From Candidatus Woesearchaeota archaeon (lineage in GTDB: Archaea; Nanobdellota; Nanobdellia; Woesearchaeales; SKGA01): 64,000 nucleotides of DNA. The DNA is taken from assembly GCA_050187915.1 (NCBI GenBank), contig JBFXLI010000001.1, positions 35,920 to 99,919 on the forward strand, in the 5' to 3' direction. Position numbers and translations under genes: made by a program. Below are positions 1-64,000 of this stretch, one piece after another. How positions within the stretch are numbered: position 1 is the stretch's first letter; the number at the start of each line of letters is the position of its first letter. The notes under the pieces are model-generated. The model did no database searches, was not told the origin of the DNA, and saw only the letters and a list, made by a program, of their open reading frames with translations.

Positions 1-872
1 TTTATTGGTTTTTCAATTTCTTTTATTGTGAAATTATAAGGAAACAAAGTTATTTCATCAATTGTATGAACTTTATCTAAATCCTCTGTCACTATTAATT
101 TATTTTCTTGAACATTAAATTTTTTAACATAATATTTTTTAGGTAAATTTAATTTTCTTGTTTGTCCTATTGTATAAAAATGTAATCCTTTGTGTTCTCC
201 TAATTTTTTACCTTCTAAATCAACAATATCTCCTTTTTTTATTCCTAATTTTTCTTCTATAAATTTTGGTAAATCTTTTTTGGAAACAAAACATAAGTCT
301 TGACTTTGTTTTATTTTTTTATAAGAAATTAAATTTTCTTTTTCTGCTAATTTGTAAACTTCTTCTTTAGTATAATCTCCCAAGGGAAGTATTAAATGTT
401 TTATCCACTCTTGAGGAAACATAGATAAACCATAAGTTTGATCTTTAGATGGATCTTTTGATAGTCTTAATTCAAAAATATCTTTGTTTTGAACAATTCT
501 TGCATAATGTCCTGTTGCTACATTTTCAATTCCATGTTCATTTGCCCATTTGAATAAATATTTAAATTTTAAATTTCTATTACAAAAAACACAAGGATTT
601 GGCGTTCTTCTATTTTTTAATTCTTCAATAAAATAACCCATAACTTCTTTTTCAAATTCTTTAGAAACATCATATATATGATGAGGTACATTTAATTTAT
701 TACAAATTTGTTTTGCAATGTTAAATGATTCAGAAGTTGAAGCTACATTTTCTTTTGAATTCCATGATGCCATTTTCAAAGATACTCCTATTGGTTCATA
801 TCCTTGTTTTTTTAATAAAACTAAAGTCATAGAGCTATCTACTCCGCCACTCATTCCTACTACTATTTTCAT
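1..872 (-). CDS. mnmA: tRNA-specific 2-thiouridylase MnmA/TrmU-like (PP-loop ATPase). The gene starts at 872 and runs off the window edge, so the C-terminus is missing.
   Basis: Reverse-strand translation from ATG at 872-870 gives MKIVVGMSGGVDSS (PP-loop SGGxDS), then CVFCNRNLKFKYLF and the HxxTGHYA-like block typical of MnmA. The frame has no stop to position 1. Confidence 0.7.
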   Translation of the reverse strand, partial: MKIVVGMSGGVDSSMTLVLLKKQGYEPIGVSLKMASWNSKENVASTSESFNIAKQICNKLNVPHHIYDVSKEFEKEVMGYFIEELKNRRTPNPCVFCNRNLKFKYLFKWANEHGIENVATGHYARIVQNKDIFELRLSKDPSKDQTYGLSMFPQEWIKHLILPLGDYTKEEVYKLAEKENLISYKKIKQSQDLCFVSKKDLPKFIEEKLGIKKGDIVDLEGKKLGEHKGLHFYTIGQTRKLNLPKKYYVKKFNVQENKLIVTEDLDKVHTIDEITLFPYNFTIKEIEKPI

Positions 873-1024
873 AATTTAAAGAAAAATTAAGTTATTTTTA
901 AATTGAATTGTTACTCTTTTTAAATAGATACAAATTCGAAACATATTTAAAGAAAACAAACTTTTCCATTTTTAGGGGAGTTGAATACAATTTATTGTCT
1001 CACCTCTTTTTCCCCGGGAAGGCC

Positions 1025-2809
1025 TTAATTGGCCTTCTTAGGGACTCTTTTTTTAGGTTTTGACTTTCTAGATGTAATTTTAAATACTAAAAAACCTGTA
1101 ATAAATCCCATAAAAAACAAGAAAACACAAAATAGCAATAATTTAATATCATATGCAAATGAATAGTTTTTTTGTTGTGGAAAATAATAACTTAAATCAC
1201 TAAATATTAATCCATATTCTGAAAATAACAAAGCAGTTTCTTCTTGTGTATCTATTAAATTTCTTGAATATTCTAAATAACTATAACCCATTATTGGAAA
1301 TGCATTTTTTTGTTTTGAAATCATTTCTTCAACTACATTTAATTTTTCTACAACAATTTCTTTTGTTTTATTTTCAGGAACACCAAAAATAGTCATAAAA
1401 TAATTTCCATTTGCTCTAGCTTTTGAAGCTGTGTATAAACACATAACATTATTTTGTTGATTTGAAAAATATTTTGCATGTTGATTTGCTTCTTTAATAC
1501 TTGATAAATAAATATCAGGAATATAAGCCTCTAAATAACTTAATATCATTTCTGATTTTTGAAGTTCACGAAAACAAGCGTTTCTTAGATGCTCTTCATC
1601 TATAATTAAAGATACTCCTTCTTGTCCTAAAAAAATACTCCAAGCAACTGCACTTTGATATCTTTCTATTGCAAAAGCTAAATCTGTATATGAAATATTT
1701 GTTGAATTTATATTTTTTAAATAATCTTTAGATTCTATTAATCTTTCTTGTATAATCATGTATGCTTCTAAATCTGTAAATGTTAATAATTCATATTCTG
1801 AAATACTTTTTTCAAATTTTTCAATTTTTTCATTTAATGAATTTAAATTTTCATTTAATAAAGTTTGACTTAAATTTTTAAGTTGTAATTCTCTTAATCT
1901 TAAGTTTGCTGAATAACAAAATGATGCAGTTGAATAATATTGTTCTTTTAATGAAGAATTTAAAGATTTTTCATAACTTTCTTGAGCTAAGACATATAAT
2001 TCGTCTTCTTTATTTTCAATTTGATTTAAGGATTCTATTGTTTTTTCGCATAAAATTTCGCTTGTTTTTTTCATAGTTTCAATATAAAATTCAGGTATTT
2101 GTATTTCTTTTTTATCTTCTGATTTAATTCCTGAAATTTTTTCAAATGCTTCGGAAATTGTTTTAACATAATATATATTTGAATATTTTTTAAAATCATT
2201 TTTGTTTAAAATTTCTTCATATAATTCATCAGTTTCATTAATGGTTGAATTTAATTGAGTTTTAAATTCTTCTTCAAAAATTAAACTATTATTTGTAAAT
2301 GCAAATTCAGGTAATATTATTAAATTTAAATTTTTTGCTGCTTCAACTTTTTCTTTTATTCCATCAACAGGTAAAATTATTCCTCCTGAAGAAATCATTC
2401 CTGTCATTGCAATATTTTCATTTATTGGAATATCTTCTAGTGTTGCTAAAGTTAGAAGAGTTATTGCTCCACCGGCACTAGGTCCACCAACTATTGCAGA
2501 ATCTGCTTTTATTGTATAAAAGAAATTATAATTTTCGCAATCAAATTTTGAGATTGAACAAGCAATTTCATTTGCGATTTTTGTTGAAAGTTGTGTATCT
2601 ATTTTTGACAATGGATAACTATCTATAAAAACTGAACCATGTCCTGGTTTTACTTGTAAAATTAATTGAGCTGTTTTTCCAACATAACTTCCGTTTTCTA
2701 ATTCTGCAACTGAAAGAAGCGTCATTGTGTTTACTTTATTTATATCTAAAGCATTTACAATAGGAAGTAATAATATTAAAATTAAACTTAGTAAAAATAT
2801 TTTTTTCAT
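1025..2809 (-). CDS. Signal-peptide / C-terminally membrane-anchored protein with an N-terminal Lon (S16) proteolytic domain, followed by a long helical region.
   Basis: Hydrophobic signal peptide MKKIFLLSLILILLLPIVNA. Then SAIVGGPSAGGAITLL...MTGMISSGG...KEKVEAAK, matching the Lon catalytic Ser motif GPSAG and the downstream Lys region. C-terminal TM helix plus a basic tail KPKKRVPKKAN. Confidence 0.5.
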   Translation of the reverse strand: MKKIFLLSLILILLLPIVNALDINKVNTMTLLSVAELENGSYVGKTAQLILQVKPGHGSVFIDSYPLSKIDTQLSTKIANEIACSISKFDCENYNFFYTIKADSAIVGGPSAGGAITLLTLATLEDIPINENIAMTGMISSGGIILPVDGIKEKVEAAKNLNLIILPEFAFTNNSLIFEEEFKTQLNSTINETDELYEEILNKNDFKKYSNIYYVKTISEAFEKISGIKSEDKKEIQIPEFYIETMKKTSEILCEKTIESLNQIENKEDELYVLAQESYEKSLNSSLKEQYYSTASFCYSANLRLRELQLKNLSQTLLNENLNSLNEKIEKFEKSISEYELLTFTDLEAYMIIQERLIESKDYLKNINSTNISYTDLAFAIERYQSAVAWSIFLGQEGVSLIIDEEHLRNACFRELQKSEMILSYLEAYIPDIYLSSIKEANQHAKYFSNQQNNVMCLYTASKARANGNYFMTIFGVPENKTKEIVVEKLNVVEEMISKQKNAFPIMGYSYLEYSRNLIDTQEETALLFSEYGLIFSDLSYYFPQQKNYSFAYDIKLLLFCVFLFFMGFITGFLVFKITSRKSKPKKRVPKKAN

Positions 2810-2849
2810 ATAAATTGAAGAAAATACAACTACTTAAAAAGTTTAGTGT

Positions 2850-3086
2850 TTATTTTCTAAAAACCTTAAAAGAATGAGGATTTAAACATAAAGTTCTATC
2901 ATCTTCAAGAGTTACTTCATAAGGCAATTCTTGATCATAAGTATTAATATGACTAACATATCCTATAGAACCTTTTTTCACAGGATTACCTTCGTCATCA
3001 AGAAGATTTTCATCAATTATTTTTATTTTATCGTTTTTTCCTATATAATCTCCTAAACCAATAATAGTTACAGTTCCATTAACCAT
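2850..3086 (-). CDS. Small hypothetical protein (78 aa).
   Basis: Intact ORF with no recognisable catalytic motifs. Sits 84 bp downstream of the 3171..4016 ORF. Confidence 0.35.
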   Translation of the reverse strand: MVNGTVTIIGLGDYIGKNDKIKIIDENLLDDEGNPVKKGSIGYVSHINTYDQELPYEVTLEDDRTLCLNPHSFKVFRK

Positions 3087-3170
3087 TGTTTCTATAATAC
3101 GTCCATAATCTAAATTCCAATAACCTCTGGCACATTCTAATTTATTTTCTTCGTTTCTTGATTCCCAATG

Positions 3171-4016
3171 TTATCTATATTCAGTGAATGCTTCATAATC
3201 TCCATCTGAAACTTTTCCAGATACTTCAACTGCATATACTATTCCACCATGCTCAGAAGCTAAAAAAGGATCTTTGAAAACAAAAACTGCATTTTCTCTA
3301 GAAGCATTTTCAGGAAATTCTTGTTGTCTTACTTTTTCAATATATGATTCAATTTCTGCAATTTCACCTGTGTAAGGATCAGGTCTTAATTTAGAAGGCT
3401 TAATAACATCACCTTTATTAAATAAAAATGAAGACGCATGATAATATTTAGATTTTAGTATAGGAAGTTTTTTATACTTTGTTACACGCTCATTTAAAAT
3501 CATTAATTGTCTATCAAATTTAATAACATCTTTATATTCTCCTTTCAATAAAATTATTTCTTTTTCAAGACATTTAGAAAGTAAAACTAAAATTCTGTTT
3601 GAATCAAGTATTGAATTAATACTATTATCTCTATCTTCAATAAATTTTAATAATTTTTTCTCTTGTTCAAGTAAATCCTGTAATTCGTCTAATTTATTAA
3701 GTGCATCATAAAGAGTTATTAATTCATGTTTAAATAACAATTTATGTCTTAATTCTTCTTTTTCAATGTTTTTTTCTAATTGTTTATATTCTTTTAATTT
3801 ATTTAATACGTGTAAATTTCGTTCTAAAAAATCTTTGGATTTTTGTAGAGTAAAATATAAATTCTGTCCAGACATATTATTTAACATTTTAATTAAATAA
3901 TTATATTTCTCTTGAGTAAATTGTTGTAACTTAGATAAAAATTGAAGAATATTATGAAGTTCAGTATCTTGTTCTTTTATTTCTTCTGGAATAGATTTTT
4001 TGGGATTAAAAAACAT
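3171..4016 (-). CDS. Hypothetical coiled-coil protein (281 aa).
   Basis: ORF rich in heptad-like K/E/L stretches (LEKNIEKEELRHKLLFKHEL...). The C-terminal ~100 aa are non-coiled. No family recognised. Confidence 0.35.
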   Translation of the reverse strand: MFFNPKKSIPEEIKEQDTELHNILQFLSKLQQFTQEKYNYLIKMLNNMSGQNLYFTLQKSKDFLERNLHVLNKLKEYKQLEKNIEKEELRHKLLFKHELITLYDALNKLDELQDLLEQEKKLLKFIEDRDNSINSILDSNRILVLLSKCLEKEIILLKGEYKDVIKFDRQLMILNERVTKYKKLPILKSKYYHASSFLFNKGDVIKPSKLRPDPYTGEIAEIESYIEKVRQQEFPENASRENAVFVFKDPFLASEHGGIVYAVEVSGKVSDGDYEAFTEYR

Positions 4017-4060
4017 AAATTAAAAATAAATTAAAGTATATATAAAGTTTTTTAAAAAGT

Positions 4061-4663
4061 TTAATGTTTATTTCTTCCTCTTAATTCAACTGTTTCAAGT
4101 CTTTTTAAAACTTTTTCAGAATCTTCAAACTTATATCCTTTCAAGAATTCTTTATAAAATTCAGTTACATTTTTATAATGTGTACTTTCTATTGCTTGTT
4201 TTAAAAGATGTATGTCTACTGCCATATCTTCTATTTTTTTAGAAAACAATGAAAGTCCAAAATCTATTAAATATAATTTTTCAGATTTATCAACAAGTAT
4301 GTTTGAAGTTGTTAAATCTCCGTGTATTATTCCATTTTCATGCATTTTTGCAAGCCAATTTCCTACTTTTTTAAGATAAATTTTTTTAGAAGTATCTTCA
4401 ATTAAAACATCTCTTAATCTTTTTCCATCTATAAAATCCATACAAATGGTAAATTTATCATCAGATTCATATATTTTAGGAACATTTATTTTTAATTCTT
4501 TTAATTTATTCATAACTTTAATTTCTCTTTTTGTTCTATTAAGTCTTATTTTATTGTCTAATTCAACATGTCGATAACTTTTTTGTATTCTTTTTTTTAA
4601 TATTTTATCGTCTTTTAAAACAAGTATGGCTTCTGCTCCTTGTGAAATTATTTTTTCTTGCAT
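4061..4663 (-). CDS. bud32: Bud32/Kae1-associated Ser/Thr kinase (KEOPS subunit), RIO-like.
   Basis: GAEAILVLKDD (glycine-rich loop), HGDLTTSNILV (catalytic loop), IDFGLS (DFG), and a C-terminal VELRGRNKH. The track ORF runs to 4684 (MLLFLCF...); I placed the start at the ATG at 4663-4661 (MQEKII...). Confidence 0.75.
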   Translation of the reverse strand: MQEKIISQGAEAILVLKDDKILKKRIQKSYRHVELDNKIRLNRTKREIKVMNKLKELKINVPKIYESDDKFTICMDFIDGKRLRDVLIEDTSKKIYLKKVGNWLAKMHENGIIHGDLTTSNILVDKSEKLYLIDFGLSLFSKKIEDMAVDIHLLKQAIESTHYKNVTEFYKEFLKGYKFEDSEKVLKRLETVELRGRNKH

Positions 4664-4772
4664 GAAACATAAAAAAAGTAACATAAATAAAAAGATTTGT
4701 ATTAATTGCCTTTAAATTTTAATGAAATAAAAACATAATGTTTATAAAGAAGTAATTTAGAAAACTATTAAA

Positions 4773-7415
4773 TTGAACTATTACGATAATTTAACGGAAA
4801 AAGAGGCAGACAAAAGATTAAAGGAATATGGACTTAATGCTTTGAAAGATGTTTCAAAATCAGGTCCACTTAAAATATTTCTAAGACAAGTAAAAGATAA
4901 TTTTATAGTTTATTTACTTTTAGCTGCAACAATTCTATCATTTATCGTTGGAAAAGATTTAACTGCATATACTATTTTAGTTGTTATAGTTGTTATAATT
5001 ATAATGGGTTTTGTACAAGAGTATAAAGCTGAAAAAGAAGTTGATGCTTTAAAAAAATTAATTAAAAATATTATTACTGTTGTAAGAGGTGGTGAAGAGA
5101 ATCAAATAGAATCTTCACTTTTAGTTCCTGGTGACATAATTTTATTAAAAATGGGAGAAAAAGTCCCTGCAGATTGTGTTGTTTTAGAAGAAAAAGAACT
5201 TGGCGTTGATGAATCTACTTTAACAGGTGAATCTTTAGCAGTTAACAAATCTCCTTGTTTAAAAGAAAAAGAAAAACATGAAAATGAAAATATGATTTTT
5301 GCTGGAACTTATGTTGTTAATGGTAAATGTACTGCAAAAGTTTTACACACAGGTATGAATACTGCTTTTGGAAAGATTTCAAAAATGATTTCAAAAGTAG
5401 AGAAAAAATTACCTCTTCAAATAAAAGTAAATAACCTTGCAAAATACATGGTATATATAACTTTATTTTTTGCATTTTTAACAGGATTTTTAGTTTTAAA
5501 TATAAATAAAGGAGTACCTGGAATATATATTGATGTATTAATACTTATGATTGCTTTTTGTGTTGCGGCATTTCCTGAAGGTTTTCCCGTGGTTTTAACC
5601 ATTGCTTTAACTCTTGGTGCAAAAAGAATGTCTGAAAAAAATGCAATTGTTAATAGGATGTCTGTTATTGAAACTTTAGGTGAAACAACGGTTATATGTT
5701 CTGATAAAACTGGTACTATAACTAAAGGAGAAATGACTGTTAAAAAAATATATGCAAATAATAGTTATTATGATGTTACGGGTTCAGGATATTCAAGATT
5801 CGGTATTTTTTTAAAAAATGGTAAAGAAGTAAAATTTGAAAAAAACAAAGTATTTGATTTAATATTTAAAAATTGTGTTCTTTGTAATGATGCAAAAATA
5901 AAAATAAATCCTGAATATGAAACTGAATACAAAGGACTTGGTTCTCCAACAGAAATTGCTTTAATGGTTTTAGCTTCAAAAGCAAATTATTCTTTAGAAG
6001 ATTTAAATTCTGAAAGAATTGAAGAAATAAATTTTAACTCAAGTAGAAAAATGATGACTGTTTTAAATAAAATAGGAAAAAAGAAATTTATTTTTTCAAA
6101 AGGAGCTCCTGAAATAATTCTACATAAATGTTCTCATATATATAAGAATGGGAAAAAAGTAAAACTAACTAAAAAAGAAAAAGAAAAATTACTAAAAATT
6201 ATAACTGAATTAAATTCAAATGCAATGAGAACAATAGGACTTGCATATAAAGATGAAACTAAAATTAAAAAAGAGAATTTTGAAAATAATTTAATTTTCT
6301 TAGGTATTCTTGGTTTAGAAGATGCTCCAAGAGAAGAAGTTAAAGAATCAATTTCAAAATGTTTTATTGCAGGAATTAAAGTTAAAATGATTACTGGAGA
6401 TAATTATGAAACTGCGGTATCCATAGGAAAACAAGTAGGTTTAGAAGGAAAAGTCTTAACAGGAATAGAAATGGATGAATTAAGTGATGAAGAATTAAAA
6501 AATATTGTAAATGATATTGTTATATTTGCAAGAGTACGTCCTGAACATAAATTAAGAATTGTTAATGCTTTAAAAGAAAATGGTGAAATAGTTACTATGA
6601 CTGGTGATGGTGTTAATGATGCTCCTGCTTTAAAAGAAGCACACATAGGTGTAGCAATGGGTAAAAATGGAACTGATGTTTCAAGAAGTGTTGCAGACTT
6701 AACTTTAAAAGATGATCACTTTAATACTATAGTAGAAGCAATAAAAGAAGGAAGAACTATTTTTAATAATATTAGAAAATTTACAAGTTATCTTTTAACG
6801 TGTAAATTCGCTGAGATAAGTATTTTATTTTTAGGTGTACTTCTCGCACCCTATTTAGGTTGGCAAGTTCCTTTTTTACTTGCAATACACATTTTATTTA
6901 TGAATTTAGTAACTGATGATTTACCTGCAATGACTTTATCTGTAACACCATCATCTGAACATATTATGCAAGAAAAACCTAGAAAAAATCATGAATTAAT
7001 GACTAGAAGTCATTTCATACTTAGTATTTTAGGTGGACTTACAATGTGTTTAATTGTATTGTCAACATTTTATATTTCATTTAATTTAATGAATCATGAT
7101 ATGAGTTATTCAAGAACGATGGCGCTTTTAACTTTAATTTGCATTGAAATTGCAAATGCATTTAACTTTATGTCGTTTAAAAGAATAATGAAAATCAAAT
7201 CATTTTTAGCAAATAAGTATTTATTTTTTGCTTCAATCATTTCAATAATAGCGACAATTTTAATAATTTATACACCTTTAAATAAGGTTTTTGAAACAAT
7301 TCCTTTAGCACCATTGGATTGGATTATTGCTTTATCACTTTGTTCAATTATGATTTTATTCTTCAATTTACTTAAATATTTAAATTCAAAATTTAATTTT
7401 TTAAAATTAGATTAG
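4773..7415 (+). CDS. P-type cation-transporting ATPase (type II, Ca2+/cation).
   Basis: CSDKTGTITKG (phosphorylation DKTGT), MITGDN, GDGVNDAPALKEAHIGVAMG, ~10 TM segments, 880 aa. Start is TTG at 4773 according to the track. Confidence 0.9.
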   Translation: MNYYDNLTEKEADKRLKEYGLNALKDVSKSGPLKIFLRQVKDNFIVYLLLAATILSFIVGKDLTAYTILVVIVVIIIMGFVQEYKAEKEVDALKKLIKNIITVVRGGEENQIESSLLVPGDIILLKMGEKVPADCVVLEEKELGVDESTLTGESLAVNKSPCLKEKEKHENENMIFAGTYVVNGKCTAKVLHTGMNTAFGKISKMISKVEKKLPLQIKVNNLAKYMVYITLFFAFLTGFLVLNINKGVPGIYIDVLILMIAFCVAAFPEGFPVVLTIALTLGAKRMSEKNAIVNRMSVIETLGETTVICSDKTGTITKGEMTVKKIYANNSYYDVTGSGYSRFGIFLKNGKEVKFEKNKVFDLIFKNCVLCNDAKIKINPEYETEYKGLGSPTEIALMVLASKANYSLEDLNSERIEEINFNSSRKMMTVLNKIGKKKFIFSKGAPEIILHKCSHIYKNGKKVKLTKKEKEKLLKIITELNSNAMRTIGLAYKDETKIKKENFENNLIFLGILGLEDAPREEVKESISKCFIAGIKVKMITGDNYETAVSIGKQVGLEGKVLTGIEMDELSDEELKNIVNDIVIFARVRPEHKLRIVNALKENGEIVTMTGDGVNDAPALKEAHIGVAMGKNGTDVSRSVADLTLKDDHFNTIVEAIKEGRTIFNNIRKFTSYLLTCKFAEISILFLGVLLAPYLGWQVPFLLAIHILFMNLVTDDLPAMTLSVTPSSEHIMQEKPRKNHELMTRSHFILSILGGLTMCLIVLSTFYISFNLMNHDMSYSRTMALLTLICIEIANAFNFMSFKRIMKIKSFLANKYLFFASIISIIATILIIYTPLNKVFETIPLAPLDWIIALSLCSIMILFFNLLKYLNSKFNFLKLD

Positions 7416-7426
7416 AAGAAAAGAAG

Positions 7427-7496
7427 AAAAAACTCTGGAATGTGTGAAAGGTGTGTTGAGGTGATTTTCAAAAGATAATAATTTCCAGAGTTTTTT
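7427..7496. terminator. Long inverted repeat between convergent genes; candidate bidirectional terminator.
   Basis: AAAAAACTCTGGAA (7427-7440) and TTCCAGAGTTTTTT (7483-7496) are a perfect 14-bp inverted repeat. They flank a 42-nt GT-rich loop, with A-run / T-run on either side. It lies between the 3' ends of the ATPase (+) and the acidic protein (-). Confidence 0.4.
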
Positions 7497-7502
7497 CTAA
7501 AA

Positions 7503-7817
7503 TTATAAACCATTTAATAAATCATCCATTTCATATTTTGATAATTTACCTTTATTTAAAGTACTCATTATTGGTTTCTTATCTCTTCCACCAACAACTT
7601 CATCAAATTCATATTCAGCTTCATCGATTTCTTCATCTTTAAGCATTTCTGTTTGAACTTCTTCTGTTTCTTCTGATGCTTCTTTTGCTTCTTCAAGTTG
7701 CTTGTTAAAAGCTTCTTCATAAACTTTTTCACTTATAGCATCAAATTCATCTTCAAAGCCTTCTCCAAAGTCTTCAAAAAGATCCTCATCATATTCATCT
7801 AAATTATCCTTAGCCAT
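7503..7817 (-). CDS. Highly acidic small protein (104 aa), hypothetical.
   Basis: More than 40% D/E (EDLFEDFGEGFEDEFD...); C-terminal KKPIMSTLNKGKLSKYEMDDLLNGL. No motif recognised. Confidence 0.4.
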   Translation of the reverse strand: MAKDNLDEYDEDLFEDFGEGFEDEFDAISEKVYEEAFNKQLEEAKEASEETEEVQTEMLKDEEIDEAEYEFDEVVGGRDKKPIMSTLNKGKLSKYEMDDLLNGL

Positions 7818-7840
7818 TTTAATTACCTCTTTTTAAAGTT

Positions 7841-7954
7841 CAATAATGAATTAATATAATCAGTCATTCTAATCCATTCTTCCAAAGTCATATCTAATTT
7901 AATTGGTGCTTTAAGAACAAGTCCTTTTCCTAGATTAATCGTTATGGTTTTCAT
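7841..7954 (-). CDS. Possible small ORF (~37 aa) between the acidic protein and the upstream gene.
   Basis: ATG at 7954-7952 gives MKTITINLGKGLVLKAPIKLDMTLEEWIRMTDYINSLLNFKKR. It overlaps the end of the 7935..8390 ORF by 20 nt. Below the ORF-track length cutoff. Confidence 0.2.
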
Positions 7955-8390
7955 TTTCTACCTCTGTCTTGTAAACAAAATCTACAATTTTATACATTTC
8001 ATGTTCTCTTAGAATTATAGTGTGAGGAATTGGACCATTATATGCATCCACATATTCTTTAGTAAATGAAACTTCTTCAAGATTAGCTAGCTCAACAGGA
8101 TTTAATTCTTCACAAGGTTTTCCTGAAGCATCTAAAAGATATTTAGGTTCAACCTCAGTTGAATGATGTGGTATTCCTACAACAACATATTTAATATCTG
8201 AAACAGAGTTATAATTTTCTTTTTGTATAACATCTAAATCAGGTACAAGAAAAGCTCCTACTAATTCATCATTTAAAACTTCAGAATTCAAATCACCGTT
8301 GTACTCTTCATCTCTAAATGCTCTTTGTGATTCATCATATATACTTGCTAAATTAAACAATTTGTTTTCAAGATCGTTATTTTCATTCAT
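7935..8390 (-). CDS. Hypothetical protein (151 aa).
   Basis: Intact ORF, no family recognised. Confidence 0.4.
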   Translation of the reverse strand: MNENNDLENKLFNLASIYDESQRAFRDEEYNGDLNSEVLNDELVGAFLVPDLDVIQKENYNSVSDIKYVVVGIPHHSTEVEPKYLLDASGKPCEELNPVELANLEEVSFTKEYVDAYNGPIPHTIILREHEMYKIVDFVYKTEVENENHND

Positions 8391-8599
8391 TCATCTCACC
8401 ATTTTAAAGTTAATACTTATTGTTTATGATTACTTATATATAAATGTTTCGTTTTTGTTGTTACTCTATAGTGGTTATATTATTATTTAATAAAATTAGA
8501 AAAATTCATTTATAAGCCTTAAAAACATTGAAATCATTAAAATTTAATTCCAAAAGTAATAAAAACAACTAAACTAATCCTTTAATAGGTGGCTTAATT

Positions 8600-9277
8600 T
8601 TGAACAAAAAAAACAAATCAATTGCTGCGATTATTCCTGCGTATAATGAAGAAAAAAGAATTGGAAATGTATTAAAGCAAATTTCAAAATCAAAACTAAT
8701 AAATGAAATAATTGTTGTAGATGATGGTTCAAAAGATAAAACTTCTGAAGTAGTTAAAAAATTTAAGAATATTAAACTTATAAGAAATAAAATTAATATG
8801 GGAAAAGCTTTATCTATGGAAAAAGGAGTTAAATCAACAAATTGTGAAATAATATTTTTTTGTGATGCAGACTTAAAAAAAATAACACCTAAAATTATTG
8901 AAAAAATAATAATGCCTGTAATTGATGGAAAATTTGATATGTATTTAGGTTTAAGAGGAGAAAGTAAAACTGAACAATTATTCAAAGTATTTGCATTAAA
9001 CACTGGAGAAAGAGCATTAACCAAACAATTGTGGGAAAAGGTTCCTAAGTTCTATAAATATAGATATAGAATTGAAGTTGGATTAAATTATTATGCACAA
9101 TTTTATGGAAAAGGATATGGATATGAAAACCTAGATTATCTACAAACATTAAAAGAAAATAAACATGGTTTTTCAAAAGGATTTTTTTTAAGAATGTGGA
9201 TGTACTTTGACATTTTTATGGCATATGTTAGAGCCTATGTAATAAATTTACCACTTAAAAAATTATTAAGAAGATAA
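8600..9277 (+). CDS. Family 2 glycosyltransferase (Dpm1/GtrB-like, small).
   Basis: AAIIPAYNEEKRIGNVLKQI...IIVVDDGSKDKT...FFCDADL (the DxD region of GT-A fold GT2). TTG start in the track. Confidence 0.7.
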   Translation: MNKKNKSIAAIIPAYNEEKRIGNVLKQISKSKLINEIIVVDDGSKDKTSEVVKKFKNIKLIRNKINMGKALSMEKGVKSTNCEIIFFCDADLKKITPKIIEKIIMPVIDGKFDMYLGLRGESKTEQLFKVFALNTGERALTKQLWEKVPKFYKYRYRIEVGLNYYAQFYGKGYGYENLDYLQTLKENKHGFSKGFFLRMWMYFDIFMAYVRAYVINLPLKKLLRR

Positions 9278-9302
9278 ACTAATAAATAAAAAAATAAAAA
9301 AA

Positions 9303-9800
9303 TCAATAATTTAAATAAACTATTGCAAAATTCAAAATCATTGCAAAGCTAACCCATAATATATAAGGAATTAGTAAGTACGCTGATGGTTTTGAAATTT
9401 TATAAAAATAATAAATTGTTATTGCTATTGCAATCAATAATATCACTATTTCTATTGAAGCTAAAAGTGGAGATTTAAAACCAAAAAATAAAATGCTCCA
9501 AAGTAAATTTAAAAATAATTGAATTGAAAAAATAGTTATTGCTTTTTTCTTAAATTTAGATTTTTTCTTGTTATCCCAAATAATATATAATGATATTCCC
9601 ATTAAAATAAATAAAGTTGTCCAAACAGGACCAAATAAATAATTTGGTGGATTAAAGCTTGGTTTAATTATTGTTGTATACCATGTTTTTACTGATGGTG
9701 CTGTAAATATAGAACCAATTATTCCTGCTAATTGACAAATTAAAATCGCAGAAACTAATTTCCAATAATTTATTTTTTTTAAATTTTTTATTTCAAACAT
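9303..9800 (-). CDS. tspO: TspO/MBR tryptophan-rich sensory protein.
   Basis: Five TM helices. NPPNYLFGPVWTTLFILMGIS and LLIPYILWVSFA are characteristic TspO blocks. Confidence 0.8.
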   Translation of the reverse strand: MFEIKNLKKINYWKLVSAILICQLAGIIGSIFTAPSVKTWYTTIIKPSFNPPNYLFGPVWTTLFILMGISLYIIWDNKKKSKFKKKAITIFSIQLFLNLLWSILFFGFKSPLLASIEIVILLIAIAITIYYFYKISKPSAYLLIPYILWVSFAMILNFAIVYLNY

Positions 9801-10654
9801 TTTATCGCCTCAAGTGCACTTTTTTCTTTATCTTTTACTTCTAAAGTTATATCAAAATCAAATTGTTTTGTTTCTTTGAGAAATTCTTTAAATTTTTTTA
9901 AATCAATATGTTTTGAATGGTTTCCTTTTTTATCTCCTTCATTACTATAATCAACCATTAAATTTCCATCTTTTTTCTGCCATGTTTTTATGGCTTTTGA
10001 AATTGATTCTTTAAAAGTCTCACCATTGTTTAAACACTCATGATGGTAACTATCATAAACTAAAGGAATATTTGTTGCTTTATTTACAATTAAACAATCT
10101 TTTAAGCTATAAGAACGATGGTCATTTTCTATAACTAATCTTTTTTTAATTTTATTGGGAAGTTTTTTGTAGTTCTCAATAAATCTTTTTATTGCTGATG
10201 TTTTATCTCCATAAACTCCCCCAATATGTATTTGAACTTTACAAGATTCATCAACATTTAAAGCATCTAAAAAATCACAATGATACTTTAATTCTGCTAT
10301 GCTTTTTTTAACAATATTCTCATCTTTTGCATTTATTATTACAAATTGGTCTGGATGCATAGATACTCTTAATTTATTTTCGTTTATGAATTTTCCAATT
10401 TCTTTAAAATCTTTTTTAAAATATTTAACCCAATCTATTTTACAAACTTCATGAGATGCAAAGGGAATTATGGCAGAACTTATTCTGTAGAATAATAAAT
10501 TGTTTTTTAAATTGAATTTTAATATTTCTTTTAAACAAGATAAATTATTTGAAACTTTTTCAATAAAATTTTCTTTTGTGAAATTTTTAAGTCTAAATGT
10601 TGAATTTGTGGAACATCCTATTTGAGTGTTTATACAAGCATATCCTATTTTCAT
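9788..10654 (-). CDS. uvdE: UV damage endonuclease UvdE/Uve1.
   Basis: MKIGYACIN..., HPDQFVIINA, HIGGVYGDK, and ENDHRSY, matching the UVDE TIM-barrel family. Overlaps the TspO start by 13 nt. Confidence 0.75.
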   Translation of the reverse strand: MKIGYACINTQIGCSTNSTFRLKNFTKENFIEKVSNNLSCLKEILKFNLKNNLLFYRISSAIIPFASHEVCKIDWVKYFKKDFKEIGKFINENKLRVSMHPDQFVIINAKDENIVKKSIAELKYHCDFLDALNVDESCKVQIHIGGVYGDKTSAIKRFIENYKKLPNKIKKRLVIENDHRSYSLKDCLIVNKATNIPLVYDSYHHECLNNGETFKESISKAIKTWQKKDGNLMVDYSNEGDKKGNHSKHIDLKKFKEFLKETKQFDFDITLEVKDKEKSALEAIKCLK

Positions 10655-10710
10655 GATTTAAATTAAGTAAAGATATATATTAATTTATTGATTTAAAAAA
10701 AGAAAAAAAA

Positions 10711-11487
10711 TTAATTTAATTTTAAACCGTTCGGAATTAATTCTCCTTCATAATAAAGGTTTCCTAAATGATTCATTTCGAATTTTCCTTCAGCTATATC
10801 TCGAATAGTCTTAGGAAAAATAACCCAATCACCAATTTCTTTTAATTTATTTTGATTTAGTTTAGTCAAATACTCTTTGTCAGTTCCTTCATAAGATCCT
10901 ATTATATTTCTTTCTAATTTTAAAGGTTCAGAAATCATAAGTATTCTTCCACCATCAACTTTTGGTTCAATAATGTGTGTTGAAGAACGTACATTGTCTT
11001 CTTCAGCTACAATTGCATCCCACACAGCATTATCTCCTACAAATTTTCTTGCTCCTTTTTCATCTAAAATAGATAAATCAGCAGGATGAACATTAATTCC
11101 TAAATATTCGCTAGCTAAATATGGAGAAACTATACTCATATATCCACCATAGGCTATAACTGATATTTCAAAAGGTTGAAGTGCTTTAATAGTTTCTAAA
11201 TCGAATTCTTCTCTTACTTGCATATCTCTTCTAGATTTATTTCTGTGTTTGTAAAAACTTTTTATATCTCTAGTAATAATAGGAATATCAAATTCTTTTC
11301 CTATTTTTGTAGCATTACTATCATATGTATCTGAAAAAATAACTTTCATTTGATAAGGTGATTTTCCTTTTTCTTTTTTTAATTCTTTTTCACGTTCAAT
11401 TATTTTTATTAAATTTGAACCTGAACCAGACATAAATCCTGCGACATTCATAACTCCATTTGATGGATTATATAATTTATATTTCAT
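10711..11487 (-). CDS. purN: Phosphoribosylglycinamide formyltransferase (PurN-like formyltransferase).
   Basis: MSGSGSNL (N-terminal SGxGSNL), GINVHPADLS (corresponds to NIHPSLLP), and THIIEPKVDGGRIL (VDxGPII region). Sits directly upstream of purM. Confidence 0.6.
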   Translation of the reverse strand: MKYKLYNPSNGVMNVAGFMSGSGSNLIKIIEREKELKKEKGKSPYQMKVIFSDTYDSNATKIGKEFDIPIITRDIKSFYKHRNKSRRDMQVREEFDLETIKALQPFEISVIAYGGYMSIVSPYLASEYLGINVHPADLSILDEKGARKFVGDNAVWDAIVAEEDNVRSSTHIIEPKVDGGRILMISEPLKLERNIIGSYEGTDKEYLTKLNQNKLKEIGDWVIFPKTIRDIAEGKFEMNHLGNLYYEGELIPNGLKLN

Positions 11488-11490
11488 TTT

Positions 11491-12687
11491 CTAAAACTCC
11501 AAATTAGTGTTATCAAAAGCATAGCCTTTAATTTTACTATCTACATCAGGAACTATTTCACCTAATTCATATGCTTTGAAATTAGATTGAAAAATTTGGT
11601 TTTTACCAATTTGATTTAAAGAATGGATTATTTCGTTTCTATGTTGTTTATCTACAACTAAAACCATTCCAGTTCCTTGATTGTAATCATGATACATTTC
11701 TTGTGTAGAAACAACTGCGTTTTTTTGTATCCAATTAAAAATAGGATGAGGTTGTTGAACATATGATTGAGCATAATCCAAAATCATTCCAGTATTTTCA
11801 GGAAGAATTCTTTTCATATTATCTATTCCTTCACCAGTTATATTTGCAATTGCTTTAATATGCGAACCATATTGTTCTAAAACTGAAAGAATTGCATCAA
11901 CATAAATTATTGTCGGAGTTAATACTGCTTCTGCAACAGATTCTTCACCTAGTTCAGCTAAACGTTGATTAATTTTATATGAATCAATATAACCTTTATT
12001 TTTAAAATCTATAGCAGCCTTCCAAGACATAGTTATACCATTACAATGAATTCCTGAACTGGAAACTCCTATAACTGAATCTCCACTTTGAACACGTCCT
12101 TTCCCTAAAGGATTTTTCACTAATGCTTCATCAGTTATTATTCCTAAAGCCATATTACACATATCATATGCTTTTTTAGGAATTGGTCCAGTTATCATTG
12201 CAGATAAAGAAGCATTTTCTCCACCAACAATTGCAGCTTTAGATAATTTTGCAGCAATGTATTTGCCTCCTGCCATTTGTTTTGCAACATCTAAATTTGC
12301 ATCATTCCAAGAATGATATTCATAAATTAAAACAGGTCTTGCACCAGAACAAATTAAATCATTGACACACATTGCAATTGAATCAATTGCAGTACAAGCA
12401 AGTTTTATTTCATCATCTCCATTGTACAAAGCATGAACAACTGGTTTGGAACCAGGTCCGTCCACACCACCTGAAAGAACTGTTTTCTTTATTCCAGAAT
12501 TAACCATTTTTTCTAAGTCTAAAGAAATTCCTCCTGAAAAATCATTGCCTTCTTCTGGAAACGAAATTCCTGAATTGTATAAATCTGCAATATTTTCTTT
12601 GGTTTCATTTCCAACTTTTACTATAACATCTACAACTGAATGTTCTTGTGCAAAATCTACTCCTGCTTCTGCGTATTTACTTGTCAT
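11491..12687 (-). CDS. purM: Phosphoribosylformylglycinamidine cyclo-ligase (AIR synthase, PurM).
   Basis: YAEAGVDFAQ, IDSIAMCVNDLICSGARP, GGENASLSAM, and GDSVIGVSSSGIHCNG align block-for-block with the PurM superfamily. Confidence 0.75.
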   Translation of the reverse strand: MTSKYAEAGVDFAQEHSVVDVIVKVGNETKENIADLYNSGISFPEEGNDFSGGISLDLEKMVNSGIKKTVLSGGVDGPGSKPVVHALYNGDDEIKLACTAIDSIAMCVNDLICSGARPVLIYEYHSWNDANLDVAKQMAGGKYIAAKLSKAAIVGGENASLSAMITGPIPKKAYDMCNMALGIITDEALVKNPLGKGRVQSGDSVIGVSSSGIHCNGITMSWKAAIDFKNKGYIDSYKINQRLAELGEESVAEAVLTPTIIYVDAILSVLEQYGSHIKAIANITGEGIDNMKRILPENTGMILDYAQSYVQQPHPIFNWIQKNAVVSTQEMYHDYNQGTGMVLVVDKQHRNEIIHSLNQIGKNQIFQSNFKAYELGEIVPDVDSKIKGYAFDNTNLEF

Positions 12688-12902
12688 TTTATTTTACCTT
12701 ATTAAGAATTACATTAGAGAATATATTTGACTTAAACTTAGAAATAACTTCTATTCTTTCAACCATTAATATTCCCCTTGTCAATCTCAGTCCATAAATT
12801 ATTAATAAATGTTACTATTTTGAAATAGTTAAAATTTTATTGCTAACATGTGACAACATCCTCATTGCAAAGTTTTATTAAATATTTCGCTACTCAAATA
12901 TT

Positions 12903-13307
12903 ATGGAAGAAATAAAATTACAAGTAGGAGTTAAAGCACTTTTAAAAAATAAAGAAGGAAAATATCTACTTTTAAAGAGAAATCCTGAAATTTATCCTGA
13001 TGTAAAAAATAACTGGGATATAGTTGGTGGAAGAATTAATCCTGGAAAATCTCTTTTTGAAAATTTACAAAGAGAAGTTTATGAAGAAACAAAGTTAAAT
13101 TTAATTAAAGAACCTGAATTAATTTTTGCTCAAGATATTTTAATTCCGAACAAACACGTTGTTCGTTTAACTTTTATTGGGGAAATAGAAGGTACACCAA
13201 TATTAGATGAAGAACATTTAGAATATAAGTGGCTAACCATTGAAGAAATGAAATTAATGTCTCAATTAGATAATAAATTAAAAGAAGTTTTAAAAGAGAA
13301 ATTTTAA
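12903..13307 (+). CDS. NUDIX hydrolase.
   Basis: Nudix box GGRINPGKSLFENLQREVYEETKL (GX5EX7REVXEETG). Confidence 0.8.
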   Translation: MEEIKLQVGVKALLKNKEGKYLLLKRNPEIYPDVKNNWDIVGGRINPGKSLFENLQREVYEETKLNLIKEPELIFAQDILIPNKHVVRLTFIGEIEGTPILDEEHLEYKWLTIEEMKLMSQLDNKLKEVLKEKF

Positions 13308-13955
13308 ATGAAAATTAGAAAATATAAATCTTCAGATAGAAAACAAGTAGAACATATTAACTTTGAAACTGCATTCTTAGGAAAATCTATGTCTAAATTT
13401 CTTTCAAACAATAAAATTTACAAAAACAACATCAAATATTATGTTGAAAAAGAACCTGAAAGTATTTTTGTTCTTGAAGATAAAAATAAAGTTGTTGGTT
13501 ACTTGTTAGGTTGTTTAGATGATAAAAACAATAGTGAAATATTTGAAGCTATTTCTACAAACATGAAAAATTTCTTTAAAAGTTTCTTCCTACCAAAAAA
13601 AGATAGAATTTATTGGAGAGGACAATTTTTTCAATTACTGAATATACTTTTAACATTTTCACCTGAAATGAGATTTAAAACTCCTAAAAACGCAGGACAT
13701 ATTCACATAAATCTTCTTCCAGAAGCTCGTGGAAAAAATTATGGAACAAAATTATTAAATGAATATGCAAAATATGCTAAAACAAAAGGAGCGAAAATAA
13801 TTCATGCTGGAAGTTTTAAAACAAATCTTAATCCTAACACTAATTTTTGGTTAAAAAACAAATTTAAAGTTTATTCTGAAATAAAAACTTCAATTTGGAA
13901 AAAACAATTACCTAAAGAAAATATTAAATTAGTTTGTTATGTTAGAGAATTATAA
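13308..13955 (+). CDS. GNAT-family N-acetyltransferase (putative).
   Basis: C-terminal HINLLPEARGKNYGTKLLNEYAKYAKTKGAKIIHAG resembles the GNAT acetyl-CoA binding motif A (R/Q-x-x-G-x-G/A). Start abuts the NUDIX stop (TAAATG). Confidence 0.5.
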   Translation: MKIRKYKSSDRKQVEHINFETAFLGKSMSKFLSNNKIYKNNIKYYVEKEPESIFVLEDKNKVVGYLLGCLDDKNNSEIFEAISTNMKNFFKSFFLPKKDRIYWRGQFFQLLNILLTFSPEMRFKTPKNAGHIHINLLPEARGKNYGTKLLNEYAKYAKTKGAKIIHAGSFKTNLNPNTNFWLKNKFKVYSEIKTSIWKKQLPKENIKLVCYVREL

Positions 13956-14375
13956 ATTTTTAATTAATAATTTAACTTCAGTAGAGATGTTGTAGTTTTG
14001 CAGTTCATTTTTATTTAACCAAATATAATTTTCATGTTCAGACAAAATTATATTAGAAAAATCTTGAATTTTTACAATAAAATTAAATTGTCTTGTTAAA
14101 TAATTATTTTTGGAAAAATAATCAAAAAAATCAACATATTTGATGATTTCATACAAATCTAAATTAGTTTCTTCTTTGATTTCTCTCCCCAATGCTTCTT
14201 TAATAGATTCTTTCAGTTCTATTTTTCCACTTGGAAGTTCATATAATCCTCCTTTAAAATCATTTTTAGAACGTTGAAGAAACAAAACTTGAGAATCATT
14301 TTGAATTATAGCTCCAACTACCAATCTGTTAATACCTTTTTTTCTAGCTTGTTTCAATAAATCTTCATAATCCAT
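13950..14375 (-). CDS. NUDIX hydrolase; last gene of the minus-strand sugar/aminocyclitol-like operon.
   Basis: Nudix box SGKIELKESIKEALGREIKEETNL. Its ATG overlaps the DegT stop by 1 nt. It is a paralog of the 18458..18889 NUDIX. Confidence 0.8.
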   Translation of the reverse strand: MDYEDLLKQARKKGINRLVVGAIIQNDSQVLFLQRSKNDFKGGLYELPSGKIELKESIKEALGREIKEETNLDLYEIIKYVDFFDYFSKNNYLTRQFNFIVKIQDFSNIILSEHENYIWLNKNELQNYNISTEVKLLIKNL

Positions 14376-15625
14376 TATAAAAGCTCCTTATAATTTTCTA
14401 CAACCTTTCGAATACCTTGAATGTATGCATTTACTTTTTTCATATCATTTTCACTATACCAAACAGGAAGTTTTAATAATTTAGAATGAAATTTTGTGGC
14501 ATTAGGAAAATCATTTTCAGCATAAATAACTTTCCCCATATAATTTGGAAATAATTCTCCGGGATTTTGAAATAAAGGTAAATAATTTAATGGGCATGTA
14601 GAACTAGGCATATCTACTTCTGATAATCCTTCTGCTTGTAAAGCTTCAAAAAATTTCTCTCTAGATAAATTTTCTAACTCTTCAGAGTTATATTTAATTA
14701 TAAACGCATACCAACTAGGTTGTATACTTTCATCAAAAATAGGTAATTCTATTCCTCTTAAATCTTTCAAAGAATCTATCATATACTTTGCAATTTTTCT
14801 TCGTCCATTTAAAATTTCTTCTAAATGTTCAAATTGTTGTTCAGCTATTGCATTAGCTAAAGGATGTGATCTTAATTTTAAACCCATTCCTGTAGTTGAA
14901 AATTTAGATAAACCATGATCTTTGGGTATTTCTAATTTACATCGTTTATTATAATGACCCAATAATAAAGCTCTATAAAATACTTCATCATCTTTTGTCA
15001 ATAAGAACCCTCCTTCACCACCTGTTAAAGTTTTTTGACCTTGCATACTAAACGCAGAAGAGTTTCCAAAAGTTCCTATTTTTTGACCATGATAACTAGC
15101 TCCATGAGCATGAGAACCGTCTTCCATTAATGAAAGATTATTTTTATTTGCAACATGTTTTATATTTTCCATATCTGCAGGAACACCCCACATATGAGTT
15201 ACTACAACACCTTTACTTTTGGAAGTTATTTTATTTTCTAAATCTTTAAAATCTAAATTTCCATTTTTATCACAATCAACTAAAACAGGTGTAGCACCTG
15301 TAAAAAATAGAGGCGTTACAGTTGCATAAAAAGTATAAGCTGGAACTAAAACTTCATCACCTTCTTTAAAATTTTCACCTACATACATTGAATGTAAAGC
15401 AGAAGTTCCTGAATTAGTTAGAATAGCATGTTTTACATTATGATATTCTTTTAACTTTTCTTCTAATCTTTCAATAATTCCTGAACGATTATATATCGAA
15501 ATATTTTCATCAAGTTGATTTAAAACGTATTTTTTAGTTTCATTCGATATTTCAGGCCAAATAAATTTAGAATCATCAGAATTAATAATTTTAGTTCCGC
15601 CATTCAAAGCAAGTTTATTTTTCAT
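14375..15625 (-). CDS. DegT/DnrJ/EryC1/StrS-family PLP-dependent sugar (or inosose) aminotransferase.
   Basis: LNGGTKII, VLVPAYTFYATVTP, VTHMWGVPADM, and SFSMQGQKTLTGGEGG (PLP-Lys region) are typical of the family. I placed the start at the ATG at 15625 (MKNKLALNGG), immediately after the upstream stop. Confidence 0.85.
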   Translation of the reverse strand: MKNKLALNGGTKIINSDDSKFIWPEISNETKKYVLNQLDENISIYNRSGIIERLEEKLKEYHNVKHAILTNSGTSALHSMYVGENFKEGDEVLVPAYTFYATVTPLFFTGATPVLVDCDKNGNLDFKDLENKITSKSKGVVVTHMWGVPADMENIKHVANKNNLSLMEDGSHAHGASYHGQKIGTFGNSSAFSMQGQKTLTGGEGGFLLTKDDEVFYRALLLGHYNKRCKLEIPKDHGLSKFSTTGMGLKLRSHPLANAIAEQQFEHLEEILNGRRKIAKYMIDSLKDLRGIELPIFDESIQPSWYAFIIKYNSEELENLSREKFFEALQAEGLSEVDMPSSTCPLNYLPLFQNPGELFPNYMGKVIYAENDFPNATKFHSKLLKLPVWYSENDMKKVNAYIQGIRKVVENYKELL

Positions 15626-15626
15626 T

Positions 15627-16247
15627 TCATTTCCTCTTAAGTATATCTTCAATAATTGAAGTGAGTTGTTGTGTATTTTCATTTAAATCATCAACAGATC
15701 TCATTTCTATAAATTCAACATTTTTTAGTTTTTTCGGCCTTTTTTCATAAATTATTCTTTTATATGCTTTTCTAAATTCAACTAAATCAGAATAATTTTC
15801 ATCACGTAGAAGATTTTGACGTATTTGTAATCTTTCCATGGCCTCAACAGGATCAATATCAATATAAATTGCAAAATCAGGTACAAAATTAGGTTCCAAT
15901 AAATCAATATACCATTCAGGAAGTATACCTAAATGACTTGCATAAGCAGTTATAATGCTTCTATCAGAAATTACAAAATCATTTTTGAATACATTCGGTG
16001 ATAGATTGGCTCTTGCTGATAAAGCATATAATGTTTCTTGAATCATTCTTGGATTAAATAAGCCTGAAAATATTCCTTTGGAATTTATTTTGTAAACTTT
16101 TTTTATTAGTTGACCAAAAAAATTATTTTTATCACTATAATTATAAATACTTAAATTAATATTTTTTTCTTGAAAAATATTTTTTTGAATGGAAACTTGA
16201 GTACTTTTTCCAGTTCCATCAATACCTTCCAACGCAATATATTTCAT
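15627..16247 (-). CDS. Thymidylate-kinase-family P-loop kinase (Tmk-like).
   Basis: MKYIALEGIDGTGKSTQ (P-loop), DRSIITAYA (the Tmk DRY/F motif region), and a LID-like ERLQIRQNLLRDENY. Start placed at the internal ATG at 16247, which abuts the upstream gene's stop. Confidence 0.65.
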   Translation of the reverse strand: MKYIALEGIDGTGKSTQVSIQKNIFQEKNINLSIYNYSDKNNFFGQLIKKVYKINSKGIFSGLFNPRMIQETLYALSARANLSPNVFKNDFVISDRSIITAYASHLGILPEWYIDLLEPNFVPDFAIYIDIDPVEAMERLQIRQNLLRDENYSDLVEFRKAYKRIIYEKRPKKLKNVEFIEMRSVDDLNENTQQLTSIIEDILKRK

Positions 16248-16248
16248 T

Positions 16249-17349
16249 TTAATCAAAATAATTCTCCAAAACTTCTTTTCTTCTAACATCTACAGTAGTA
16301 CAATGCAAACCTCCACCAAAAAGCTCGCTATGTCTAAGTCTAAAAGGAATTGGTTCAAATCCTGCACGTTTTAATGCATATATAGTTAATTCTGCATTGT
16401 CTCTAATTAAAATTCTTTTTTCATCAAGGGAAATAACATTTACACTCATACCAAAATCAGTTGCCATTTGCAAATGATCTGGAGGATAATTAAATTTTTT
16501 AGATTCATCTAATATAGGTATAATATCCCATTTTTGTAAAGCGGAAGGTAAATTTTGATATAAACCTTCCATAACACTTTCATTAACTAAAAGTTTTCCT
16601 GGTGCTATAGGAATTAAATGACCATCTAAATGACTATCTGAAATTCTTACTATGTGTATATTATATTTATCTCCAAAATGATTTTTTAACCAATATGCTC
16701 CCAATTCTTGATTTTTTGTTGCTGCATTAATAACTAAATCTTTTCCAAATTTCAGGCAATTAGCTGCATCAATTGAAATATCTAAATTAAATTCAATATC
16801 AACCATATCATTTATTGGTTTAAATAAATTATCTTTCCAATAAGATCTGTCTTGTTTATCTATACTTAAAAAAGGTCTTGGAGCTACAGTCCATTTAGCA
16901 CCTTTTCTAAAATAATCCATAAAAATGTCTCTCAATAAATAACCTTCAAAATATCTTTTTGTATTTGTGGGTGGTGTTTCAATTATTTCATCACCATAAC
17001 ACAAAAACATATCTCTTGGAGAATCAGATGCTGTTGTAAAAGAAGAAAAGTAAGGCGTTTTAATTTCGTTTATTTCATCTACTATTGCAGGTCGTCTTAC
17101 AACAATTCCCTCTTTCTCTAGAAGTTCTTGTAAATTATTTAAATCTTCTTGTCTTTCTTCAATATATCTTTTATCAATCATCCAAGGATAATTTCTATCT
17201 TTAAATTTACCATCTCTATTTTCATACATAAATCTAAAAGATTCATCAATTTTCAAATGATTAAAATTAACTGAATTTCCAATAATTATTTCTTGTAATG
17301 GAGCCCATTCAGTATAAACATTAACTGGACACGAATTTTTATTTTTCAT
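16249..17349 (-). CDS. Amidinotransferase (glycine amidinotransferase / inosamine-phosphate amidinotransferase StrB1-like).
   Basis: N-terminal NVYTEWAPLQEIIIG and C-terminal HSELFGGGLHCTTVDVRRK. These match the conserved ends of AGAT/StrB1 enzymes, including the catalytic Cys in GGxHC. Confidence 0.75.
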   Translation of the reverse strand: MKNKNSCPVNVYTEWAPLQEIIIGNSVNFNHLKIDESFRFMYENRDGKFKDRNYPWMIDKRYIEERQEDLNNLQELLEKEGIVVRRPAIVDEINEIKTPYFSSFTTASDSPRDMFLCYGDEIIETPPTNTKRYFEGYLLRDIFMDYFRKGAKWTVAPRPFLSIDKQDRSYWKDNLFKPINDMVDIEFNLDISIDAANCLKFGKDLVINAATKNQELGAYWLKNHFGDKYNIHIVRISDSHLDGHLIPIAPGKLLVNESVMEGLYQNLPSALQKWDIIPILDESKKFNYPPDHLQMATDFGMSVNVISLDEKRILIRDNAELTIYALKRAGFEPIPFRLRHSELFGGGLHCTTVDVRRKEVLENYFD

Positions 17350-18346
17350 TATTCAAAAACTCCTTAGGATCAACAAATCTATTTTCTTCCATAGATTTAT
17401 AACAAGCTTCAACAAAACTTGCATGTTGAAGATGATAATTAGGACTACCAATATTTTCTTTTTCACCTTTTAAAACTTGACAAAAATAATCTATTTGATT
17501 AGTTGATGCAGAAGGCCAAGCATTTTCTCTTATTAAAGATTCAACTAAAGTTCCATCTTCTTTAAATCTTTTAATACTACCTCTTTGAACATCAACAACG
17601 CCTTTACTTCCTATAACTCTTAAATACTCTGTTTTAGGAGCATAAAATCTAGATAATAATAAACTCCCATTTAAACCATTATCGTACGAAAATAATATTG
17701 ATGCTGTGTCTTCTGCATCATATTTTTCATCAGGTTTTGCGCTATTTGAATATCTGGCTTGAATTTTATTAGGTAAACCAAAATACCAAATAATCATATC
17801 TATCATGTGATATCCCATATCTATAATACAACCACCACCTGCCTTTTCTTTATCGCCTCTCCAACCTTCATGAGGTGATTTTACGAATAAAGAATATTTT
17901 GCATCAATTAAAAATGGTTTACCTATTTGATCTATTAATTGAAAAAATGTTTTATAAATAGGATTAAATCTTCTTTGTAATGTTGTCATAATTTCTATAT
18001 TATTTTCTTTTGCTAATTTCGCAAAATATTTGGCTTCAGAAACACTTATTGCAAAAGGTTTTTCCTTTAATATATGCACTCCTTGTTTTGCAGAGGATTC
18101 AATTATGGATTTATACTGATTATGAGGAACTGCAGCTATAATGAAATCTAATTTTTCATTATCAAGCATTGTTTTAAAATCAAAATAACTTCTTATTTCG
18201 TTTTCAATTCCAATCTTAGAAACTAAATCAGAATTAATATCGCAAATAGCTTCTAACTTAGCATATTGAGAATCTTTTATACCTGGCAAGTGATCTTCTT
18301 TAACTTGGTGTCCTAAACCAACTATACCTATTTTTAATAATTCCAT
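17339..18346 (-). CDS. Gfo/Idh/MocA-family NAD(P)-dependent oxidoreductase (inositol 2-dehydrogenase / sugar 3-dehydrogenase-like).
   Basis: MELLKIGIVGLGHQ (Rossmann GxGxxG) and EKPFAIS (the EKP motif of Gfo/Idh/MocA). Start set at the ATG at 18346; the track extends to 18466. Confidence 0.8.
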   Translation of the reverse strand: MELLKIGIVGLGHQVKEDHLPGIKDSQYAKLEAICDINSDLVSKIGIENEIRSYFDFKTMLDNEKLDFIIAAVPHNQYKSIIESSAKQGVHILKEKPFAISVSEAKYFAKLAKENNIEIMTTLQRRFNPIYKTFFQLIDQIGKPFLIDAKYSLFVKSPHEGWRGDKEKAGGGCIIDMGYHMIDMIIWYFGLPNKIQARYSNSAKPDEKYDAEDTASILFSYDNGLNGSLLLSRFYAPKTEYLRVIGSKGVVDVQRGSIKRFKEDGTLVESLIRENAWPSASTNQIDYFCQVLKGEKENIGSPNYHLQHASFVEACYKSMEENRFVDPKEFLNNEK

Positions 18347-18457
18347 AAAAATACAATTATTAATGTATTTAAAAAAATATCTAAGAATTATCCGTAAATT
18401 TTTCGGTTCATATATGATTTTAGAAAAACTTATAATATGATTGAATAAACATATAAT

Positions 18458-18889
18458 ATGAATCAAAAATATCAGAAAATAACTGTGGCGGGACTATTAA
18501 TACATAACAACAACGTATTAATTGTCAAAAGGTCTGAAAAAGAAGATTTTCTTTGTGGTTATTATGAACTTCCTGGTGGAAAAGTTGATTTCAATGAACA
18601 TCCTGAAGAAGCTTTAATTAGAGAATTTAAAGAAGAAACTAATTTAAACATAATTCCAAAAGAAATATACAGAGTTTTCACATATATTTCTCATGAAAAA
18701 CAGCGTCACACAATAGAACTTGTTTATTTAGTTGAATTAAATGACAAAATTGAAAATTTAAAACTTAGTGAAGAACATAATGATTTTAAATTTATTTCTT
18801 TAGATGAATTAAATAAATACAAATTAAGTGATGAAATAAAATTGAATATTAAATTAGGTTTAAAAGAAAGTCTTTTAAAAACTAATTAA
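18458..18889 (+). CDS. NUDIX hydrolase.
   Basis: Nudix box GGKVDFNEHPEEALIREFKEETNL. It is divergent from the operon promoter region and paralogous to the 13950..14375 protein. Confidence 0.8.
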   Translation: MNQKYQKITVAGLLIHNNNVLIVKRSEKEDFLCGYYELPGGKVDFNEHPEEALIREFKEETNLNIIPKEIYRVFTYISHEKQRHTIELVYLVELNDKIENLKLSEEHNDFKFISLDELNKYKLSDEIKLNIKLGLKESLLKTN

Positions 18890-18933
18890 TATAGTTTATT
18901 ACAATAAAAATATAAATAAACCTTAATTCTTAA

Positions 18934-19008
18934 GTGTAACCCTGTGTCTTAAAGACTCTAGAGCGGGCCTTCGTGCCTTTATGAAAGAGTTCGAGTAACA
19001 CAGGGCTC
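18934..19008 (+). ncRNA. GC-rich structured intergenic element; candidate small ncRNA or processing hairpin.
   Basis: CCCTGTGT (18940-18947) pairs with ACACAGGG (18998-19005), enclosing ~50 nt that is roughly 55% GC in an otherwise ~27% GC genome (GAGCGGGCCTTCGTGCC...). No ORF. Confidence 0.25.
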
Positions 19009-19040
19009 AATTTCTAAAGATTTATAAAATAAATTGAATT

Positions 19041-19763
19041 TTGCTAATTATGGATGAAATTACTCATATATCTCAAAGAGATAGTCCAAAAATCATAAAA
19101 TATCCTTTTGTATTAGTATATGACATAATGTTGCCTCATTTAGGAAATCAATATAAAATAAATCCTAAATTAAATGAAAGATTATTTCGTAATTTAAATT
19201 TTAATAGTAGAAAAATAGCTTGTGTAGATGTTCTTGAAGATATGGGTATTAAATATTTGAAGGAAGGAAAAGATAATTTTCTAGAAAAAGCTTTGGAATG
19301 TTATAGATTTTCAATTTGGACAAGATTCCGTTTTTCTTTAGAAAAGAAATTAAATCCAAATCAAATAATACCTAAAAATGAAAAAAAATTTCTTAATATT
19401 GAATCAAATTTTGAAAAAAAATTATCTAGTTATTTGGATAAATTAAATGAAAAAGATAAATTTGATTATTATAATTGGGTAGATACCTTAAGATCTATGC
19501 ATGATGATTTAAATTATCAATTTGCTAGTGGAACCTATAATACTATTGATTTTGCTAGATTATGTTTTAGATTGGGACGCTACAACGATGGTTTAAATGC
19601 AATTGAAAAATTAACTAAAAATCAAACTGAATATCAAAAAAGTCAAGGTGATTTATTATTGGCTTTGAAAAAAAAAGCGGAAAGAGAAAAATCTGAACAG
19701 CTAATTGATGTAGAATATTTAAAAGAAAAAATAAAATCAAATATTATTTATATGGAATCCTAG
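19041..19763 (+). CDS. Hypothetical protein (240 aa).
   Basis: Intact ORF, no family recognised. Confidence 0.4.
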   Translation: MLIMDEITHISQRDSPKIIKYPFVLVYDIMLPHLGNQYKINPKLNERLFRNLNFNSRKIACVDVLEDMGIKYLKEGKDNFLEKALECYRFSIWTRFRFSLEKKLNPNQIIPKNEKKFLNIESNFEKKLSSYLDKLNEKDKFDYYNWVDTLRSMHDDLNYQFASGTYNTIDFARLCFRLGRYNDGLNAIEKLTKNQTEYQKSQGDLLLALKKKAEREKSEQLIDVEYLKEKIKSNIIYMES

Positions 19764-20052
19764 TAAATTTTTTACAATTTTTACAAAATTTTATAATTTT
19801 TCCTTTTTGAACTCTTGTTCTTGAATTTTCTGGTGTTAAAACTGAGTAGCAATGTTTGCAAAATGTTCTTTTTATTTCTCTTGAAAGTCTTAATCTGAAA
19901 GTCATGGATATTTTTCTTATTAATTCCGTATATCTTTGAGCTAAATCTAAATCTGAAAGCAAATTCTCTTGTTGTTGTTTGAATAATTCTGCAATATGCT
20001 CTTTTGCCTTTATTTTTTGAAGTGACTTAAAACTAGCTTTTTTACCTGCCAT
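19744..20052 (-). CDS. rnp4: RNase P protein component Rpr2/Rpp21.
   Basis: N-terminal helical IAELFKQQQ...AQRYTELIRKI. Zinc ribbon CKHCYSVL...CKNC. Start placed at ATG 20052 (MAGKK). Confidence 0.7.
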   Translation of the reverse strand: MAGKKASFKSLQKIKAKEHIAELFKQQQENLLSDLDLAQRYTELIRKISMTFRLRLSREIKRTFCKHCYSVLTPENSRTRVQKGKIIKFCKNCKKFTRIPYK

Positions 20053-20105
20053 AAACATCAAAAAAATCAGTAAATATAAAAACTTATGCACTTTTTTAAG
20101 TTGAT

Positions 20106-20555
20106 ATGGAAGAACTTCGTAAATTTTTGAAAAATTGGGATGAAAATATAAGTTTCAATTTTGAAAATGTCATAAAAATTGGTAGAGAATACTTTTTAGT
20201 TAATAAAAATGTTAAAGAATTTATGAATAAAATAAAATTAGATGTTTTTTCAGCAGGTATTTTTCTTGGTGAAATGAAGAAAAAATTTATTCCTTCTATG
20301 GCTTTAATTGAAATGATTTCTACAGATAATAAGATTATTGTTGATGATAAAACTGCTTGGCTTTTTGCATGTGGTAGAGATATTTTTGATACTAAAGATG
20401 TGAAAAAAGAAGGAAACAGCAAACAAGTTCTTGTTTTAAATGAAAAAAGAGAAGTTTTTGGTTATGCGTTTAAGTGTAAAGATAGAGGAAAATATATTTA
20501 CAAAAATGATTTAGATATTGGTAATTATTTAAGACGAGAGAAAAGTAAAAGATAA
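20106..20555 (+). CDS. NIP7/UPF0113-like PUA-domain pre-rRNA processing protein (putative).
   Basis: ~150 aa. FLGEMKKKFIPSMALIE resembles the Nip7 fGkftKtgkFrL block. The C-terminal half is PUA-like. It is divergent from rpp21. Confidence 0.4.
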   Translation: MEELRKFLKNWDENISFNFENVIKIGREYFLVNKNVKEFMNKIKLDVFSAGIFLGEMKKKFIPSMALIEMISTDNKIIVDDKTAWLFACGRDIFDTKDVKKEGNSKQVLVLNEKREVFGYAFKCKDRGKYIYKNDLDIGNYLRREKSKR

Positions 20556-20587
20556 GTTTAAAAATAAATTTCTATTTTACTCTTTTT

Positions 20588-21139
20588 ATGTTCTATAATT
20601 TATTTAAAGAAAAAGATAAAAAAATTCAAGTAAAATTAAATTTAAATAGATTCGGAATTTTAATAGTTGATATGCAATATTCTTTTTTGAAAGAAATACA
20701 TCCAAAAAAATCAAAAGAATTGATAGAAAGACAAAGGGAATTAATTGAAATATGTGGTGAAAAAAATTATCCTGTAATAGTTGTAGAATATAGTAATCAT
20801 GGGAAAACACATAAAGATTTGAAAGAAATAATTGAAAATTTAAAATATAAATGTTTTTTAGAAAAAGAAAAAGATGATTCTTTTAAAAATACTTCTTTGA
20901 AAGGTGTATTAAAATATTATAACATAGATGATTTATTAATAACAGGCATTAGTTCTTTATTTTGTGTTAAAGACACAGTTCAAAGTGCCAGAAGATTTTT
21001 TAACAATGTAATAACATCCAAAGATTTAATGGAAGTACAAGCTTATTTTGTAAACAGAGTTGATGTAGAATTGAAGTGGTATAGAGAAAATACAATTTAT
21101 TTTGAAGATTATAAAAAAATAATAAGTTTAATTCGATAA
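20588..21139 (+). CDS. Isochorismatase-family cysteine hydrolase (nicotinamidase-like).
   Basis: ILIVDMQYSF (Asp), and LLITGISSLFCVKDT (catalytic Cys in the VxxG..C.V context). Confidence 0.5.
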   Translation: MFYNLFKEKDKKIQVKLNLNRFGILIVDMQYSFLKEIHPKKSKELIERQRELIEICGEKNYPVIVVEYSNHGKTHKDLKEIIENLKYKCFLEKEKDDSFKNTSLKGVLKYYNIDDLLITGISSLFCVKDTVQSARRFFNNVITSKDLMEVQAYFVNRVDVELKWYRENTIYFEDYKKIISLIR

Positions 21140-22249
21140 TACTTCAATTCCTGGTAGTTTTTTTCCAGATAATAATTCTAATGAAGCACCACCACCTGTT
21201 GAAACATGTGTAAAGTTATATTTTTTTACTGCTGATGCTGTATCTCCACCACAAATTATTGTTTTTGCATTTAATTTAGAAATAAATTTAGCGATTTCAT
21301 TTGTTCCTTTATCATAAGGTTTTTTTTCAAACATTCCTAATGTTCCATTCCAAATTATTGTTTTTGCATCTTTTAAAACTGCTTTAAATAATTTAATGGA
21401 TTGTTTTCCAACATCATAACAATACATTTGTTTTGGTATTTCATCAAAAGGCATATTTAAAATTATTTTGTTGTCTGATATTTGTCCGCTTAAATCTACA
21501 GGAAATATTATTTTGTCGGAATATTTTTTATAAATTTCATTTGCTTCTTTAACTAATTTTTCTTCATAAAGAGATTTTCCAATTTCTAAACCAAATGATT
21601 TAAAGAAAGTAAATTCGCTTGCTCCTGCAATTATTAACTTATCAACTTTTTTCAAAAGTTCTTTTAATAAAGGTAATTTGTCGGAGATTTTTGCTGCTCC
21701 AAATATAGCAACAATAGGAGATTTTTGATTTTTTAAAGTTACATGTTCTACTTCTTTCATTACTAAAAATCCTGCATAGGAAGGCAATAATTTAGCTAAA
21801 TTATACATTGATGCATCTTTTCTATGGCTTGTTCCAAAGGCATCATTTATGTAAATATCTGCAAATTTAGAAAGTTTTTTTGCAAAAGTTAAACTTCCTT
21901 TTTGTTCTCCATCATCAAATCTTAGATTTTCAATTAAAATTATTTGTTTATCCTTAGGAATTTCTTCATTAAAATTAGTGTGAAAATAAATTTCTTCTTT
22001 AATATATTTTTTTAAAATTTTAATTATTGGTTTTAAAGAATATTTTTCTTCAATTCCAGTAGGTCTTCCTAAATGACTTGCTAAAATTATTTGCTTTGGA
22101 TTTTTTTTAAGAATGTAGTTTATAGTTTCAAGAGATGATTTTATTCTTAAATCATCGCTAACTTTTCCATTTTCGATTGGAACGTTAAAATCACACCTTA
22201 CAAAAACTTTTTTGTTTTTTAAATTTGCTTGGTTTATTGTTCTTAACAT
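21128..22249 (-). CDS. pgk: Phosphoglycerate kinase.
   Basis: VFVRCDFNVP, HLGRP, and GGGAS plus C-terminal hinge motifs. 373 aa. Confidence 0.9.
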   Translation of the reverse strand: MLRTINQANLKNKKVFVRCDFNVPIENGKVSDDLRIKSSLETINYILKKNPKQIILASHLGRPTGIEEKYSLKPIIKILKKYIKEEIYFHTNFNEEIPKDKQIILIENLRFDDGEQKGSLTFAKKLSKFADIYINDAFGTSHRKDASMYNLAKLLPSYAGFLVMKEVEHVTLKNQKSPIVAIFGAAKISDKLPLLKELLKKVDKLIIAGASEFTFFKSFGLEIGKSLYEEKLVKEANEIYKKYSDKIIFPVDLSGQISDNKIILNMPFDEIPKQMYCYDVGKQSIKLFKAVLKDAKTIIWNGTLGMFEKKPYDKGTNEIAKFISKLNAKTIICGGDTASAVKKYNFTHVSTGGGASLELLSGKKLPGIEVLSN

Positions 22250-22278
22250 AATAAAATTTAGATTTACATATATATAAA

Positions 22279-22590
22279 TTAATTCTTTTTGAAATAATTT
22301 ACTATTCTTTCATTTAATTTTGGATTTGATTGTTTACCTAATTTATAATATACTTTTCTTGTGGTTGTTCCCCAAGAGAAATTTCCTTTTTCATCTACAA
22401 CATTTTCAATTTCAAATAGTTCCATAACTACTCCTTTTTGAAGTTGATAATAAATATTTCTTCGAGAAGTATTTGGAAATAATTTAACATAATATTTATG
22501 TAAATTGTATGCAGTTTCTTTGCCTAAAACAAATAAAAGTTCAATAATATTATCTCTAACTAAACTTTTACTTGGTCTTCCTCTAGTCAT
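22279..22590 (-). CDS. Small winged-helix (PadR-like) putative transcription regulator.
   Basis: RGRPSK..IIELLFVLGKETAYNLHKYYVKLFPNTSRRNIYYQLQKGVVMEL has a PadR-like HTH plus wing pattern. Start placed at MTRGRPSK. Confidence 0.35.
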   Translation of the reverse strand: MTRGRPSKSLVRDNIIELLFVLGKETAYNLHKYYVKLFPNTSRRNIYYQLQKGVVMELFEIENVVDEKGNFSWGTTTRKVYYKLGKQSNPKLNERIVNYFKKN

Positions 22591-22610
22591 AATGAAAATA
22601 AAATAAAAAA

Positions 22611-22808
22611 CTAACATTTCTTAAAGTTAGCTACAGTGTCTATTAAATCAACATGTCCTAAAAATATTGCTCTGCAACAATATCTATCTAAACCAAGTTC
22701 ATCTAAAACAGTTTTTCTTTCTTCACCTTGTTCAACTCTTTTTTTAAAGTCTTCCCAAAGGTGTCCTATTGGTTTCCCACAACTCATGCAACGAATTGGA
22801 ACAATCAT
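22611..22808 (-). CDS. rpoN: DNA-directed RNA polymerase subunit N (RpoN/Rpb10).
   Basis: MIVPIRCMSCGKPIG...RYCCR (CxxC...CC zinc bundle), 65 aa. Confidence 0.85.
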   Translation of the reverse strand: MIVPIRCMSCGKPIGHLWEDFKKRVEQGEERKTVLDELGLDRYCCRAIFLGHVDLIDTVANFKKC

Positions 22809-22869
22809 TTTTTATCCTCTTTTAAAAAACACATAAAATGTGTCAAAAATAAATTTTTGAAACAAAAAT

Positions 22870-23274
22870 CTAACGATAAGATTTTTGTCTTTTAGCTCTT
22901 GCTTTTCCGTGACTATTTGGTTTACTTGATTCTTTTCTTCTTATATCTGCAACTAAAAGTAATCTATCATAATTTAGAAATTCTTCTTTTAGTTTTGGTT
23001 CAGCTTCAACTAATCCTCTTGCTATTGCTAATCTTGCTGCAATAGTTTGACTCATAACTCCACCACCAGATATATTTAATGAAATATCATATTTTTGAGC
23101 AACTTTACCTGCAATTATTAAAGGTTCTTGTAATTTTAATCTTGCAATTTCTGGTGTAAATACATTTAAATTTAAATTATTTATTTTTACTAAGCCAGTA
23201 CCTTTATTTATTGTAGCTCTTGCAATTGCACTTTTTCTTTTTCCACTTGACATTATTGCTTTCATGAATATCAC
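22870..23274 (-). CDS. rps9: 30S ribosomal protein S9.
   Basis: GKRKSAIARA...GGG...QTIAARLAIARGL...RRKESSKPNSHGKARAKRQKSYR. Confidence 0.9.
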   Translation of the reverse strand: MIFMKAIMSSGKRKSAIARATINKGTGLVKINNLNLNVFTPEIARLKLQEPLIIAGKVAQKYDISLNISGGGVMSQTIAARLAIARGLVEAEPKLKEEFLNYDRLLLVADIRRKESSKPNSHGKARAKRQKSYR

Positions 23275-23682
23275 CTAATTATATTTCAATGCTTCTTCTA
23301 AAGTTATATATTTCAGTGTTTTGAATTTTTCTACTGAACAATCTGGTAACTCGAATATTTTTGCATCTTTAAATTCTTCTGGTACTCCTTTGAAACATAA
23401 AACTCTTTTGAAAGCTTCTGTTCCTTTTGTTTGATGATGAGGTAACATTCCTCTTATTACTCTTCTTACATATCTATCAGGTAATTTTGGCATGAAAGGT
23501 CCTTTTGTTGGAATTCCCATTTCTCTGTCTCGTTTAAAATCTGCTAATATTTTTTTACGTGTTCCTGATATGATTGCTTTTTCAGCATTTATGATTCTAA
23601 CATCTTGTCCTAACAAAGCTTGTTTTGCAGCATATGTAGCAAATCTTCCTAATACTAAATTTTTTGCATCTATAACTATCAT
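23275..23682 (-). CDS. rpl13: 50S ribosomal protein L13.
   Basis: IVIDAKNLVLGRFATYAAKQALLGQDVRIINAEKA, the archaeal L13 signature. Confidence 0.9.
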   Translation of the reverse strand: MIVIDAKNLVLGRFATYAAKQALLGQDVRIINAEKAIISGTRKKILADFKRDREMGIPTKGPFMPKLPDRYVRRVIRGMLPHHQTKGTEAFKRVLCFKGVPEEFKDAKIFELPDCSVEKFKTLKYITLEEALKYN

Positions 23683-23687
23683 TTTAT

Positions 23688-24080
23688 TTACCCCATCAAT
23701 TTGACTTTACTTGCTTTTGGATTTTTTTCCATAAGTTGTTCTATAGTCAATATTTCGCCTTTTGCCGCTAAAATTTTATCTTTAGCTGATTCAGATAAAG
23801 ATAATGCAACAATAGTTAATTTCTTTGTAAGATCACCAGTACCTAAGACTTTTCCTGGTACTAAAACTAAATCTCCTTCTTTTGCGTATTTTTCTAATTT
23901 GAATATGTTAACTTCTCGCTTTGTATTTGTAGGTCTCTCTAATTCTGTTGCTACTTTTTTCCAAAATGGAACTTTGTTTTCAATAGCAAGTGTTTTCAAA
24001 TCAGTTATTACTCGCATCAAATAGTTGTTTTTTATGTGTTTCATGGGTACATCCCTTCTTTTGTTTTTTGTTGTTTTCAC
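23688..24080 (-). CDS. rpl18e: 50S ribosomal protein L18e.
   Basis: Position in the S13-operon block. KVNIFKLEKYAKEGDLVLVPGKVLGTG matches L18e. Confidence 0.8.
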   Translation of the reverse strand: MKTTKNKRRDVPMKHIKNNYLMRVITDLKTLAIENKVPFWKKVATELERPTNTKREVNIFKLEKYAKEGDLVLVPGKVLGTGDLTKKLTIVALSLSESAKDKILAAKGEILTIEQLMEKNPKASKVKLMG

Positions 24081-24132
24081 AACACAAATGCATTAAGCAT
24101 TTTCGCCGATTGATAATCGACTTGATTTTAAT

Positions 24133-24909
24133 TTATTCTTTTACAAGTTTTACAAATGTATCTAATTGTTTATCGAACATTTCAATTGCACTTAAAACAA
24201 TTTCTTTTGGTGTTAAAAAACCAAATGATTCTAAAATAAATACAAATGAATTTGGATTATATGTTATTGAAACTATATCTGTTTCAACATCTGAACATGC
24301 ATCCATTAATTGAGGTGTATTTATCAAACTTGCATCAATTTCTCCTTTTTTATTAAATACTTGAGGTGGAAATTTATCTTTGAATTCATCAAATTTTTTG
24401 CTTTTGTTGTTAACTTTTATAGTTGGTTCATTGTAGTACCAAACTAAACCTGGATTCCATTTAGAATGTTCTTTTCCTAGTCCAAGTTTTGCAACTGCTT
24501 CTAATTTTAGTTTTTGTCCTTCTAATAATTTTGTTATTATTGTTTCTGGATATACAGGAACAACTTTTGGATCTGAAGAAACTAAATCTTTTGCATAAAC
24601 TGTTCTTGGACCTTCAACTTCCATTGTTAATTTCAATTGACATTGAGCACATCCTACTCCTTTACAACTGCAAACACTTGACATATTGTATGATTTCAAA
24701 TCAGTTTTTAAAACAATTAATCCTAAACGATGAGCTAAGATTTCATCAAATAAAACTGAATCATTTTTATAAAATGTTACATCATCAATTGCCATTGTAG
24801 GAACTTCAGATAACATTAATCTTCTTAATGTATTCGCATACGCTGCAGTAACATCACTTAAGGTGAAACTAATTTTATCTTTTGTTTGTTCCATAATTTT
24901 TAAATTCAT
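24133..24909 (-). CDS. rpoD: DNA-directed RNA polymerase subunit D (RpoD/Rpb3-like).
   Basis: ANTLRRLMLSEVPTMAIDDV, and a 4Fe-4S-like Cys cluster SVCSCKGVGCAQCQ in the insert domain. Confidence 0.85.
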   Translation of the reverse strand: MNLKIMEQTKDKISFTLSDVTAAYANTLRRLMLSEVPTMAIDDVTFYKNDSVLFDEILAHRLGLIVLKTDLKSYNMSSVCSCKGVGCAQCQLKLTMEVEGPRTVYAKDLVSSDPKVVPVYPETIITKLLEGQKLKLEAVAKLGLGKEHSKWNPGLVWYYNEPTIKVNNKSKKFDEFKDKFPPQVFNKKGEIDASLINTPQLMDACSDVETDIVSITYNPNSFVFILESFGFLTPKEIVLSAIEMFDKQLDTFVKLVKE

Positions 24910-24963
24910 TTTTATTGCCTCAAATTTTTTTAAATTTAAGATGCAAAAGCATCTTTTGCAAGT

Positions 24964-25413
24964 TTAAGGACGACGTCCTCTTTTACCACCTTTCTTTCTA
25001 CATCCTCCATGAGGAATGGGTGTTACATCTTCAATGAAACCAATTCTTAATCCCATTCTTGAAAGCGCTCTAACTGCTGCTTGAGAACCTGGACCTGGAT
25101 TCATTGGACCATTGTGTCCACCTGGTGCTCTTACTTTTATGTGTAAGCCAGATAAACCTTTTTCTTTAGCTATTTCTGCAACTTTTTTTGCTGCAGTCAT
25201 TGCTGCTGTTGGACTTGATTCTAATCTATCTGATTTTACAACTTGTCCACCAGATGCTAAAGTAATAGTTTCTGAACCAGTTATGTCTGTAACGTGAATT
25301 ATTGTGTTGTTATATGAAGCATATATATGAACTATTCCCCAACGAATATCTGATTTATGATCTTTGTTAGTGTGTTCTTTGCTTACTGCTGGTTTTTCTT
25401 CAGTGTTACTCAT
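24964..25413 (-). CDS. rps11: 30S ribosomal protein S11.
   Basis: [18 protein letters not shown]...[15 protein letters not shown]...[11 protein letters not shown]. Confidence 0.9.
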
Positions 25414-26099
25414 TGTTCATCACCTTTAATTTCATTTTTTGTTTCCATTGGTTTAACTTCTTTAACAACTTCATCAACATCTTCTATATCTGAACCATCA
25501 TCTAATAATTCATCTTTTATTTTAACTTTTTTAGATTTAGTTTTTGATTCTTTTTCAACTTCTTTTTTCATTTCTAAATCTTCTTTAGGTAAAGCTCTTT
25601 CTGGATGACTTCCATTGAACAATGCTGATTTTGAAGAAAATTCAATTGATTGTTCTTCATTTAATGAAACTATATATGAAGGAGATGTTAATTTTTTTCC
25701 TTCAATTAATACATGTTCATGAACTATGAATTGTCTTGCTTGTAATGGAGTTCTTGCTAAACCTTTTTTATAAACAATTGTTTGCAATCTTCTTTCCATT
25801 AAATCATCTAAAGTTAATCCTAAAACTGAATCAAAATCAACTTCACCTTTTACTAAACCTAATTCTTTAACTCTATCAAATAAATGTTTTGTTTCTATTT
25901 CAGATTGTTTAGTTCTAAGAATAATTAATTTTTTAGCTCTATTTTTGAAATTTTTCAAAATAGTTTCCATTTTCCAAATTTCTTTTTTGTTTCTAGTACC
26001 ATACTCTGTTCTTATACGTCTTTCATCAATGATTCTTGCTTTAATCCAAGGATGTCTTGGAGTATTATATTTTTTACGAATTTTTTTTGGATCTCCCAT
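25410..26099 (-). CDS. rps4: 30S ribosomal protein S4 (S4/S9e type), with a ~55-aa acidic/lysine-rich C-terminal extension.
   Basis: S4 domain [25 protein letters not shown]. The C-terminus is [41 protein letters not shown]. Confidence 0.85.
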
Positions 26100-26110
26100 T
26101 TCACTTCACC

Positions 26111-26572
26111 TTATTTTCTCACTGTTGTTTTTTTCTTAACTGCAGTGCTTTTTCCTTTATTTGGACGGAAATTGGATCTTGTTCTTTGTCCTCTAACAGG
26201 CAATCTCCATTGGTGTCTTAATCCTTTATTTGATTTTATCATTTTTTGACGTTTAATATCGCCATCTTTAATAAAGTCTAAATCTGCTAAATAAATATGC
26301 ATATCTTCGCCAGTTTCATAATCTTTTTGTCTGTTTAAGAAATAATTAGGCATTCCTGCACTTATAGGATTTTTCAAAACTTTTTCAAGTTTTTCAACAT
26401 CTTTGTCTGTTAAATCACCAGCTTTCATACTAACGTCTAATCCAGCTAATTTACATGTTGCCTGAGCAAACATATCTCCAACGCCTTTAATCTTTTGTAA
26501 AGCAAGATAAAGTTGTTTTTCACCTTTAATATCGGTGTTCATTACCCTTACTATGTGTCTAAATTCTACCAT
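26111..26572 (-). CDS. rps13: 30S ribosomal protein S13.
   Basis: FRHIVRVMNTDIKGEK...ALQKIKGVG...GQRTRSNFRPNKGK. Start set at ATG 26572; the track extends to 26623. Confidence 0.85.
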   Translation of the reverse strand: MVEFRHIVRVMNTDIKGEKQLYLALQKIKGVGDMFAQATCKLAGLDVSMKAGDLTDKDVEKLEKVLKNPISAGMPNYFLNRQKDYETGEDMHIYLADLDFIKDGDIKRQKMIKSNKGLRHQWRLPVRGQRTRSNFRPNKGKSTAVKKKTTVRK

Positions 26573-26742
26573 ATCAATCACATTTTTATTTTTTAGCCAA
26601 AATTCTGTGTAAAATTTTAGCAACCAAGAAATCGCATATAAAGAAAATCCTATACGCGTTAACTCGGATTTATATAATTAAGAAATTTCATTAATTTATA
26701 AAGGTTTGGTTATAATGTTCACTTATAAATTCAAATAAAACG

Positions 26743-26817
26743 GGCAGGGCCTGGGATTTGAACCCAAACTAGAAGATCCACAGTCTTCTGTGCTAACCAG
26801 ATTACACTAACCCCACC
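26743..26817 (-). tRNA. tRNA-His (anticodon GUG), with the G-1 residue genomically encoded and no encoded CCA.
   Basis: The minus strand reads G(-1)-GTGGGGT-TA-GTGT-AATCTGGTTA-GCAC-A-GAAGA-CTGTGGA-TCTTC-TAGTT-TTGGG-TTCAAAT-CCCAG-GCCCTGC-C. The cloverleaf folds: acceptor 7 bp (three G.U pairs), D arm 4 bp, anticodon stem GAAGA/TCTTC with loop CTGTGGA (U33, GTG at 34-36, G37), T arm TTGGG/CCCAG with a TTCAAAT loop, and discriminator C73 pairing G-1. A TATA-like TTTATAT sits ~25 nt upstream. Confidence 0.8.
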
Positions 26818-26857
26818 AGAAGTTAGAATATAAAGAAAAATTATGTTGTTTTTAAAG

Positions 26858-26989
26858 GTTACGAGTGAAATAAGTAACCTAGGAATGTTAATGAGTATGG
26901 TTTTGAAGAACGTAGTTCGAAAAACTTAGGAACGTCAGTGAGTATTGTTACGAGTGAAATAAGTAACCTAGGAATATTAATGAGTAGAG
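26858..26989. repeat. Degenerate tandem/direct repeat (~89-bp period, two 43-bp copies plus a partial internal copy) between the Lrp gene and tRNA-His.
   Basis: GTTACGAGTGAAATAAGTAACCTAGGAAT[G/A]TTAATGAGTA occurs at 26858-26900 and again at 26947-26989. The 46-bp stretch between them holds a third degenerate half-copy (TAGGAACGTCAGTGAGTATTG). Each unit contains a hairpin GTTAC-N11-GTAAC. Confidence 0.5.
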
Positions 26990-27148
26990 TTATGATGAAA
27001 TTAAATTAAAGAAAATAATGGAAATGTATTTTCAAGCTAAAATACGGGTAGTAATTATGTTTTTTCATTATTTATGTTTGTTTGTTAACTTATCTTTCTT
27101 ATTTAAACACAATTGGTTGCTTGAAAATACACCCAAAATTATAACAAA

Positions 27149-27631
27149 TTAATAATTTGCATGTAATATTGGATTAAATTCCATAAATCCTTCTCGTTTA
27201 ATATCCTCTAATATGAAGTATTCTTTTGATTTCTTTAAATTGTAAGTTGAAATGTCTTTGAAGAATTTATCAAAAGAAGACATATTTTCAAATATAGCTT
27301 CGATTAAAAAATCAAAACCATTATTTATTCTAAATATGTTATTAACACTTTGATGTTTTTCTAAAAATGTCTTCAATTCTTCTGTTTTTTCAACTTTTAA
27401 CAACAATTGAGCCCTTATATCAAAACCTAATTCTCTGAAATTTAACAAAGATGTATGTTTTTTTATCAAATGTTGTTCTTCAAGTGTTTTGAGCTTCTCA
27501 AATAAAGTGCTCACAGGAATTCTTGTTTTCTTACTTAGATCGGTCAATCGAACTCTTGAGTTAGCTCGAAAGTGTCGAATTATGTCCGAATACTTGTCGA
27601 ATGATTCCATATTACAATTACTTTCTTTCAA
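27149..27631 (-). CDS. Lrp/AsnC-family transcriptional regulator.
   Basis: N-terminal HTH (ANSRVRLTDLSKKTRIPVSTLFEKLKTLEEQHLI). C-terminal RAM/AsnC domain (DIRAQLLLKV...). Confidence 0.8.
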   Translation of the reverse strand: MKESNCNMESFDKYSDIIRHFRANSRVRLTDLSKKTRIPVSTLFEKLKTLEEQHLIKKHTSLLNFRELGFDIRAQLLLKVEKTEELKTFLEKHQSVNNIFRINNGFDFLIEAIFENMSSFDKFFKDISTYNLKKSKEYFILEDIKREGFMEFNPILHANY

Positions 27632-27807
27632 AAATATATAAACATTTTTTATGAAATTTAATGTTTGTTTCAGTAATTTCCTGAAACAAAAGCCATTTTT
27701 TTGTTTTATTTATAAATAAATCATTAGTTTTTCTATTTTTGTTTCAGAAATTATTTTGTTTCAGTAATTTTCAGAACATTTATAAACTTAGTAGTAATTA
27801 AAACTAT
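27632..27807. promoter_or_regulatory. Divergent promoter region with repeated GTTTCAG half-sites (putative Lrp operator) and TATA boxes.
   Basis: TGTTTCAGTAATTTCCTGAAACAAA is a 7-bp inverted repeat, with further copies TTGTTTCAGAAATT and TTGTTTCAGTAATTTTCAGAAC. A TTTATAAA TATA-like element sits ~25 bp upstream of the ATG at 27808, so the mRNA is leaderless. Confidence 0.4.
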
Positions 27808-29397
27808 ATGCATCCAACTGAATTTAAAATTATTCAACTACTTGGAAAAGAAACAAAAGAACTTAATACAACTGAACTTATTTCTGAAATTTTCAAGAAT
27901 GAATTTAAAAAAGTAAATGAAGATTTAAAAAGTTATGAAAAAGTAATAGTACAAGAAGCAAAAAGAACAAAGGCACAAATGCATAGAAAAATTCTATATC
28001 ATTTAAATAAATTAACCAAAGAAAATTATATTTATGTTGTTAGCACTCATGGTAAAGGTGAAAAATTATTTAAAATTAATGAAGAAAAAAGACTTGAAAA
28101 TACTAAAGATGATGAAATAAAAACAATTTTAGATAATTTAAATAAAAATAAAGATACATTTCCTTTAGGATTGGAAGGATACGAAGAAGAAGGAATTATA
28201 AGAATACATGGTGAAACAGATTGGAGTAATAAAATAAATGCTATTTTTTTAAAACCAATTTTAGACATAAATAAATTTATGAATTTATTACATAATATTT
28301 ATTCGTACATAAATGATTGTATAGGAATTTTAAATTTTCAAGAATATATCGAAACTAAAAATGAAGATGAAACAAAAAATTTTTTAAAAAAAATAAATTT
28401 AGACAGTACAGATTATGGTAAAAGAATTTCAATACAAATTAATTTAGAAAGAAAAGTTAATTTTAATAAAATGTTAGAGTTTATTAAATTATTTTCTGAG
28501 TTGAAACCAAAAAATATAGAATGTGTTTTTCAAATAACAAAAGAAAGTCTGAAAGAAAATTTAAAATTATTTAAAGAAATAACTCAAATATTTTGTAAGG
28601 AAAAAATAAGAATAAATATACAAAATTCACATGTACATGAAGCTCCTATTATTGTTGGTTTAACTGGTACGTATAGTTTGTGTAAAAAAGATTGGGATAG
28701 TTATAATAAAATTCAAGATAAAGTTATAGGTGTATGTGTGTCTGATACTGTTATAGGAATGGATGTAGAAAAAATATATAATTTACCAAAGTCTTTTGTA
28801 ACTATGAAAGAAATTTTTTCAAAAATTTCAAAAGCATTACTTTTGGCATCATCTAATCATAGAAAAAAATCAGATAGTTTATTTAAAAAAATAAATGATT
28901 ATAATAAACCTTATGAAAATTATTTTTTCTCAGTATCTTCTAACTACATACGTTTGTGGAATTATGATCCTGATAGAGAAGATTATAATATGTTTGTTTC
29001 AAGTTTACAAGATATAGAACAATATTTAGATGATTTTTCAAAAACAGAAGAAACTATTTTTAAATCATGTGGAATTCCAATAAGATTTAAAATTTCTTTA
29101 TCAAGTGCATTTGGTAAGTTTGGAGAAAAAATGAGTAAAAGAAAGTATGAAAAAATTACTATAAAAAATAAGGAAGATTTAACTTCTGAAAAAACTAAAA
29201 ATTATATAGAAAAAAGAAAACAATTATTTGATTTATTTATGTGTGACAGAATAAGATTTTTTAGAAATGAAGATTATAATACTACTAAGATAACAGATGA
29301 ATTTTTTACAATAATGGATAATTATAGATTACCTTTTTTTTCTTATGATTTTAAACCAAGACAAGGAAATTTAACACTTAATACATTTTTCAAATGA
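27808..29397 (+). CDS. Large hypothetical protein with an N-terminal winged-helix domain (529 aa).
   Basis: N-terminal MHPTEFKIIQLLGKETKELNTTELISEIF... is HTH-like. The remaining ~430 aa have no recognisable motifs. Its stop overlaps the next gene's start (ATGA). Confidence 0.4.
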   Translation: MHPTEFKIIQLLGKETKELNTTELISEIFKNEFKKVNEDLKSYEKVIVQEAKRTKAQMHRKILYHLNKLTKENYIYVVSTHGKGEKLFKINEEKRLENTKDDEIKTILDNLNKNKDTFPLGLEGYEEEGIIRIHGETDWSNKINAIFLKPILDINKFMNLLHNIYSYINDCIGILNFQEYIETKNEDETKNFLKKINLDSTDYGKRISIQINLERKVNFNKMLEFIKLFSELKPKNIECVFQITKESLKENLKLFKEITQIFCKEKIRINIQNSHVHEAPIIVGLTGTYSLCKKDWDSYNKIQDKVIGVCVSDTVIGMDVEKIYNLPKSFVTMKEIFSKISKALLLASSNHRKKSDSLFKKINDYNKPYENYFFSVSSNYIRLWNYDPDREDYNMFVSSLQDIEQYLDDFSKTEETIFKSCGIPIRFKISLSSAFGKFGEKMSKRKYEKITIKNKEDLTSEKTKNYIEKRKQLFDLFMCDRIRFFRNEDYNTTKITDEFFTIMDNYRLPFFSYDFKPRQGNLTLNTFFK

Positions 29398-30059
29398 GGT
29401 ACAATATGGAAATTAAAGATAAAGATGTAATGCAAATGTGGAAAAAAAGCATTAAACATGTTTTGGAAAATGGAAGAGAATATGTTGATAATGATAAAAG
29501 AATTTGTAAGGAAGTTTTTAATTTAATGTTAGTTGTTGAGAATGTTGAAAAAGAAAAAATAGAAATGCCAATGAATTTAATATATGATTTCGAAAAATGG
29601 ATATATCCATCAAAAGAAGAACTTATAAATTTAATTTTTAAAAAATCTCAAGCTCCTGTTTATGAATATACTCATGGAGGAAGAATTTTTAATTTTGGTA
29701 ATGTAAAAAATCAAGTAGATGAATTTATTATTCCTGTTTTGAAAAAAGATAATGATTCAAGAAGAGCTTTAGTTATTATTTATGATCCATTAATAGATTC
29801 AATTTTTGGAAATATAAATACGCCTTCATTAATATCTTTACATTTTAGAATTATTGAAGATAAATTAAATATAACTGGTTTAATTAGAAGTAATGATTTA
29901 TTATTTGGTTTACCTTCTAATTTATTTCAAATTTATTTAATTCAAGAATATGTTGCAAAACAATTCATGTTAAAACTTGGTTCTATGACTATTATAAGTC
30001 ATTCAGCTCACTTTTTTATAGAAAGTGAAAATCCTTTATTAGATAAATTAAAAGAATAA
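29394..30059 (+). CDS. Thymidylate-synthase (ThyA)-fold protein whose catalytic Cys-His dyad is replaced by Ser-Leu.
   Basis: Collinear with ThyA. DSRRALVIIYDP matches DSRRIIVSAWN, and INTPSLISLHFRI sits where ThyA has LAPCHAFFQFYV. ITGLIRSNDLLFGLPSNLFQIYLIQEYVAKQ matches [33 protein letters not shown], and SHSAHFF sits where ThyA has GGDTHLY. R-S-D and the Asn of the PxN motif are kept; the nucleophile Cys is not. Confidence 0.65.
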   Translation: MRYNMEIKDKDVMQMWKKSIKHVLENGREYVDNDKRICKEVFNLMLVVENVEKEKIEMPMNLIYDFEKWIYPSKEELINLIFKKSQAPVYEYTHGGRIFNFGNVKNQVDEFIIPVLKKDNDSRRALVIIYDPLIDSIFGNINTPSLISLHFRIIEDKLNITGLIRSNDLLFGLPSNLFQIYLIQEYVAKQFMLKLGSMTIISHSAHFFIESENPLLDKLKE

Positions 30060-30099
30060 AAATATAAATTAAATAAAAATACTTAAAAAAGGTTTAAAA

Positions 30100-33000
30100 A
30101 TGGAATTCAAAACTATCACAGAAAAATGGCAGAAAAAATGGGAAGAAGGAAAAATATTTGAAGTTGAAAAAAACGAAAAACCTAAATTTTATGTTTTAGA
30201 AATGTTTCCTTATCCTTCGGGTTCTGGACTTCATGTTGGTCATGCATTTAATTATACTATTGGAGATGTTATTGCAAGGTTTAAATTAATGAATGGTTTT
30301 AATGTATTGCATCCAATGGGATATGATAGTTTTGGTTTACCAGCTGAAAATGCTGCGATAAAAGAAGGTATGCATCCTGATGAATATACACAAAAGTCTA
30401 TGAAAAATTTTAAAATTCAACAAAAAAGATTGGGATTAACTTATGATTGGAATAGAATGGTCGCAACTAGTACTTCTGAATTCTATAAATGGGATCAATG
30501 GATTTTCATTCAAATGTATAAAAAAGGTTTAGCTTATCGTAAAAAGTCTCCTATTAATTGGTGTCCAAAATGTAATACTGTTTTAGCCAATGAACAAGTT
30601 CATAATGGAAAGTGTTGGCGTCATGAAGATACTTCTGTTGAAATTAAACATTTGACTCAATGGTATTTTAAAACAACTGCTTATGCTGAAGAATTAAATG
30701 ATCAAAGTAAACTTGAAGAATGGCCTGAATTAGTTAAAAAACTACAAAAAAATTGGATTGGTAAAAGTTATGGTACTGAAGTTGTCTTTAGTATTAAAGA
30801 TAAAAATATATCTAATGTAATTATTGTTCATGGTTCAAATTCAACTGAAGAAGGGTCAAAAAAATCTCCTGAAAATGAAAGACATTGGAAACGTTGGTTG
30901 AAAAACGAACTTGAAAAAGAAGGAATTAAAGTTTCAAATGAATTGTATCCTAATGATTGGTATCCTAAATATAATGATTGGAAAGAATTATTTGAAAAAA
31001 ATAATATTGATGAAAATAGCATATTAATAGGACATTCTGCAGGTGGAGCATTTTTAGTTAGATGGTTAGATGAAACTGGAAGAAAAATAAAAAAATTAAT
31101 ACTAGTATCACCAGGAAAAGCAGGAAAACAAAGTAGAAATTTTTTGGATGATCTTTATGGAAATGTAACAATTAAAAATATTGGTAAAAATGTTAAGAGT
31201 GAAATTGTTATTTATACTTCAAACAATGATATTGAAAAACACATTATTGGAGCTAAAGAATATTCTGAAGAATTACCTGCTAAAGTAATAACTCTTGAAA
31301 ACAAGGGACATTTCACAGAAAAAGAAATGGGTACAAAAGAATTTCCTGAATTATTAAATGAAGTTCTATATGAAGATTGGAAAGTTTTCACAACTCGTCC
31401 AGATACTTTAATGGGAGTTACATTTTTAGTAATCTCAGCTCAACACACAAGACTAATGGAATTAGTTACAAAAGATCAAAAGAAAAAAGTTGAAGATTTT
31501 GTGAAAAAATTAACTTCTGTATCTGAAGAAGAAATTGACCAATTAGAGAAAGAAGGAGTATTTACTGGCAGTTATGCAACCCATCCAATTACAAATGAAA
31601 AAATTCCAGTTTATGCTGGTAATTTCGTTCTAGCTGATTATGGTTGTGGTATGGTTATGGCTGTTCCTACTCATGATCAAAGAGATTTTGAATTTGCAAA
31701 AAAATATAATATTCCTATGAAGCAAGTTATTGCGCCATATTTTATAACTGACAAAGGTCCTGATGCTTTTCAGGTAGGAAAACCAGTTGTGAAAAGACAT
31801 TCAATTCATGTTATAATAAAACATTGGAGTGAAGATAAATACTTATGTCTTGATTGGACTAAATTTGGTTGGCATACTTTAGTTGTAGGAGGAATAAATG
31901 AAGGAGAATCTCCTGAAGAAGCTACAGTTAGAGAAATTGAAGAAGAAACAGGTTATCAAGACATTAAATCAATTAAAAATTTAAACTTAGATATAATTGG
32001 TGAATTTTACGCTTCTCATAAAAATGAAAATCGTTCCGCACATTTTGTTTCTATGTTTGTGGAACTGGGTTCTGATAAACAAGTTGAAACTAAACCAGAA
32101 CATAATAAACATCATAAAATGGTTTGGTTAGATAAAAAGGATGTAATGAATTTTTTAAACATTCCAACTTATAATAAAAATTGGGAAACTTATTTGAATG
32201 AAGAATGTGCATACACTGATGCTGGAAGATTAATTAATTCTGGTAATTTTAATGATTTACCTAACGATAAAGCTAAAGAAGAAATCACAAAAGAACTTAC
32301 AAAATTAAATAAAGGGAATAAAACTGTAAATTTTAAATTAAGAGATTGGTTAATTTCCAGACAACGATATTGGGGAACACCTATTCCAATAATTTATTGT
32401 GAAAATTGTGGTGAAGTTCTTGATGAAAATATTCCTGTTACTTTACCTATGGATGTTAAATTTGGTGAAGGTAATCCTTTAACAACTTCAGAAAGTTTTG
32501 TTAATTGCAAATGTCCTAAGTGTGGAAATGATGCAAAACGTGAAACAGATACTATGGATACTTTTGTTAATTCGTCTTGGTATAATTTAAGATATGCTGA
32601 TGCAAAAAATAATAAAGAAATTTTCAACAAAGAAAAAGTAAATTATTGGAATCCAATTGATTTATACATTGGCGGAAAAGAACACGCTTGTATGCATTTA
32701 ATATATATTAGATTCTATACTAAATTTTTACGAGATTTGGGATTATTAAATTTTGATGAGCCTGCAATTAAAATGTTTAACCAAGGTATGATTCAAGGTG
32801 CTGATGGAAATAAAATGTCTAAATCTAAAGGTAATACTGTTGATGTTACTGAAATTATTGATAAATATGGTGCTGATGCATTAAGAATGTATTTAGTTTC
32901 TGTTGCTGGACCTGAATCTGATTTTAACTGGAATGATAGAGGTTTAGAATCTATTGCAAAATTTTTGAATAAAGTAGAAGATTATTTTGAAAATGTTAGA

Positions 33001-33702
33001 ATAAATTCTTCAACACAAAAAACAAATAATAAAGTTCATTCAACATTGAAAGAAGTTACAATTTTAATTGAAAAGATGAGATTTAATTTAGCAATAATTA
33101 AAATAAGAGAATTATTTGATTATTTATCTAATGAAGAAAGTAAAGAAAATTTAGAAATATTTGTAAAAATGTTAAGTCCTTTTTGTCCTCATTTAGCAGA
33201 AGAATTATCGGAAAAAATTGGTAATAAAGAATTTGTTTCAATTTCAAATTGGCCTAAATTTGATGAAAGTAAAATAAATTCTGAATTTGATTTTGAAGAT
33301 AAATTTATTTTAGAAGTTAAAGAAGATATTTCAAATGTTCAAAAATTACTTAAAATAGAAAAAATAAATTCTTTGAAATTAATAGTTGCAAATAAATGGA
33401 AATATGATTTATATTTAAAATTAAAATCAATATTAAATGAAATTTCAAATCCAAATGAAATTATTCCTAAAATTATGAATTCAGAATTAAAACAATATGG
33501 ACAAGAAATTATGAAAATAGTTCCTAAAATTGTAAAAACAAAAGTAGTTCCTGATTTTGTTTCTCAAGAGAAAGAAGAAGAAATTCTTAAAAATTTAGTT
33601 AAGGAATTTGATTTTAAAGTTGAAGTTAGTTTAGCTGAAGACTCACAAGAAGCAAAAGCAAAGAATGCAATGCCCGGTAAACCAAGCATAATTGTAAATT
33701 AA
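30100..33702 (+). CDS. leuS: Leucyl-tRNA synthetase, bacterial type, 1200 aa, carrying two inserted domains (alpha/beta serine hydrolase and NUDIX).
   Basis: PYPSGSGLHVGHAFNYTIGD (HIGH), TTRPDTLMGVTF (CP1 start), VPTHDQRDFEFAKKY, RDWLISRQRYWGTPIP, and KMSKSKGN (KMSKS). Insertion 1 is at ~30817-31367 (GHSAGG, YdeN-like). Insertion 2 is at ~31735-32215 (Nudix box GGINEGESPEEATVREIEEETGY). Confidence 0.9.
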   Translation: MEFKTITEKWQKKWEEGKIFEVEKNEKPKFYVLEMFPYPSGSGLHVGHAFNYTIGDVIARFKLMNGFNVLHPMGYDSFGLPAENAAIKEGMHPDEYTQKSMKNFKIQQKRLGLTYDWNRMVATSTSEFYKWDQWIFIQMYKKGLAYRKKSPINWCPKCNTVLANEQVHNGKCWRHEDTSVEIKHLTQWYFKTTAYAEELNDQSKLEEWPELVKKLQKNWIGKSYGTEVVFSIKDKNISNVIIVHGSNSTEEGSKKSPENERHWKRWLKNELEKEGIKVSNELYPNDWYPKYNDWKELFEKNNIDENSILIGHSAGGAFLVRWLDETGRKIKKLILVSPGKAGKQSRNFLDDLYGNVTIKNIGKNVKSEIVIYTSNNDIEKHIIGAKEYSEELPAKVITLENKGHFTEKEMGTKEFPELLNEVLYEDWKVFTTRPDTLMGVTFLVISAQHTRLMELVTKDQKKKVEDFVKKLTSVSEEEIDQLEKEGVFTGSYATHPITNEKIPVYAGNFVLADYGCGMVMAVPTHDQRDFEFAKKYNIPMKQVIAPYFITDKGPDAFQVGKPVVKRHSIHVIIKHWSEDKYLCLDWTKFGWHTLVVGGINEGESPEEATVREIEEETGYQDIKSIKNLNLDIIGEFYASHKNENRSAHFVSMFVELGSDKQVETKPEHNKHHKMVWLDKKDVMNFLNIPTYNKNWETYLNEECAYTDAGRLINSGNFNDLPNDKAKEEITKELTKLNKGNKTVNFKLRDWLISRQRYWGTPIPIIYCENCGEVLDENIPVTLPMDVKFGEGNPLTTSESFVNCKCPKCGNDAKRETDTMDTFVNSSWYNLRYADAKNNKEIFNKEKVNYWNPIDLYIGGKEHACMHLIYIRFYTKFLRDLGLLNFDEPAIKMFNQGMIQGADGNKMSKSKGNTVDVTEIIDKYGADALRMYLVSVAGPESDFNWNDRGLESIAKFLNKVEDYFENVRINSSTQKTNNKVHSTLKEVTILIEKMRFNLAIIKIRELFDYLSNEESKENLEIFVKMLSPFCPHLAEELSEKIGNKEFVSISNWPKFDESKINSEFDFEDKFILEVKEDISNVQKLLKIEKINSLKLIVANKWKYDLYLKLKSILNEISNPNEIIPKIMNSELKQYGQEIMKIVPKIVKTKVVPDFVSQEKEEEILKNLVKEFDFKVEVSLAEDSQEAKAKNAMPGKPSIIVN

Positions 33703-33724
33703 TTTTATTATTTTAATTATATTC

Positions 33725-34050
33725 TGAAAGAAAAAACTGACGTCTGCTCCACTGATTCGCTGACTCCAGAAAAAAGTGGCGCGCAAGGCAGTGGACTTAA
33801 CAAATATCTGAATGATAGTCTGAAATAATTCTACTCTCTGCAACCCTTTAAACACCGATTGAATGTACGCATGGCTGCTACCGTCAGGTCCTGACCAGGT
33901 TTGTAAAACAAACGATCAAAAAGGACAGAGCATCAAACAAATTAAATCAGCATGCAAACATTTGCAAGCCGCCTGCCAAGCTTCGATTCGCCCAACGATC
34001 CGTTTGACGCAACAGGTGAGGATCAGCCACCCAATCTAGCCATCTTTAGA
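33725..34050. other. Non-coding GC-rich island (~48-50% GC against a ~27% background); candidate structured RNA (possibly SRP/7S RNA on the minus strand) or foreign DNA.
   Basis: No ORF of 60 aa or more apart from one spurious one overlapping the LeuRS end. It contains GACGTC, GCGCGC, AAGCTT and GCATGC, all rare in this genome. The minus strand carries CCUGGUCAGGACCUGACGGUAGCAGCC, which resembles SRP RNA helix 8 (CCAGGUCAGGUCCGGAAGGAAGCAGCC in E. coli 4.5S), with the U-A pair covarying to A-U. Confidence 0.3.
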
Positions 34051-34080
34051 AAAGAATAAGTTGTTTATAAAAGTAATGTT

Positions 34081-35001
34081 CTAAATTAAAAAAATCAATA
34101 ACCAACTAAAAATAGCTCCTAGAAAGCATCCCATTGAAATAAATGGCATTGCAGGATAAAATTTGCCTTTTTTAGAATAGTAAAATAATAAGAATAAAGC
34201 TAAAGTTGTTATAATTATTATTGGTAAAACGAATAAATAAGAGTTTATAATTGAAAAACCATTTTTAATTAAATTTTCCATAACAACTCCTGTAAATAAC
34301 AATGGAAAAACTACGTCTCCTCCACCAAGTATTGCTGTTTTTGATTTATTTTTTGTAGAATTTTTTAAATTTATTTTTTTATGAGATTGTTTTATTTTAT
34401 TTGCTTCATAATTTATTGTCAATCCTGCAAACATATTTGATTCTGCTGTAAACTTTGCTAAAGTAATCATGTGTTTACTTTTCCAAACTGCATACATATC
34501 ATATATTGAAATTAAAATTAATACTATTGAAATCCAAAATAAATCAAATAAAGGAACTAAAAATATTGCAAGTCCTGAATACATTAAAACTTCAGTTATA
34601 TTGTGAGTATATATATTTGGTTTTAATATTTTTATTGTAGCTATAATTATTGCTAAAATTAAAGCAATTTGTGCAGATAGAATTACACCTAAACTTATTG
34701 ATACTGTCATTATTACTGCTAATATGTACCAAAATTTCCAAATTTTTTTAGCCTTGTATTTAGCTAAAAATAACAATAATAATGTTCCAATTAATACTCC
34801 TATTATTATATATATTAAGCTTTGCCCACCATTAAATTCAGGACGTTCACCTATTACTGTTTCTGGATGTACAACAACTAATTCTCCTGTATCAGATATT
34901 GTTAAATTATCTATATCTGCTGCAATAAAAGCTAAACCTATTAATTGAGATAAGAAAAATATAAAAACTAAAATTAATGTTACTTTAAATTCATGTTTCA
35001 T
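34081..35001 (-). CDS. Presenilin/signal-peptide-peptidase-like intramembrane aspartyl protease (A22 family homolog).
   Basis: Polytopic membrane protein with the three hallmark motifs in order: ISIYDMYAVW (YD), AILGGGDVVFP (GxGD), and FYPAMPFIS (the PAL-like motif). Confidence 0.6.
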   Translation of the reverse strand: MKHEFKVTLILVFIFFLSQLIGLAFIAADIDNLTISDTGELVVVHPETVIGERPEFNGGQSLIYIIIGVLIGTLLLLFLAKYKAKKIWKFWYILAVIMTVSISLGVILSAQIALILAIIIATIKILKPNIYTHNITEVLMYSGLAIFLVPLFDLFWISIVLILISIYDMYAVWKSKHMITLAKFTAESNMFAGLTINYEANKIKQSHKKINLKNSTKNKSKTAILGGGDVVFPLLFTGVVMENLIKNGFSIINSYLFVLPIIIITTLALFLLFYYSKKGKFYPAMPFISMGCFLGAIFSWLLIFLI

Positions 35002-35915
35002 CTATTTTTAGAAGTTTTAGTTGGTTTAATAATGTTTTTCTTTTTGGGAGAAATTTTTGATTTTTTGACTGATTTCTTTTTGACTGATTTCTTTTTGACT
35101 GATTTCTTTGATTTATCAATTGAAATATTATTCTTAACATTATTAGTATATGCCGAAAAAGAACTATTTTCACTAAAGAATTTTGAAGTTCTAGATATTT
35201 TTATCATTCTTGTGAGTCTAAAACTTGTTTGAAAAATTTTTATAATTCTAGCAGCTCTAACTATTTTAAATGCTCTAAAAAAACCTATTGAAGGTATTGA
35301 AGCTAAAACATCGAAAAAGTTTTTTGTAATGAATTTTTTAAAAGATTCAGCTTTTTCATAAAGTATTATTACATCAACTATAAATAAAGCAGTTATAATT
35401 AAATCAACCATATCTAATATTGCAATATAATTTGATAAATCATAAAATGTTTGGAGTAAAAGTTGTAAAATTGCTACTGCTACTGCTACTAAAATAATTA
35501 TTCCCCATAATATTTCAAAAGAAGATTTATCTAAATGTTCGGGCGTAATTTCTGAATGAATTGAATCTTCTATTCCTGATGCTTTAGTAATTGTGTTTAA
35601 TATTTCTTTAAATCCAACTGTAACTACAGAAGCTGCTGAAACTAATATGAAATTGGATAATATTTTACCAAATGGTGAAAGTGAAAAAAATGAACCTAAC
35701 ATATTTAATAAAATTGAACCTGCAATAACAAATGAAACACTTGCAATCAGAAAATCTTTTTCTTCTGAAAGTAAAAATAAACCTACTAAAACTCCTGAAA
35801 ATACGAGTACAATTGATTTTGCAATTTGTAAATTAACTGAAAATGTTTGGAAAGAACCATCTATTATTGCGAGCATTGAAGCTAAGACAAAAAAATAAAG
35901 TCCTACTTTGTTCAT
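34998..35915 (-). CDS. Membrane protein with a voltage-sensor-like domain (S4-type Arg/Lys repeats) and a K-rich repetitive C-terminal tail.
   Basis: Four N-terminal TM helices. Then an S2/S3-like helix with acidic residues (LDMVDLIITALFIVDVIILY). Then FRAFKIVRAARIIKIFQTSFRLTRMIKISR, with a basic residue every third position. The tail is KSVKKKSVKKKSVKKSKISPKKK. No pore-loop/selectivity filter is evident. Confidence 0.45.
   Translation of the reverse strand: MNKVGLYFFVLASMLAIIDGSFQTFSVNLQIAKSIVLVFSGVLVGLFLLSEEKDFLIASVSFVIAGSILLNMLGSFFSLSPFGKILSNFILVSAASVVTVGFKEILNTITKASGIEDSIHSEITPEHLDKSSFEILWGIIILVAVAVAILQLLLQTFYDLSNYIAILDMVDLIITALFIVDVIILYEKAESFKKFITKNFFDVLASIPSIGFFRAFKIVRAARIIKIFQTSFRLTRMIKISRTSKFFSENSSFSAYTNNVKNNISIDKSKKSVKKKSVKKKSVKKSKISPKKKNIIKPTKTSKNR
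35061..35110. repeat. 15-bp tandem repeat (~3 copies) inside the CDS, encoding the KSVKK repeats.
   Basis: GACTGATTTCTTTTT repeated three times head to tail at 35067-35110. Confidence 0.7.
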
Positions 35916-36166
35916 TTTTTGTTGTTCCTCATCACTTTAATTCTTGCTTTTCTTACTTCATGATGTTCATCTATAGCTAATTCTTCTTCTATAGGTGCAT
36001 AAGTCATACTAATAAATGAAGCAACAAACATACAAATACTTATAAAACCGACAATAAAAGCCCAATTTAAAGAATAATTTTTTAAGAATAATGTTGAAAT
36101 TAATATTCCTAGCATAGATACTAACATAAAACTTCCAGATAATGGTGCTACTTTAAACATTCTCAA
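35912..36166 (-). CDS. Small two-TM membrane protein, hypothetical.
   Basis: 84 aa with two hydrophobic helices and a basic tail. Overlaps the downstream gene by 4 nt. Confidence 0.35.
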   Translation of the reverse strand: MRMFKVAPLSGSFMLVSMLGILISTLFLKNYSLNWAFIVGFISICMFVASFISMTYAPIEEELAIDEHHEVRKARIKVMRNNKK

Positions 36167-36211
36167 CTCACCCCAATGAACTTATTTGACGTGTTTCATT
36201 TATATATGTTT

Positions 36212-36433
36212 CTATTCGAGAAGTTCAAATCTAGGCACAATTTTGCCTTGAAATTCGACTTTTTCAAGAAACATTGATAATGGACGAACCCAAAATTCAT
36301 TAAAATTAGCATCTAATCTTTTGTATAAAACTAATTCTTCTAAAGTTTCGCTGTGTTTAGCAATTCCAATAACTTCATATAAATGTCCTTTAAAATTTCT
36401 ATATTTGCCTAATTTCAATTTTTCCATTGACAA
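36212..36433 (-). CDS. DUF1653-like small protein.
   Basis: KYRNFKGHLYEVIGIAKHSETLEELVLYKRL...WVRP, the pattern typical of DUF1653. Confidence 0.45.
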   Translation of the reverse strand: MSMEKLKLGKYRNFKGHLYEVIGIAKHSETLEELVLYKRLDANFNEFWVRPLSMFLEKVEFQGKIVPRFELLE

Positions 36434-36510
36434 AAAACAACATAAAAAGTATATAAATTTAAGGAAAATTTAACAATTAATTTATAAATAAATAAATATT
36501 TTCAAAAAAT

Positions 36511-38094
<1,584 letters not shown>

Positions 38095-38149
38095 TTATAA
38101 AATTATTGTAATAGAAAACTATTTAAAAAAGAAATGAAGAATAAAGTGT

Positions 38150-39091
38150 GTGGAAAACGATATTTACACAAGATATAATAATTTATTAATAAGACATTTT
38201 AAATTATTTATTGAAAATAATCTAAAATTATTCATGAGTGATGATTGTGATAGTAAAAAACTTCTTTTGGAAAAATTAAAATTTGAACTTGACAGAAGTG
38301 CAGTTATAAGAAAAGATATTCCAAATAAATCTGTTCCATTTGTTAAAATATACAAAAATATTTATTCTTTGTTGTTTGAAGATAAAATTTTCAAAAAATC
38401 TTATTTAACTTTGTTAAAAAAAGAAGGGGAGAAAACAGGAATTTCTAGTATGTTAAACAAATCCAATGACAAATTAATAAAATATGAAAATGAAATATAT
38501 GATTTTATAATGAAAGAAGTTAAAGAACATAAGTTAGATGTTAATTCATTTGCTTTTAAAAATTATGTTCCTGCCGGAATTCTTTCAAAAAGTTTTTTAG
38601 GTAGGTGCTTAGTTATGATGCTTTTATTTTTAATGTCTTATGGAAATATAGGTAGCATTTATGGACAAGATAAAACAGTTTTAAATAATTATACACAAGA
38701 AGAACTAATAGAAAAAAATAATTTAAATTTAAATAAAGAAGAAATGAAAAAATTAAATCAACTTCTTGAAAAATTAGAGTTTGGTGAAAATAAATTTCAA
38801 ACAATTGAAGGAAAGAAAATTTTTGTGAATAAATTTAAAACAGATGAAGGAAGTATTAAAATTGAATTTGGTGGAAAAGCTGAGTCTTTTTCGATAAGTG
38901 ATTTTCCTCAATTAATAATTGATTCTACTAAAACAATTAAATTAAAACCTGCTTTTATAGATTTATTGATGTATAATATGAGAAACTCTAGTGAAAAAGA
39001 GAAAGAAATAATTAAAAATAAAATTTATCAAAAGATGCAAGAAGAAAAACAATTAAATAAAATAATTAATTCAATAATTATAAATAAATAA
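38150..39091 (+). CDS. Hypothetical protein with one internal TM segment (313 aa).
   Basis: Intact ORF, K/E/N-rich, central hydrophobic helix LVMMLLFLMSYG. No family recognised. Confidence 0.35.
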   Translation: MENDIYTRYNNLLIRHFKLFIENNLKLFMSDDCDSKKLLLEKLKFELDRSAVIRKDIPNKSVPFVKIYKNIYSLLFEDKIFKKSYLTLLKKEGEKTGISSMLNKSNDKLIKYENEIYDFIMKEVKEHKLDVNSFAFKNYVPAGILSKSFLGRCLVMMLLFLMSYGNIGSIYGQDKTVLNNYTQEELIEKNNLNLNKEEMKKLNQLLEKLEFGENKFQTIEGKKIFVNKFKTDEGSIKIEFGGKAESFSISDFPQLIIDSTKTIKLKPAFIDLLMYNMRNSSEKEKEIIKNKIYQKMQEEKQLNKIINSIIINK

Positions 39092-41500
39092 TCATTTCCC
39101 TAATTTATTTTCAAGTTCTGCTATTGCTAATGTTGTTTTAACAACTGTATCAGGATTTAGACTCATTGTTTGAATTCCACATTCAACTACAAATTCAGCA
39201 AATTCAGGATAATCTGATGGAGCTTGGCCGCAGATTCCAATATATTTTCCTTTTCTATTTGCAACTTCAATAACTTCTTTAACTAATTTTTTTACGGCTG
39301 GATTTCTTTCATCATATATTGATGAAACTATTTCTGAATCTCTATCTAATCCTAATGTTAGTTGTGTTAAATCATTTGTTCCAATTGAAAATCCATCAAA
39401 AATATTTAAAAATTCATCTGCTAATAAAACATTGGAAGGAATTTCACACATTCCAATAACTTGTAAATCATTTTCTCCTTGTTTTAATCCATTTTTTGAC
39501 ATTTCATTTATTACTTTATTTGCTTCTTCTATTGTTCTACAAAATGGAATCATAACTTTTAAATTTTTTAAACCCATTTCATTTCTAACTTTAAGTATTG
39601 CTTGACATTCTAAGGCAAATCCTTCTACATAATTTCCTTGATAGTATCTTGAAGCTCCACGCCAACCAATCATTGGATTATCTTCTGTTGGTTCAAAAAA
39701 TTTTCCACCAATTAAATTAGCGTATTCATTTGATTTAAAATCACTCATTCTAAGAATTACTGGCTTTGGATAAAATGCTGCAGATATTTTTGCAATTCCG
39801 TGAGCTAATTTTTCAATAAAATATTGTTTTTTATCTTTATATCCTGAAGTCATATCTGAAATTTTTTGTTTTACTTCATCATTTGTTAATTCATCGAAAT
39901 GTATTAATGCTAAGGGATGTATTTTTATGTATGAATTTATTATAAATTCTTCTCTTGCTAATCCTACTCCTTCATTTGGTAAAAAACTAAGAGTAAATGC
40001 ATCTTCAGGATTACCAACATTCATCATTATTTTGGTTTTTGTTTTTGGAATATTATCTAAAGTTAATTTTTCAACATCGAATTTTAATTTTCCTTGATAA
40101 ATATATCCTTCGTCACCTTGACTGCAATCAACAGTAACTTCTTGTCCATCAATTAATTTTTCTGTTCCATTTTCAGTTCCAACAACACAAGGAATTCCCA
40201 GTTCACGACTAATGATTGCAGCGTGACAAGTTCTACCTCCACGATTGGTTACTATTGCAGATGCTATTTTCATTATTGGTTCCCAATCTGGATCTGTCAT
40301 ATCTGTTACAAGAACTTCTCCTTTTCTAAATTTATTTATGTCTTTAACATCTTTTATTACTTTAACTGAACCTGCACCTATTTTTTGTCCTACACTTCTT
40401 CCTACAACTAAAGTTGTTGCTTTTTCTTTTAATTTATATGTTTCAAGAATATTTAGATTTTTTCTTGATTGAACTGTTTCTGGACGTGCTTGAACTATGA
40501 ATAATTTTCCACTCTCGCCATCTTTAGCCCATTCCATATCCATAGGCTTGAAATGATTTGCAAGTCTTGAATAATGATCTTCAATTTGTTGTGCCCATTT
40601 TGCAAGTAATAGTATTTCATCATCAGATATACAAAATTTCCTTCTTTCTGAAATTGGAACATCAACATTTTTTACAGGTTTATTTCCTTCGTTACTATAA
40701 ATCATTTTTATTGCTTTTTCACCTATTTGTTTTGAAATTATAGAACGATAACCTTCTCTTAGTGTTGGTTTAAATACATAAAATTCATCTGGGTTTACTG
40801 CTCCTTGAACTACATTTTCTCCTAAACCATAAGCTCCTGTTATAAATATTGCATCTTTAAATCCTGTTTCTGTATCTATTGAAAACATTACTCCACTTGA
40901 AGCTAAATCACTTCTAACCATTTTTTGAACTCCAATTGAAAGTCCTATTGAAAAATGATCGAAATTTTTATCCACACGATAACTTATTGCTCTGTTTGTA
41001 AATAGAGAAGCAAAACATAATTTGCATGCATTAATTAAATCATTTGGTCCTTTTATGTTAAGATATGTTTCTTGTTGTCCAGCAAAAGAAGCATCTGGTA
41101 AATCTTCAGCTGTTGCACTGCTTCGTACTGCAACATCAACATTATTTCCATATTGTAAACATAAATTATTATAAGCTTCAACAATTTGATTTTTTAAATC
41201 ATCTGGAAATTCTGCATGTCTTATTAAACTTCTAACTTTATGTCCTCTTTCAGAAAGATTTTGCATGTCATGAGTGTTTAAATCTGACAATATTTGTTTT
41301 ATTTCTTCACGAATTCCTGATTTGTCAAGAAGATAATGATATGCTCTTGCAGTTATACAAAAACCATTTAGAATATTAACTCCATAAGGAATTAAGTTAC
41401 TATACATTTCACCAAGAGAAGCATTTTTTCCACCAACTAAACCAACATCACCAATACCAACTTGGTCAAACCAAAGAATTAAAGCATCATTTTTATTCAT
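39092..41500 (-). CDS. ppsA: Phosphoenolpyruvate synthase (pyruvate, water dikinase).
   Basis: N-terminal PPDK_N (LVGGKNASLGEM), phosphohistidine domain GGRTCHAAIISRELGIPCVVG, and a C-terminal PEP-utilising TIM barrel. The real start is the ATG at 41500, preceded by GAGGTGA (SD-like); the track start is GTG at 41509. Confidence 0.85.
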   Translation of the reverse strand: MNKNDALILWFDQVGIGDVGLVGGKNASLGEMYSNLIPYGVNILNGFCITARAYHYLLDKSGIREEIKQILSDLNTHDMQNLSERGHKVRSLIRHAEFPDDLKNQIVEAYNNLCLQYGNNVDVAVRSSATAEDLPDASFAGQQETYLNIKGPNDLINACKLCFASLFTNRAISYRVDKNFDHFSIGLSIGVQKMVRSDLASSGVMFSIDTETGFKDAIFITGAYGLGENVVQGAVNPDEFYVFKPTLREGYRSIISKQIGEKAIKMIYSNEGNKPVKNVDVPISERRKFCISDDEILLLAKWAQQIEDHYSRLANHFKPMDMEWAKDGESGKLFIVQARPETVQSRKNLNILETYKLKEKATTLVVGRSVGQKIGAGSVKVIKDVKDINKFRKGEVLVTDMTDPDWEPIMKIASAIVTNRGGRTCHAAIISRELGIPCVVGTENGTEKLIDGQEVTVDCSQGDEGYIYQGKLKFDVEKLTLDNIPKTKTKIMMNVGNPEDAFTLSFLPNEGVGLAREEFIINSYIKIHPLALIHFDELTNDEVKQKISDMTSGYKDKKQYFIEKLAHGIAKISAAFYPKPVILRMSDFKSNEYANLIGGKFFEPTEDNPMIGWRGASRYYQGNYVEGFALECQAILKVRNEMGLKNLKVMIPFCRTIEEANKVINEMSKNGLKQGENDLQVIGMCEIPSNVLLADEFLNIFDGFSIGTNDLTQLTLGLDRDSEIVSSIYDERNPAVKKLVKEVIEVANRKGKYIGICGQAPSDYPEFAEFVVECGIQTMSLNPDTVVKTTLAIAELENKLGK

Positions 41501-41713
41501 AATAATCACCTCTTGAAGCTTAAAACTAGAAAAAAGATCTCACCTCTTTTTCCCTAGTTTTAGACTATAATTATTATGTTTGTTTTGAGTTTATAAATGT
41601 TAGTTACTATTTTAAAATGAATACTGAATTTAATTAAATCATGTATTTTTAAATTAAATAAGAAAAATAAAAGAAAAAATGAAAAAATAAAAAAGAAAAT
41701 TAAAATTAAAAAA

Positions 41714-42769
41714 TTATTTCTTTAAATAAAGAGTTTGACTTGGGAAAGCAAATTCAATTTTCTCTTTTTCAAAAGCTTTTTTTATTTCGAAATTAATTTC
41801 ATCTTTAGTTTCTAAAATTTTATCTAAATCTTTAATCCAATAAATTAATTGTATATCTAAACTATATTCATTAAAATTTACAAAATGAATTAAAGAATTA
41901 TCGTCTGTACTTTTATTTTTTAAAACAATATCTGACAATATTTTTTTTGTTTTTTCTAATTTTTTTGTTGATGTTGAATATTCAACTCCTAAAATTAGTT
42001 TAACTCTCCTTGCTTTTTCTCTACTTATATTTTCAACTACAGAATCTGCAATTTTTCTATTTGGAACTATTATTTGTGTTCCATCCCATGTAGTTAAAAC
42101 TGTAGATCTTAAACCAATTACTTCAACAAAACCATCTTTACCATCAACTAAAATTCTATCTCCAACTTTAAATGGTTTATCTGATAATAAAGCAGCTCCT
42201 CCAAACATATTTGATAATATGTCTTGCGCTGCTAAAGCAAATGCTAAACCTCCAATACCTAATCCTGCAAGTAGACTTGTAATATCATATCCTAAATTTC
42301 TTATTATCATTAAAAGTGCTATTGCTAAAATTACAAAATTTACAAGTTTTTTCACAATTGGATAAATTGATTTATCTAAAGCCAATTTTTCATTGGATGA
42401 GGTTGGATGGAAATTATGAAACATAATAGCATCAACAAATTTCAAAATAAACCAAACAACTACAATAACCATTAACGAATAAAGTGTATTATCATAATAA
42501 ATTGTAAAATTCTCCGATAGTGTTAAAACATATCTTGCATAATGAAAACCTAATATAAATATTGCAAATATAATTGGCTTTTCTAAAGCATTTACTAATA
42601 AATCATCAACATTTGTTTTTGTTTTTTTTGATAAAACTCTAAATACTTTTTTAAATAAAAAATAAGTTATTTTAGTAATTAAATAGGTTCCAAATAATAT
42701 TGCAATAAAAGTTAAATATTGCATCAAACTGTTATTATAAATTTTAATCGAATATAATATCTCTAACAA
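41714..42769 (-). CDS. MscS-family small-conductance mechanosensitive channel.
   Basis: Three N-terminal TM helices, then GDRILVDGKDGFVEVIGLRSTVLTTWDGTQIIVPN (the MscS beta-domain signature). Confidence 0.8.
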   Translation of the reverse strand: MLEILYSIKIYNNSLMQYLTFIAILFGTYLITKITYFLFKKVFRVLSKKTKTNVDDLLVNALEKPIIFAIFILGFHYARYVLTLSENFTIYYDNTLYSLMVIVVVWFILKFVDAIMFHNFHPTSSNEKLALDKSIYPIVKKLVNFVILAIALLMIIRNLGYDITSLLAGLGIGGLAFALAAQDILSNMFGGAALLSDKPFKVGDRILVDGKDGFVEVIGLRSTVLTTWDGTQIIVPNRKIADSVVENISREKARRVKLILGVEYSTSTKKLEKTKKILSDIVLKNKSTDDNSLIHFVNFNEYSLDIQLIYWIKDLDKILETKDEINFEIKKAFEKEKIEFAFPSQTLYLKK

Positions 42770-42857
42770 ACTATCACCAGAAATATAAAAAAAGTATTGA
42801 TATTTAAAATTTGCTCTTAAAAATTAACTTAATCTACTCTAAAGTAATGAAATAAAA

Positions 42858-44153
42858 ATGATACGAAAGTTTTATAAACGAAAATTTATAATTAAAACTA
42901 TGAAAAAAATTATTTATGCTTTCAAACGACTTTTAGGTGGAAGAGTAGGTAATTTAAATGAAAAATGGAAATTTGATACTAAATCTGTAATTCTTACAAC
43001 TCCAATTGTGGCAGGGGTTAATGAAAATAGCCAAACTGAAATTTTATTTGGAACTAAAGAAGGAAAAGTTTTTTCATTGGATGAAAATTCAAATGTTAAA
43101 TGGATATTTGATAGTAAAGAAAAATCGGATGAAGTTGAATTAATGTTTTTAGATAATGATTATATGAATAGTATTAAATCTACACCAAATGTTGATGATG
43201 TTGATAATGATGGAAATAAAGAAATTATTTTTGGTTCTGAAATAGGTAATATGTACTGTTTAGATAATAATGGTAAAGTTAAATGGAAATTTGAAACTAA
43301 AAGTCCTATTCGAGGTTCTCCATTAATAAAAGATTTAATTGGAAACAATCAAAAAGAAATTATTTTTGGAACTTTAGATGGAAAAATATATATTTTATCT
43401 TGTAAAGGAAAAGAAGTTACACATTTTAATGTTGGACAAGGTATTGAAACTATGCCTTTATTTGTTGAGAACAAATTAATTTTTGGAACTAATGAAGGTG
43501 AAATACGTGCGTACAATTTAAAAGGAGAATTGTTTTGGACATATAAAACAAACAATAAAATTTCTGCAGATGTTATTGTTACAGATATTTGTAAAATGAA
43601 TAAATATTGTTTAATTGTTGGTTCTCAAGATGGAAATTTATATAATTTATCTTTAGATGGTGAATTAAATTGGATGTTTAAAACAAATGGTTCTATAATG
43701 TCAAAAGTAGCAATAGGAGATATAAACAACGATGGAAAAGAAGAAATAGTTTTTGGTTCATGTGATAATAATATTTATTGTTTGAAATACAATGGAGATA
43801 AATTATGGTCTTATGAAACTGATTTTTGGGTTGTTAGTACACCTATTTTAAAAGATATAGATAAAGATGGACATATTGAAATTATTGCAGGTAGTTATGA
43901 TCATAATTTGTATGTTTTAGATAATCAAGGAACATATATGTTAAATTATATTCCAGGATTATCTGGAATTGTAAATCAAACTGGAAATTATTCAAGTACG
44001 AATAATTTAGAAGTGGGTGATGTTGTAGGTAAAAAATTATGGCAATTTAAAACCGATGATATGATTGTTGGTTGTGCTATAATAGATGAAAAAAATGAAG
44101 TAATTGTTAATACTAAAAGTGGAAAGATAAGTAATTTAAAATTACATGATTAA
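42858..44153 (+). CDS. Beta-propeller repeat protein (PQQ-like / FG-GAP repeats).
   Basis: Repeated DGKV/IY.L.....KWKF.T blocks. Recurrent Ca-binding-like D.DNDGNKEIIFGS, DINNDGKEEIVFGS, DIDKDGHIEIIAGS (FG-GAP style). Confidence 0.55.
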   Translation: MIRKFYKRKFIIKTMKKIIYAFKRLLGGRVGNLNEKWKFDTKSVILTTPIVAGVNENSQTEILFGTKEGKVFSLDENSNVKWIFDSKEKSDEVELMFLDNDYMNSIKSTPNVDDVDNDGNKEIIFGSEIGNMYCLDNNGKVKWKFETKSPIRGSPLIKDLIGNNQKEIIFGTLDGKIYILSCKGKEVTHFNVGQGIETMPLFVENKLIFGTNEGEIRAYNLKGELFWTYKTNNKISADVIVTDICKMNKYCLIVGSQDGNLYNLSLDGELNWMFKTNGSIMSKVAIGDINNDGKEEIVFGSCDNNIYCLKYNGDKLWSYETDFWVVSTPILKDIDKDGHIEIIAGSYDHNLYVLDNQGTYMLNYIPGLSGIVNQTGNYSSTNNLEVGDVVGKKLWQFKTDDMIVGCAIIDEKNEVIVNTKSGKISNLKLHD

Positions 44154-44164
44154 ATGGTGAGATT

Positions 44165-44983
44165 TTGGCTGAATCAATTATAACAAAAAAAAGCGACATT
44201 GTAAGAATTAAAGTTCATATAAATGGATTAGATGAACAACTAGAAAATGGAATTCCTAGTGGACATATAACTTTAATATCTGGTGCTGCAGGTACAATGA
44301 AATCTTCTGTTTGTTTTAATATTTTATATCATGAAGCCTTAATAAATAAAAGAAATGGTTTGTACTTATCTTTAGAACAATCTCATAGTTCTATTATTAA
44401 TCATATGATAAATATGGATTATGATTTAACAAAAATAAATTTAATTGTTATAAATAATTTAGCAGATATAGGACAACATATAAAAAAAATTAATCAAACA
44501 AATATGGGTTCTTTAATTCTTGTTGATGTTGGATGTATCAGAAAAGAAATAAAAGATTTATCTAACAATGAAAATAAAAGTTGGTTAAATGTTGTTAAAA
44601 ATATTTTAAAGAAAATAAAACTTGAAAGTAAATTAGATTTATTTGTTTTAGATTCATTAAGTGCTCTTTATGTTTTATCAAAATTTGAAAATCCAAGAAT
44701 TGAATTATTTTTCTTATTTGAATTTTTAAGAGATTTAAATTTAACTTCATATTTAATAACTGAAGCTTCTGGTGAAGGAAAAAACAAATATGGTGAGTAT
44801 GATGAAGACTTTTTATCTGATGGAATTATATTTATAAATTTAAATAGTTATAGAAGAAAACAAATACGAGAAATAAGTATTGTTAAAATGAGAACCACAA
44901 AATGTAATCACGATATTTTTTCATTGGAATATAGAGAAGGTAAATTTCATGCAGAATATGGTGGACAAAATCCTTTACTTTAA
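44165..44983 (+). CDS. KaiC/RadA-superfamily ATPase-like protein with a deviant Walker A.
   Basis: GIPSGHITLISGAAGTMKSS (KaiC-like P-loop context, but GxxGxMKS not GK[ST]). Walker B-like LFVLDSLS. Confidence 0.55.
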   Translation: MAESIITKKSDIVRIKVHINGLDEQLENGIPSGHITLISGAAGTMKSSVCFNILYHEALINKRNGLYLSLEQSHSSIINHMINMDYDLTKINLIVINNLADIGQHIKKINQTNMGSLILVDVGCIRKEIKDLSNNENKSWLNVVKNILKKIKLESKLDLFVLDSLSALYVLSKFENPRIELFFLFEFLRDLNLTSYLITEASGEGKNKYGEYDEDFLSDGIIFINLNSYRRKQIREISIVKMRTTKCNHDIFSLEYREGKFHAEYGGQNPLL

Positions 44984-45868
44984 ATTATTAGCTAAATAAG
45001 CTGCACCTAATAATCCTGCATCATCTGATAAAGAAAATTTTTCTAATTTTAAATCTTTAAATAAACTTTCAGGACAATACTTTTTAATTTCTTTTTTTAA
45101 CTTTAAATAAACATCTTTAGATACGTTACTGACTCCTCCACCTAAAACAATTACTTCAGGATTTAAAGTTGTTATCATAGTTCCTATTATCCAAGCTAAA
45201 GATGTAACTACTATATTTGAAATTTTTTTAGCTCTAGAATCTTTTAAAGATAATATTTTTGAAGGTAATATATAATCTTTTTTATCATGTAAATACATTT
45301 TTTCAATATATTTTCCACCACATAAATGTTCTAAATGATGATAATGTTTATTTTGAGAATCTAGATTTATAGGAACTTTTATTTTTCCAATTTCACCAAA
45401 TGCATTATTTGCGCCTTTTATTAATTGTTTATTTATAACTAATCCACTTCCTATACCTGTACCCCAAATTATACCGAGAACAGAACTTCTTTTATTTGAT
45501 TTACCATAAATACTTTCAGCTAATGTAAAACAATTTGCATCATTTTCTACAATAACTTTAACTTTAGTTTTTTGATGAATTATTTTTTGTAAATTAACAT
45601 TTTTAAGAGAAGATAAATTATTTCCAGTTATTATTAATTTTCCAGACTTATCTATTGTTCCTGATGTAGATATTCCTATTGCTTTAATTGGAACTTTATA
45701 TATAGATGATAAAAATTTTATAACATATAATATGTTGCTTATTAAACTTGATTTTGTTTCATTTTGATGTAGAAAAACTTTTTTTGAGTGGATAATATTT
45801 CCTTTCTCATCTACAATCGCGCCTTTTATTTTTGTCCCACCAATATCTACTGCTATTACAACCATCAC
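44975..45868 (-). CDS. ROK-family sugar kinase (glucokinase/N-acetylglucosamine kinase-like).
   Basis: IAVDIGGTKIKGAIVDEKGNII, and LGGGVS near the C-terminus. Confidence 0.8.
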   Translation of the reverse strand: MMVVIAVDIGGTKIKGAIVDEKGNIIHSKKVFLHQNETKSSLISNILYVIKFLSSIYKVPIKAIGISTSGTIDKSGKLIITGNNLSSLKNVNLQKIIHQKTKVKVIVENDANCFTLAESIYGKSNKRSSVLGIIWGTGIGSGLVINKQLIKGANNAFGEIGKIKVPINLDSQNKHYHHLEHLCGGKYIEKMYLHDKKDYILPSKILSLKDSRAKKISNIVVTSLAWIIGTMITTLNPEVIVLGGGVSNVSKDVYLKLKKEIKKYCPESLFKDLKLEKFSLSDDAGLLGAAYLANNLK

Positions 45869-45938
45869 AATTTTGTGTGTTTATTTATTTATAAATTTAA
45901 TGATTAATTTAATATATGAGAACAAACTTCTTTTATTG

Positions 45939-47189
45939 ATGAAATTCATACATTTAGCTGATTGTCATTTAGATGGTTACAGAGAAGAAAAATTAAATAA
46001 ATTGAGTTTGGACAATTTTGAATATGTTATGAATTTTAGTGTTTCTGAAAGTGTTGATTTTATTTTATTAGCAGGTGATTTATTTAACACAGCACTTCCA
46101 AAAATTGAAACTTTAAAAGAAGTTGTTAATATTTTAAAAAATGTAAAAGATAAAGGAATTATGATTTATTTTATTCCGGGAAGTCATGATTATTCTCCTA
46201 ATGGTAAAACTATGCTTGATGTTTTAGAAAATGCTGGATTAATAAAAAATGTTTTTGTTGGTAAAATTGGTTCTGATGAAAGTTTATATTTAGATTGGAC
46301 TATTGATGAAAAAACTAAAGCACACATTACAGGTATTCATGGATTAAAAGGTATGCTTGATAAAAATTATTATTCTAAATTAGATTATTCAAATTTAATT
46401 TCAAATGAATTTAAAATATTTATATTTCATACTGCAATAAAAGAAATGCTACCTAAAGATTTAGAAATGATTGAATCTTGTTCTGTTGATATTTTACCTC
46501 CAGGATTTGATTATTATGCAGGTGGACACGTTCATGTAAGAAAAAGGGGAGCGGGGAGCGGGGAGCAGATGCTGGATTCTGACACGCTGGGAGCTGAAGA
46601 CAGTGGTTGGAAAAATAAAGTTATTTTTCCTGGGCCTACATTTCCAAATAATTTTGCTGAACTTGAAAAGTTAAAATATGGAAGTTTTGTTTTTTTTAAT
46701 GATGGTAAATTAACTTTTGAAAAAATTCCTTCAAAAGAAGTTGAAGTGTTGAATATTGATTGTGAACTAAGAAATCCAAATGAGGTTCAAGAATTTATTG
46801 AAACTAAAATTGAAGAAATTGATGTTAAAGATAAAATTGTTCTTATGAGATTTTCTGGTGTTTTAAAATCTGGAAAAGTTTCTGATATTGATTTTAAATT
46901 AATGAATAAAATTTGCTTGGATAAAGGAGCATATATTGTTTTACAAAATACTAATAAATTGAAAAGTAAAGAATTTGTTGAAGTTGAAGTTAGTGAAGAA
47001 TCTTCAGATGAAATTGAAGACAAAACCATATTTGAAAATTTAAATCAAATAAATTTACCTTCTGATATTGATGAGAAAGAATTGATTTTAAAATTGATGA
47101 ATATTTTAGATACAGAGCAATTTGATGGTGAAAGTAAAACTAATTTTACTGAAAGATTAATTGAAGAAACAAAAAAATTAATTAAATAA
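45939..47189 (+). CDS. mre11: Mre11/SbcD-type DNA repair metallophosphoesterase, with a GC-rich in-frame insert.
   Basis: MKFIHLADCHLDG (motif I), GDLFN, and GGHVH (motif IV). A 69-bp GC-rich segment at 46540-46608 encodes KRGAGSGEQMLDSDTLGAEDSGW. Start placed at ATG 45939. Confidence 0.7.
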   Translation: MKFIHLADCHLDGYREEKLNKLSLDNFEYVMNFSVSESVDFILLAGDLFNTALPKIETLKEVVNILKNVKDKGIMIYFIPGSHDYSPNGKTMLDVLENAGLIKNVFVGKIGSDESLYLDWTIDEKTKAHITGIHGLKGMLDKNYYSKLDYSNLISNEFKIFIFHTAIKEMLPKDLEMIESCSVDILPPGFDYYAGGHVHVRKRGAGSGEQMLDSDTLGAEDSGWKNKVIFPGPTFPNNFAELEKLKYGSFVFFNDGKLTFEKIPSKEVEVLNIDCELRNPNEVQEFIETKIEEIDVKDKIVLMRFSGVLKSGKVSDIDFKLMNKICLDKGAYIVLQNTNKLKSKEFVEVEVSEESSDEIEDKTIFENLNQINLPSDIDEKELILKLMNILDTEQFDGESKTNFTERLIEETKKLIK

Positions 47190-48056
47190 TTATTTCTTTA
47201 ATTTATCTATTATTTTTAATGAATTAATATTTAATTTAGAAAATGCAAACCACTTTTTTCCTAAATCTTTAAGTGACGCCCCTATGTGATAAACTTCATT
47301 GTCAATTATTAAAAATCTGTCGTGGGAATCTTTGAATTCATTTATTTGAATATTGTTATATTGTTGATTATATTTTTCTAAATCTAATTTTAATTGTTTT
47401 GTTATTTCTTTTGTATAAATTGTTGTTTTTAATTTTGTTTTTGAAAAAAGGGTAAGAATTGATTCATCAATGTAATTATCAATTAAAATCATTTCTTTTT
47501 TTGCAGATTTAATTAACTTATTTATGAAAAAATATGCTTCAAAAATTTGTCCGTTAAAAAATATTCCTTTTTCGGGTTTAATATCTTTTTCTTGAATTAA
47601 ATTAAATACTTGTTCGAATTTTTCATCAGTTTTTATTTGATATTCTATTTGTTTTGTTTCTAGATTTGATAATTTTGAAAGAAAGTCTGCATTTGATTGT
47701 AAAAATTTTCTCATTTGAACAAAGGCACGCATAATTTGAATATTTATTTTTATAGCAATTTCACTTCTTAAAACACTTGAAAGCATTGCAACTCCTTGTT
47801 CTGTGAAAACAAAGGGAAGATATCCTCCAAACTCTTGTTTAGAAGGGGTCGCAAATTGCGACCCCATAAGTTCTACTTCGTTTTTATTTAATTCAAACAT
47901 AAAATCTTCAGGAAATCTTTCTATATTTCTTTTAACTTGTTCTTTTAGCCTTTTGGTAGAGATATTGTATAATTTCGCTAAATCTTTGTCAAGCATTACT
48001 TGTTTTCCTCTTAAATTGTAAATTTTATTTTTTATAGTTAATTCGATTTCATTCAT
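47190..48056 (-). CDS. ORF6N-domain protein (KilA-N/antirepressor-like DNA-binding N-terminus).
   Basis: YNLRGKQVMLDKDLAKLYNISTKRLKEQVKRNIERFPEDFMF matches the ORF6N signature. The C-terminal ~150 aa are typical of ORF6N-associated C-domains. Confidence 0.55.
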   Translation of the reverse strand: MNEIELTIKNKIYNLRGKQVMLDKDLAKLYNISTKRLKEQVKRNIERFPEDFMFELNKNEVELMGSQFATPSKQEFGGYLPFVFTEQGVAMLSSVLRSEIAIKINIQIMRAFVQMRKFLQSNADFLSKLSNLETKQIEYQIKTDEKFEQVFNLIQEKDIKPEKGIFFNGQIFEAYFFINKLIKSAKKEMILIDNYIDESILTLFSKTKLKTTIYTKEITKQLKLDLEKYNQQYNNIQINEFKDSHDRFLIIDNEVYHIGASLKDLGKKWFAFSKLNINSLKIIDKLKK

Positions 48057-48144
48057 AAAATAATTTATTTAAAGTTTTATTTATATTTGACTTGGAAAAA
48101 ACCGAAAATTTCACGAAAAAAAGTTAAAAAAAAAGAAAAAATAA

Positions 48145-48531
48145 TTAATTAAATAGTTTTTTGCCATCAACTTTTGTATCAGATATATATTTTATAATTA
48201 TAAACCATAACGCACAAGTAATCAAGAAAGAATATATGAATGAAAATATATTTACATTATTTGCTAAAGGGATTTCTCCAAATGGAATATAAAATAAAAA
48301 GAGAATCATTAATCCAAAAGATAAATGTAACCATAATTTGGTTTTTTCTTTAAGTTTAAAAAAATAATATATGGCAATACTCATTAATATAGGAACAATA
48401 AATAATACCGATGTAGTTATTATAAAAAAATATTCAAAAGCAATAGCTAAAATTAAAGATATTGTTAATGAAAATAAAACATTAAAAAGTAAATAAATAG
48501 ACATCACCCAAACAAATGGCGTTCGTTTCAT
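48145..48531 (-). CDS. Hypothetical 4-TM membrane protein.
   Basis: 128 aa with four hydrophobic helices. Overlaps the AsnRS stop by 4 nt. Confidence 0.35.
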   Translation of the reverse strand: MKRTPFVWVMSIYLLFNVLFSLTISLILAIAFEYFFIITTSVLFIVPILMSIAIYYFFKLKEKTKLWLHLSFGLMILFLFYIPFGEIPLANNVNIFSFIYSFLITCALWFIIIKYISDTKVDGKKLFN

Positions 48532-49820
48532 GGTTTATACCTCAACATTGTTCTTGGAAATGGTATTGCATCTTTGATATTATCAAGTCCACAAATCCAT
48601 GAAATTACTCTTTCTGTTCCAACGCCATATCCTGAATGAGGAACTGAACCATATTTTCTGGAATCGAAATACCATTCATAGTTTACCGCATCTTCACCAT
48701 CTGCTTCTAATCTTTGTTTCATATCTTCCACATCTAAAGAACGTTCACTTCCACCAACAATTTCAACACCACTTTGTGGCGCTAACATGTCAAAACATAA
48801 AGCTTCTTCTGGAAATTCTGGATCTCTTGGTTTGTAAAAAGCCATAGCAGAAACTGGATAATGTGTAACAACAACTGGAGTAAAGTAATGTTTCATGATT
48901 GCTTGTTCTTCTATTGTTCTTAAATCTTTACCATATTCGATTTCCATTCCATCTTTTTTAATTAAATCTAATGCTTCACTGTATTTTATATTTGGCCATT
49001 CTTTTTTACACATTTCAATTAATTTTTCTGGATCTTGTTCTAATAATTTAAATTCTTCTTTACATTTAATTGCAACTTGCTCAATACAATATTTTAATTC
49101 CTTTTTTGCAAATTCTGCAACATCTTGTAATTTAAACCACGCAGCTTCCATTTCAGCCATCCAAAACTCAGATAGATGTCTTGAAGTTTTTGATTTTTCT
49201 GCTCTAAAAGTAGGACCAAAATTATATATTTTCTCTAAAGCAAAAATTCCTGCTTCAGCATACAATTGCCAAGTTTGAGCTAAATAAGTTATATCTTGAT
49301 AATATTTAACTTCAAAAACCGTACTTCCACCTTCAGATTGAGTTGGTTGTAAAATAGGTGTATCGAATCTAAAAAATCCTTCATTTTTAAAAAACTCATC
49401 TCTGGCTTGAATATATGCACTTCTTATTTTAAATACTGCAATTTGTTTTTGCATTCTGATTGCTAAATGTCTATTGTCTGCTAAAAATTCAACTGATTGA
49501 TCTTTTTGTATTGGAAATTCTTTAGATTCTCCAATTAATTCGAAATCTTTTACAGCGATTTCATAACCTGTTGGAGCTCTTTCGTCTTTCTTTATTGTTC
49601 CTGTAATCGTCATTGAAGCTTCTATTTGAAGTTTATCTGCTATTTGGAATTTTTCTTCTCCAACTATTGCTTTCTCAATAACACATTGAATTGTGCCTGT
49701 AACGTCCCTTAAAATAATAAATTTTAATTTAGCGCTACCTCGTTCTCTGTAAACCCAACCACGAATAGAGACTTCTCCTTCGCCTTTTTTCATTGCATCT
49801 TTTATGGATATAAATTTCAT
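48528..49820 (-). CDS. asnS: Class IIb aminoacyl-tRNA synthetase, most likely asparaginyl-tRNA synthetase (Asp/Asn family).
   Basis: N-terminal OB fold (VSIRGWVYRERGSAKLKFIILRD). Motif 2 FRAEKSKTSRHLSEFWMAEME (AsnRS-like SRHL.EFWM). Motif 3 GYGVGTERVI. 430 aa. Confidence 0.7.
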   Translation of the reverse strand: MKFISIKDAMKKGEGEVSIRGWVYRERGSAKLKFIILRDVTGTIQCVIEKAIVGEEKFQIADKLQIEASMTITGTIKKDERAPTGYEIAVKDFELIGESKEFPIQKDQSVEFLADNRHLAIRMQKQIAVFKIRSAYIQARDEFFKNEGFFRFDTPILQPTQSEGGSTVFEVKYYQDITYLAQTWQLYAEAGIFALEKIYNFGPTFRAEKSKTSRHLSEFWMAEMEAAWFKLQDVAEFAKKELKYCIEQVAIKCKEEFKLLEQDPEKLIEMCKKEWPNIKYSEALDLIKKDGMEIEYGKDLRTIEEQAIMKHYFTPVVVTHYPVSAMAFYKPRDPEFPEEALCFDMLAPQSGVEIVGGSERSLDVEDMKQRLEADGEDAVNYEWYFDSRKYGSVPHSGYGVGTERVISWICGLDNIKDAIPFPRTMLRYKP

Positions 49821-50071
49821 TTTATTTGACCTCGTAACTTATTATTTTGTGCATATATGTGTTTTAATATTATTTATTATAAAAAAATAAATTTACACTT
49901 TATTATAAACTTTTGTGAATTAGTTAGAAATCAATTAATTATAGAATAAACTACTTTAAACTCAACTTTTCCTAAAGTTTGTGTTTTGTAGTATGCAAAC
50001 ATCTTAAATTTAAGAATTGGGTATAAATATATAAATTTATGCTTTAAAAAATAAAAATAAAAAAAATAAAT

Positions 50072-50380
50072 TTACTTTTTAGTAACTTTTTCTTCTTTCA
50101 TAATTTTTTTAGCAATTAAGAATACTACTAAAGCAATTATTATGAAGTTTAAAAGTTCTCCAACAAATGCTCCCCAATTAATTACGAATGGTCCTAAAAT
50201 AAATTGTGCTGTTCTCCAAGCACCACCTGGAATCATTGGTGTAATTATTGGCATAATTATGTTGTCTACTAAAGATTTTATTAAAGCTGTTGCTGCAGCA
50301 CCTATGATGAATGCGATAGCTAAAGCAATAACTTTGTATTCTTTTAAAAATTCTAAAAATTCTTTTCCTGTTTTTTTCAT
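50072..50380 (-). CDS. mscL: Large-conductance mechanosensitive channel MscL.
   Basis: FLKEYKVIALAIAFIIGAAATALIKSLVDNIIMPIITPMIPGG, the MscL TM1 signature. 102 aa. Confidence 0.8.
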   Translation of the reverse strand: MKKTGKEFLEFLKEYKVIALAIAFIIGAAATALIKSLVDNIIMPIITPMIPGGAWRTAQFILGPFVINWGAFVGELLNFIIIALVVFLIAKKIMKEEKVTKK

Positions 50381-50432
50381 AAATATTACCTCAAATAAAA
50401 TATTATTTAGTTAAATCAATATATAAATTTTT

Positions 50433-51887
50433 TCAATTTTTATAAACTCTTCCTGCAGATTCTGATCTTTGAGTTTCATTTAAATATATTACTGCTGTAT
50501 TTAAATCTAAATTTTGTTGTATAAATCTTAAAAGCCAACTTATTCCACTTGGTTTATTTAAATATTCTTTTTTAGTTTGTTGTGGATCTCCGATGATTAC
50601 TAATTTAGAATTTTTTCCTTGTCTATCCACAATTTTTTCCATTTCATCTTGTAATATGTTTTGAGATTCATCAACAACCATTTCAGTATTTTGAAATGTT
50701 GTTCCTTTAATTTTATCTATATCCCAATATTCAAATAAAGGTATTCTTGAACCTACATATACTCCATTTCGTTTAAAAGTAGTATAATGATAAGAAGATA
50801 AATTTTCATCATATGGATATTCCATTGATTCGCCATATTTACTTAAATCTTCAAAAGGTGGTTTTGTTATACCTAAACTAGTGTATAATTTTTGATATGC
50901 TTTCAAAGAAGCTGAATCTTCTTCTTTTCCACGTATCATTGTTATTGAATAATATTGTGGAAGTTCATCTTCATTTTTAACCATCAATCCTCTAAGTGCA
51001 CAGGCTAAAGAAGTTAAAGTTTTTCCAGAACCTGCAACACCTGTAACTACAACCAAACTTATTTTTGGATCTCTTAAAACTTTTGTTAAAAGATATTGTT
51101 CTAAATTTATTGGTGAAAAACCTAAAATGGGTTTTGATATTTCTTGGTTTATTTCTTCTTTTGATTTTCTATAAAAAATATTTTCTAAAATATGTTTATT
51201 ATCTCCTACTCTATGTAGTTGAAGATAATGACTTTTATCATATTTAGTTGAATTTAAGATAAAAAATTTGTTGTTATTTAAAATCATATTTTGAGGCAGC
51301 ATTCGTTTTATCTCTGCTAGTGGAAATTCTTTTTTAGAATAAGTTAAATCATTTATTTCTTTTTCCATGTATGATGGAAGATTTATTTTTGTTATTGAAC
51401 CATCAACTAATAATTCTAAATTTTTCTTTGGAAAAGACGGATACTCTACTTTTCTGAAATTTTCTCTTAATAAATCATTAAACATTAGTGGATCTGTTGC
51501 TATTGCATCGACTTGTTTTTTATCTTCAGGTTTATGATAAAATAATTTAATTTGTTTATCAACTAAAAAACAGTTTTCTGATTCTTTCCATATTCCATTT
51601 TTATTTACATAATGAAGAAATGATAAAATTTCAGGATGTCTTTTTTTTTCTATAGGTAACTTATCTAAATCAACATATATTTCAGTTATTTTTCTTCCAT
51701 CTTTTGGTAAGAAATGTTTGAATATTTCAAATGAATAATTATAAATTAATTCTGGAGGAATTAAATGTTTTGGTGTTTCAGATGATTTTTCATATTTGAT
51801 TTCTTCTTGAATTAATTTTAGTAATGCTTTTTTTTCTTTAGAAACAGCCTTTTTTGAATGTTTACGTTTATTTTGTCTTTTTGGCAT
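50433..51887 (-). CDS. PhoH-like P-loop ATPase with a ~260-aa N-terminal extension.
   Basis: VVTGVAGSGKTLTSLA (Walker A), and VVDESQNI...VIIGDPQQ (PhoH signature). Confidence 0.65.
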   Translation of the reverse strand: MPKRQNKRKHSKKAVSKEKKALLKLIQEEIKYEKSSETPKHLIPPELIYNYSFEIFKHFLPKDGRKITEIYVDLDKLPIEKKRHPEILSFLHYVNKNGIWKESENCFLVDKQIKLFYHKPEDKKQVDAIATDPLMFNDLLRENFRKVEYPSFPKKNLELLVDGSITKINLPSYMEKEINDLTYSKKEFPLAEIKRMLPQNMILNNNKFFILNSTKYDKSHYLQLHRVGDNKHILENIFYRKSKEEINQEISKPILGFSPINLEQYLLTKVLRDPKISLVVVTGVAGSGKTLTSLACALRGLMVKNEDELPQYYSITMIRGKEEDSASLKAYQKLYTSLGITKPPFEDLSKYGESMEYPYDENLSSYHYTTFKRNGVYVGSRIPLFEYWDIDKIKGTTFQNTEMVVDESQNILQDEMEKIVDRQGKNSKLVIIGDPQQTKKEYLNKPSGISWLLRFIQQNLDLNTAVIYLNETQRSESAGRVYKN

Positions 51888-52014
51888 AATAATTTCTTTT
51901 AATACATATTTATATATATTTCTATTTTGTAACTACTATTGAGTTTATAAATGATGTAAAGAAGTTATAACTTATTTGTGAATAAAACAAGAATTTAACA
52001 AAATTTTTGTAAAT

Positions 52015-52257
52015 TTAACTTTTACAACAAATAGCCAATTCATTATCTAATAATTCTTCACAACCCATATGATCAAAAAAAATACTATTATTAAAATTAA
52101 GACAATCTTCTTTAGAATTCATACACACACCACCAATTTCATTACAATTTAAAGATTCTTCATGAATATATTTTTTAGGAATGGATGTAAAAATTAAAAA
52201 AAGAGTAATTATTATAATAATAGAAACAATTAAAATTATTTTTGTTATTTTTTTCAT
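52015..52257 (-). CDS. Small secreted/membrane-anchored cysteine-rich protein.
   Basis: N-terminal hydrophobic anchor (MKKITKIILIVSIIIIITLFLIF), then 8 Cys in ~55 aa (CNEIGGVCMNSKEDC...GCEEL...ICCKS). Start placed at ATG 52257; the track uses TTG at 52275. Confidence 0.4.
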   Translation of the reverse strand: MKKITKIILIVSIIIIITLFLIFTSIPKKYIHEESLNCNEIGGVCMNSKEDCLNFNNSIFFDHMGCEELLDNELAICCKS

Positions 52258-52266
52258 TTTTTTCAC

Positions 52267-52320
52267 CTTTTCCAATCAAGCAAAAATCTTGCTCCTTCTT
52301 TTATTTCTTTTTCAAGATAT
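52267..52320. repeat. Left copy of a perfect 54-bp direct repeat.
   Basis: CTTTTCCAATCAAGCAAAAATCTTGCTCCTTCTTTTATTTCTTTTTCAAGATAT is identical at 52267-52320 and 53650-53703. Confidence 0.75.
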
Positions 52321-53612
52321 TAATTTAAAAGTTTGTTGTATTTTTCTAAGATAGACAATCTATACGCTTCTAATTCAGGAAAATGCTTAGGAGTTATCAT
52401 ATAGGATATATGAGAAGAACTTTCTGAATCTTCACCATTAATACTTTTAGAATTTTTTTTATAAACAGTTACAATTATATCTCCTTGCAAAGATATCGTT
52501 ATCATAATATCTCCAAATTCCCTATTTGTTTCTCTAAAAGAATAATTTTCAATCTCAAGTCTATCTGAAATAATTTTAATGAAAATAGGACCTGTAACTC
52601 CTATGGCACCACATAAACTTACAGGCAAAACTTTATTATTTTTAGCTGTTTCCTTTATTTTTTTAATTAATTCTCTTTGTTGTTCTTTCGAATTTAATTT
52701 AGTATAATTAGAATCATTTTCTAAAATTTCTCTAGCAATTTTTTCGAATTTGGGATATTCAGAAATTTCAAAATGTTCGCTTGAAAATGAATTTTTTAAT
52801 CTTGTTAAAACTTCTTTTTTCATTATTTCAAAAGGCTCTTTGACTAAATCTAAATAATCTTGTGAGTCTAATAATTTTGATTCAGACAACAAATTATAAA
52901 TTTTAGATAAATTTTCGAAAGTTTCACCAGAATAGGTATATTTATTTCTCTCAATATATAATAAAGGACTATCTTCATATTTTACCACATTATACTCTAA
53001 ATCACAATTTTTAACATAATCGAGTAATTCTGTTTTAAGTTTAACTTGAAAAGATGAATCTGTTTGTACTTTAGATATTGTATCTTTTATTATTTCTCCT
53101 AATAAAATGGCAGGTATTAATATAATTATAAATGCTTTTGATAAAGAAAAATTTAAAGATTTATGCTCTAAATTTATATTTTTAAATGAGTATTTTTGAG
53201 ATTTTATTATCTCTTGAAGATTTTTCTCAAAATTAGTTTTTTCCAAATTTTTTAAAATGCCATCTTGAATTTCAAAAGCATCTGAATTTTTGATAACATC
53301 CTTTAATTTTTTAGTAAATGAAAATAAATTAATAAGTTGAGTTTTGATTTTATCAAGATTTTTATAATTATCGATAATTAATTTATCACTAATAATTTCG
53401 TTAATTTTATTTTCTTTACTTAAAATTCTATCAAGTACATCATTTAACTTTCTAAAATCATCTTTAGATAAATTATTTTTTTTATTTTCAATTTCGAGAA
53501 TAACATCAATTATTTTATTTTGTAAATTTAAAAATAAATTACCTAATCTAATATCGAACTTTAATGAATTTATTTTATCTCTTGATTTATTATTAAATAG
53601 GAATTTAAACAT
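52320..53612 (-). CDS. Hypothetical protein (430 aa, one TM helix) lying between the 54-bp direct repeats.
   Basis: Intact ORF with an N-terminal coiled-coil-like region and a central TM helix (KAFIIILIPAILLGEII). No recognisable family. Confidence 0.4.
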   Translation of the reverse strand: MFKFLFNNKSRDKINSLKFDIRLGNLFLNLQNKIIDVILEIENKKNNLSKDDFRKLNDVLDRILSKENKINEIISDKLIIDNYKNLDKIKTQLINLFSFTKKLKDVIKNSDAFEIQDGILKNLEKTNFEKNLQEIIKSQKYSFKNINLEHKSLNFSLSKAFIIILIPAILLGEIIKDTISKVQTDSSFQVKLKTELLDYVKNCDLEYNVVKYEDSPLLYIERNKYTYSGETFENLSKIYNLLSESKLLDSQDYLDLVKEPFEIMKKEVLTRLKNSFSSEHFEISEYPKFEKIAREILENDSNYTKLNSKEQQRELIKKIKETAKNNKVLPVSLCGAIGVTGPIFIKIISDRLEIENYSFRETNREFGDIMITISLQGDIIVTVYKKNSKSINGEDSESSSHISYMITPKHFPELEAYRLSILEKYNKLLN

Positions 53613-53645
53613 AATACTAAGAAATATATAGTTATATATATAAAT

Positions 53646-54851
53646 TTATCTTTTCCAATCAAGCAAAAATCTTGCTCCTTCTTTTATTTCTTTTTCAAGA
53701 TATTTTTGTTGAATATTAGAAGAAAATTCTTTTTTTTCAGTACCAGAAAAATATTCTTTTAAAAAGTCTTCCGCAAATTCAGAATAATTTCCTTTTTTAA
53801 TTGCTTTTCTTAAATCTTCAACTAATTTATTCATAAAATAAAGATTGTGTATTGTGGCTAATTTAAATGCTGTTAATTCATGATTTTTAAATAAATGATG
53901 TACATACGCCCGAGAATAATTTTTACAAACTTCGCATTTGCATTTTTCATCGATTGGATTTTCATCTTCTTTATATTTTTTCTTTAAAATATCTATTCTT
54001 CCTTTTTTTGTTATTAATGAACCGTGTCTAGCATTTGACGTTGGATATATTGAATCAAAACAATCAACTCCTAGTCCTACTGCCCAAACTATGTCTGGAG
54101 GAGAACCAAGTCCCATAAGATATTTTATTTTGTGTTCATCAAAACATTTTACTGCTTCTTTAATTGTGTCAAATAATTCTGCTCTTTTTTCTCCAACAAC
54201 TAAACCCCCAAGAGCATACCCATCAAATTCCATTCTGTTTATTTTTGTTGTTGAGAATCTTCTGTATTCTGCTTTAGTTCCACCTTGAGAAATTCCAAAA
54301 AGAAGTTGATTACTTCCATATTCTTTTTTTAGTTTGCTGTGTTCTGTAAGACAGCGTTTCGCCCAAAGATGTGTTCTTTTTATTGCGTCAACATAATCTT
54401 TTCCATTTAAGCCGTAATGAGCTACATCATCAAATGTCATTGCCACATCTGAATTTAATTTAAATTGATTTTGTATTGCTAATTCTGGTGTGTAAAAACT
54501 TTTCTTTCCTGTTTTGTCTTTAAATAAAACTCCTTCATCTGATTTTTTTAAAAGAAAGTCTTTACTTAATACTTGAAATCCGCCTGAGTCTGTGAAAATT
54601 GTTTTTTTGAAATTCATAAATTTGTGAATTCCTCCTAATTTTTCTACTACATCAATTCCAGGATACAATGATAAAATGAAAGAATTTGAAATTATACTTT
54701 GAAAGTTTAAATCTGTTATTTCTTTTGAATCCAAGGATTTAACTGTTCCTCTTGAAGCTACAGGCATGAAGAAAGGAGTTTCTACTTTACCGTGTTCTGT
54801 TTCAAGAATACCGACTCGTGCTGTACCATCTTTATGAGTTATTTCAAACAT
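53646..54851 (-). CDS. tgt: tRNA-guanine transglycosylase (Tgt; short QTRT-like form without a PUA domain).
   Basis: FTDSGGFQV (catalytic Asp region), LGSPPDIVWAVGLGVDCFDS, and the Zn site CKCEVCKNYSRAYVHHL. 401 aa. Confidence 0.8.
   Translation of the reverse strand: MFEITHKDGTARVGILETEHGKVETPFFMPVASRGTVKSLDSKEITDLNFQSIISNSFILSLYPGIDVVEKLGGIHKFMNFKKTIFTDSGGFQVLSKDFLLKKSDEGVLFKDKTGKKSFYTPELAIQNQFKLNSDVAMTFDDVAHYGLNGKDYVDAIKRTHLWAKRCLTEHSKLKKEYGSNQLLFGISQGGTKAEYRRFSTTKINRMEFDGYALGGLVVGEKRAELFDTIKEAVKCFDEHKIKYLMGLGSPPDIVWAVGLGVDCFDSIYPTSNARHGSLITKKGRIDILKKKYKEDENPIDEKCKCEVCKNYSRAYVHHLFKNHELTAFKLATIHNLYFMNKLVEDLRKAIKKGNYSEFAEDFLKEYFSGTEKKEFSSNIQQKYLEKEIKEGARFLLDWKR
53650..53703. repeat. Right copy of the 54-bp direct repeat. 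This copy encodes the C-terminus of Tgt.
   Basis: Identical to 52267-52320. On the minus strand it encodes ...KEGARFLLDWKR* of the Tgt protein. Confidence 0.75.
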
Positions 54852-54889
54852 ATAAAAAAGAATATAAGATTAAAATAAAAAGGTAACTA

Positions 54890-55690
54890 TTACTTTTCAT
54901 TTAAGTAATGCAACACATCTTCAACTTTTTTGTTGTTGAAAATTATTTCTCTTAAAGCATGTGTTAATGAAAATGGTTGCTTTGATTGCCAAATGTTTCT
55001 TCCTATTGCTAAACCTGTTGCTCCTGTTTGAAGTATTTCATAAGTTTTACGTAAAAAGTGTTCAGGTGTTTCTTTTGTTCCACCTGCAGTTAAAACTCTT
55101 GCACGTCCAGCATTTTTCACAACCCATTTATATCCTTCTACATCATGATTGTATTTTAATTTAAGAAAATCTGCACCAAGTTCTAATCCTATTCTTGCAG
55201 CATGGGCGATAGTATTTGTATCTTCATCGTTAGGTATAGCTTTTCCTCTTGGATACATCCAAGCAATTACTGGAAGTCCTGCGTCATGTGCTTGTTCTAC
55301 AACTTTTCCAAAGTTTTCAAATTGTTCTGGTTCAAACTCGCTTCCTGGAAATAAAGTATAGCCTACTGCTGAAGCACCTAATTTAATAGCTCTATCTACT
55401 GAACAAAGTTGTTTTGATATTGGTTCGATATGAGGTAAAGCAGTTTTTCCATTTAACTTAACTATTAAAGGAACATCTTTATAGTGTTCGTGATAATATT
55501 TTTCTGCTAAACCATGTTGTAAAATAACACCATTATAATTTCCTTCTAAAGCTATGTCAAGTATATATGTAGGATCTATATTTTTTAAATTGAAGTCTTT
55601 TGGTCCATGTTCTAAGCCTTGATCACAAGCTAAAAATAATGAACGATTTTTTTTCATTAGTTTTGAAACGTTAATTTTCATTTGTATCAC
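54890..55690 (-). CDS. fbaB: Class I fructose-bisphosphate aldolase / DhnA-FbaB family (archaeal type).
   Basis: LFLACDQGLEHGP and IVKLNGKT (Schiff-base Lys context). 266 aa. Confidence 0.7.
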   Translation of the reverse strand: MIQMKINVSKLMKKNRSLFLACDQGLEHGPKDFNLKNIDPTYILDIALEGNYNGVILQHGLAEKYYHEHYKDVPLIVKLNGKTALPHIEPISKQLCSVDRAIKLGASAVGYTLFPGSEFEPEQFENFGKVVEQAHDAGLPVIAWMYPRGKAIPNDEDTNTIAHAARIGLELGADFLKLKYNHDVEGYKWVVKNAGRARVLTAGGTKETPEHFLRKTYEILQTGATGLAIGRNIWQSKQPFSLTHALREIIFNNKKVEDVLHYLNEK

Positions 55691-56939
55691 ACTCTTGATT
55701 TTTTAAGCAATCTAAAATTATATCTGACATTTCAAATTTAGATTTTATATTTTGTAGTTTATTTGTATGTTTTTCTAAATTGAAAACATTATTTAGCCAA
55801 TCAATAAAATGATTTCCGGAATTATGAAAATTAAAAACTTCATCTGGCATAAATTTAAGTTTTAAAGCTAAATCTTGTATGGAATATAATTTCTCTCCAT
55901 TAGATAATATAAATTCTTTTCCTTCTGGAGCTTTATAAGAATTAAAATCATGTGTATCTATTAATTTAATTTCTCCTTTGAATTCATTCATTTTATTTTC
56001 TATATCTTGTTTGAAAATTAAATCAGATTTTGCTCCAAGTTTAACAATAACATTTTCAGATTGTATCATTCCTAATTTTAATGAGTATGAAATATCTTTT
56101 TCAAGTATTAATCCTGCAACAAAACCACTTGCAAATGCATCTCCTGCTCCTGTACATTCAACAACTTTGATGTTTTGACTTGGTGTTGCAGAATAAATTT
56201 TTCCTTCATGTGTTGCAACAACTCCATTTTTTCCATCTGTTATAACTATATATTCTGGTCCTAATTTGGATAATTTTCTTATTAAATTAATGGTATTATC
56301 TTCTTTGTCGTTAATTAATAATTGTGCTTCATCTTTATTTAAAATTAAAACATCAACATTTGTTAATATTTCTCCTAATTCAGATAATCCTCTTTTTGCT
56401 TGATAACTTGATGGATTGAATGCGATTTTTGCTCCTGTTTTTTTTACAACTTTAATTATTGATTTTAATGTTTCGAAACTTTTTCCTATCATTGAAGAAG
56501 CGTAAAGCCATTTTGTTTGTAGATTTGATAATAAAACATCTGCTTCTCTTAATTCATTATTTACGCCTTTATATGTTAAAATAGTTCTGTCTTTTTGAAA
56601 TGAATCTAAAATTATAGAATATCCTGTTTGTCCTTCACGAGCTCCAATAAATTGAATATTTTCTTTATTTAATAAATTTAAAATTTTGGTTCCATTTTCA
56701 TCTGCACCTAATTTTCCTAAATAGGCTGTTTTAAATCCAAGTCTTGAAAAAGAAACTGCTGTATTGGTTCCACCGCCGCCTATCATAAAATCGAGTTCAT
56801 TTATTATAACTTTATCTCCAACTTTATATGCTAAAAATTCTTGTTCTGAGTTAGAATCTTGTATTTTTATTAATTCAGAAGTTTCAGTATAGGCAAAAGC
56901 ATCAACTGTCGCACTACCTATTGTTATTACGTCAAACAA
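55671..56939 (-). CDS. PfkB-family carbohydrate kinase with an extra ~110-aa C-terminal domain.
   Basis: MFDVITIGSATVD, GGGGTNTAV, and GAGDAFASGFVAGL (PfkB motif 2). The C-terminal extension (from about aa 310) has no recognised family. Confidence 0.75.
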   Translation of the reverse strand: MFDVITIGSATVDAFAYTETSELIKIQDSNSEQEFLAYKVGDKVIINELDFMIGGGGTNTAVSFSRLGFKTAYLGKLGADENGTKILNLLNKENIQFIGAREGQTGYSIILDSFQKDRTILTYKGVNNELREADVLLSNLQTKWLYASSMIGKSFETLKSIIKVVKKTGAKIAFNPSSYQAKRGLSELGEILTNVDVLILNKDEAQLLINDKEDNTINLIRKLSKLGPEYIVITDGKNGVVATHEGKIYSATPSQNIKVVECTGAGDAFASGFVAGLILEKDISYSLKLGMIQSENVIVKLGAKSDLIFKQDIENKMNEFKGEIKLIDTHDFNSYKAPEGKEFILSNGEKLYSIQDLALKLKFMPDEVFNFHNSGNHFIDWLNNVFNLEKHTNKLQNIKSKFEMSDIILDCLKNQECDTNEN

Positions 56940-57003
56940 ACTACCTCAACCTCTACAAGAGATTGAGAAATAAGAGTTTATAAATGTAACTATTTTCCCA
57001 ATA

Positions 57004-57062
57004 TTGCCAGTGATGAGGTTATTCCCGTCTGATTTATGATGAAAAGAGAGTTATCTGAGGCA
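57004..57062 (+). ncRNA. C/D box sRNA (2'-O-methylation guide).
   Basis: Terminal stem GCC...GGC. C box GTGATGA (57009-57015). 12-nt spacer GGTTATTCCCGT. D' box CTGA (57027-57030). C' box TGATGA (57035-57040). 12-nt spacer AAAGAGAGTTAT. D box CTGA (57054-57057). Canonical archaeal geometry. Confidence 0.75.
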
Positions 57063-57116
57063 TTATTACAATAAAAAACATAATTAATATAAGAGAATGA
57101 AAAATACTATATAAAA

Positions 57117-58229
57117 ATGGAAATATTCATAGCAACCAAATATCCTGAAACTTGTGCTTTAGAAGTCAAAGAATTAATTAAAAAACCATCAAAAATTTAT
57201 GAAAATGTGTGTTTTGTGAAAGACGTTAGTAAACAAGAAATTACAAAATTATGTTATCATTTACAAAGTTCTGAAAGAATTTGTGTTTCTTTGATTGATT
57301 TTGAAATACAAGAATTAAAAAAACAATTAGAAAAAATAGATTCTATTGAAAAATCTTATTTAAAAAATATTAATTCGTTTGAAGTTAGAAGTGAAAGAGC
57401 AGAAAATATTGATATAACATCTAATGAACTTAACAAAATTATTGGTGACAAAATAAATAATATAACTAAATTAAAAGTTAACTTAACTAATCCTGATATG
57501 ACTTTTTATGTAGTGGCAACAAATCATTTTTTTGTGGGTATTGATGTTGTTGGTTTTGATATGAGTAAACGTCCTTATAAAATAACTAATCAAACAGATT
57601 CATTGAATGGTGCTTTTGCTTATCATTTATTAAGAGTTTGTAATATTAAAAAAACTTCATCTATTGTGGATGCATTTGCTGGTACTGGAACTATTCCTAT
57701 TGAAGCTGCGTTATTTCAAAGTCAAATTTCAACATTTAAATTTGAAAATAAATTTAATGGATTTAAGTTGGATTTTATAAAAAATGAATTTTTAACGCAA
57801 GAAGAAATTGAAAAAAAATTTAAATTTGAAAAACAATTAGATATTTATGCTTATGATGGTTTAATTAAACATCTTCTTGGAATACAAAAAAATTCTAAAC
57901 TTGCAGGTATTGATAAAAACATAAATAGTTCTAAACTTACTATTGATTGGTTGGAAACAAAATTAGATGAAAATTCAATAGATTTTATTATAACAGATCC
58001 TCCAAAATTTAATAAAAAATTAGATAATTTAAAGGAAATAGAAAAATTAATGGATGAATTATTTTATCAAGCTAAATTTGTTTTAAAAAATAAGGGTATT
58101 TTAGCTATACTAACTAATAGAACTGAAGAAATAATTTTACAAGCAAAAAAACATAAATTTAAAAATAAAAATATTTTAGAATTAAAAAGAGGAGAACAAA
58201 TTTATTATTTTATGATATTTGAAAAATGA
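57117..58229 (+). CDS. THUMP-domain class I SAM methyltransferase (Trm14/TrmN-like tRNA m2G methyltransferase).
   Basis: N-terminal THUMP-like region, VDAFAGTGTIPIEAAL (motif I), and ITDPPKF (the DPP[YF] motif IV of N-methyltransferases). 370 aa. Confidence 0.6.
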   Translation: MEIFIATKYPETCALEVKELIKKPSKIYENVCFVKDVSKQEITKLCYHLQSSERICVSLIDFEIQELKKQLEKIDSIEKSYLKNINSFEVRSERAENIDITSNELNKIIGDKINNITKLKVNLTNPDMTFYVVATNHFFVGIDVVGFDMSKRPYKITNQTDSLNGAFAYHLLRVCNIKKTSSIVDAFAGTGTIPIEAALFQSQISTFKFENKFNGFKLDFIKNEFLTQEEIEKKFKFEKQLDIYAYDGLIKHLLGIQKNSKLAGIDKNINSSKLTIDWLETKLDENSIDFIITDPPKFNKKLDNLKEIEKLMDELFYQAKFVLKNKGILAILTNRTEEIILQAKKHKFKNKNILELKRGEQIYYFMIFEK

Positions 58230-58238
58230 GGTTTTAAA

Positions 58239-58697
58239 ATGGCTAGCTGTGATATGTGTGGAAAAGATGACAGATTAATTAAAGTTAAATTAGAAGGAAC
58301 AATAATGAATGTATGTACTTCATGTTCAAAATATGGAGAAAAAATAAATGAAACTAATTTTAAATCAAAATCTTATTTTAAAAAAATGGAATCTGAAATA
58401 GAAGAAGTTTTAGTATCAAATTATTCAACACTCATTAAAAATTCACGAGAAAAACTTAACTTAAAACAAGAAGATGTTGCAAAAAAAATAAATGAAAAAG
58501 AATCTTTAATACATCAAATTGAATCTGGAAGTATAACACCTAGATTAGTAACTATAAAAAAACTTGAAAAGTTCTTTAATATAAAATTAATTGAAAAAAT
58601 AGAAAATAAAGCTTATGAACACAATAAAGAAAATTCTAATTCTGAACTTACCATAGGTGATTTATTAGAAAAAGCGATGAAAAAAAATAAAAAATAA
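58239..58697 (+). CDS. mbf1: Archaeal multiprotein-bridging factor 1 (aMBF1): zinc ribbon plus HTH-XRE.
   Basis: CDMCGK...CTSCSKYG (C4 zinc ribbon). LIKNSREKLNLKQEDVAKKINEKESLIHQIESG (Cro/C1-type HTH). Confidence 0.75.
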   Translation: MASCDMCGKDDRLIKVKLEGTIMNVCTSCSKYGEKINETNFKSKSYFKKMESEIEEVLVSNYSTLIKNSREKLNLKQEDVAKKINEKESLIHQIESGSITPRLVTIKKLEKFFNIKLIEKIENKAYEHNKENSNSELTIGDLLEKAMKKNKK

Positions 58698-58698
58698 T

Positions 58699-59367
58699 TT
58701 ATTCAGTTTTATTTTGATTTTCTATGAATTTTTTTAGTGTTAATGCATCTAAATATCCTTCATAATATTCTTCATTTATAACTAATGAAGGTGTATAATC
58801 TTGTACACCATATACTTTTTTCAATGCATCTAGTGCAGATAATTCTAAATCTACATCAAAAGAATATATCTTTATATGAGGATAATTTCTTTTCATATAA
58901 GATAATACTGTTCCTTGTTTTGAACAATCTACACATTCTTTACTATTTGAATAAAAATATAATATTACTGAATTATCTATATTAGGTTCTAAATTACATT
59001 GTTCAATTTGTTTGTTCGCCAATAACCAATGTTTCATTTCTAATGTGAAATAATATTTTTTTAATCTAATTACTCTTTCATCATTAAATCCTAAATTATT
59101 TTCCATATAATCTAACTTTACAGCTAAATCATTTAATCTTTCTGAAATTACTGAAAAATCATCACTTTCACAAATTGAACTTTCAATTAATTCAAATTCA
59201 ATTTCTGTTCCTAATGTTTCTAATCTTAAATCATCATATAATTCATTTAAATTTTCTATTTTTGCTTGATCTCCTATTTTTCCAATATAAATTCCGGAAA
59301 AGAATATCAATAGTGTAAAAAATAAAACCAACAATGATTTTTGTATTGAAAATTTTTTTCTATGCAT
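58699..59367 (-). CDS. Membrane-anchored thioredoxin-fold protein with a CxxC motif.
   Basis: N-terminal TM anchor. SNSKECVDCSKQG (CVDC) in a thioredoxin-like C-terminal half. Confidence 0.45.
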   Translation of the reverse strand: MHRKKFSIQKSLLVLFFTLLIFFSGIYIGKIGDQAKIENLNELYDDLRLETLGTEIEFELIESSICESDDFSVISERLNDLAVKLDYMENNLGFNDERVIRLKKYYFTLEMKHWLLANKQIEQCNLEPNIDNSVILYFYSNSKECVDCSKQGTVLSYMKRNYPHIKIYSFDVDLELSALDALKKVYGVQDYTPSLVINEEYYEGYLDALTLKKFIENQNKTE

Positions 59368-59388
59368 ATTATCACCTTACGTTTTTAT

Positions 59389-60645
59389 TTATAATTTATT
59401 TGATTTGTGTCCCCACTTTACTTCTTTCTTATTAGCTAATCTTAATATTGATAAAATCCACCAAAAACCAAATAAAAACCAATAAACTATCATGTAAAAT
59501 ATATATGATAAAGCTATTGATTTTTTTTCACCTGAAACTTTTTTTGATAAATATAATATTAATAAACCAATCAATAATGATATTATGGATATTGCTGCTA
59601 TTGAATTTGTATTTAAAAAAAATACATCTAAATGAAACCAATCTAAATTAAATATATCAAAATTTATTGAAGATAAATCTTTGTAATATTTTAATAAGTC
59701 TAATAATTTTTTAATCAAAACATAAAACAAAGAAACTATAACAAATAAAACTGAGATAAATGATGAAGGTAAAATAAATAAACCTAAATTTCCATGTTTA
59801 TGTGAAAATAAATCTTTATAATCATATACATTTTTTATAAAACCTGAATACCATCTTACTCTTTGTTTTAATAAACTATTAAATGAATCTAATCCCATTG
59901 TATATATATATGCATCAACTGAATTTTCAATTATTAAGTTTTTTTGTTGTATTCTTAAAGCCATTTCTATATCTTCTGTATGGTGTGCTTTTCTATAATA
60001 ACCAGTTGATTTAACAAACTCAGTTCTATATATGCTGAATGGTCCTGGTGTAACATGAATACTTCCAAGTTCTGCAAATACTTTTCTTAAAAATATTCCC
60101 ATCATAAACTCGATTTCTTGTATTCTTTGAAGAAATGTTTTAGGTTTATAGACTTTCATAGAAGGCGTTACGGATGCTACTTTTTTTGAATAGAAAAAAG
60201 GAATTATTCTTCTTAAAGCGTATTTATCTACAAAGCTATCTGCATCTAAAGCTCCAAAATATTCTGAATTTATTCTTTCTAAAGCATAATTTAAAGCAGT
60301 ATACTTTCCACCATTTTCTTTTCTATAAATTTTGATATTTCTATTATTTAAAGTTTCAATAAACTTTTTAGTTATTTCATATGTATTATCTGTACTTCCA
60401 TCATCAACTACAACTATTTCTAATTTATCTTTATCATAATCAAGATTTAATAATGATTTTAATGTTTTTATTACTGTATCTTTTTCGTTAAAACAAGGCA
60501 CTATTATAGATACAGTTGGATAGGTATTTGTTAGTCCTCTTTTTAGATTATTTCTAGATTCAAACATTATTAAAAGAAAATATACAGAAGTATAAATTCC
60601 AAAAAAAGTCAGCACATATATTAACATGTCTCCAAAAGCAACCAT
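59389..60645 (-). CDS. Processive-type family 2 glycosyltransferase (QxxRW motif), membrane-integrated.
   Basis: SIIVPCFNE...VVVDDGSTD, DADS, and QRVRWYSG (Q(Q/R)xRW). N- and C-terminal TM helices. Confidence 0.7.
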   Translation of the reverse strand: MVAFGDMLIYVLTFFGIYTSVYFLLIMFESRNNLKRGLTNTYPTVSIIVPCFNEKDTVIKTLKSLLNLDYDKDKLEIVVVDDGSTDNTYEITKKFIETLNNRNIKIYRKENGGKYTALNYALERINSEYFGALDADSFVDKYALRRIIPFFYSKKVASVTPSMKVYKPKTFLQRIQEIEFMMGIFLRKVFAELGSIHVTPGPFSIYRTEFVKSTGYYRKAHHTEDIEMALRIQQKNLIIENSVDAYIYTMGLDSFNSLLKQRVRWYSGFIKNVYDYKDLFSHKHGNLGLFILPSSFISVLFVIVSLFYVLIKKLLDLLKYYKDLSSINFDIFNLDWFHLDVFFLNTNSIAAISIISLLIGLLILYLSKKVSGEKKSIALSYIFYMIVYWFLFGFWWILSILRLANKKEVKWGHKSNKL

Positions 60646-60741
60646 TTTAACCTAAAAAAGCATTTTTCTATTTATTAATAAAACTATCTACCCTTAATAA
60701 AAATTATGAAATTCATTTATAAATGAAGCATATACTAAAAC

Positions 60742-62148
60742 TTATTTAATAGAATAAATGAAAACTTGTTGATTACAATCATCTTTGAATGTTTTTTCTA
60801 AGTAAATTGCATCATAATCATCCAATATTTTTTGATTTATCTCTAAACCACCATTTTGTACATAAATAAATGAAGATGTATTATATTTTTCAATAAACAT
60901 TGTTAAATTATCGTTCCAAAAACTGAATACTTTATGATTACCATAATACCCATACCATGGCCAAGAATTAGAAACAATTGTTTTGTCTTCAGGAATATTT
61001 TTCATGGCATAATCTATTGAATTATAAAATGCCCCATCTTTTTCACAATTTATTTGTTCGTTCATACTATAAATTTTATCGTTTGCAATTAAAAGTGAAT
61101 TAAATATAATTAAAGTCACTAAAATAATTTTTATAAATTTGAAATTTATTTTTGAAAACAAATATTTTAATCCAATTACTAGCGCTAAAAATAAAAATGG
61201 AGATATCATTAAAACATATCTTGTTAGTTTCAATCTTATGTAAAATAAATGGAAACATAGTGTTAAAACTATTAAAATTAATAAGAAATAATCTTTAAAT
61301 TCTTTCTTTTGATTTTTATCTAAAAAATAAAGTAAATAAAACAAAATTAATAACAATGACAATCCTAATTCTAAATAAATATCTTTTAGAAATAAAAGTG
61401 GAGATTGCCATGTGGTATATTCAGCAATTACTGAACTTTGAGTCATTAAATCCCATAAAGGATTTTTATATTTTAGATAATTATATAACATCCAAGGAGT
61501 TAAAATCAATAAATTACCTAATGCATAAAAAATCATACTTTTAAAATAAAATAAATTTTTATTTTTCAAGAATTGCTTTATTAACATGATTCCTAAATAT
61601 GAAATTATTATAAATGAAAACAATACAGCTGAAAATCTCATTAAAAAAGATAAAGATGTAAAAATTCCTGATAAAAATAGTTGATATTCTTTTCTTTCTT
61701 TCAAGAATTTTAAAAAGAACAATATTGCTAATAACATAAAACAAAGGGAAGGAATATCTGTGTATACTCTATAACTCCAAAATAACAATGTTGATGAAAA
61801 TGCAAATAAGAATGTGGATAAAAAAACATATATGTCTTCTTTGAAGAATTGTTTTGAAATTAAATAAAATACATAAATAGTTAATAATGAAAATAATATC
61901 ATTAAAATTTGAGCTGATATGATTGATTCTCCAAATAATAACCAAATAAATGCAATAAAATATTCTAACAATGGAAATCTAAAATCTTCAGTAAAATTAG
62001 ATGTTGTTATATGACTTCTTGCGTTTCCTAAATAAACAGGTTCATCCCATAAAAGTAGACTTCCTGAAAAAATAAATTGTAAATAAAATGTTGTGATTAA
62101 AAATAATAAAATAAAAATCCAATATTTCTTTAAAAAATTATTTTTCAT
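60742..62148 (-). CDS. GT-C fold polytopic membrane glycosyltransferase (ArnT/PMT, GT39/GT83-like), putative.
   Basis: 468 aa with 11 or more TM helices. The first loop contains LWDEPVY, which is DE-like. Sits adjacent to the Dpm1-like GT2. Confidence 0.5.
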   Translation of the reverse strand: MKNNFLKKYWIFILLFLITTFYLQFIFSGSLLLWDEPVYLGNARSHITTSNFTEDFRFPLLEYFIAFIWLLFGESIISAQILMILFSLLTIYVFYLISKQFFKEDIYVFLSTFLFAFSSTLLFWSYRVYTDIPSLCFMLLAILFFLKFLKERKEYQLFLSGIFTSLSFLMRFSAVLFSFIIISYLGIMLIKQFLKNKNLFYFKSMIFYALGNLLILTPWMLYNYLKYKNPLWDLMTQSSVIAEYTTWQSPLLFLKDIYLELGLSLLLILFYLLYFLDKNQKKEFKDYFLLILIVLTLCFHLFYIRLKLTRYVLMISPFLFLALVIGLKYLFSKINFKFIKIILVTLIIFNSLLIANDKIYSMNEQINCEKDGAFYNSIDYAMKNIPEDKTIVSNSWPWYGYYGNHKVFSFWNDNLTMFIEKYNTSSFIYVQNGGLEINQKILDDYDAIYLEKTFKDDCNQQVFIYSIK

Positions 62149-63199
62149 TAAATGTCCACCTATCGTTAATGAAGTAATTTATTGGAAAAGATAAAGCTAT
62201 ACCTATTACTTGAGATATTAATGGGTTTATCATAAATAATCTAGTCAATAAAGAAAATACACTAACTGTAATAATTAAAGCCACTATTGAAGTTATATTA
62301 AATTTAAATAATCTTGAAATAAAAGAATATTTTTTCTTTACATGACTCCAAGTCCAAATGTTATTTAATAAAAAATTTGTTTGAATTGAGACTGCAACAC
62401 CTAAGAAAGATGCTAACTCAGGAAATAAATTAGCTAAAGTTCCTAAATATAATATAAATAAATTAACAAATATTCCAGAAACACCTACGATTGCAAATGG
62501 AATAAAGTGTAAATTTGTTTTTATAGCGTGTTTAAACAACATTAAAAGATAATCTATAATTACTTTAGTACTTAATTTACTTTCACCTGCTTGTCTTGTT
62601 TTGAAATGATAAGCTACTTCTGCTGTTTTAAAATTTTTATTTTGGAATAAAATATCTAATAATATTTTATAACCTCTTCCATCTAATTTAGACTTATATT
62701 TCATAAAAACAGATTTTTTTATTCCAAAAAAACCAGACATGGGATCAGTTATTTGTTTAGATAAAAATGGCCTTGCTAGCATTGCTGCAAATCTACTTAC
62801 AAAAATTCTATATTTTGACCAACCTGCAACAGAACCCCCTTTTCTAAATCTTGTTCCTATTACTAAATCATTAGTTTTTATTTTTTCAAACATTAAATCA
62901 AACTTTGTTTCATCATGTTGTCCATCTGCATCTGTAACAAACACATATTCTCCTTTAGCCTTAATGAAACCATCTATTATTGCTGAAGATAAACCTTTTT
63001 TATTTTTTCTTCTTATACAATAAATTAAATCATTATTTTTAAATGTTTTATCCACTAATTCCCATGTTTTATCTGGAGAATCATCATCAACTACAATTAT
63101 TTCATACTTTTCTTTTGATTTTATTGCTTTTTTAATATTTTTAATAGTAGTTAAAATGGATTCTCTTTCATTATATGTTGGTAATATTATTGAAAACAT
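62138..63199 (-). CDS. Polyprenol-phosphate glycosyltransferase (Dpm1/GtrB-like GT2) fused to a C-terminal GtrA-like TM domain.
   Basis: FSIILPTYNERESI, IIVVDDDSPDKT, and VTDADGQHD. The C-terminal four TM helices are typical of GtrA. Confidence 0.75.
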   Translation of the reverse strand: MFSIILPTYNERESILTTIKNIKKAIKSKEKYEIIVVDDDSPDKTWELVDKTFKNNDLIYCIRRKNKKGLSSAIIDGFIKAKGEYVFVTDADGQHDETKFDLMFEKIKTNDLVIGTRFRKGGSVAGWSKYRIFVSRFAAMLARPFLSKQITDPMSGFFGIKKSVFMKYKSKLDGRGYKILLDILFQNKNFKTAEVAYHFKTRQAGESKLSTKVIIDYLLMLFKHAIKTNLHFIPFAIVGVSGIFVNLFILYLGTLANLFPELASFLGVAVSIQTNFLLNNIWTWSHVKKKYSFISRLFKFNITSIVALIITVSVFSLLTRLFMINPLISQVIGIALSFPINYFINDRWTFNEK

Positions 63200-63232
63200 A
63201 GGATTTTTTTGAAATTTAAAGTATTTAAAACT

Positions 63233-64000
63233 TTAGTTTAAAACTTCAAAGAAATATATTTGAATATTGTTTTTATCATATATTTTTTGAAAATTATTAT
63301 TATATTTTATAACAAATAATAAATCTTCTTGATCGTTGGGCCAAATTTCACCACTTTTCATTTTTTCATCTATTAAAATGTATGAAATTTTATTTTGAAT
63401 CATTAAATCTTTTATTTCAATATATTTTCTAGAATAAAATATTGAATTAGCAATTTTTTGATTATCACTATTTTGATTGTTAAATGGTTTTAAATCTGAA
63501 TAATATTCAATAAAAAAATCATACTTTTGATTTGTTAAAATATAATTTTGGTTTAAACCGTCTTTTATATCTTTTAAGAATGTCAATGCTTCAACTTGAT
63601 TTTGATTTGGATATTTGATTAAATTATCTTGAATTGTTGTTGATATTGAAAAGAATATTATACAACAAATTAAAATTATAGTTAAATATTTTAATATATC
63701 TAAATCCCATTTTTCAAATATAATTTTTTTCAAATATTTAGCTGATAAAAAAACAAAAACTAAAGCAACTATTATTCTTAAATACTCATTAAATAAAGAT
63801 ATTATAAAATATAAAAATATTAATATGCATTGAAATTTATAATCTTTCAAAAAGGAAGAATCATAAAGTCCTAAAAAACCAAATATTAAAATTATCAAAG
63901 AATAACCTGAACTCGAACCAAAGAAAGAAAATAATGATAAGGAATTTATAGTATTAAAAATAGCAATATCTGAAGATAAATTTAATATTAAAATTACAAA
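63233..64000 (-). CDS. Polytopic membrane protein, N-terminus probably outside the window.
   Basis: The track ORF starts at TTG 63898, but the frame stays open to the window edge. Hydrophobic helices throughout. No family recognised. Confidence 0.3.
   Translation of the reverse strand, partial: FVILILNLSSDIAIFNTINSLSLFSFFGSSSGYSLIILIFGFLGLYDSSFLKDYKFQCILIFLYFIISLFNEYLRIIVALVFVFLSAKYLKKIIFEKWDLDILKYLTIILICCIIFFSISTTIQDNLIKYPNQNQVEALTFLKDIKDGLNQNYILTNQKYDFFIEYYSDLKPFNNQNSDNQKIANSIFYSRKYIEIKDLMIQNKISYILIDEKMKSGEIWPNDQEDLLFVIKYNNNFQKIYDKNNIQIYFFEVLN

What the first reader, a model, noticed from the sequence alone, without database searches (positions are those of the whole stretch)
13950..18889. 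Five-gene overlapping operon: Gfo/Idh/MocA oxidoreductase, AGAT/StrB1-like amidinotransferase, Tmk-like kinase, DegT aminotransferase, NUDIX. Looks like an aminocyclitol or amidinated amino-sugar pathway.
On the minus strand the genes run 18346-17339 (NAD oxidoreductase), 17349-16249 (amidinotransferase with the catalytic GGxHC terminus), 16247-15627 (thymidylate-kinase-family P-loop kinase), 15625-14375 (DegT/StsC-type PLP aminotransferase) and 14375-13950 (NUDIX). Every junction overlaps or abuts by 11 nt or less, so they are translationally coupled.

The order oxidoreductase, aminotransferase, kinase, amidinotransferase is the logic of streptidine biosynthesis: inositol dehydrogenase, StsC, StrN kinase, StrB1. 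It also fits a WbpB/WbpE-type 3-amino-sugar route in which an amidino group is added by an AGAT-family enzyme rather than a glutamine amidotransferase.

AGAT-family amidinotransferases are uncommon in archaea, and a guanidino-sugar or aminocyclitol product in a tiny-genome archaeon would be new. Paralogous NUDIX genes sit at both ends (13950-14375 and 18458-18889), with a third NUDIX and a GNAT just outside, so nucleotide-sugar intermediates are plausible. GT2/GT-C glycosyltransferases at 59-63 kb could use such a donor.

Alternative: the Tmk-like gene is simply the housekeeping dTMP kinase sitting in the operon.
Basis: partly seen in the sequence, partly recalled or inferred. Interest (0 to 1): 0.8.

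Follow-up and report, generated by a model that had tools for sequence, protein, structure and literature searches.

The report
Predicted guanidino-nucleotide operon in a Woesearchaeote

Summary
Five intact, co-directional genes on the minus strand (13950-18346) overlap or abut by 11 nt or less. They encode a Gfo/Idh/MocA oxidoreductase, an AGAT-family amidinotransferase with an intact Asp/His/Cys triad, a Tmk-family kinase, a DegT aminotransferase and a NUDIX hydrolase.

The genes stay together in shuffled order in 11 distinct DPANN loci.

The proposed chemistry (aminocyclitol or amidino-sugar) is the weaker reading. The core is a widespread oxidoreductase-DegT-NUDIX cassette, about 50% identical in Actinobacteria, CPR bacteria and other archaea. 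It has the same enzyme families and gene order as adgB-C-D (pur10/pur4/pur7), which make 3'-amino-3'-deoxynucleotides.

Several features point to a nucleotide substrate:
- Non-homologous nucleotide kinases (Tmk types, UMP kinase, NDK) repeatedly sit next to the cassette.
- In some loci NUDIX is fused to DegT.
- In three locus groups a MoaA-like (GTP 3'-H-abstracting type) radical SAM enzyme replaces the oxidoreductase.

The amidinotransferase and its dedicated Tmk-like kinase form a DPANN-specific add-on.

Best model (inferred, about 0.45): NTP, then 3'-oxo, then 3'-amino-3'-deoxy-NMP, then 3'-guanidino-NMP, then re-phosphorylation. I found no published description. Direct comparison with Pur/Adg sequences was not possible, and no biochemistry exists.

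The parts
17339..18346 (-). Gene 1: Gfo/Idh/MocA NAD(P) oxidoreductase (335 aa). Proposed to oxidise a secondary alcohol to a ketone (3'-OH of a nucleotide in the favoured model).
   Evidence: Pfam GFO_IDH_MocA N and C domains. All curated equivalog models score below cut-off. Best PDB match is only about 1e-18. It is 50-55% identical to a family of more than 700 proteins, which is followed by DegT and then NUDIX in 8 of 9 AMT-less loci examined (L162 lacks the NUDIX).
16249..17349 (-). Gene 2: AGAT/StrB1-family amidinotransferase (366 aa). Proposed to transfer the amidino group of arginine onto the new amine.
   Evidence: PDB phmmer hits: HsvA 5e-57, SxtG 1e-56, StrB1 4e-49, AGAT 6e-48. D113, D194, H240, D242 and C350 are invariant. 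Model pLDDT 90, TM 0.84 to StrB1. No Pfam hit. The cassette-linked copies form one clade.
15627..16247 (-). Gene 3: Tmk-family P-loop nucleotide kinase, 'type A' (206 aa), the constant partner of the amidinotransferase.
   Evidence: Pfam Thymidylate_kin 1e-16 and dNK 4e-6. TIGR00041 scores 68 bits, below the 83.25 cut-off. Best PDB hit is 2plr at 1e-9. It is adjacent to the amidinotransferase in 9 of 11 distinct loci, and differs from the type-B and actinobacterial Tmk-like kinases of the core cassette.
14375..15625 (-). Gene 4: DegT/DnrJ/EryC1-family PLP aminotransferase (416 aa). Proposed to convert the ketone to an amine.
   Evidence: Pfam 2e-72. It is 51% identical to the Streptomyces bacillaris cassette gene. 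It is fused to NUDIX in L001/L005 (NUDIX-DegT-NUDIX, 716 aa; Pfam) and apparently in L011 (a 567-aa ORF clustering with both DegT and NUDIX).
13950..14375 (-). Gene 5: the NUDIX hydrolase of the core cassette (141 aa). Proposed to act as an NTP pyrophosphohydrolase (NTP to NMP + PPi).
   Evidence: Pfam NUDIX and NUDIX_4. Best curated hits are (d)NTP pyrophosphatases: NudG 7e-15, MutT 3e-11, NudI 3e-9, against GDP-mannose mannosyl hydrolase at only 1e-4. PADLOC PDC-S07 9e-23. Orthologous (103-147 bits) to the NUDIX that follows DegT in all other loci.
18347..18457 (.). A 111-nt AT-rich divergent intergenic region, the likely promoter region for the operon and for the divergent NUDIX gene.
   Evidence: Read directly. 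A TTTAAATA-like element lies about 20 nt upstream of the gene-1 ATG, and there is no SD motif. No function was tested, and there is no Rfam hit.
18458..18889 (+). Divergently transcribed NUDIX paralogue (143 aa). It may be an accessory or self-protection hydrolase. Membership is uncertain.
   Evidence: Pfam NUDIX 3e-18. It scores 66 bits against the operon NUDIX. It is not an orthologue of the second ('pre-DegT', about 165 aa) NUDIX family found in the other archaeal loci.

Best explanation
The five genes form one pathway that modifies the sugar of a nucleotide.

Proposed steps:
1. The Gfo/Idh/MocA enzyme oxidises a ribose or deoxyribose hydroxyl of a nucleoside triphosphate, most likely the 3'-OH, to a ketone.
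2. The DegT enzyme transaminates the ketone to an amine.
3. The NUDIX enzyme removes pyrophosphate, giving the 3'-amino-3'-deoxy-NMP. The order of steps 2 and 3 is open.
4. The amidinotransferase moves the amidino group of arginine onto that amine, giving a 3'-guanidino-3'-deoxy-NMP and ornithine.
5. Its dedicated Tmk-like kinase re-phosphorylates the modified NMP, so that it can reach the di- or triphosphate level.

Such a product could not be extended by a polymerase. A role as an antiviral or antagonistic chain terminator is therefore plausible, by analogy with viperin and its linked NMP kinase.

What is shown: the gene structure, the family memberships, the intact catalytic residues of the amidinotransferase, the co-conservation, the modular architecture (core cassette plus amidinotransferase-kinase add-on) and the consistently nucleotide-related partners.

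What is inferred: the substrate, the position modified, the identity of the base, the order of steps, the product and the biological role.
For: Operon structure.

Co-conservation. In 11 distinct DPANN loci whose amidinotransferase is at least 61% identical, the genes recur in shuffled order. The Tmk type-A kinase is present in 9, and DegT plus the cassette NUDIX in 9 (the other two contigs end too early). The oxidoreductase is present in 7.

Replacement of the oxidoreductase. In L001/L005, L007 and L008 the oxidoreductase is absent. A 315-aa radical SAM protein stands in its place. Its best curated matches are GTP 3',8-cyclase MoaA (5e-44, below cut-off) and viperin (2e-19), both of which act on NTP riboses. 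It keeps three conserved C-terminal cysteines that, from my memory of MoaA, resemble its auxiliary-cluster motif.

Fusions. DegT is fused to NUDIX domains in L001/L005 (Pfam) and apparently in L011.

The core cassette elsewhere. Oxidoreductase-DegT-NUDIX, at 50-55/51/38% identity, occurs in Nocardia, Streptomyces, Streptosporangium, Actinomadura, Amycolatopsis, Parcubacteria, Aenigmatarchaeota and others. In 6 of 9 such loci a nucleotide kinase from a different family abuts it: three Tmk types, an archaeal-type UMP kinase (179 bits, above cut-off) and NDK.

NUDIX type. Its best curated hits are (d)NTP pyrophosphatases.

Precedent. adgB-E of Photorhabdus are homologues of pur10, pur4, pur7 and pur3 in that order. 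Expressed in E. coli they make 3'-amino-3'-deoxyguanosine, proposed to derive from GTP (PMC9239236). [quoted passage not shown]

Kinase linkage. Linkage of an NMP kinase to a nucleotide-analogue synthase is established for viperin and CMPK2 (bioRxiv 10.1101/2023.09.13.557418).

Amidinotransferase competence.

Neighbourhood. Nucleotide metabolism genes flank the locus: purM/purN-like ORFs next to the operon in the window (read from the translations, not profile-tested), and CTP synthase, a ThyX-like gene, a Tmk and a pyrimidine-nucleotidase-like HAD in L002.
Against: - Equivalence rests on family, gene order and literature.
- Streptomyces alboniger did not appear among the top 120 relatives of either oxidoreductase query. 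Pur10 may therefore lie outside this tight family.
- Gfo/Idh/MocA plus DegT pairs also act on UDP-sugars (RifL/RifK, WbpB/WbpE), on sugar phosphates (NtdC/NtdA) and on inositol.
- One locus (Parcubacteria, L161) has a MurG-like GT28 abutting the cassette. Tmk and UMP kinase make exactly the NDPs used in dTDP- and UDP-sugars.
- No natural 3'-guanidino nucleotide is known to me.
- The kinase family hints at a pyrimidine, while the MoaA-like enzyme hints at a purine.
- The window lacks a Pur3-type phosphatase or an exporter.
- There is no experimental datum of any kind.
Confidence: 0.45

Rival explanations
1. NDP-sugar or sugar-phosphate route. The oxidoreductase and DegT make a 3-amino sugar on a UDP or dTDP handle, as RifL/RifK make UDP-kanosamine and WbpB/WbpE make UDP-GlcNAc3N. 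NUDIX releases the amino-sugar 1-phosphate plus NMP. The amidinotransferase guanidinylates the amino-sugar phosphate, a substrate that resembles StrB1's inosamine phosphate. The Tmk or UMP kinase only recycles the released NMP.
For: Gfo/Idh/MocA plus DegT is the standard pair for 3-amino sugars. By the account in PMC11641026, Pur10 is itself similar to RifL. The archaeal UDP-GlcNAc 3-dehydrogenase model gives 1.8e-27, and one database names a homologue that way. A GT28 glycosyltransferase abuts the cassette in L161, and a UMP kinase follows it. Bacteriovoracaceae homologues of the amidinotransferase lie among glycosyltransferases, a carbamoyltransferase and DegT. The model's best TM-score is to StrB1, whose substrate is a phosphorylated cyclitol.
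Against: - The UDP-GlcNAc 3-dehydrogenase model scores 97 bits against a 450-bit cut-off.
- No nucleotidyltransferase or 4,6-dehydratase turned up in the annotated neighbourhoods, and a glycosyltransferase abutted the cassette only in L161.
- The NUDIX matches NTP pyrophosphatases about 10 orders of magnitude better than it matches GDP-mannose mannosyl hydrolase.
- A MoaA/viperin-like radical SAM replaces the oxidoreductase.
- NDK and GreA/Rnk-like partners have no role in a sugar route.
- A dedicated kinase locked to the amidinotransferase is hard to explain as NMP recycling.
Confidence: 0.25
2. One reading: a streptidine-like aminocyclitol pathway. Inositol is oxidised to inosose, transaminated to inosamine and phosphorylated, and the inosamine phosphate is then amidinated.
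For: The order of chemistry matches StrI, StsC, a kinase and StrB1. The inositol 2-dehydrogenase model gives 9e-29. DegT matches inosose aminotransferases at about 1e-34. The amidinotransferase matches StrB1 at 4e-49 with TM 0.84.
Against: - The inositol dehydrogenase model scores 100 bits against a 355-bit cut-off.
- The amidinotransferase is 31% identical to StrB1 and equally distant from HsvA and SxtG. It lies in a separate clade whose nearest outgroup sits in a polyamine or amino-acid context.
- The kinase is an NMP-kinase-fold Tmk relative, not (as I recall) the APH-type kinase of streptomycin clusters.
- No locus has inositol-phosphate synthase, and a glycosyltransferase abuts the cassette only in L161.
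- NUDIX fusions, NDK, UMP kinase and the MoaA-like enzyme have no role in this model.
Confidence: 0.07
3. Not a single pathway. The Tmk-like and NUDIX genes are housekeeping (dTMP kinase, pool sanitising) and merely share an operon with an oxidoreductase, aminotransferase and amidinotransferase that act on a small amine such as a polyamine or amino acid, as HsvA does.
For: Type-A kinases score 46-85 bits on the dTMP-kinase equivalog model, and one passes the cut-off. No other Tmk was found in the 64-kb window. HsvA, a polyamine amidinotransferase, is the best PDB hit. The closest outgroup, L015, sits with a decarboxylase, an arginase-family protein and an ATP-grasp protein. The window's surroundings are housekeeping genes.
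Against: - The kinase stays next to the amidinotransferase while the other genes shuffle. Relatives carry additional Tmk-like genes (L001, L002).
- NUDIX is physically fused to DegT in some loci.
- The cassette NUDIX is orthologous across phyla and always follows DegT.
- Unrelated kinase families converge on the same cassette.
Confidence: 0.1

Closest known systems
3'-aminonucleoside cassette Pur10/Pur4/Pur7(/Pur3) of puromycin, A201A and cystocin, and AdgB-E of Photorhabdus 3'-amino-3'-deoxyguanosine
   Same: The same three enzyme families are used: an NAD-dependent Gfo/Idh/MocA-type dehydrogenase, a DegT-type aminotransferase and a NUDIX NTP pyrophosphohydrolase. In relatives of the window they occur in the same order as adgB-C-D. 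The chemistry (oxidise, transaminate, remove pyrophosphate) fits.
   Different: The window has no Pur3/AdgE monophosphatase, no MFS exporter and no tailoring enzymes, so the product probably remains a nucleotide. It adds an amidinotransferase and a dedicated Tmk-like kinase that none of the known clusters has. Orthology to Pur/Adg proteins was not tested at sequence level.
Streptidine branch of streptomycin biosynthesis (StrI, StsC, inosamine kinase, StrB1)
   Same: The logic of oxidation, transamination, phosphorylation and amidination is the same, and the amidinotransferase belongs to the same family with the same triad and fold.
   Different: The amidinotransferase belongs to a different clade (31% identity). 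The kinase is an NMP-kinase-fold protein. NUDIX is present and is fused to DegT in relatives. There are no inositol or glycosylation genes, and curated inositol dehydrogenase models are not met.
Kanosamine / 3-amino-sugar routes (RifL-RifK-RifM; NtdC-NtdA-NtdB; WbpB-WbpE)
   Same: A Gfo/Idh/MocA 3-dehydrogenase is coupled to a DegT-fold aminotransferase, and the phosphate or nucleotide handle is removed afterwards.
   Different: The handle-removing enzyme here is NUDIX rather than a HAD phosphatase. There are no sugar-activation or transfer genes. The partner genes are nucleotide kinases. Curated UDP-GlcNAc 3-dehydrogenase models are not met.
Viperin plus CMPK2-type kinase antiviral nucleotide-analogue systems
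   Same: A ribose-modifying enzyme that would yield a non-extendable nucleotide is genetically linked to an NMP kinase. In three locus groups a MoaA/viperin-like radical SAM enzyme takes the first step. Three of five actinobacterial copies of the core cassette border restriction-modification genes. The NUDIX matches the PADLOC candidate PDC-S07.
   Different: There is no viperin in the window. The chemistry differs (oxidation and transamination rather than dehydration). No defence phenotype is known. The window's own neighbourhood is housekeeping.

Membership tests
AGAT/StrB1-type amidinotransferases (pentein / guanidino-group-modifying superfamily) | Full-length sequence similarity to characterised amidinotransferases | tested here: met
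   HsvA 4.9e-57, SxtG 1.1e-56, StrB1 4.3e-49, AGAT 6e-48, covering residues 4-366.
AGAT/StrB1-type amidinotransferases (pentein / guanidino-group-modifying superfamily) | Catalytic Cys-His-Asp triad (StrB1 C332/H227/D179, numbering from memory) plus the accessory Asp residues | tested here: met
   C350, H240 and D194 (with D113 and D242) align to the StrB1 residues and are invariant in 26 homologues.
AGAT/StrB1-type amidinotransferases (pentein / guanidino-group-modifying superfamily) | Pentein fold | tested here: met
   AlphaFold model pLDDT 90, pTM 0.91. Foldseek: StrB1 TM 0.84/0.88, HsvA 0.80, SxtG 0.79, AGAT 0.79-0.81. DDAH and arginine deiminase follow at TM about 0.55.
   No Pfam-A family at E<=10. 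Homologues in the protein database also carry no precomputed Pfam domain. This reflects model coverage and does not argue against membership.
AGAT/StrB1-type amidinotransferases (pentein / guanidino-group-modifying superfamily) | Arginine-dependent amidino transfer to an amine acceptor | not testable with these tools
   Needs an enzyme assay.
Pur10/Pur4/Pur7 (AdgB/C/D) 3'-aminonucleotide cassette | Gfo/Idh/MocA-type dehydrogenase, DegT-type aminotransferase and NUDIX hydrolase encoded together | tested here: met
   All three are in the operon. The trio is conserved in 8 of 9 AMT-less loci, in the order dehydrogenase-DegT-NUDIX, matching adgB-C-D.
Pur10/Pur4/Pur7 (AdgB/C/D) 3'-aminonucleotide cassette | Sequence orthology to Pur10, Pur4, Pur7 or AdgB-D | not testable with these tools
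   The reference sequences (GenBank X92429; P. luminescens adg operon) were not available in any accessible collection. No S. alboniger or Photorhabdus protein appeared among the 120 best relatives of either oxidoreductase query.
Pur10/Pur4/Pur7 (AdgB/C/D) 3'-aminonucleotide cassette | Pur3/AdgE-type monophosphatase and exporter giving a free nucleoside | tested here: not met
   Neither is in the operon or its flanks. A Tmk-like kinase is present instead, which implies that a nucleotide rather than a nucleoside is the end product.
Pur10/Pur4/Pur7 (AdgB/C/D) 3'-aminonucleotide cassette | Dehydrogenase acts on the 3'-OH of an NTP | not testable with these tools
   Indirect support only: a MoaA-like radical SAM substitutes for it, the NUDIX is of NTP-pyrophosphatase type and nucleotide kinases are linked.
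Streptidine (aminocyclitol) pathway | myo-Inositol 2-dehydrogenase | tested here: not met
   TIGR04380 scores 100.3 bits against a cut-off of 355. It is no better than the UDP-GlcNAc 3-dehydrogenase or xylose dehydrogenase models.
Streptidine (aminocyclitol) pathway | Amidinotransferase specifically related to StrB1 | tested here: not met
   31% identity to StrB1, against 31-33% to HsvA and SxtG. The NJ tree puts the characterised enzymes on the far side of the midpoint root.
Streptidine (aminocyclitol) pathway | Inositol supply and glycosyl-transfer genes in the cluster | tested here: not met
   None was seen in the annotated flanks of the archaeal AMT loci (Pfam); the remaining ORFs of those loci were only clustered, not annotated.
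dTMP kinase (Tmk) | Thymidylate_kin family membership with a P-loop and DR motif | tested here: met
   Pfam 61.7 bits against a cut-off of 27. GIDGTGKST and DRS motifs are visible in the alignment.
dTMP kinase (Tmk) | Score above the curated dTMP-kinase equivalog threshold | tested here: not met
   TIGR00041 scores 68.0 against 83.25. Type-A relatives score 46.6-85.3, and only L002 passes.
dTMP kinase (Tmk) | It is the only, housekeeping Tmk of the genome | tested here: inconclusive
   No other Tmk-like ORF in the 64-kb window, but the rest of the genome was not available. The relatives L001 and L002 carry a second Tmk-like gene.
WbpB/WbpE-type UDP-sugar 3-amination | UDP-GlcNAc(A) 3-dehydrogenase and a WbpE-like aminotransferase | tested here: not met
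   NF040723 scores 96.7 bits against a cut-off of 450. WbpE structures score 82-84 bits, below QdtB, perosamine synthase and inosose aminotransferases.
Known or candidate anti-phage defence systems (PADLOC 2.0) | Match of the component proteins to a defence-system model | tested here: inconclusive
   Only the NUDIX proteins match a candidate (PDC-S07, 9e-23). The kinase gives weak VakA (1e-5) and PDC-M51B hits. The oxidoreductase, DegT and amidinotransferase give none.

The most novel reading that the evidence does not exclude
DPANN archaea synthesise a 3'-guanidino-3'-deoxynucleoside di- or triphosphate, a natural nucleotide class not described so far. It would act as an obligate, positively charged chain terminator against viruses or against the host cell they live on. 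The underlying oxidoreductase-DegT-NUDIX cassette (with or without an NMP kinase), scattered through Actinobacteria, CPR bacteria and DPANN archaea and often beside restriction-modification genes, would be an unrecognised family of aminonucleotide-producing immune or antagonistic systems, parallel to viperin.
Probability: 0.25. Interest if true: 0.9.

Novelty: new variant of a known kind. Interest (0 to 1): 0.72.

Why it matters
If the model is right, three things follow.

1. An AGAT-family amidinotransferase would have a nucleotide as acceptor, a substrate class not known for this family. The product would be a new natural nucleotide analogue.
2. A widespread three-gene cassette, so far annotated only as 'Gfo/Idh/MocA family protein', 'DegT aminotransferase' and 'NUDIX', would gain a testable function: aminonucleotide synthesis. 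It occurs in several hundred homologue clusters and is about 50% identical between archaea and Streptomyces. This may add a second chemical route, besides viperin, to chain-terminating antiviral nucleotides.
3. It would show secondary-metabolite-like chemistry in tiny-genome DPANN archaea, whose interactions with hosts and viruses are poorly understood.

The hypothesis can be tested directly with five small soluble enzymes and LC-MS.

Tried and rejected
1. Pfam search for an amidinotransferase domain: no hit even at E<=10. The PDB sequence search settled the family instead.

2. I tried to obtain Pur10/Pur4/Pur7 or AdgB-D sequences for a direct comparison:
- The ADG paper's supplements held as text contain no sequences or family names.
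- The Pur7 paper is not held.
- Using the last homologue search on the Streptomyces bacillaris oxidoreductase did not bring up S. alboniger or Photorhabdus.
The orthology question stays open.

3. I tested whether unannotated proteins of about 365 aa next to the cassette in L086 and L165 are hidden amidinotransferases. They are not.

4. Viral contigs: 72 carry distant AGAT-family genes, but none is linked to the cassette. A phage origin or phage DNA-hypermodification reading was dropped.

5. Rfam scan for a riboswitch or RNA element in the operon leader: none.

6. PDB searches for the oxidoreductase, DegT and the kinase gave only distant, non-discriminating matches. PDB codes 8y96 and 8gyh led to an uncharacterised Serratia aminotransferase.

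7. Seven literature searches looked for any description of an amidinotransferase with Tmk or NUDIX, in DPANN, with aminonucleosides, or of a Gfo/DegT/NUDIX defence system. None found one.

8. The idea that the GNAT at 13308-13955 is a pac-like resistance acetyltransferase was dropped, because it is not conserved in any related locus.

9. The link to the glycosyltransferases at 59-63 kb was dropped, because it is not conserved and the genes are 40 kb away.

Full report
**1. The observation**

The five minus-strand genes are real. The coordinates 18346-17339, 17349-16249, 16247-15627, 15625-14375 and 14375-13950 give ATG-initiated, stop-free ORFs of 335, 366, 206, 416 and 141 aa. The junctions are -11, +1, +1 and -1 nt. 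GGAG-like motifs precede the four internal starts. Gene 1 is preceded by an AT-rich 111-nt divergent intergenic region. GC content (0.27) equals that of the flanks.

The window carries an archaeal SRP RNA. The amidinotransferase is 100% identical to a protein NCBI assigns to a Candidatus Woesearchaeota MAG.

Pfam confirms GFO_IDH_MocA, Thymidylate_kin, DegT_DnrJ_EryC1 and NUDIX.

**2. The amidinotransferase**

It has no Pfam hit. It does match HsvA, SxtG, StrB1 and AGAT at 5e-57 to 6e-48 over its whole length.

D194, H240 and C350, together with D113 and D242, align to D179, H227 and C332 of StrB1, which I recall as its catalytic triad. They are invariant in an alignment of 26 homologues. An AlphaFold model (pLDDT 90) matches StrB1 at TM 0.84/0.88 and the other three at about 0.8.

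It is therefore a competent-looking AGAT-family enzyme. It is not specifically StrB1-like: identity to StrB1, HsvA and SxtG is 31-33%, and all three lie across the root of an NJ tree from it.

**3. Co-conservation**

A scan of one genome per species found 261 loci encoding relatives of the amidinotransferase, of which the best 80 were kept.

In the loci whose copy is at least 61% identical, the same partners recur in different orders. These form 11 distinct loci counting the window, mostly labelled Woesearchaeota, Pacearchaeota or Nanoarchaeia. The partners are as follows:
- A Tmk-like kinase next to the amidinotransferase in 9.
- DegT and a NUDIX immediately after it in 9. The other two contigs end too early.
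- The oxidoreductase in 7.

Matching contig lengths in the two homologue lists suggest further contigs that carry both the amidinotransferase and the oxidoreductase.

The cassette-linked amidinotransferases are monophyletic. Their nearest outgroup (L015, 56-57%) sits with a decarboxylase, an arginase-family enzyme and an ATP-grasp ligase. Bacteriovoracaceae copies (about 40%) sit among radical SAM/SPASM, glycosyltransferase and carbamoyltransferase genes. Acceptor specificity therefore changes within the family, and context is the best guide to function.

**4. What the context says**

*Replacement of the oxidoreductase.* In L001/L005, L007 and L008 the oxidoreductase is missing. A 315-aa radical SAM protein stands in its place. 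Its best curated matches are GTP 3',8-cyclase MoaA (5e-44, 150 bits, below cut-off) and viperin (2e-19). Three C-terminal cysteines are conserved in a pattern that, from my memory of MoaA, resembles its auxiliary-cluster motif. MoaA (by its curated name, a GTP 3',8-cyclase) and viperin are, to my knowledge, radical enzymes that attack the ribose of an NTP.

*Fusions.* DegT is fused to NUDIX domains in L001/L005 (NUDIX-DegT-NUDIX, 716 aa; Pfam) and apparently in L011 (a 567-aa ORF clustering with both DegT and NUDIX).

*A widespread core.* The oxidoreductase belongs to a very tight family of more than 700 clusters, 50-58% identical between DPANN archaea and Actinobacteria. I examined nine loci of this family that lack the amidinotransferase: Nocardia, Streptomyces bacillaris, Streptosporangium, Actinomadura, Amycolatopsis, Parcubacteria, Aenigmatarchaeota and two metagenomic contigs. 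DegT follows the oxidoreductase in all nine, and a NUDIX follows DegT in eight. The Streptomyces proteins are 54%, 51% and 38% identical to the window's.

*Nucleotide kinases.* Six of these nine loci have a nucleotide kinase abutting the cassette, and the kinases belong to different families:
- Actinobacterial Tmk-like kinases in L086 and L163 (not compared with each other).
- A type-B Tmk in L159, also present as the second Tmk of L001.
- A Tmk that passes the dTMP-kinase cut-off in L162.
- An archaeal-type UMP kinase in L161.
- NDK in L162 and L165.

The window's kinase belongs to a further 'type A' that occurs only beside the amidinotransferase.

*NUDIX type.* The cassette NUDIX resembles (d)NTP pyrophosphatases (NudG 7e-15, MutT, NudI) far more than sugar-nucleotide hydrolases.

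*Other partners.* GreA/Rnk-like proteins (L162, L165), an oligoribonuclease and a weak CYTH hit (L013/L014) also accompany the cassette.

*What is absent.* Among the neighbouring genes that were annotated, a glycosyltransferase abutted the cassette only in L161 (GT28), and no nucleotidyltransferase or inositol gene turned up.

**5. Architecture and mechanism**

The operon is modular. It consists of a widespread core (oxidoreductase or radical SAM enzyme, DegT, NUDIX) plus a DPANN-specific add-on (amidinotransferase with a type-A Tmk-like kinase).

The core has the same families and order as adgB-adgC-adgD of Photorhabdus, which are homologues of pur10, pur4 and pur7. With adgE, these genes make 3'-amino-3'-deoxyguanosine when expressed in E. 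coli, by a route the authors propose to start from GTP (PMC9239236). [quoted passage not shown] Pur7 is a NUDIX enzyme that converts NTP to NMP. Pur4 is an aminotransferase (PMC11641026).

The most economical model has four stages:
1. An NTP is oxidised to the 3'-oxo-NTP.
2. Transamination and NUDIX hydrolysis give the 3'-amino-3'-deoxy-NMP.
3. The amidinotransferase, using arginine, gives the 3'-guanidino-3'-deoxy-NMP.
4. The type-A kinase gives the NDP, which can then reach the NTP.

The gene structure, families, catalytic residues, co-conservation and partner spectrum are shown. The substrate, position, base, product and role are inferred.

The kinase families (Tmk, UMP kinase) and the NUDIX hits hint at a pyrimidine. 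The MoaA-like enzyme hints at a purine. I leave the base open.

**6. Possible role**

A 3'-guanidino nucleotide could not be extended by a polymerase. Linkage of a ribose-modifying enzyme to an NMP kinase is the hallmark of viperin systems.

Three of the five actinobacterial cassettes border restriction-modification genes, and transposase or toxin-antitoxin genes also occur in some of these neighbourhoods. The NUDIX matches the PADLOC candidate PDC-S07.

The window's own neighbourhood is housekeeping: purM/purN-like and pgk-like ORFs and an RNase P subunit-like ORF (judged by eye from the translations), and the SRP RNA. A defence role is therefore only a hypothesis.

**7. Rivals**

*Sugar route.* A UDP- or dTDP-sugar or sugar-phosphate route cannot be excluded. 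In this reading, kanosamine-like chemistry is followed by NUDIX release and amidination of an amino-sugar phosphate. Gfo/DegT pairs do this elsewhere. L161 has a GT28 and a UMP kinase. StrB1's substrate is a phosphorylated cyclitol. I give this 0.25.

I give it 0.07.

*Housekeeping kinase and NUDIX.* This reading is contradicted by the fusions and the strict adjacency. I give it 0.1.

**8. Novelty**

Seven literature searches found no description of this operon, of an amidinotransferase linked to Tmk or NUDIX, or of the three-gene cassette as a system.

Relative to the known aminonucleoside cassette, this is a new variant. It has no phosphatase or exporter and adds an amidinotransferase and a kinase. 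It occurs in DPANN archaea.

Noticed in passing
L002 1387-5054 (also L003, L004): Directly upstream of the cassette in a related Woesearchaeote lies a second nucleotide-looking block. It holds a 583-aa ThyX-like protein (Pfam Thy1, but only 27 bits on the thyX equivalog), a 216-aa 'ParB-CE' protein, another Tmk-like kinase (69.6 bits) and a HAD hydrolase resembling a pyrimidine 5'-nucleotidase. CTP synthase lies further upstream. This may be a second nucleotide-modification module.
   Followed up: partly
L001 5807-6979; L005, L006, L007, L008, L012: A 390-aa protein family with an uncharacterised N-terminal domain and a C-terminal winged helix-turn-helix accompanies the amidinotransferase cluster in six archaeal loci. 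It is absent from the window. It may be a ligand-sensing regulator.
   Followed up: partly
L162 8887-9945; L165 9670-10185; L013 7852-8415: GreA/GreB-domain proteins (transcript-cleavage factor or Rnk-like) directly follow the core cassette in two unrelated loci. An oligoribonuclease flanks it in L013/L014. These are 3'-end-processing or NDK-regulating proteins sitting next to a putative chain-terminator pathway.
   Followed up: partly
L161 4893-9350: In a Parcubacteria MAG the cassette is preceded by a MurG-like GT28 glycosyltransferase. It is followed by an archaeal-type UMP kinase (179 bits, above cut-off), an SSF transporter and a HEPN/nucleotidyltransferase pair. This is the one context that favours a UDP-sugar reading.
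   Followed up: partly
L084, L160, L163 (Nocardia, Streptosporangium, Actinomadura): The three-gene core cassette lies beside restriction-modification genes: a type I hsdRSM set in L163, and MmeI/Eco57I-type or N6-methyltransferase genes in L160 and L084. A NERD-kinase protein (L084), a TacA/GNAT toxin-antitoxin pair (L160) and a DDE transposase (L163) are also nearby. In Nocardia farcinica the DegT gene is frameshifted. The neighbourhood looks like a defence island.
   Followed up: partly
L087-L158 (IMG/VR viral contigs): 72 viral contigs encode distant AGAT-family proteins (23-36% identity). Some carry two copies (L095, L114, L117). None is linked to the cassette. Their function in viruses is unexplained.
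   Followed up: no
L024-L045 (Bdellovibrionota / Bacteriovoracaceae): Amidinotransferase homologues (about 40% identity) sit in large clusters with several radical SAM/SPASM proteins, GT1 glycosyltransferases, a NodU/CmcH-type carbamoyltransferase, an amidohydrolase and DegT. This looks like an uncharacterised aminoglycoside- or glycan-type pathway.
   Followed up: partly
L015 274-10295: The closest outgroup amidinotransferase (57% identity) is followed by a PALP enzyme, a class I/II aminotransferase, an Orn/Arg decarboxylase, an arginase-family protein, a D-Ala-D-Ala-ligase-like ATP-grasp protein and a C39-like peptidase. This is a polyamine or amino-acid context reminiscent of HsvA.
   Followed up: partly
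window 19041-19763 (+): A 240-aa ORF lies between the divergent NUDIX and the RNase P subunit gene. It has no Pfam or PADLOC hit and no counterpart in related loci.
   Followed up: no
window 33773-34046 (-) and 26743-26816 (-): Archaeal SRP RNA (101 bits) and one tRNA are the only Rfam gathering-level hits in the window. They confirm an archaeal origin.
   Followed up: yes

Follow-up and report, generated by a model that had tools for sequence, protein, structure and literature searches.

The GC-rich island behind leuS in the Woesearchaeota DNA analysed here (64,000 nucleotides, hereafter the window) is an SRP (7S) RNA gene. SRP RNA is present in every cell, and the gene as such is ordinary and expected. 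The architecture of its product departs from the definition of the archaeal family in two features that were tested: helix 6 is absent, and the loop at the tip of helix 8 is of the URRC class in place of GRRA. This architecture matches the large bacterial type, and it is common to all Woesearchaeota-type relatives that were recovered and to a nanohaloarchaeon. Taken together, we read the locus as a Woesearchaeota SRP RNA gene, present in a single copy within the window, whose RNA has no helix 6 and probably works in a particle with SRP54 as its only protein. We assign this reading a probability of about 0.9.

A structured RNA gene between leuS and the SPP gene

The preliminary description had noted an island of about 50% GC that starts immediately past the leuS stop codon. 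The island is real and stands out, at a GC content of about 45%: positions 33725-34050 have a GC fraction of 0.448 against a window mean of 0.253 (sd 0.042), and no 326-nt segment in the 64 kb is richer in GC than the one that begins at 33724 (GC 0.451, about 4.7 sd over the mean). It does not adjoin leuS directly, since an AT-rich spacer of about 35 nt lies between the stop codon (33700-33702) and the first GC-rich base at 33737. Among the palindromes listed as nearly absent elsewhere, GCGCGC has one occurrence in the window and GACGTC and GCATGC have two each, but AAGCTT, found 19 times, is not rare. That no long ORF crosses the island holds true, as just two mechanical ORFs of 58 and 70 aa are found. 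GC contents of 45-53% in genomes of 25-37% GC, as observed at the window and the related loci, are typical of structured RNA.

An SRP RNA on the minus strand had been proposed from a helix 8-like motif, and the Rfam search bears this out with a full-length match above the gathering score. Model positions 1-317 of Archaea_SRP (RF01857) align to the minus strand at 34046..33773 with 101.3 bits (gathering score 96.5), and the E-value of 8.3e-22 excludes chance. This is the single SRP hit in the 64-kb window. Archaea_SRP is also the best model of the SRP clan for this RNA; a second model of the clan passed the gathering score at the locus too and is hidden by clan competition. Apart from chance-level hits (E 0.02-5, far under the gathering scores), neither RNase P RNA nor any other Rfam family was found on the island at E<=10. 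A score of just 5 bits over the gathering score is to be expected given 40 absent model positions and the low GC content. Six DPANN SRP RNAs, those of the window, L121, L203, L204, L207 and L208, score 96.0-101.3 bits, and the DPANN RNAs lie 1-10 bits over the gathering score with the exception of L208, which stays 0.5 bits under it. The features of the gene and its flanks are collected in Table 1.

Table 1. Positions in the window of the SRP RNA gene, its structural elements, its putative expression signals and its two flanking genes
Feature	Position	Strand	Basis or remark
LeuS gene, 1200 aa	30100-33702	+	one flank of the island
Conserved U-rich stretch UUUUUUCUUUCAGAA after the 3' extension	33722..33736	-	probable distal terminator
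GC-rich 3' extension CUGGAGUCAGCGAAUCAGUGGAGCAGACGUCAG	33737..33769	-	outside the SRP model and every Rfam model
T6 run right behind helix 1	33770..33775	-	possible proximal terminator; not conserved in L202, L207
SRP (7S) RNA core, 274 nt: helix 1, Alu domain, helix 5, helix 8, no helix 6	33773..34046	-	RF01857 match and covariation
5e motif, 3' half GGGUUGC	33840..33846	-	pair counts and column conservation
Helix 8, SRP54 M-domain site: symmetric loop CAGG/AGCA, asymmetric loop, apical stem ACC/GGU	33866..33905	-	Rfam alignment
Apical tetraloop UGAC (URRC class, in place of GGAA)	33883..33886	-	sequence and Rfam alignment
Junction where helix 6 would branch, linker UUU alone	33906..33908	-	Rfam alignment
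5e motif, 5' half GUCC	33923..33926	-	pairs with GG-GUU-GC at 33846..33840
Alu domain (helices 2-4)	33982..34037	-	Rfam alignment
TATA-like box TTTTATAAA	34064..34072	-	some 22-26 nt ahead of the RNA 5' end; putative promoter of archaeal type
Signal-peptide-peptidase (SPP) gene	34081-35001	-	stop codon faces the island; other flank

Several observations concern the neighbourhood itself. An archaeal gene cluster, S13-S4-S11-RpoD-L18e-L13-S9, lies upstream within the window. The SPP protein is 100% identical to an NCBI protein of a Candidatus Woesearchaeota MAG, and both findings mark the host as archaeal. The flanking LeuS is of bacterial type (tRNA-synt_1_2 editing domain) and unusually long; according to Pfam, Ser_hydrolase (aa 259-418) and NUDIX (aa 590-684) domains are placed inside the synthetase, and the syntenic LeuS of L202 (1004 aa) has a NUDIX match between synthetase segments as well. 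The sole other RNA gene of the window is a tRNA at 26743-26816 (minus strand, 48.1 bits, GC 0.50), which adjoins the ribosomal protein cluster. A near-identical tRNA adjoins leuS in L202.

Fold of the RNA and absence of helix 6

Can the fold be recovered independently of the Rfam model? For this RNA, an alignment of seven divergent helix-6-less homologues with a mean column identity of 65% leads RNAalifold to the SRP fold, with 88 pairs, 60 of which show compensatory changes. When five tertiary pairs of the Alu loop-loop contact are added to this structure (93 pairs), 89.0% of the cells hold standard pairs, compared with 68.7 +/- 1.3 in shuffles, none of 500 of which reaches the observed value; sliding the partners by 1-3 columns leaves 39-50% paired. 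Double, that is compensatory, changes occur at 65 of the 93 pairs.

The individual elements follow the same pattern. Helix 1, which joins the two ends of the RNA (AAGAUGGC with GCCACUUU), is paired in 92% of the cells over the seven sequences and shows compensatory changes at three of four pairs. In the Alu domain the UGUNR motif reads UGUUG (34014..34010), helices 2, 3 and 4 are 98-100% paired, and the loop-loop helix between GAUCC (34024..34020) and GGAUC (34001..33997) covaries at all five pairs with 97% of the cells paired. The columns of the 5e motif are invariant or nearly so among ten homologues, and the motif agrees with the published 5e element of 11 nt, made of 4 bp plus a 3-nt loop (PMC2905702).

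The minus strand carries the helix 8 motif CCUGGUCAGGACCUGACGGUAGCAGCC at 33899..33873, a shift of one base from the 33900-33874 first given for it. Of its 27 positions, 22 agree with the E. coli 4.5S string, fewer than the 24 or so that had been counted. The exchange of U-A for A-U next to the loop, described earlier as a covariation, is indeed compensatory and accounts for two of the five differences from E. coli. The columns GGUCAG and AGCAGC, which form the core of the SRP54 site, are invariant in ten homologues. The stems that flank the loops of this site are 100% paired in the seven-sequence alignment, and the apical stem covaries at three of three pairs.

The definition of Archaea_SRP includes a GRRA tetraloop, usually GGAA, and the window RNA has UGAC at this place. 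While this loop had been counted against an SRP assignment, it is widespread in genuine SRP RNAs and carries no weight against it. A scan with the pattern G-N-CAGG-N-CC-UGAC-GG-N-AGCA-N-C, taking one genome per species, found UGAC in the identical helix 8 context at no fewer than 120 loci (at least 120 species genomes), and all eight that were tested are Rfam SRP RNAs. Among the matches listed, carriers with typical SRP flanks include Staphylococcus, Lactococcus, many Clostridia, Planctomycetota and Sphingobium on the bacterial side, and Methanomassiliicoccales/Thermoplasmata, an Altiarchaeales MAG and a Nanohalobium MAG on the archaeal side; no member of the window's lineage is among these matches. 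In bacterial SRP RNAs, URRC has been called "another widespread alternative loop" (PMC4091067). The helix-6-less relatives L148, L164 and L137 have a GGAA loop.

To our knowledge, every classically studied archaeon has a helix 6 to which SRP19 binds and which clamps onto helix 8. This arm, the SRP19 arm with its GNAR tetraloop and adenosine clamp to helix 8, is not found in the window RNA, a point that the preliminary description had overlooked, as it had the fact that 33772..33725 falls beyond the SRP model. Where the model has helix 6, the Rfam alignment sets three nucleotides, UUU, against a block of 40 consecutive positions, and the RNA is 274 nt long compared with about 310-317 nt for the archaeal form that bears helix 6. 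The RNAalifold consensus of the seven sequences shows no branch at this site; helix 5 continues straight to helix 8. The pairs on both sides of the junction are maintained through change: those of helix 5 that close onto it covary between the window and L121 (G-C to C-G and U-A to A-U), and the base of helix 8 changes from UAC/GUA to UGC/GCA in L204. Helix 6 is truly absent from the window RNA.

A canonical archaeal SRP RNA whose helix 6 has shrunk to the hairpin GUUUGU-UUU-ACAAAC (33915..33901), too small for the Rfam model to align, is the best surviving of the other explanations, and it is very unlikely. When the window RNA is folded alone, the MFE structure does contain this 6-bp hairpin. 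Over seven homologues, however, its positions are paired in 59.5% of cells, compared with 59.2% in shuffles, with no excess covariation, whereas the pairs that compete with it, namely the closure of helix 5 and the UAC/GUA base of helix 8, do covary. With a UUU loop the hairpin also has neither the GNAR loop nor the bulged adenosines, both of which define helix 6.

Relatives, synteny and known SRP RNAs

The absence of helix 6 is not confined to the window. Look-ups anchored on LeuS in metagenomes gave an SRP RNA near leuS in five distinct loci (6 of 80 fetched), one of them bacterial; the archaeal SRP RNAs that adjoin leuS are those of L121, L148, L164 and L137/L138. Anchoring on SPP was far more productive and led to the syntenic loci L202, L203, L204, L207 and L210, in which the genes follow the order PPDK-GAPDH-x-x-SPP-SRP RNA-leuS. 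Four syntenic loci were aligned, and their SRP RNAs are 71-91% identical to that of the window. In the Rfam alignment, the RNAs of the relatives found through either anchor are 271-276 nt long and have 0-3 nt in place of helix 6; for the syntenic orthologues these values are 274-276 nt and 2-3 nt. For L210, the evidence that helix 6 is absent is an unbroken 104-nt match to a covariance model, built for this analysis, of the S domain in its helix-6-less form.

The same form occurs in two MAGs labelled "uncultured archaeon" (L001 and L112) and in a Nanohalobium MAG (L058), whose RNA is best matched by the bacterial large SRP model, again without helix 6. All three score more than 100 bits with the S-domain model. 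Overall, the Rfam alignments show the helix 6 gap in 11 further archaeal SRP RNAs, and 13 distinct DPANN-type SRP RNAs, the window's included, have in common a rod-like, helix-6-less architecture of 271-276 nt. This architecture is conserved in DPANN-type relatives.

Thermoplasmata and Altiarchaeales with the UGAC loop retain a different junction. All 25 loci of Thermoplasmata, Methanomassiliicoccales and Altiarchaeales reach 25-39 bits with the S-domain model, mostly through local matches at the tip of helix 8, and the Methanomassiliicoccales RNAs of L104 and L072, 309-312 nt long, have kept helix 6. These RNAs resemble the window RNA in their UGAC loop and differ from it in the arm.

Three further observations touch on the diversity of these RNAs and their genes. 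In the Altiarchaeales RNA of L088 (199-507, plus strand), an extra hairpin GCAUCAAACACUUUCGGGUGUUUGUGUUGC appears to lie 3' of helix 8 and not on the 5' side, the usual place of helix 6. A more distant RNA of the Woesearchaeota type, in L208 (9404-9710, plus strand, 96.0 bits), is also devoid of a canonical helix 6 and carries an insertion at about 9561-9593, a hairpin of about 33 nt (UUGCGUGGAAGAAGAGUUCUUUGCGCGCCCGAG) that interrupts the 5' side of helix 8 where the symmetric loop lies. Finally, the RNA gene is inverted within the SPP-leuS neighbourhood in L204 (8327..8052, minus strand) and L210 (about 2385..2112, minus strand), as compared with 34046..33773 in the window; in these inverted copies a U-run stands right behind helix 1 and there is no 3' extension.

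A decaying or non-functional copy, with a working, helix-6-bearing SRP RNA elsewhere in the genome, would also explain a score near the gathering threshold, and the visible part of the genome is 64 kb. We regard this as slightly less probable even than the shrunken arm: 13 independent lineages keep the helix-6-less form with many compensatory changes, which a pseudogene would not do, the SRP54 site, the 5e motif and the Alu contacts are all intact, and signals resembling a promoter and a terminator are conserved.

The gene neighbourhood extends the comparison beyond the RNA. The order PPDK/PEP synthase, GAPDH, two unknown ORFs, SPP, SRP RNA, leuS and thymidylate synthase is conserved in L202, L203 and L204, and this synteny is kept though the SPP proteins are just 52-57% identical to that of the window (window 34081-41509 and 29394-33702).

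The abrupt jump in composition and the 58-aa stop-free frame antisense to the RNA might be taken to suggest foreign or contaminant DNA, an assembly chimera inserted past leuS, or a small GC-rich coding gene, but the likelihood of any of these is negligible: an independent assembly (a Logan contig from SRR27751817, 100% identical and gapless over window 31681-35091) runs through the island and past its two edges, so that a chimeric join and a contaminant insert are excluded, syntenic relatives carry the orthologous RNA in the same place, and the longest stop-free frame, for which 59 codons had been reported, differs in strand, frame and length among relatives while the substitutions track RNA pairing. 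The 58-aa antisense ORF was rejected as a gene on the same ground, being unconserved among relatives.

How does the RNA of this helix-6-less SRP RNA gene compare with the known types? With the archaeal 7S RNA (RF01857; Methanocaldococcus jannaschii, Archaeoglobus fulgidus) it shares the end-paired helix 1, Alu helices 2-4 with UGUNR and the loop-loop contact, the long helix 5 with its 5e motif, and the symmetric and asymmetric SRP54 loops of helix 8, as well as an archaeal host, a TATA-type promoter (putative here) and an oligo-U terminator (probable here). Unlike that RNA, it has no helix 6, no GNAR loop, no adenosine clamp between helices 6 and 8 and no SRP19 platform, it is about 40 nt shorter, it has UGAC instead of GRRA, and its sub-clade has an additional conserved 3' extension. 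The large bacterial SRP RNA of Bacillus type (RF01854, scRNA/6S type) resembles it in the terminal helix, the Alu domain and a helix 5 that leads directly into helix 8; the length is similar (about 270 nt), and URRC loops are common in this type (Staphylococcus, Lactococcus, Clostridia). In contrast to it, the window RNA is archaeal, scores best with the archaeal model and has a 5e motif of archaeal/eukaryotic type, and partners like the bacterial HBsu would not be expected for it.

Putative expression signals, 3' extension and the proposed particle

An A/T box is found upstream of the SRP RNA at an equal distance in all relatives, and this arrangement suggests that a TATA-type promoter, located a short way downstream of the SPP gene, drives the RNA. 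Transcription would proceed on the minus strand, heading to the 3' end of leuS. A scan for bacterial sigma-70 promoters and intrinsic terminators gave nothing above chance, with models that are bacterial and a host that is archaeal.

The island runs some 45-48 nt past the 3' end of the SRP model. The closest relatives, L202 and L207, share the GC-rich extension found there, L203 shares part of it, and L204, L210 and L121 do not have it. Its core, GYGAAUCRGYGGRGCAGA, occurs once in the window, and in the relatives it is found at the extension position alone, so that it is not a repeat. Within the extension there is a direct repeat, CWGYG-AAU-CRGYG. Behind it, UUUCUUUCAGAA is invariant in the window, L202, L207 and L203. 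Since L202 and L207 have no real U-run after helix 1 and UUUCUUUCAGAA past the extension is invariant, the primary transcript probably includes the extension; that is, the 3' extension is probably transcribed.

Attempts to assign a structure to the extension gave the following results. No Rfam family matches it at E<=10, its single-sequence folds are no better than those of shuffles (z -0.4 to -1.1), and RNAalifold on four sequences yields -6.2 kcal/mol with an unfavourable covariation term. The single pairing that recurs, of its AGUGGRGC with the 3' strand of helix 1, is a weak candidate. A link between the extension and leuS was considered and rejected, as L207 keeps the tail with no leuS downstream.

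The reference archaeal SRP consists of 7S RNA, SRP19 and SRP54, and helix 6 and SRP19 were found in every archaeal group surveyed (PMC2905702). In the known particles the M domain of SRP54 binds the loops of helix 8, the GTPase cycle of SRP54 and FtsY responds to the tetraloop and to distal helix 5, the Alu domain reaches the factor-binding site of the ribosome, and SRP19 attaches at the tips of helices 6 and 8 (PMC2905702, PMC6098224). SRP19 "coexists with helix 6", yet archaeal SRP54 binds the RNA without it, and its deletion in Haloferax caused no translocation phenotype, so that SRP19 is dispensable; the same work asks whether the protein is "defunct" (PMC2905702). For two cultivated nanohaloarchaea, FtsY, Ffh and an SRP RNA gene are listed while SRP19 goes unmentioned (PMC10266531), which fits SRP19-independence, although it is no proof of it.

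In the window RNA, the elements for the SRP54-dependent steps are conserved throughout. Helix 5 runs directly into helix 8, with no platform for SRP19, and the UGAC tetraloop would contact the SRP54-FtsY GTPase complex, by analogy with bacterial 4.5S RNA. The particle would have two components, this RNA and SRP54, in the architecture of the Bacillus-type bacterial particle. Judged from these sequence features, an SRP19-independent particle of RNA and SRP54 is the most likely arrangement. A phmmer search found no match to SRP19 in the 1.75 Mb of DNA covered, a fraction of the genomes concerned, to which the window contributes 64 kb. A word-indexed protein search returned 24 SRP19 proteins, which were Methanocaldococcus-like alone, divergent SRP19s being beyond its reach.

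A more far-reaching view is that the DPANN of the Woesearchaeota type, together with at least one Nanohalobium, have dropped the module of helix 6 and SRP19 and run a bacterial-style SRP, and that the 3' extension of the window's sub-clade stays in the mature RNA with a new function, for example in protein binding or stabilisation. We put this combination forward tentatively, at slightly under an even chance. In a bolder variant, the helix-6-less form may be ancestral in these lineages and not a product of reductive loss.

In the full-text literature, where coverage was incomplete and a prior description is possible, no account of the loss of helix 6 or SRP19 in DPANN archaea was found. The scores near the gathering threshold imply that SRP RNA is likely missed or mis-typed in DPANN annotation, as happened with L208. 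If SRP19 is indeed absent, it would be unfit as a completeness marker for these lineages. Lineages of DPANN that do without the SRP19-binding arm, with the other features of the SRP RNA under purifying selection, offer a natural answer to the question of a "defunct" SRP19. If true, they would represent a natural knockout, and the component lost would be one that is considered universal among Archaea and Eukarya.

Follow-up and report, generated by a model that had tools for sequence, protein, structure and literature searches.

A probable archaeal family of pore-less voltage-sensor proteins, with a member encoded beside a presenilin homologue in Woesearchaeota

Introduction

Does an archaeal protein that carries the S1-S4 helices of a voltage sensor and lacks a pore act as a sensor, and is it tied in function to the presenilin-type protease encoded next to it? 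These questions arise from a 64-kb stretch of a Woesearchaeota (DPANN) genome (the window, meaning all of the DNA analysed here), on the minus strand of which three small membrane-protein genes lie head-to-tail, encoding a two-transmembrane (2-TM) protein, a protein with four transmembrane helices followed by a voltage-sensor domain (4TM+VSD) and a presenilin/SPP protease. The non-channel voltage sensors covered in PMC13095418 and PMC6768053 (Hv1, VSP, TMEM266 and SLC9C1) are eukaryotic, and according to a 2024 review neither bacteria nor archaea have Hv channels (PMC13095418). Both papers view six-TM channels as a free 4-TM sensor fused to a 2-TM pore, and their examples of free sensors are eukaryotic only (PMC13095418; PMC6768053). 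Our literature search turned up no account of VSD proteins without a pore in archaea, which is no proof of their absence, and the arrangement has so far been described only in eukaryotes within the literature searched. Here, we argue that the locus is best explained, with reasonable probability for the explanation as a whole, by an ordinary presenilin homologue and a member of an unannotated archaeal family of pore-less, non-conducting voltage-sensor proteins, the adjacency of the two reflecting synteny.

Results and discussion

Layout of the locus

The features of the locus were as follows.

35912..36166, minus strand: small two-TM protein, 84 aa, first gene of the trio (ORF; orthologues in syntenic loci)
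34998..35915, minus strand: 4TM + VSD + polybasic-tail protein, whole gene, 305 aa (ORF; database identity)
35580..35915, minus strand: N-terminal orphan 4-helix TM bundle, residues 1-112, with conserved F9, G41xxxG45 and N88
35220..35522, minus strand: voltage-sensor domain S1-S4, residues 132-232
35154..35219, minus strand: post-S4 helix extension, residues 233-254, with a second basic series and the motif K-F-F-S-x-x-S-x-F
35001..35153, minus strand: disordered polybasic C-terminal tail, residues 255-305, with 20 K/R and 1 D/E
35062..35109, no strand assigned: perfect 15-bp tandem repeat, 3.2 copies, encoding (KSVKK)x3 inside the tail (Tandem Repeats Finder)
34081..35001, minus strand: presenilin/SPP-family (MEROPS A22) intramembrane aspartyl protease, 306 aa (PF06550, 4HYC, motifs)
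33773..34046, minus strand: archaeal SRP RNA (Rfam RF01857)

The trio genes share one strand and overlap by 4 nt at each junction: the stop of the 84-aa gene overlaps the start of the VSD gene by 4 nt, and the VSD and protease genes are joined by an ATGA stop/start. The two larger genes lay on the minus strand with the boundaries and 4-nt overlap given in the original prediction. The VSD protein was 100% identical to the NCBI 'hypothetical protein AB7V77_00445' of Candidatus Woesearchaeota, and this sole identical database entry came from the same MAG. The SRP RNA (RF01857; 101.3 bits, gathering score 96.5) directly follows the protease gene on its downstream side; it is a member of the syntenic block and no part of the VSD protein.

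The protease is a divergent archaeal presenilin homologue

The assignment of the protease gene to the A22 family as an archaeal presenilin homologue, made originally from a motif triad, was borne out by profile, homologue and motif comparisons. The protein matched Pfam PF06550 (SPP) with 45.7 bits (cut-off 23.9, E 7.8e-12) over profile positions 32-277 of 283, and the archaeal presenilin PSH of structure 4HYC with E 7.8e-10, both catalytic Asp motifs being aligned (Y167-D168 and G226-G-G-D229 to the YD and GMGD of PSH). YD (Y167-D168), GGGD (G226-D229) and P283-A284-M285, the last a candidate PAL motif, were all present; the catalytic Asp residues are D168 and D229, and YD, GGGD and PAM were unchanged across 4 orthologues. 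The C-terminal motif P283-A284-M285-P286 carries Met for the Leu of PAL and aligned with the Pro-containing C-terminal region of PSH. Likeness to PSH (MCMJR1, PDB 4HYC/4HYG) covered residues 62-298, with YD, GxGD and a C-terminal Pro-containing motif kept, whereas the protein here has PAM(P) instead of PAL and a Lys-rich TM6-TM7 loop. Against the NCBIfam PSH model NF041679 it scored 73 bits, under the equivalog cut-off of 125. These comparisons place it as a divergent member of the PSH family and not a PSH equivalog. The gene is routine and encodes an ordinary, somewhat divergent archaeal presenilin homologue with predicted proteolytic activity.

The middle protein carries a Kv-like voltage-sensor domain

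The query VSD protein alone gave zero Pfam or NCBIfam matches even at E 10, and current Pfam models miss the family. Only sub-significant matches were obtained with the query against PDB sequences (E 0.28-1.9, including a weak match to the isolated KvAP VSD), the VSD matches of a 6-sequence profile against PDB sequences were likewise all sub-significant, and Foldseek against PDB returned zero matches at E ≤ 0.001. The tail-trimmed family profile detected 565 proteins at E ≤ 1e-3 among 1.84 billion representatives, and the matches checked against Pfam included true Ion_trans and Ion_trans_2 channels (E 1e-11 to 1e-7), aligned over their S1-S4 half only. Profile-profile comparison of the family with the K+ channel profile by hhalign gave 99.4% probability (E 2.3e-21) in an alignment that stops at S4, and 15 of 55 family members matched Pfam Ion_trans PF00520 (best 2.7e-9). 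Recognition of the domain by Ion_trans/VSD models, on which the original prediction was to be judged, failed for the query by itself and succeeded for the family profile and these 15 members. Homology of the domain to Kv voltage sensors is established by these matches.

The predicted order of four TM helices followed by an S1-S4-like module was seen as four N-terminal hydrophobic helices and four more, S1 spanning residues 132-157 (W137), S2 161-188 (D171, F178, D181), S3 192-206 (D202, with P208 beyond) and S4 211-232. Helices 5-8 were modelled by AF2 as a four-helix VSD fold (mean pLDDT 78.6; S1-S3 85-95; S4 and post-S4 52-82), the placement of the domains relative to each other being tentative (pTM 0.59 for the full length). 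Arg or Lys at every third position of S4, as described from the single sequence, corresponds to R214, K217, R220, R223 and K226, which were basic in 38, 55, 55, 52 and 47 of 55 family clusters, respectively, and are conserved well above chance; a second basic series follows S4 (R233, R236, K239, R242, K245). W137, F178, D181, D202 and K217 were 100% conserved over the 55 clusters, R220 was R or K in 55/55, and D171 was D or E in 47/55. A charge-transfer centre is present (F178, D181 and D202, each 55/55) and is spaced exactly like F53, D56 and D77, which are invariant in the alignment of the channels, and the key residues of the whole VSD keep the spacing of the invariant D-F-D-D-P-R-R columns of that alignment.

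The homologous region is the S1-S4 of prokaryotic 6-TM Kv channels (KvAP-type; PF00520 + PF07885), with which the protein shares the outer acidic residue, the F-x-x-D centre, the S3 Asp-x5-Pro and the S4 basic triplets at equal spacing. It differs from them in having no S4-S5 linker, S5, P-loop/TVGYG filter or S6, and in bearing an extra 4-helix bundle N-terminal to S1 and the KFFS motif and polybasic tail past S4.

The sensor has no pore and is distinct from Hv1 and VSP

The VSD protein ends 73 residues past S4 in its low-complexity tail and has no S5-P-loop-S6 with a selectivity filter. No ORF of the 64-kb window, and none in 16 loci, matched a pore HMM built from the channel matches; in the window and the first loci this held even at E ≤ 10. 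The small 84-aa upstream protein is without a filter motif. Together with the K+ channel VSD profile match and the Ion_trans matches of 15/55 members, the zero pore-profile matches demonstrate the pore-less S1-S4 module first proposed. The accompanying comparison with Hv1/VSP-type sensors stood for the lack of a pore and for nothing further, as the nearest relatives are prokaryotic Kv channels and the defining features of both eukaryotic types are missing. Thus, D or E at the S1 core positions 139-154 occurred in 0/55 members, as did RxWRxxR, and what comes after S4 is not a PTEN-like phosphatase but a motif region of 22 residues and then a disordered polybasic tail of 51 residues, with no Pfam domain. 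The protein is neither an Hv1 nor a VSP.

Pore-less use of a VSD is nonetheless common to this protein and to eukaryotic Hv1, TMEM266, Ci-VSP/TPTE and the SLC9C1 VSD. In Hv1 and TMEM266, S4 likewise runs on as a cytoplasmic helix, and in SLC9C1 the VSD is likewise fused to a non-pore membrane domain. In contrast to these eukaryotic proteins, the protein here comes from an archaeon and has its nearest sequence relatives among Kv VSDs; it lacks the S1 Asp and RxWRxxR of Hv1 and the phosphatase, or any other cytoplasmic enzyme domain, of VSP/TPTE, and the domain joined to its VSD is a small orphan 4-TM bundle on the N-terminal side.

The N-terminal bundle and the post-S4 motif

The N-terminal 4-helix bundle was predicted at very high confidence, and about 57 clusters have it joined to the VSD. 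It has few conserved polar residues and no recognised fold relatives, so that a role for it as effector is a guess. Its origin as an internal duplication (a degenerate VSD or pore) was rejected at an hhalign probability of <1%. Past the sensor, AF2 predicted one unbroken helix of residues 211-245 (S4 and its extension), and positions following S4 were strongly conserved (K245 in 96%, F247 in 89%, S248 in 91% and S251 in 89% of members). The K-F-F-S-x-x-S-x-F motif is family-specific, a similar one being present in the stand-alone protein P0069.

Family members and stand-alone relatives

About 57 full-length 4TM+VSD clusters at 50% identity were found among 1.84 billion representatives, and the named members were all 'hypothetical protein' of Woesearchaeota/Nanobdellota. 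A word-indexed homologue search with a 55-sequence profile yielded only 4 proteins. The view that such isolated sensors are rare in archaea did not hold for metagenomes, where they are not very rare: the best 154 profile matches included 57 4TM+VSD clusters and 69 VSD-only proteins, some of which may be gene-call fragments and two of which were confirmed as complete genes. These two, P0067 (141 aa) and P0069 (163 aa), are stand-alone 4-TM VSD-only archaeal proteins encoded inside 11-kb and 57-kb contigs, the former with archaeal-type GatD/GatE neighbours. Both belong to the same VSD lineage as the 4TM+VSD family (E about 1e-12 to the family profile) and have no pore, and P0069 carries a post-S4 'RTTKLFSKE' related to the KFFS motif. 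Unlike the 4TM+VSD protein, they have neither the 4-helix bundle ahead of the VSD nor the long polybasic tail, and they do not lie beside a presenilin gene.

Adjacency to the protease probably reflects clade-specific synteny

The trio was conserved in 10 loci, in which identity of the VSD protein fell to 32-33%. A search for related loci with a 6-sequence alignment returned 4 genome loci. Orthologues of the small protein (54-65% identical) held the same position in all syntenic loci; the 84-aa protein itself had no significant Pfam, NCBIfam or PADLOC family. The wider neighbourhood of the trio loci (GAPDH ... SRP RNA ... LeuRS) was syntenic too, with the SRP RNA downstream of the SPP gene in 7/7 syntenic loci with enough flank. 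Three distant family members were surrounded by unrelated housekeeping genes, and neither SPP nor the small protein was encoded in the 5 kb around them, or in as much flank as was available where this was shorter; the contigs of P0021 and P0028 are too short to inform on context. A family-wide linkage of VSD and protease was thereby ruled out for distant members, and the adjacency is clade-specific synteny. Because it is confined to one wholly syntenic clade and missing in the three distant members, functional coupling is not supported, and the most likely reading is lineage-specific synteny with co-transcription and not an obligatory functional module. The tight overlaps with the protease and small-protein genes, kept down to 32-33% identity, would still be compatible with a genuine functional link within the clade. 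A part in anti-phage defence was considered separately and rejected, as none of the three trio proteins had a PADLOC match.

A non-conducting sensor and its alternatives

The architecture runs from the orphan N-terminal 4-helix bundle through a cytoplasmic linker, the canonical S1-S4 VSD and a post-S4 helix with KFFSxxSxF to a variable polybasic tail, which may lie on the cytoplasmic, anionic membrane surface. It is the conservation that suggests voltage-dependent movement, in which S4 would shift with membrane potential in the manner of Kv channels. As there is no pore for it to gate, this shift could be relayed by the post-S4 helix and its KFFS motif, either to the 4-helix bundle of the same protein or to a partner protein, and a protein in which S4 moves without a pore and is relayed in this way would therefore be a non-conducting voltage sensor or transducer. 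Such a mode would resemble that of TMEM266 or of the VSD of VSP/SLC9C1 and not that of a channel, and a non-conducting sensor acting via the 4-helix domain or post-S4 motif is what we consider most likely.

That the VSD itself conducts, as a minimal voltage-gated channel with an Hv1-like proton or gating-pore (omega) cation pathway, is improbable. A VSD without a pore and with a helical S4 extension parallels Hv1 and TMEM266 (PMC13095418), but the Hv1 residues sought in the S1 core and in S4 were absent from all 55 members. The nearest sequence relatives, moreover, are Kv channels and not Hv1. Full S4 charges and an intact charge-transfer centre mark an occluded gating pore in Kv and Nav VSDs, and the five S4 charges and intact F/D/D centre here bear this non-leaking signature. 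Equally unlikely is a channel after all, whether oligomers of the 4-helix domain form a new type of pore under the control of the VSD or the VSDs act in trans on a pore-only subunit. The fusion to a confidently predicted bundle, with its GxxxG packing motif and conserved intramembrane Asn88, would fit such a channel, as would the reported ability of VSDs to couple functionally to foreign pores (PMC3581695; bioRxiv 10.64898/2026.08.07.743441). However, no selectivity-filter-like motif, no likeness to any pore domain and no pore gene in the window or loci were seen, and stand-alone VSD-only relatives do without the 4-helix domain. The domain order is also the reverse of that in all known VSD-pore proteins.

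There is similarly little chance that the VSD is a structural relic, with S1-S4 no longer voltage-sensing, in a membrane scaffold or tail-anchored polybasic protein. DPANN proteins evolve fast, the query lies below Pfam detection, and neither the tail nor the N-terminal domain has an assigned function; yet the charge-transfer residues are invariant even though family members share no more than 21-57% identity with the query, a pattern not expected of a relic because the 100%-conserved residues (F178, D181, D202, K217 and R220 as R/K) are exactly those needed for charge transfer. Voltage-regulated intramembrane proteolysis, in which the VSD protein binds the presenilin homologue and gates its activity by membrane potential with the 2-TM protein as substrate or adaptor, appears very unlikely. 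It would be in keeping with three one-strand genes joined by 4-nt overlaps, with the persistence of the trio in 10 divergent loci and with three products that are all integral membrane proteins, and if true it would couple membrane potential to presenilin-type cleavage in this clade and, more broadly, make the family the first voltage sensor in a prokaryote to be linked to an output other than a channel. Against it, the three distant members lack the protease and small-protein genes nearby, and the trio adjacency may be inherited and not selected because the wider neighbourhood is syntenic as well.

The 4TM+VSD family and the stand-alone 4-TM forms are archaeal proteins that have kept an intact charge-transfer centre and S4 charges with no pore. 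Such small, tractable prokaryotic VSDs could be used to study what use a cell makes of a voltage sensor that has no channel and to test whether free sensors pre-date or derive from Kv channels, and could serve as minimal scaffolds for biophysics or voltage indicators.

A variable polybasic tail

The tail was predicted to be disordered (AF2 pLDDT about 45-56 over residues 255-305). Tails in the family range from 0 to 118 aa with a median net charge of +7, and orthologous tails bear short tandem repeats of their own. Such a tail is unusual for the genome, as at least 40% K/R in the last 30 residues occurred in 1/58 ORFs of at least 120 aa, which rules out a genome-wide AT-bias artefact. Tandem Repeats Finder recovered the 15-bp, KSVKK-encoding repeat noted in the original prediction (period 15, 100% match, score 96) as the only perfect one among 19 arrays in the 64-kb window. 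Its copy number may vary by slippage, as first proposed, and the array may stem from a recent expansion that kept the reading frame, duplications of this kind being a probable route by which the tail evolves.

A presenilin-type protease in a conserved gene trio

Both overlapping minus-strand ORFs of the original prediction were recovered, sharing 4 nt (ATGA). The start of the second, which encodes a protein with four N-terminal transmembrane (TM) helices and an S1-S4 voltage-sensor domain (hereafter the 4TM-VSD protein), is likewise overlapped by 4 nt by a small ORF, and co-transcription of the trio is likely because the genes overlap. The G+C content of the region is about 25%, and its features are as follows.

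33773-34046, minus strand, archaeal SRP RNA (RF01857, 101.3 bits), 35 nt downstream of the protease gene
34081-35001, minus strand, presenilin/SPP-type protease (SPP), 306 aa
34998-35915, minus strand, 4TM-VSD protein, 305 aa
35912-36166, minus strand, small protein, 84 aa, two TM helices
36212-36433, minus strand, DUF1653 protein (PF07866, 1.4e-24), directly upstream of the trio
36511-37083, plus strand, NT5C-type 5'-nucleotidase (PF06941), divergently oriented, after the DUF1653 gene

The protease exceeded the cut-off of Pfam PF06550 (SPP/presenilin; 45.7 bits, cut-off 23.9) and scored 73 bits against the NCBIfam model of the archaeal presenilin homologue PSH, under its 125-bit equivalog cut-off. 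Residues 62-298 aligned with the experimental structure of PSH (4HYC; E 7.8e-10), YD (D168) and GGGD (D229) falling on the PSH catalytic motifs, and YD, GGGD and PAMP (283-286) were invariant across four orthologues. These matches agree with the presenilin homology first proposed and place the protease in the known A22 family as an ordinary, if somewhat divergent, new member. The 84-aa protein, whose gene is conserved and comes first in the trio every time, carries an invariant AP-x-E-x-E-L-x-x-D-E-H motif after TM2; no significant family match was found for it, a weak AgrB-like Pfam match lying below the cut-off.

A voltage-sensor domain with conserved charges and no pore

The layout of the 4TM-VSD protein was predicted from hydropathy and AlphaFold2 (55-sequence alignment, mean pLDDT 78.6).

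Residues 2-112, four N-terminal helices (pLDDT 85-98)
Residues about 113-131, linker
Residues 132-157, S1
Residues 161-188, S2
Residues 192-206, S3
Residues 211-245, S4 and its extension, a single long helix
Residues 251-305, tail, mostly disordered apart from a short helix predicted with low confidence at 253-264 (20 K/R, 1 D/E)

Modelled alone, the N-terminal half formed a very confident four-helix bundle (pLDDT 93.5, pTM 0.85), in which F9, G41xxxG45 and N88 are conserved. NCBI lists a sequence with 100% identity as a 'hypothetical protein' of a Candidatus Woesearchaeota MAG.

No Pfam or NCBIfam model matched the query or its five closest homologues, direct PDB sequence matches, which pointed to KvAP's isolated voltage sensor (E 0.28) and to S1-S2 of Kv10.1, fell short of significance, and Foldseek comparison was at most suggestive. 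When the profile of the 55-member family was compared with that of 17 TVGYGD channels, taken from the VSD-plus-pore matches described below, the probability was 99.4% (E 2.3e-21) in an alignment that spans S1-S4 and ends there, and 15 of the 55 members individually reached Pfam Ion_trans (best 2.7e-9). The S1-S4-like module was therefore correctly recognised: the domain is a homologous VSD and, in the predicted structure, has the correct fold.

A full HMMER search of 1.84 billion representatives with a tail-trimmed family profile found 565 proteins at E≤1e-3, of which 154, essentially the top matches listed, were classified by local domain profiles. Among these matches listed, 57 shared the 4TM+VSD architecture, 69 were VSD only (some possibly fragmentary gene calls), 23 were VSD plus pore and 5 were N-terminal fragments. 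The VSD-plus-pore matches are true Ion_trans and Ion_trans_2 channels whose alignment is confined to the first 110-120 residues, and short VSD-only matches align to Ion_trans profile positions 1-130. Complete stand-alone 4-TM VSD-only genes occur at locus L015 (914-1339, 141 aa, inside an 11-kb contig, between NIF3 and archaeal-type GatD/GatE) and locus L016 (3001-3492, 163 aa, inside a 57-kb contig, followed by an unannotated 363-aa gene). Every source-named family member is a 'hypothetical protein', and wherever an organism is named it belongs to the Woesearchaeota or Nanobdellota. One member, P0021, lies on a 1.6-kb contig (L012) of 61% G+C, compared with 25-44% at other loci, and several have Ala/Pro-rich tails (P0032, P0046, P0051); the family therefore reaches into higher-G+C archaea.

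Identity to the query is only 21-57% across the family. W137 (S1), F178 and D181 (S2 charge-transfer centre) and D202 (S3) are each present in 55/55 members, P208 (S3) in 98%, and the outer S2 acidic residue D171 is D/E in 47/55. In S4, K217 is invariant, R220 is R/K in all 55, and positions 223, 226 and 214 are basic in 52, 47 and 38 members, respectively, a series that matches the Arg/Lys at every third position described at the outset. The spacing D171-F178-D181-D202-P208-R214-K217 equals that of the conserved channel-alignment columns D46-F53-D56-D77-P83-R89-R92. Despite the low identity, the positions that are invariant or nearly so are, as judged from this alignment, those that define a working sensor. 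The protein terminates 73 residues past S4, and a search with a pore HMM derived from the channel matches found nothing in any window ORF or in 16 related loci, in keeping with the pore-less architecture first proposed. At the level of sequence, the charge-transfer machinery is thus intact and strongly conserved, and the pore is absent.

Post-S4 motif and polybasic tail

S4 is followed by a family-specific K-F-F-S-x-x-S-x-F motif (K245 96%, F247 89%, S248 91%, S251 89%) and, beyond it, a polybasic tail, which is 0-118 residues long with a median of 22 and a median net charge of +7. Genome-wide bias was ruled out as its source because just 1 of 58 window ORFs has a comparable tail. The predicted 15-bp repeat encoding KSVKK was found as a perfect array (x3.2) at 35062-35109, the sole 100%-identical one among 19 detected in the window by Tandem Repeats Finder; the coding strand carries AAATCAGTCAAAAAG three times, encoding KSVKK x3. 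Orthologous genes have their own imperfect 12-27-bp repeats in this region, which indicates that the tail evolves via in-frame duplication.

Genomic context

At nine close loci, and at one with 32% identity, the three genes adjoin on the same strand in the order small 2-TM protein, 4TM-VSD protein, SPP. Where enough flank could be read, trio loci share a wider block with GAPDH upstream, SRP RNA downstream of SPP and LeuRS beyond. The SRP RNA was present in 7/7 such syntenic loci (L001, L003, L005-L008, L014), on the flipped strand in L003 and L001, the latter also with an inserted gene. Three of the trio-bearing MAGs (L005-L007) are labelled 'uncultured Methanosarcinales archaeon'; these labels look doubtful, since gene content and synteny match Woesearchaeota/Nanobdellota loci. 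Distant members P0036, P0042 and P0051 have unrelated housekeeping neighbours and no SPP within 5 kb or shorter flanks, which indicates that the protease link is confined to one clade, and there it is indistinguishable from inherited synteny. No PADLOC defence model matched.

Relation to known voltage sensors and possible function

The original prediction likened the protein to Hv1 and VSPs, and this held only for the possession of a sensor without a pore, to which the likeness to Hv1, VSP and TMEM266 is limited. Hv1 identity was rejected, as all family members lack both RxWRxxR and any acidic residue within the S1 core, and VSP identity was rejected, as there is no enzyme domain after S4; by sequence, prokaryotic Kv channels are the closest relatives. 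According to a 2024 voltage-sensor review, bacteria and archaea have no Hv channels, and the pore-less VSD proteins that it lists are all eukaryotic (PMC13095418); a 2019 evolutionary analysis gives only Hv1 and VSPs as examples of independent sensor modules and seeks prokaryotic ancestry in TolQ/MotA (PMC6768053). Our full-text search, limited in extent, turned up no account of pore-less VSD families in archaea. In the 4TM-VSD protein, a known domain occurs in an architecture and a phylogenetic setting that are both new, and the finding is of direct use in studying the role and origin of free-standing voltage sensors.

We somewhat favour the view that the protein is a non-conducting voltage sensor or transducer. 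S4 would shift with membrane potential, the post-S4 helix and the KFFS motif would relay its movement to the fused four-helix bundle or a partner, and the polybasic tail may lie on a cytoplasmic anionic surface. Standard VSD topology places the S4 C-terminus inside, and a cytoplasmic tail fits both this topology and the positive-inside rule. Conduction by the VSD itself, Hv1-like or of the omega kind, is improbable, the Hv1 hallmarks being missing throughout the family. It is likewise improbable that the N-terminal domain forms a novel pore or that the protein assembles in trans with a pore subunit: the N-terminal half shows no sequence relationship with the VSD or with channel pores, and the small upstream protein carries no filter motif. 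It is also improbable that the VSD, with its sensor residues conserved, is a non-sensing relic, or that the protein regulates the protease, whose gene adjoins its own in the trio loci and was not found within the flanks read beside the three distant members.

Other features near the trio

The leucyl-tRNA synthetase (30100-33702, plus strand) has 1200 aa and two extra domains inside the enzyme, Ser_hydrolase (PF06821, residues 259-418) directly ahead of the editing domain and NUDIX (PF00293, residues 590-684) beyond it; NUDIX is also present in the L003 orthologue. An imperfect 42-bp tandem repeat (x3.3, 63% matches, score 117) at 26858-27001 lies about 40 nt from tRNA-His (26742-26816).
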